Made by a program: the position numbers and the translations under genes. Below, in pieces: positions 1 through 6,034 of a stretch of DNA of 6,034 nucleotides. The notes under the pieces were generated by a model. The model worked only from the letters and a program-made list of their open reading frames with translations. It did not search any database and was not told where the DNA came from. Position 1 is the first letter of the stretch. Every line of letters starts with the position of its first letter. The stretch lies in contig NW_021829578.1 of NCBI RefSeq assembly GCF_006345805.1, forward strand, positions 1 to 6,034. The letters are read 5' to 3'. This DNA comes from Octopus sinensis (lineage: Eukaryota).

Positions 1-1316
1 GTGGTAGCAGACAGAGCGCATGAGAGAGGGGAGGACAGGAAGAGAGCGGAGAGAGAGAGATCCAGAGATGGGAGAGAGAGAGAGCAGAAGAAGAAGAGAG
101 AGTAGACAGAATGAGAGAAGAGAGAGAGCAGAAGAAGAAGAGAGAGTAGAAAGAATGAGAGAGAGAGAGCAGCACAAAGAGAGAGTGTAAGAAAAATAGC
201 AGACAGAGAGAAAGAGTGTGTGCGTGTATGTGTGGAGGGAGAAGCCAAAAAACGGAAAGAGAGAGAAAGAAAGAGAAAAAAAGGAAGAGAGAAAGTGGAG
301 GAAAGAAAGATGGGAAGACAGTGAGAGAGAAAGAGAGACTGAACCGGCGTATTCTGGCTTCAGACATATCCTGAAAAAAGAAGACAAACATAAAAAGGGA
401 AGGAGAGAGGGGAGAGAGAGAGAACAAGATATAATGAGAAGGAAAGAGAGAGATGAAGAGAGAGAAGGTCAGAATCTAAGCAGGGCAAAGGTAGTTATGT
501 AATGTGTATTGTTGAGAGAGAGAGGGGAGAGAGAGGGGAGAGAGAGGGGAGGGGGGGAGAGGGGAGAGGGGGAGAGAGAGGGGAGAGGGGGAGAGAGAGA
601 CCAACAGATAGACAGGCAGAGAGAGAGAGAGGAAGTAAAAGAGACCCAATATATTTTTGGTGAAGGAAAAAGAGAGAGAGAGAGAGAGAAAGTAGACTTG
701 TTGGAAGTGCGAAGAGAAGAGGAGAGATAATGACATGGTGAGAGAACGAAACAGTGAGAGAGAGAGAAATAGGGAATGAGAGAGTGAGTGAGAGAGAGAG
801 TTGGGTAGATATTGAAATTGGAAGGAAGTTGGAAGGAAAATGGGAGGAGAAGAAAGATAATAAGAATAAGGAGGAAGAAAAGAAAGAGGAGAAAGGGGGG
901 ATGAGAAGCAGACGATAAATGGAGAATGAAATAGGAAGGGAGAAAAGGAGTTTCCTGAGTGAGAGATGTGTTGATATAAGAGAGAGTGGGGGTGAGAAAG
1001 GTATATTTATATGAGGAGAGAGAGAGAGGGGGGAAGGTATGCGAAAGAAAGAGCGAGACAGAGAAAGAGTGAGTAAGTGAGAGAGAGAGGAGGGAGAATG
1101 AGATAGAGAATAAATAAAGTATGAGTAAACGGCAAAGAGAATGAGAAATGGGTTTGAGAGAAAGAGAGAGAGGAGAAAGATGGGGAGAAAGAGAGATAGA
1201 GATAGAGACAAATAGACAGACAGACAGACATGTAGACAGGTAGACAGGTAGACAGACAGGAAGACAGGCAGACAGACAGAATGAGAGAGAGATGGCAAGT
1301 AAGAAGAAAAGAAAAA
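1..1316. repeat. GA-rich polypurine low-complexity tract: degenerate (GA)n/(GGA)n, with (GACA)n at about 1214-1280
   Basis: Plus strand is overwhelmingly G/A with many (AG)n runs. Includes a 44-bp-period tandem duplication (77-118 vs 121-162). Confidence 0.95.
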
Positions 1317-1328
1317 TTAAGTTAAAAT

Positions 1329-1710
1329 GGAAGCACTCCGTCGGTTACGACGACGAGGGCTCCGGTTGATCCGATCAACGGAACAGCCTGCTCGTGAAAT
1401 TAACGTGTAAGTGGCTGAGCACTCCACAGACACGTGTACCCTTAACGTAGTTCTCGGGGATTCAGCGTGACACAGAGAGTGACAAAGGCCGCCCTTTGAA
1501 ATACAGGTACAACAGAAACAGAAGTAAGAGTGAGAGAAAGGGTTGTAGTGAAAGAGTACAGCAGGGATCACCACCATCCCTGCCGGAGCCTCGTGGAGCT
1601 TTAGTGTTTTTTCGCTCAATAAACACTCACAACGCCCCGGTCTGGGAATAGAAACCGCGTCCTACGACCGCGAGTCCGCTGCCCTAACCACTGGGCCATT
1701 GCGCCTCCAC
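1329..1710 (-). mobile_element. Full-length tRNA-derived SINE (family A; resembles octopus tRNA-Arg-related SINEs)
   Basis: Minus strand starts GTGGAGGCGCAATGGCCCAGTGGTTAGGGCAGCGGACTCGCGG. Pol III A-box TGGCCCAGTGG at 1698-1688 and B-box-like GGTTTCTATTCC at 1656-1645. Flanked by the perfect direct repeat TAAGTTAAAAT at 1318-1328 and 1711-1721. GC-rich island within AG-rich flanks. Family assignment is from recognition only. Confidence 0.9.
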
Positions 1711-1791
1711 TAAGTTAAAATATGAATGCAAGAAAACCGAGAGGGAAGAAGACGCAGATATGGTGAGAAAGAGAGTAGGAGGAGAAGCACT

Positions 1792-1822
1792 CACACACAC
1801 ACACACACACACACCACACACA

Positions 1823-1859
<37 letters not shown>
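1792..1859. repeat. (CA)n microsatellite, slightly interrupted
   Basis: Direct reading. Confidence 0.97.
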
Positions 1860-1860
<1 letters not shown>

Positions 1861-2181
1861 GTAGGTTGTAGAGGTGAGAACAAAAAAAAACAACAAGGAA
1901 TGAAGGAGAAAGAAGAGCCGTGATAGAAGAGGAGTTTTCTGTTGGTAAAGAACTTCAACAGACATGTTTTAGACAAGTTTCAATTAAATGCCTTTTTCTT
2001 GTCGAACAGCATTCAATACAACACTCTTTATCGAAATCCATGGCATTGGTTCATTTGAGTTATTTCCCTTAGCTCATTTTACTCTCATTTGTGAAAATGT
2101 TACTGGTCCCAAATCGTGCCTAACCTCTTCGTTCACTTAAAATTTCATATCAACTAATAAACAGCGAATTTGGTTAGACTG

Positions 2182-2225
2182 AACTGTGCTGATGAGGCAT
2201 AACAGACCGAAACTGCTCCGTGGTT
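2182..2225 (+). ncRNA. Degenerate minimal type I hammerhead ribozyme-like motif
   Basis: CUGAUGA at 2189-2195, short stem II GG/CC (2196-2197/2207-2208), GAAA at 2209-2212, UC at 2217-2218. Stem I AACUGUG (2182-2188)/CGUGGUU (2219-2225) is 7 bp with 3 G-U pairs. Confidence 0.5.
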
Positions 2226-2391
2226 AACCCCCTTGCCTACAAGGTTCAGGACGTGCTTCCATTAAGCATGTAAAGTTACTTTCAGTGATTAACTCTTAAT
2301 CTCTTGGTATTGTCTCCCTTTCTCTTTGAAAGTTGCCAACAAATGCCGCTAGGTTTTGATGTGCTTTTTGTGTTTTGTTTTTTCGTCAAGA

Positions 2392-2685
2392 GACGCTGGC
2401 AGTACAGCGTGTTTAAGAAGCTTGCTTTGCAACCGTGTGGTTTCGAGTTCAACCTCCCCTCGTGGCACCTTGGGCAACTGATTCTACTGTAGCTTTATGC
2501 CGTCCAATGCCTCCTCTGTGTATGTAGGTGTGTATGTATGTGTGTGTGTACGTATGTGTGTGACGTGTTCAAACCAACACTGGTTGGTTTGTTAACGTCC
2601 CCATAACTTAGCAGTTCGGCATAACAGATCAATTGAATAAATACAAAACTTCAGGAAAAAAAATATAAGTACCAGGGGTGGGCTC
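2392..2685 (+). mobile_element. Decayed copy of SINE family B (same family as 5238-5624)
   Basis: Colinear similarity to 5238-5550: TAAGAAGCTTGCT vs TAAGTAGCTTGCT, shared CGTGGCACCTTGGG and CCAATGCCT, internal TG-rich tract, GTCCCCATAACTTAGCAGTT vs GTCCCCGTTACTTAGCGGTT, ATAAGTACCAGGGGT vs ATAAGTCCCGGGGT. Ends are approximate. Confidence 0.8.
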
Positions 2686-2728
2686 TAACAGTTTTGCCGA
2701 TCCATCCCCGCTCCATTAGAGACAGTCA

Positions 2729-2776
2729 GAAAGATGAAAGGCAAAGTTGACCACGATGATATTCGAAATTAGAATG
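2729..2776 (-). mobile_element. Short decayed fragment of a third SINE family (Meta-domain-like)
   Basis: Minus strand GGTCAACTTTGCCTTTCATCTTTC resembles the MetaSINE central domain as recalled. Similar decayed pieces lie at about 3231-3275 (+) and 3543-3586 (+). Recognition only. Confidence 0.35.
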
Positions 2777-2927
2777 CAGGGTAATGGTTAAACACCAACC
2801 GGATGAGCTGATACCAGTTTCACTGTCACTAAACGACATTATCAAGGACTGGAGTGATGGTGTTGACGTTGCTGTTTTTGTTGCCGCAGCTGGTGTTCGT
2901 ATTCTTGTTTCTGGTGTTATTGTTGTA

Positions 2928-2948
2928 TAGACAGATAGACAGACAGAC

Positions 2949-3030
<82 letters not shown>

Positions 3031-3127
3031 GTCGGTAGGTATGTAGGTATGTAGGTAGGTAGGTAGGTAGGTAGGTAGGTAGGTAGGAGGTAGGTAGGTA
3101 GGTAGGTAGATAGACAAATAAACGGAC

Positions 3128-3223
<96 letters not shown>
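2928..3223. repeat. Compound tetranucleotide microsatellite (GACA)n-(GATA)n-(GGTA)n-(GATA)n
   Basis: Direct reading; source of the IYLS/YLPT pseudo-ORFs. Confidence 0.98.
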
Positions 3224-3660
3224 GGGCTGACATTTCTTTTTATCCCTCTGAGACCGATAAAATAAATCACCAGTTTCGACCTCAACATGGCCGCGCTTCG
3301 ATGACTGAATCCAGCAAAAGAATAGAAGAATACTTAATCTCTCAAATTTACCGTTTCTATTAAAATCGCCTCCTTTGTCTTGTCTTACCTCAGAGCAGAA
3401 GTCGAAGTCTAACATAAAGAAACCTGTTGGATATGTTCCGAAGTAAAGTATTATACACGTATCTAAATAAAATGTCTCAAAATTACTGGCCTTGGAACAA
3501 AATTTGAAACCAGTATTATATTATGAGAGAGAGAGTCGGACTAAATGCTTAGCGACATTTCTTCCAACTTTACGTTCTAAATTCAATCTTATATATACAT
3601 AAATAAATCTTGGAATTAAATAGTTTTAATTTACTGTCAGGTGACTTTTGGCCAACTCCG

Positions 3661-3730
<70 letters not shown>
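3661..3730. repeat. (TA)n-(TG)n compound microsatellite
   Basis: Direct reading. Confidence 0.97.
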
Positions 3731-3732
<2 letters not shown>

Positions 3733-3934
3733 CCGTGTGACCTCGTGCGTACCGTTGGCGATTTTTTTTCCTCTGTCTTCCCTTATCAGGATCTTTCTTT
3801 CTATGTTTCCGACGAAGAGTTCCGCTCGAAACGTTAAACCCTCCTTCTTTCCTTCTTTCCTGAGCGTCCAATAATACTATATTTGTTCCACGTCCTCGCG
3901 TTGTTGTGTTTTTGTACTTTCTTGTTGGATTAAC
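3731..3934 (+). mobile_element. Probable Penelope-like element terminal-repeat (pLTR) remnant carrying a minimal hammerhead
   Basis: About 200 bp of pyrimidine-rich sequence bounded by (TG)n and (TA)n arrays. Contains a minimal type I hammerhead, a motif class known to mark PLE pLTRs. Confidence 0.6.
3805..3839 (+). ncRNA. Minimal type I hammerhead ribozyme motif (dimer-type)
   Basis: Stem I GUUU (3805-3808)/AAAC (3836-3839). Core CCGACGA (3809-3815, U4C variant) plus an extra A. Stem II GAGU/GCUC (3817-3820/3824-3827). GAAA at 3828-3831. Palindromic AACGUU replaces stem III. Predicted site GUU, after 3835. Confidence 0.75.
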
Positions 3935-4013
3935 TATATATATATATATTATATCTATATATTATAATATATATATATAGATATATATATATTATATATA
4001 TATATATTATATA
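3935..4013. repeat. Imperfect (TA)n microsatellite
   Basis: Direct reading. Confidence 0.95.
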
Positions 4014-4031
4014 GTTGTTCGCCAAAAAAGT

Positions 4032-4833
4032 TCGTTTTCTATGTTTTTGTTTTTTATGTTCTCGTTTCTCATTCTATCCACGTTTTTTTATGTCCTGTTC
4101 CCATACATGCATGTATCTATACGTAGGTATGTAAAAATATGATTGTATATATGCATATATTTATATATTATTTATATAATTATATGACCGAACAACGCAT
4201 TCTTGTCAAAGTAAGTTTTATTTTAATAATTACGATGCGCACCCTTATTCAATCTCTTTTCTGTCTCTCTATCTCCCACTCTTGTCCTTCTTTCTTTCTG
4301 TGTTTCTCTCCCACCCTTTCCCTATTCTTCTCCTCTCCCCTTCACCGTTCCCTCTCTCTCACTCTTCCTCCTTGACTTTCTCGTTGATCACACGTGACTA
4401 ACGGCCATTCTCTCTCTCTTCCACTTCCTTCCTAAAGACAAGACCTGCTCGTTTTTCTAGCGTTCACCACCTCACCTCGTCTTGACTTAACAACCCTCAC
4501 CGTTTGTTTTTACTGTCTTGTTCTCACTGTCCTGTTTTTCTTACCACTTTAACCCACCGCAAAAAGTCCCAAAATTTATTAATTTGCTTTGCGGAAAGGA
4601 CTGTTTTAATGACGTCGCGTCTTGTCCCTACCTTCGAACGCGGAGTAGATAAAACAGGGGACAACTGATGAAGGGAATGTTCTTTATTTTGCATATCTCG
4701 GTTCTCTATTTGTTTGTTTTTTATGTTCTCGTTTCTCATTCTGTCCACGTATTTTTTATGTTTTAACCCATATGTGCATGTATATATACATATATATGTA
4801 GGTATGTACATATATTACGTATATATGCATATA
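4032..4833 (+). mobile_element. Probable truncated Penelope-like retroelement remnant bounded by ~130-bp direct repeats
   Basis: Direct repeat 4032-4159 vs 4698-4833, with 30 nt identical (4046-4075 = 4713-4742). Internal CT-rich tract at about 4253-4430, hammerhead-like motif at 4601-4675, possible GIY-YIG C-terminal relic at 4187-4253. Flanked by (TA)n on both sides. Confidence 0.55.
4601..4675 (+). ncRNA. Permuted hammerhead-like RNA motif, copy 1
   Basis: GUC at 4619-4621. Stem I UUGUCCC (4622-4628)/GGGACAA (4658-4664) abuts CUGAUGA (4665-4671). Stem III UCGCGU (4615-4620)/ACGCGG (4638-4643). GAA at 4636-4638 is one A short of GAAA. Possible stem II UUC (4633-4635)/GGG (4673-4675). Confidence 0.55.
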
Positions 4834-4902
<69 letters not shown>

Positions 4903-4931
4903 TATAGATATATATATATATATATAATACA

Positions 4932-4975
<44 letters not shown>
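4830..4975. repeat. Imperfect (TA)n/(TTA)n microsatellite
   Basis: Direct reading. Confidence 0.96.
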
Positions 4976-5189
4976 ACTCCAAGAAAGTTAGAGGTTGGTG
5001 AATCCAACCAACTAAGGGTAATATCCAATGTACTGCTGGTAGAATACCCAATTATTAATACACAAGTGTTTTCATTGCATTGCAATTACATTACCCTAGT
5101 GTATTAAATGGGTGACGGTAAAGAGATAATTTTACCATTAATTTATATAGCAATAAGAAAATGGAGGGGATCAATAGGTGGTTTATCAA

Positions 5190-5199
5190 ATATATATAT

Positions 5200-5237
<38 letters not shown>
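5190..5237. repeat. (TA)n microsatellite (5' flank of SINE B)
   Basis: Direct reading. Confidence 0.97.
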
Positions 5238-5624
5238 GGCGCAGGAGTGGCTGTGTGGTAAGTAGCTTGCTAACCAACCACATGGTTCCGGGTTCAGTCC
5301 CACTGCGTGGCACCTTGGGTAAGTGTCTTCTGCTATAGCCCCGGGCCGACCAATGCCTTGTGAGTGGATTTGGTAGACGGAAACTGAAAGAAGCCCGTTG
5401 TATATATGTATATATATATGCGTGTGTGTGTTTGTGTGCCTGTGTTTGTCCCCCCTAGCATTGCTTGACAACTGATGCTGGTGTGTTTATGTCCCCGTTA
5501 CTTAGCGGTTAGAATAAGTACTGGGCTTACAAAAGAATAAGTCCCGGGGTCAAGTTGCTCGATTAAAGGCGGTGCTCCAGCATGGCCGCAGTCAAATGAC
5601 TGAAACACGTAAAAGAGTAAAGAG
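5238..5624 (+). mobile_element. Near full-length tRNA-derived SINE (family B) inserted in a (TA)n array
   Basis: Starts GGCGCAGGAG. A-box TGGCTGTGTGG at 5248-5258 and B-box GGTTCAGTCCC at 5291-5301. Internal (TA)/(TG) tract at about 5401-5440. Short repeated tail GTAAAAGAGTAAAGAG. (TA)n on both sides. Second copy at 2392-2685. Confidence 0.9.
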
Positions 5625-5671
5625 TATATATATATATATATAATATATATATATATATCATATATATATAT

Positions 5672-5742
<71 letters not shown>
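5625..5742. repeat. (TA)n-(GATA)n compound microsatellite
   Basis: Direct reading. Confidence 0.97.
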
Positions 5743-5744
5743 TA

Positions 5745-5965
5745 TCATACATCAAGTACAGGACATCACCAACGAGTGAAAAATACGTAAACACATAATG
5801 AGAGACAAGTACGCAACAAAATACCACATGAAGTCTAACCCCTCCTCTGTTGTCGACTGTTAATTACTCCCTATTTCGAGCTTTCAACGATAATATAGGA
5901 AAACTTCATTAAACAGCAGCATCCAAAGATTTTTAAAATATAAAATTTCTGGGGAAATTTTATAT
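5745..5965 (-). mobile_element. Diverged relative of the 4560-4790 element end (probable PLE terminal repeat), inverted orientation
   Basis: Minus strand shares colinear blocks with 4561-4757: CCCAGAAATTTTAT vs CCCAAAATTTAT, CTGTTTAATGAAG vs CTGTTTTAATGACG, GGAGTA, GACAAC, and TCTCATTATGTGTTTACGTATTTTT vs TCTCATTCTGTCCACGTATTTTT. Ends are approximate; the element may extend beyond the window. Confidence 0.55.
5840..5916 (-). ncRNA. Permuted hammerhead-like RNA motif, copy 2
   Basis: Minus strand. Stem III CCUAU (5899-5895)/AUAGG (5874-5870); site AUA (H = 5894). Stem I UUAUCG (5893-5888)/CGACAA (5855-5850) with one A-C mismatch. Stem II CUC (5880-5878)/GGG (5842-5840). Complete GAAA at 5877-5874. 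Core CAGAGGA (5849-5843, U4A variant). Confidence 0.55.
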
Positions 5966-5973
5966 TTTGACTC

Positions 5974-6010
5974 CGTCTGTTATTCACACTGGTAGTGTGA
6001 ATGACGGACG
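5974..6010. repeat. 17-bp inverted repeat with 3-nt loop
   Basis: CGTCTGTTATTCACACT-GGT-AGTGTGAATGACGGACG gives 15 Watson-Crick pairs and 2 G-T pairs on the plus strand. Confidence 0.85.
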
Positions 6011-6034
6011 CAACGACAATTTTAGAAAAAAATA

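Follow-up and report, generated by a model that had tools for sequence, protein, structure and literature searches.

Among described systems, the closest to the element reported here are hammerhead ribozymes of types SGC and CSG, which have the same four inner helices and cleave in vitro (Eckert et al. 2023, PMC10085705). Type SGC (HRIMA-1 and its variants) comes from metatranscriptomes, with none from a known organism's genome, and its block C is unbroken and was assumed to be unbreakable; type CSG (CSG-1 and CSG-2) consists of five soil-metagenome sequences without context (PMC10085705). Metazoan non-LTR retrozymes, which are non-coding hammerhead tandem units tied to Penelope-like elements (PMC7229834; 10.64898/2026.07.22.740005), carry type I hammerheads, as do Penelope elements, and the 2026 preprint on animal retrozymes searched for type I only (10.64898/2026.07.22.740005). 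Craig et al. 2021 (PMC8557442) described Naiads as devoid of canonical hammerheads, with an occasional 'core' or 'half core' that they note without explaining. In the structure of a pseudoknotted (PK) hammerhead, A9 is sheared on G12 above the G10.1-C11.1 pair (PDB 8YDC; PMC11300833), and the core insertions listed by Perreault 2011 lie at other places than the A9-G10.1 step. What is said here of published work refers to the portions of those papers and supplementary files that were consulted.

The window, the whole 6,034-nucleotide stretch of Octopus sinensis DNA analysed here, holds the parts of a hammerhead in the order S-G-C, where block S is stem III, GUH and stem I, and block G is stem II, GAAA and stem III. 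We read it as a decayed, likely self-cleaving hammerhead, located close to a non-coding retroelement's 3' end and predicted to fold by itself into six helices, in which the bond between A9 and G10.1 is likely replaced by two stacked helices, because the 5' strand of stem II lies upstream (4595-4599). We put the probability of this reading at roughly 0.6.

The element copy in the window

The copy belongs to a non-coding retroelement family, F1, and spans 4015..4850 on the forward strand (BLAST to the tandem unit of locus L016 matches 4015-4794 and 4569-4851). It is a partial tandem in which a 667-base unit is preceded by the 3' tail of another (about 4015-4185), with a direct repeat (4034-4089 and 4701-4756) at a spacing of 667, and TA runs flank it at 3935-4013 and 4781-4975.

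All parts of the ribozyme lie on the forward strand. Block S (4615..4628) comprises the stem III 3' strand and GUC, with UCGCGU at 4615-4620 and C4621, and the stem I 3' strand UUGUCCC (4622-4628); the predicted cut falls between C4621 and U4622. Two bases (4629-4630) link stem I to stem II. Block G (4631..4643) follows with the stem II 3' strand CCUUC (4631-4635), GAA (4636-4638; GAAA minus one A) and the stem III 5' strand ACGCGG (4638-4643). The stem I 5' strand GGGACAA (4658-4664), which makes seven pairs with block S, and the core CUGAUGA (C3-A9, 4665-4671) together occupy 4658..4671, and AGGG (4672..4675) stands immediately 3' of A9. The first-pass annotation, made from the letters of this stretch, had placed all of these hammerhead parts correctly, including the 7-bp stem I and the GAA one A short, and rightly held that their order is not that of types I, II or III (CGS, GSC and SCG); the core is pseudoknotted. 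It had taken AGGG for a stem II strand, and three more helices had escaped it, together with the strand that really pairs with CCUUC; these begin some 50 bases before its coordinates, in 4553-4608.

These upstream parts begin with the 5' strand of P4 (4553..4556; CCCA in the window, CCCU family-wide), whose partner is AGGG at 4672-4675. The P0 hairpin (4557..4594) pairs CCGCAAA (4557-4563) with UUUGCGG (4588-4594) and abuts position 10.1 flush, and the stem II 5' strand comes next (4595..4599; GAAGG in the family, with A in the window at G10.1). The third helix, P5, pairs CUGUUUUA (4601..4608) with UAAAACAG (4650..4657); it links the far strands of stems I and II and is the equivalent of the stem I-II interaction helix in types SGC and CSG. 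The RNA thus reads P4 5', P0, stem II 5', P5 5', block S, block G, P5 3', stem I, CUGANGA, P4 3'.

Compared with the consensus of 30 F1 copies anchored independently of the core, the window's copy is 93% identical. As the annotation had suspected, it is probably inactive, judged from its sequence, because GAAA is one A short, position 10.1 is A instead of G (A4595) and A4556 breaks a P4 pair. An Rfam scan of the window gave no hammerhead match, in line with the earlier expectation that standard descriptors would miss this arrangement.

Other repeats share the window. A minimal type I hammerhead-like motif with U4C lies at about 3806-3838 (within 3750-3935), in the apparent 3' end of another Penelope-type repeat; it has CCGACGA, an extra A, a 3-bp stem II, GAAA and a palindromic stem III. 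A decayed hammerhead-like motif lies at 2181-2225, where CUGAUGA leads into a short stem and GAAA and stem III has no matching partner. Two copies of a short interspersed repeat, at 2414-2480 and 5240-5620, are 75% alike over 67 bases; this repeat is very common in the fetched loci, ARAGORN found no tRNA, and we take it to be an octopus SINE. Another repeat-like block lies at 1330-1710.

Copies, conservation and covariation

A DNA search with the stretch gave 2,441 candidates; the 40 of these that were scored are, the window itself excepted, 89-93% identical. Exact matches in the genome to patterns of the block order number 2,097 and 1,750 (3,847, some double-counted), against 15 and 15 (30) for the reversed control, so the order does not arise by chance. 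A 24-base motif of the 3' tail has 5,076 genome matches and none in the control. The hammerhead family is real and has at least 5,000 copies in the genome. In sequencing contigs, F1 is abundant in organisms C and D, and a more diverged form occurs in E (runs X16, X17 and X19 against L150).

A first BLAST sample was skewed to copies without GAAA (6 of 34 parsed), and because of this bias it was replaced by 90 F1 copies selected by anchors outside the core (L127-L156 and L177-L236). CGAAA is intact in 49 of these, CUGANGA in 69, UH in 86 and G10.1 in 81. Position 17 is C in 63, A in 21, U in 4, G in 1 and a gap in 1, and position 7 differs between subfamilies, both within hammerhead rules. The family consensus and the subfamilies have CUGANGA, GAAA and UH beside three stems; that the consensus would keep GAAA and CUGANGA, and that stems I and III would covary, had been proposed as checks in the annotation, and both hold. 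In 15 of the 90 copies A13 of GAAA is replaced (by G in 6, U in 6 and C in 3), whereas the remaining non-polymorphic A positions, among them the A of a different CGA, show 1-7 substitutions; candidate explanations are a hot spot of mutation, inactive master copies, or selection acting on copies that cut, to their disadvantage.

Covariation was assessed on an unfitted MAFFT alignment of 17 F-type copies, over six helices and 31 pairs. In it, 86.2% of cells are paired, against 40-48% for slid partners. Two-sided changes affect 11 of the 31 pairs and 44 cells, levels reached by 31 (pairs) and 0 (cells) of 500 shuffles, tests that are inflated by the relatedness of the copies. Stems I and III covary, and P0 is 100% paired, with 2 of its 4 counted pairs changed on both sides. 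P5 is only 58% paired in this unfitted alignment; among the 90 F1 copies one of its pairs is U-A in 63, U-G in 8, C-G in 16 and C-A in none, a series that is probably one evolutionary path. P4 has 3-4 bp in F1 and is weak in family N1. Folding without pseudoknots gives P4, P0 and stem II for one family F2 copy, and single-copy folding energies, also pseudoknot-free, are not clearly above shuffles (z -1.3, 0.1, -1.7 and -2.5).

In the fold that we propose, P4 would stack on P0 like a nicked helix, with the ends at the nick leading to A9 and G10.1. By analogy with the PK hammerhead, this staple could keep A9 on G12 above the G10.1-C11.1 pair, and the chemistry would be the usual one, with G12 as base and the 2'-OH of G8 as acid. 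As a monomer, the fold needs the long P5-stem III hairpin to bend back on itself. The split core might instead, as the annotation had also allowed, be assembled between two copies, on one tandem transcript or on separate molecules, each RNA having a straight P5-stem III hairpin and a stapled base (stem II 5' strand, stem I strand and CUGANGA) that docks on its neighbour's loop. Partial tandems of 384-890 bases are common, minimal Penelope hammerheads reportedly cut as dimers, and the P5-stem III linkers look too short or symmetric for fold-back in several families: the junction is a symmetric purine-rich loop in F1, and it has only a 1-base bulge in one published Naiad record. For some type SGC RNAs, Eckert et al. 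point to the same steric difficulty (PMC10085705). We nevertheless consider such pairing unlikely. The junction has a kink-turn or a 6-base bulge in N1 (a canonical kink-turn, with both GA steps in 22 of 30), in a LINE-like family and in coral Naiads, which a straight hairpin would make superfluous; a second copy lies within 1.5 kb in only 3 of 30 unbiased F1 loci; and short SGC and CSG transcripts cut co-transcriptionally, molecularity apart (PMC10085705).

Genomic 5' ends and insertion

One hundred copies were collected by their 3' tail alone, as the first 100 matches on contig 1; 98 aligned under strict gap costs, and removal of 4 duplicates left 94. Starts pile up just after the GUH site: counted from the predicted cut, 21 of the 94 copies start at 0 to +14, 6 at +15 to +29 and 21 at +30 to +134, and the 45 bases upstream of it hold a single start. 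The corresponding rates per base at risk are 0.029, 0.0064, 0.0026 and 0.0006, and the peak has p of about 3e-12 against downstream and about 2e-10 against upstream sequence. TA/AT microhomology is lowest in the 0 to +14 interval, and looser gap costs give the same picture. With a TA-anchored pattern, 28 of the 31 loci listed start, by eye, at or after the cut; the N family had TA-flanked starts at only 12 loci. Since many copies begin right at the predicted cut, this genomic footprint suggests that the hammerhead cuts in living cells. The ends are spread over 0-14 bases and not concentrated at 0, which counts against this conclusion.

The same scatter would suit a fold that does not cut at all and serves the reverse transcriptase as a recognition or stalling signal, with 5' ends made by enzyme stops or a protein nuclease. 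All tested core positions are kept in only 33 of the 90 F1 copies, and cutting itself is a prediction. Stalling is disfavoured because a stalled enzyme stops at the 3' side of a structure: coming from the 3' end it would meet this one first at +37 to +55, and no pile-up occurs there. The edge instead lies at the GUH site, with the sequence upstream nearly empty, and even families that differ completely in their stem sequences retain every catalytic base. We regard a non-cutting signal as distinctly improbable.

A spliced transcript that crosses the site uncut, abundant in one run's contigs, also counts against cutting; it is without P0 and P4 and carries C11.1U. At L125 (C6, about 110.11 Mb) and L121 there is an EGF-like repeat exon with a GU donor, and the exon is joined to an element copy that lies 1.6 kb downstream in sense orientation, the junction falling exactly at CAG|GAAGG, so that P0 and P4 are dropped. 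The junction was found in contigs of two runs (X1 and X10, on L074:1475) that were taken as RNA by guess. Where a family has CAG, the 3' arm of P0 serves as splice acceptor. That P0 is only a splice acceptor was considered and rejected: in F1 the AG is CGG, and the paired base has changed too.

In the self-cleaving reading, the cut after H17 would release element RNA from read-through or tandem transcripts, and a borrowed reverse transcriptase, Penelope-like (Naiad) more likely than LINE, would copy both cut and uncut RNA into TA runs. A TA run lies within 450 bases downstream at 20 of 30 loci, against 8 of 30 for a control stretch. Units are 670-890 bases long and mostly single or partial tandems. 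Five head-to-head pairs occur among the first 100 tail matches and fit Penelope-type insertion as drawn by Craig et al. (PMC8557442). With partial tandems, an inverted 5'-truncated partner and insertion into TA runs, the family shows these features of Naiads, and the annotation's guess of a Penelope-type repeat is borne out. No ORF with an N-terminal GIY-YIG endonuclease and a reverse transcriptase was found in the unit or beside F-type copies, and tblastn with pieces of reverse transcriptase, a search swamped by a short repeat, found no reverse transcriptase beside F-type copies. For the Naiad enzyme itself, a first pattern gave 0 matches and a relaxed one 29; at 5 of 20 Naiad-type reverse transcriptase loci a related N-type motif lies 1.4-3.0 kb downstream on the same strand, and an F-type motif at 0 of 20.

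Stem II, other carriers and known hammerheads

The position of the stem II strand decides how this element differs from type SGC. Of the 127 stretches matched, 13 proved unrelated or truncated; the other 114 form 10 subfamilies, and 73 of them were parsed. Between subfamilies the bases 3' of CUGANGA vary, and the upstream GAAGG, a perfect pair to CCUUC, is constant. It stands at a fixed distance, flush after P0 in 9 of 9 parsed subfamily consensuses, and makes at least 4 Watson-Crick pairs in 59 of 73 copies and at least 5 in 54 of 73 (shuffle null 1.5%). The bases after CUGAUGA, with which the annotation had built stem II, probably wrongly, reach at least 4 in 0 of 73; they pair instead with the C-run before P0, as P4. 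Stem II is invariant inside F families and so without covariation there, and its compensatory changes come from comparison between separate families, in part by eye: GAAGG/CCUUC, GACACC/GGUGUC and GGGGCC/GGCCCC in the same genome, and GGCUCC/GGAGCC, GGCCCC/GGGGCC, GACGCC/GGCGUC and GGGGA/UUCCCC in published Naiad ends (by eye), each Naiad version accompanied by its own P0 and P4. A plain type SGC hammerhead, in which CUGAUGA and 1-2 extra bases are followed by a G-run that pairs with CCUUC through one G-C and G-U pairs, is very improbable: the G-run can make 3-4 pairs including G-U in most F families (89.7% paired) and natural hammerheads can have short stems II (PMC3088659), but this register does not covary, a slid register pairs better (95.6%), it is impossible where C-runs follow CUGANGA, and the length of the G-run tracks the upstream C-run.

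The same split-core fold occurs in other elements. By eye, at least 10 of the 54 Naiad records in the Craig 2021 consensus file end 3' in it: Naiad_Bfor, three coral records, Naiad_Obim, Naiad_Ovul and four more. Stem II is particular to each of the ten records, and several have no bases after CUGANGA that could pair with C11.1. Naiad_Bfor has a stem I of only 2 bp, and its P0 and P4 are incompletely visible; in Naiad_Obim and Naiad_Ovul the fold lies in sense about 900 bases after the ORF, and a Naiad_Ovul-like family has 300 exact pattern matches in the genome (control 0). Seven records in the nematode part are, by eye, intact type CSG hammerheads with the helix layout of CSG-1; a match of CSG-1 itself to a nematode Naiad proved to be a wrong-strand coincidence. 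Among the bivalve and hemichordate Naiad ends examined, no such motif was found. Hemichordate 3' ends (File S5, near parts 25-26) share a different conserved, structured-looking motif with no obvious hammerhead core. Several ends in the arthropod part (Craig 2021 File S5, near parts 16-19) have, by eye, stem I, stem III and CUGANGA in the S-G-C order, and a hairpin apparently inserted before GAAA, possibly a second way of splitting the core.

A LINE-like family carries the fold as well, about 290 bases downstream of the end of its ORF in 21 of 30 loci; the ORF end has 430 exact matches in the genome (control 0). CGAAA is intact in 16 such loci, of which 9 form 5 or more upstream stem II pairs and only 1 forms any pair in the annotation's register. 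Its C-terminal motifs may be those of a HERO-type LINE, a kind that encodes a reverse transcriptase plus a restriction-like endonuclease; Pfam gave no informative match to the ORF.

The annotation's claim that no natural hammerhead has this order fails, because the order is that of type SGC, already published (PMC10085705). As far as the consulted portions of Eckert et al. go, the split-core wiring lies outside their six permutations. Our literature search, which covered openly available papers and the main texts of preprints, found no split-core wiring and no non-circular hammerheads in retroelements. We think it quite probable that this is a seventh natural hammerhead wiring, active in vivo with a discontinuous, stapled core that may cut as pairs, and that it is an ancient portable module of Naiads (from comb jellies to octopuses) and of an unrelated LINE. 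On this account the Naiad clade would carry non-circular permutations (CSG, split-core and perhaps SGC with an insert), recording their origin by re-opening of tandem or circular RNA.

If true, this would overturn the working rule that CUGANGA and the stem II strand are inseparable, give non-circularly permuted hammerheads their first home in an animal genome, and explain why Naiads lack canonical hammerheads alongside their 'half cores'. The edge of 5' ends would be a rare in vivo read-out of a ribozyme's role in Penelope-like retrotransposition. That one clade has both CSG and split-core forms offers a testable route by which non-circular permutations could have arisen, and the added helices are a new site for building switches into hammerheads.

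Compared with known systems, the element shares with type SGC the S-G-C order, the short linker between stems I and II, the I-II interaction helix (P5) and all core bases (PMC10085705). Unlike type SGC, it has no stem II strand 1-2 bases after CUGANGA; that strand is moved to the front, P0 and P4 are inserted between A9 and G10.1, and the form exists in thousands of animal retroelement copies. The layout of type CSG, P5-I-CUGANGA-II-P5-S-G, is that of the seven nematode Naiad ends, with no sequence homology seen between them in the records consulted, and re-opened after A9 it becomes the window's element. The wiring may thus be viewed as type CSG or SGC circularly re-opened at a fourth point, which is what tandem or circular RNA would allow. 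With Naiads the family shares TA-run flanks, 5' truncation, partial tandems and head-to-head pairs (PMC8557442), but it is non-coding and without a shown sequence link to a Naiad ORF. Like the metazoan retrozymes, it is a non-coding hammerhead unit, but its tandem unit has no type I hammerhead. The PK hammerhead likewise builds a pseudoknotted scaffold around the same core, but there A9 and G10.1 are covalently joined and the connectivity is pistol-like (PMC11300833), whereas in the element described here two stacked helices likely take the place of that bond.

Follow-up and report, generated by a model that had tools for sequence, protein, structure and literature searches.

The minus strand near the end of the window raises the question of what RNA fold it once encoded and what kind of element carried it there. 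The window is the whole of one 6-kb contig (6,034 nt) of the 2.72-Gb animal genome of Octopus sinensis (G000), and an earlier note had read this segment as a second, diverged copy of a permuted hammerhead motif. The segment at 5834-5955 (minus strand) is probably a decayed, 5'-truncated split-strand hammerhead-type fold of a high-copy, non-coding retrotransposon, whose intact relatives likely cut themselves after NUH, processing the RNA of the element.

The string on which the earlier reading was based is found at 5916-5840, as given, and the motif itself reaches wider, from about 5955 to 5834. The first copy has its core at about 4600-4675 on the plus strand, and the differences listed between the two copies are all borne out: stem III differs by three double swaps with pairing preserved, the sixth pair of stem I is C-G in one copy and G-C in the other, and the cleavage triplets are AUA in copy 2 and GUC in copy 1. 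In copy 2 GAAA is complete and the C block damaged, whereas copy 1, with its C block intact, is missing one A of GAAA. Comparison of subfamilies indicates that the paired changes are family traits and not the noise of single copies. The two motifs are also homologous, as their local alignment score of 52.5 against a shuffled mean of 24.0 is reached by 0/300 dinucleotide shuffles (z 6.2); they are connected through a third subfamily (z 15.7 and 14.7), and the unit starts of their two families match (z 10.2). The tails of copy 1 and copy 2 show weak homology (z 2.3; 6/300 shuffles), and BLASTN of the copy 2 family (F2) against the copy 1 family (A) gives no match except in TA repeats.

Copy 2 is the 5'-truncated 3' end of a non-coding F2 unit (5740-5955, minus strand; aligned to locus L002 from 5955 to 5740). 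At its 5' truncation lies a 15-nt inverted, fold-back piece (5954-5968) that mirrors 5935-5949, and its element ends at the 3' side in a (TA)n/(TATC)n microsatellite (5625-5742). An imperfect hairpin at 5972-6008, just upstream of the fold-back, falls outside the F2 family match. The copy of the fold in family A spans 4553-4675 (plus strand), within an element (4034-4835, plus strand) in which one unit follows a partial copy of its own tail at a spacing of 667 and which ends in (TA)n. A first look gave 958 candidates for F2 in G000, 40 of which were scored (identity 86-93%), and 4,058 for A. Both families consist of head-to-tail units without coding capacity; the F2 unit is about 800 bp (804 bp) in L009, where the motif spacing is 795 to 1599, and unit length is 760-763 bp in L098 and L044 and 667 bp in the window. 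Copies of both are 5'-truncated at many points and terminate in TA-rich repeats, and an inverted 5' piece is frequent among them. A microsatellite lies within 420 nt downstream in 26/30 F2 loci, 19 of them TA, a count that stands beside no background control in a genome where such repeats are common. A family pattern of G block plus C block has 2,142 exact matches against 1 in the control, one of C block plus tail has 8,717 against 0, and a pattern with a spacer one base longer matched 60 insertion variants.

The traits of a non-autonomous Penelope-like element are present, namely 5' truncation, partial head-to-tail tandems, inverted 5' pieces and the lack of a coding frame. No coding parent was found for F2 or A, and the arrangement that defines a Naiad, an N-terminal GIY-YIG and C-terminal reverse transcriptase (RT) upstream of the motif, is absent for these families. 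A search of the window against Rfam with E up to 10 returned no hammerhead and 25 microsatellite-type matches instead, and ARAGORN found no tRNA. High-copy SINE-like repeats occupy 5233-5633, 2414-2512 and 1326-1710, with 2414-2480 and 5259-5325 being 75% alike, and the region 3662-4004 is found again elsewhere in G000. Two ordinary type I hammerhead-like cores lie in other repeats at 2189-2213 and 3809-3832 (both plus strand), the latter with a damaged U4 and one extra base after A9.

The architecture of the fold is best seen across subfamilies. A loose screen requiring the core and 4 bp of stem I was passed by 158 copies, 149 of which fall into 10 subfamilies, the 9 in clusters of fewer than three being dropped. 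The letters CUGAnGA, GAAA and NUH are present in the majority sequence of 10/10 subfamilies. From 5' to 3', the parts follow as Px, a hairpin Ph, the stem II strand with G10.1, an outer helix P0, a stem III strand, NUH and a stem I strand; a short linker then leads to the second stem II strand, GAAA, and the second strands of stem III, P0 and stem I, before CUGAnGA and the closing strand of Px. All of these helices stay paired while their letters differ between subfamilies. Stems I, II and III adjoin the core with G10.1-C11.1 and A15.1-U16.1, and stem II is formed with the upstream strand. This holds for G10.1-C11.1 in 10/10 subfamilies, with the G located 22-30 nt upstream of the cut site and starting a run of 5-7 pairs. 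The Px strand farther upstream is the partner of the bases after A9; it is followed by Ph and then G10.1, with no gap before G10.1 in 9 subfamilies and one base in F2. P0, present in 10/10, begins directly after the stem II strand and stops directly before the stem I strand. The earlier model of three permuted stems, with stem II following CUGAnGA, is thus not supported, as the stem II strand is upstream and two further helices clamp the break.

On the minus strand of copy 2, truncation has left only a remnant of the Px 5' strand at 5952-5954, in a family where the 9-bp Px is paired in 246/293 cells. Ph follows at 5924-5951 with one A-C mismatch, and the stem II 5' strand at 5918-5923, in which G10.1 is 5923 and U 5921 is bulged, has its partner at 5878-5882. 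This G10.1 is G in 29/29 relatives, and the upstream stem II is paired in 156/174 cells of F2. The next part is the 5' strand of P0 (5908-5916, partner 5857-5864), the helix that links stems II and I at their far ends. GAA at 5905-5907 stands opposite AGUA (5865-5868) in an internal loop, placed between P0 and stem III, that we take to be a loop-E or bulged-G-like motif; the same loop is found in subfamilies F2, A/B, C, D, E and G/H, and other letters occupy the place in I, J, K and the Naiad-type subfamily, the last of which presumably forms something like a kink-turn. Block S (5888-5901) comprises a stem III strand, the AUA triplet (5896-5894) and a stem I strand with a private G>A at 5891, and the cut would be placed between 5894 and 5893. 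Block G (5869-5882) contains the stem II 3' strand with C11.1 at 5878, GAAA (5877-5874) and the other stem III strand. The stem I 5' strand and catalytic strand, with a private U4>A at 5848, lie at 5843-5855, and the Px 3' strand (5834-5842) is immediately 3' of A9.

The lesions of copy 2 were examined in its 29 closest relatives, where, as the earlier note proposed to check, both damaged bases are restored: U4 (5848) is U in 29/29 and 5891 is G in 28/29. The remaining core positions are kept in 23-29 of these 29 (an unscreened F2 set), and contigs of runs X1 and X4 have the family bases at 5848 and 5891; runs X13 and X20 gave no cover over copy 2. The lesions are therefore private to copy 2, which has incomplete hammerhead core letters (U4>A) and, with its stem I mismatch and lost clamp strand, is predicted to be inactive. 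Even repaired at U4 and stem I it would be an incomplete molecule, because truncation at 5955 removed most of the 5' clamp strand. Copy 1 has lesions at 4556 (Px), 4595 (G10.1) and 4613 and lacks one A of GAAA; the base at 4595 is G in 26/29 relatives, so the A is private, 29/29 differ from it at 4613, and the full GAAA is present in 17/29. Relatives of copy 1 also occur in contig runs of organisms B, C, D and F, where contigs speak to presence only. The contrast drawn earlier, in which copy 1 lacks the G10.1-C11.1 pair that copy 2 retains, stands as regards copy 1, for another cause (the private G>A at 4595), and the pair in copy 2 is 5923 with 5878, not the one placed after CAGAGGA.

The pairing of the helices is supported by exchanges of strands between families. 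For stem II, with five distinct strand pairs, 25/25 positions are Watson-Crick within families as opposed to 50/100 when strands are swapped between families; the corresponding counts are 30/30 and 54/150 for Ph, 31/32 and 110/224 for stem III, 24/25 and 58/100 for stem I, and 9/12 and 22/36 for Px. In the covariation check across subfamilies that the earlier note had called for, 4/5 positions of stem I and 3/4 of stem III have at least two Watson-Crick pair types, Px covaries at 1/3 junction positions only, and a mixed G/H cluster with poor Px and Ph was left out of the counts for those two helices. In individual copies, 87-100% of cells of the upstream stem II pair. Such percentages lean upward because helices II, Px, Ph and P0 came from a pairing-maximising search, the subfamilies are kin, and the core and stem I were pre-screened. 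The view that selection in the source elements maintained the structure and that each copy decayed separately is upheld nonetheless, with private lesions on the one side and covarying stems I and III on the other.

A full descriptor of the fold matches 41 times in the 896 kb of G000 loci that were fetched, as opposed to 0 times once that sequence is reversed, and intact natural copies with Px and Ph exist (e.g., L005, L021, L053, L200 and L289); neither window copy satisfies it. With 12 F2 copies as input, RNAalifold returns Ph, P0 and stem III and pairs the upstream strand with the catalytic strand, an inactive register. This second register of the upstream clamp strand in the F2 alignment could act as an off switch. 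When 41 copies are folded by a nested method, which cannot model pseudoknots, the probability of the upstream stem II averages 0.09; inconsistent nested folding is expected for a double pseudoknot, yet is no proof of one.

In the mechanism that we favor for this decayed split-strand fold, Px and Ph would abut and stack, holding A9 beside G10.1 without a backbone link, so that a normal hammerhead core may form as a double pseudoknot. Intact copies would cut after NUH, and cleavage would process head-to-tail transcripts into RNAs starting at the cut. The cleaved RNAs may then be copied into TA-rich targets by an autonomous retroelement, with a Naiad Penelope-like element the most likely candidate, the outcome being many short inserts that start just past the cut. 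Candidate circular intermediates would account for tails ahead of full units.

The link to Naiads was sought in the 3' ends of the elements. By eye, the last 330-420 nt of 34/54 consensus sequences from the supplement of Craig et al. 2021 (PMC8557442), as far as available, show the layout clearly in 5/34 ends (Naiad_Obim, Naiad_Ovul and three near-identical coral Naiads) and possibly in two more, and it is seen in none of the rest of the 34. Searching the available supplement with the letters of family A returned nothing relevant. In the same source (File S5), the 3' ends of oyster, pearl-oyster and hemichordate Naiads have another conserved GC-rich motif just past the stop codon, distinct from the split hammerhead, which could be another structured RNA. 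The octopus Naiad-type motif, one of the 10 subfamilies, has 444 exact matches in G000 as opposed to 0 in controls, and 4/15 Naiad-like GIY-YIG loci are followed downstream, on the same strand, by a decayed piece of it. Just one 5' fragment was found when a full-length Naiad was sought in G000, and none of loci L361-L387 satisfies the full descriptor. As the Naiad-type motif shares no sequence with F2 (z 0.0), the two are linked by fold and insertion anatomy only. A wider proposal, offered tentatively, is that the fold is a seventh natural hammerhead topology, in which a junction of helices bridges the break between A9 and G10.1, and that it is the missing ribozyme of Naiads. It may have spread to other retroelements and thousands of non-coding derivatives, with RNA that would be cut, re-ligated to circles and reverse-transcribed from an internal TA-rich priming site into head-to-tail copies.

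An overlapping account, possible but doubtful, keeps the active split-core ribozyme and changes the partner, having it mobilised by a HERO-like LINE or a PLE with C-terminal endonuclease in place of a Naiad. Among pattern matches in metagenomes and viral contigs, 2/47 pass stems I and III, these being the near-identical loci L394 and L402, in which the upstream stem II, Px, Ph, P0 and the GAA/AGUA loop are also seen by eye; 43/45 metagenome matches fail and 0 of the 2 viral ones pass. At L394:1432-1545 (plus strand) and in L402 (minus strand) the split-core layout occurs in unrelated letters, about 870 nt upstream of a zinc-finger-like frame. That the loop of copy 2 recurs beside this frame, which we take to resemble HERO, speaks for a partner other than a Naiad, whereas the L402 protein has no match in G000 and no Pfam family, with weak zinc-finger leads in Atlas only. 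A young, high-copy Penelope-like family in G000 (L383-L387), whose frames reach 784 aa, with RT ahead of a C-terminal GIY-YIG, and which has two tandem copies at one locus, also makes such a partner conceivable, but about 480 nt of its 3' sequence examined hold no such motif. The tandem tail copies, inverted 5' pieces and (TA)n ends fit instead the description of Naiads, in the portion of the report available (PMC8557442), and the downstream motif pieces at the four GIY-YIG loci point the same way.

If intact copies cleave, insertion 5' ends might record it. After 2/156 copies had been dropped as internal deletions, the 5' ends of 154 copies, found by C block or tail, were placed relative to the predicted cut: 36 fall at 0..+19, 8 at -20..-1 and 8 at +20..+39 (binomial p about 1e-5 vs the bin before and 3e-5 vs the bin after), with 22 at -60..-1. 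In F2 alone (43 copies) the counts are 10, 2 and 2, and a separate, pattern-biased set of 132 has 27 ends at 0..+15 vs 25 at -100..-1. As a footprint of cleavage, the pile-up is suggestive and not proof. A reading that we regard as unlikely treats the fold as real yet non-catalytic, a recognition or packaging signal for reverse transcriptase, with the pile-up caused by the enzyme stalling at the folded core. Few ends fall at 0, the peaks being at +5..+9 and +15..+17, and the second of these is just 3' of stem II, where stalling is expected; the Naiad-type set lacks a pile-up (0/25 ends in 0..+19), and the competing register of F2 in RNAalifold also suits this reading. Yet the ends at +5..+9 fall past stem II, the AT-rich hairpin upstream of the cut has almost no ends, and catalytic letters and NUH are kept in 10/10 subfamilies while the helices vary freely. 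The pile-up fits run-off from cleaved RNA minus a few bases, and its second peak could be stalling at stem II.

The fold could also be a plain type-SGC hammerhead, in which the strand ahead of GAAA forms stem II with the bases that immediately follow CUGAnGA; this is very improbable. The earlier note had placed G10.1 at 5842, directly after CAGAGGA, and in F2 this register gives G-C, G-U, G-C; skipping one base after A9 yields five pairs, and the PLE-style hammerheads in the window also have a base after A9. But the register begins with A-C in 8/10 subfamilies and T-C in 1, opening with G-C only in F2, and stem II was misread because the register looks canonical in copy 2's own family only. 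It has 7/20 Watson-Crick positions over four distinct strand pairs and a pairing probability of about 0 in 41/41 copies, and the bases after A9 covary with the upstream Px strand rather than with the plain SGC partner. Two further candidates, a type SGC carrying one additional base after A9 and pairing of G8-A9 with the stem II strand, were both dropped on the results for subfamily pairing, covariation and folding. Chance resemblance within AT-rich decayed repeats can hardly be credited, for while Rfam finds no hammerhead at E up to 10 and the window copies fail the full descriptor, the pattern, descriptor and shuffle controls and the identical junction geometry in unrelated sequences speak against it, and the covariation counts refute it.

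Among known elements, the split-strand fold of F2 and A resembles the type I hammerheads of Penelope-like pLTRs and non-LTR retrozymes in that the core sits near the 3' end of head-to-tail units, whether non-coding or PLE-derived (PMC6765202; bioRxiv 10.64898/2026.07.22.740005, available passages). Those hammerheads are described there as three-way junctions in circular permutation, whose stem III is short and which often work as dimers, whereas the fold seen here is non-circular and split, with a long stem III extension. A non-LTR retrozyme has a type I hammerhead in each tandem unit, and the motif in these units is not type I. With Naiads, whose description was available in part, the families share partial tandems, inverted 5' pieces and possibly (TA)n targets, and octopus and coral consensus ends carry the layout; unlike Naiads, F2 and A are non-coding and do not match the Naiad-type motif in sequence, and many bivalve and hemichordate Naiad ends in the available supplement are without the layout. 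Craig et al. 2021 reported, in the text available, no canonical hammerhead in Naiads and flagged 'HHR_core' or 'HHR_half_core' (PMC8557442), and for these 'half cores' a split core offers a direct explanation. The pile-up of insertion ends makes the role of hammerheads in Penelope-like elements testable, and thousands of copies in many subfamilies provide a ready mutational scan of what would be a non-circular hammerhead of an animal genome.

Among known hammerheads, the CChMVd plus hammerhead tolerates one extra base (A10) between A9 and G10.1 (PMC3705267, available text), as opposed to the two helices and break in strand order seen here; the junction after A9 is a natural insertion point for ribozyme engineering. 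No prior description of the layout was found in the text of the literature searched, to which Weinberg 2015 (PMC4509812) and Lunse 2017 (PMC5785218) may add for novelty. A passage of PMC13725137 cites Weinberg 2015 for hammerheads 'containing additional helices', and the passages available of PMC13725137, PMC10162972, PMC3088659 and PMC6765202 hold no case of such a layout. A split-core fold would escape Rfam and RNAmotif searches.

The closest relative is type SGC. In the available text of Eckert et al. 2023 (PMC10085705), six hammerhead permutations are possible on the assumption that CUGAnGA is inseparable from its stem II strand. The type-SGC ribozymes (HRIMA-1 and variants) cleave in vitro; a linker of ~3 nt separates their stem I strand from their stem II strand, a helix connects these two stems at their far ends, and they are found in metatranscriptomes and not in genomes of known organisms. 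The order S-G-C, the core letters, the short linker, the far-end helix and the double pseudoknot are shared with the fold described here. P0, equated with their interaction helix from the paper's text, may act likewise as the stem I-II 'interaction' helix, and the fold can be viewed as a type-SGC layout re-opened between A9 and G10.1; on that same text, joining the ends of SGC and then opening it there would give the order observed. The type-SGC ribozymes differ in that their block C is unbroken and stem II comes directly (within 1-2 nt) after CUGAnGA, whereas here the stem II strand is at the 5' end, two extra helices clamp the gap, and the fold sits in repeats of an animal genome. In contrast to types I, II and III, with their circular order C-G-S and nested three-way junction, the order here is S-G-C. 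The fold is therefore outside types I-III and type SGC by their membership criteria, though all core letters and stems are present, and it matches none of the six permutations in the published text consulted, where all hammerhead parts in this order were not found. A natural, covarying family that separates CUGAnGA from its stem II strand breaks the rule from which those six were derived.
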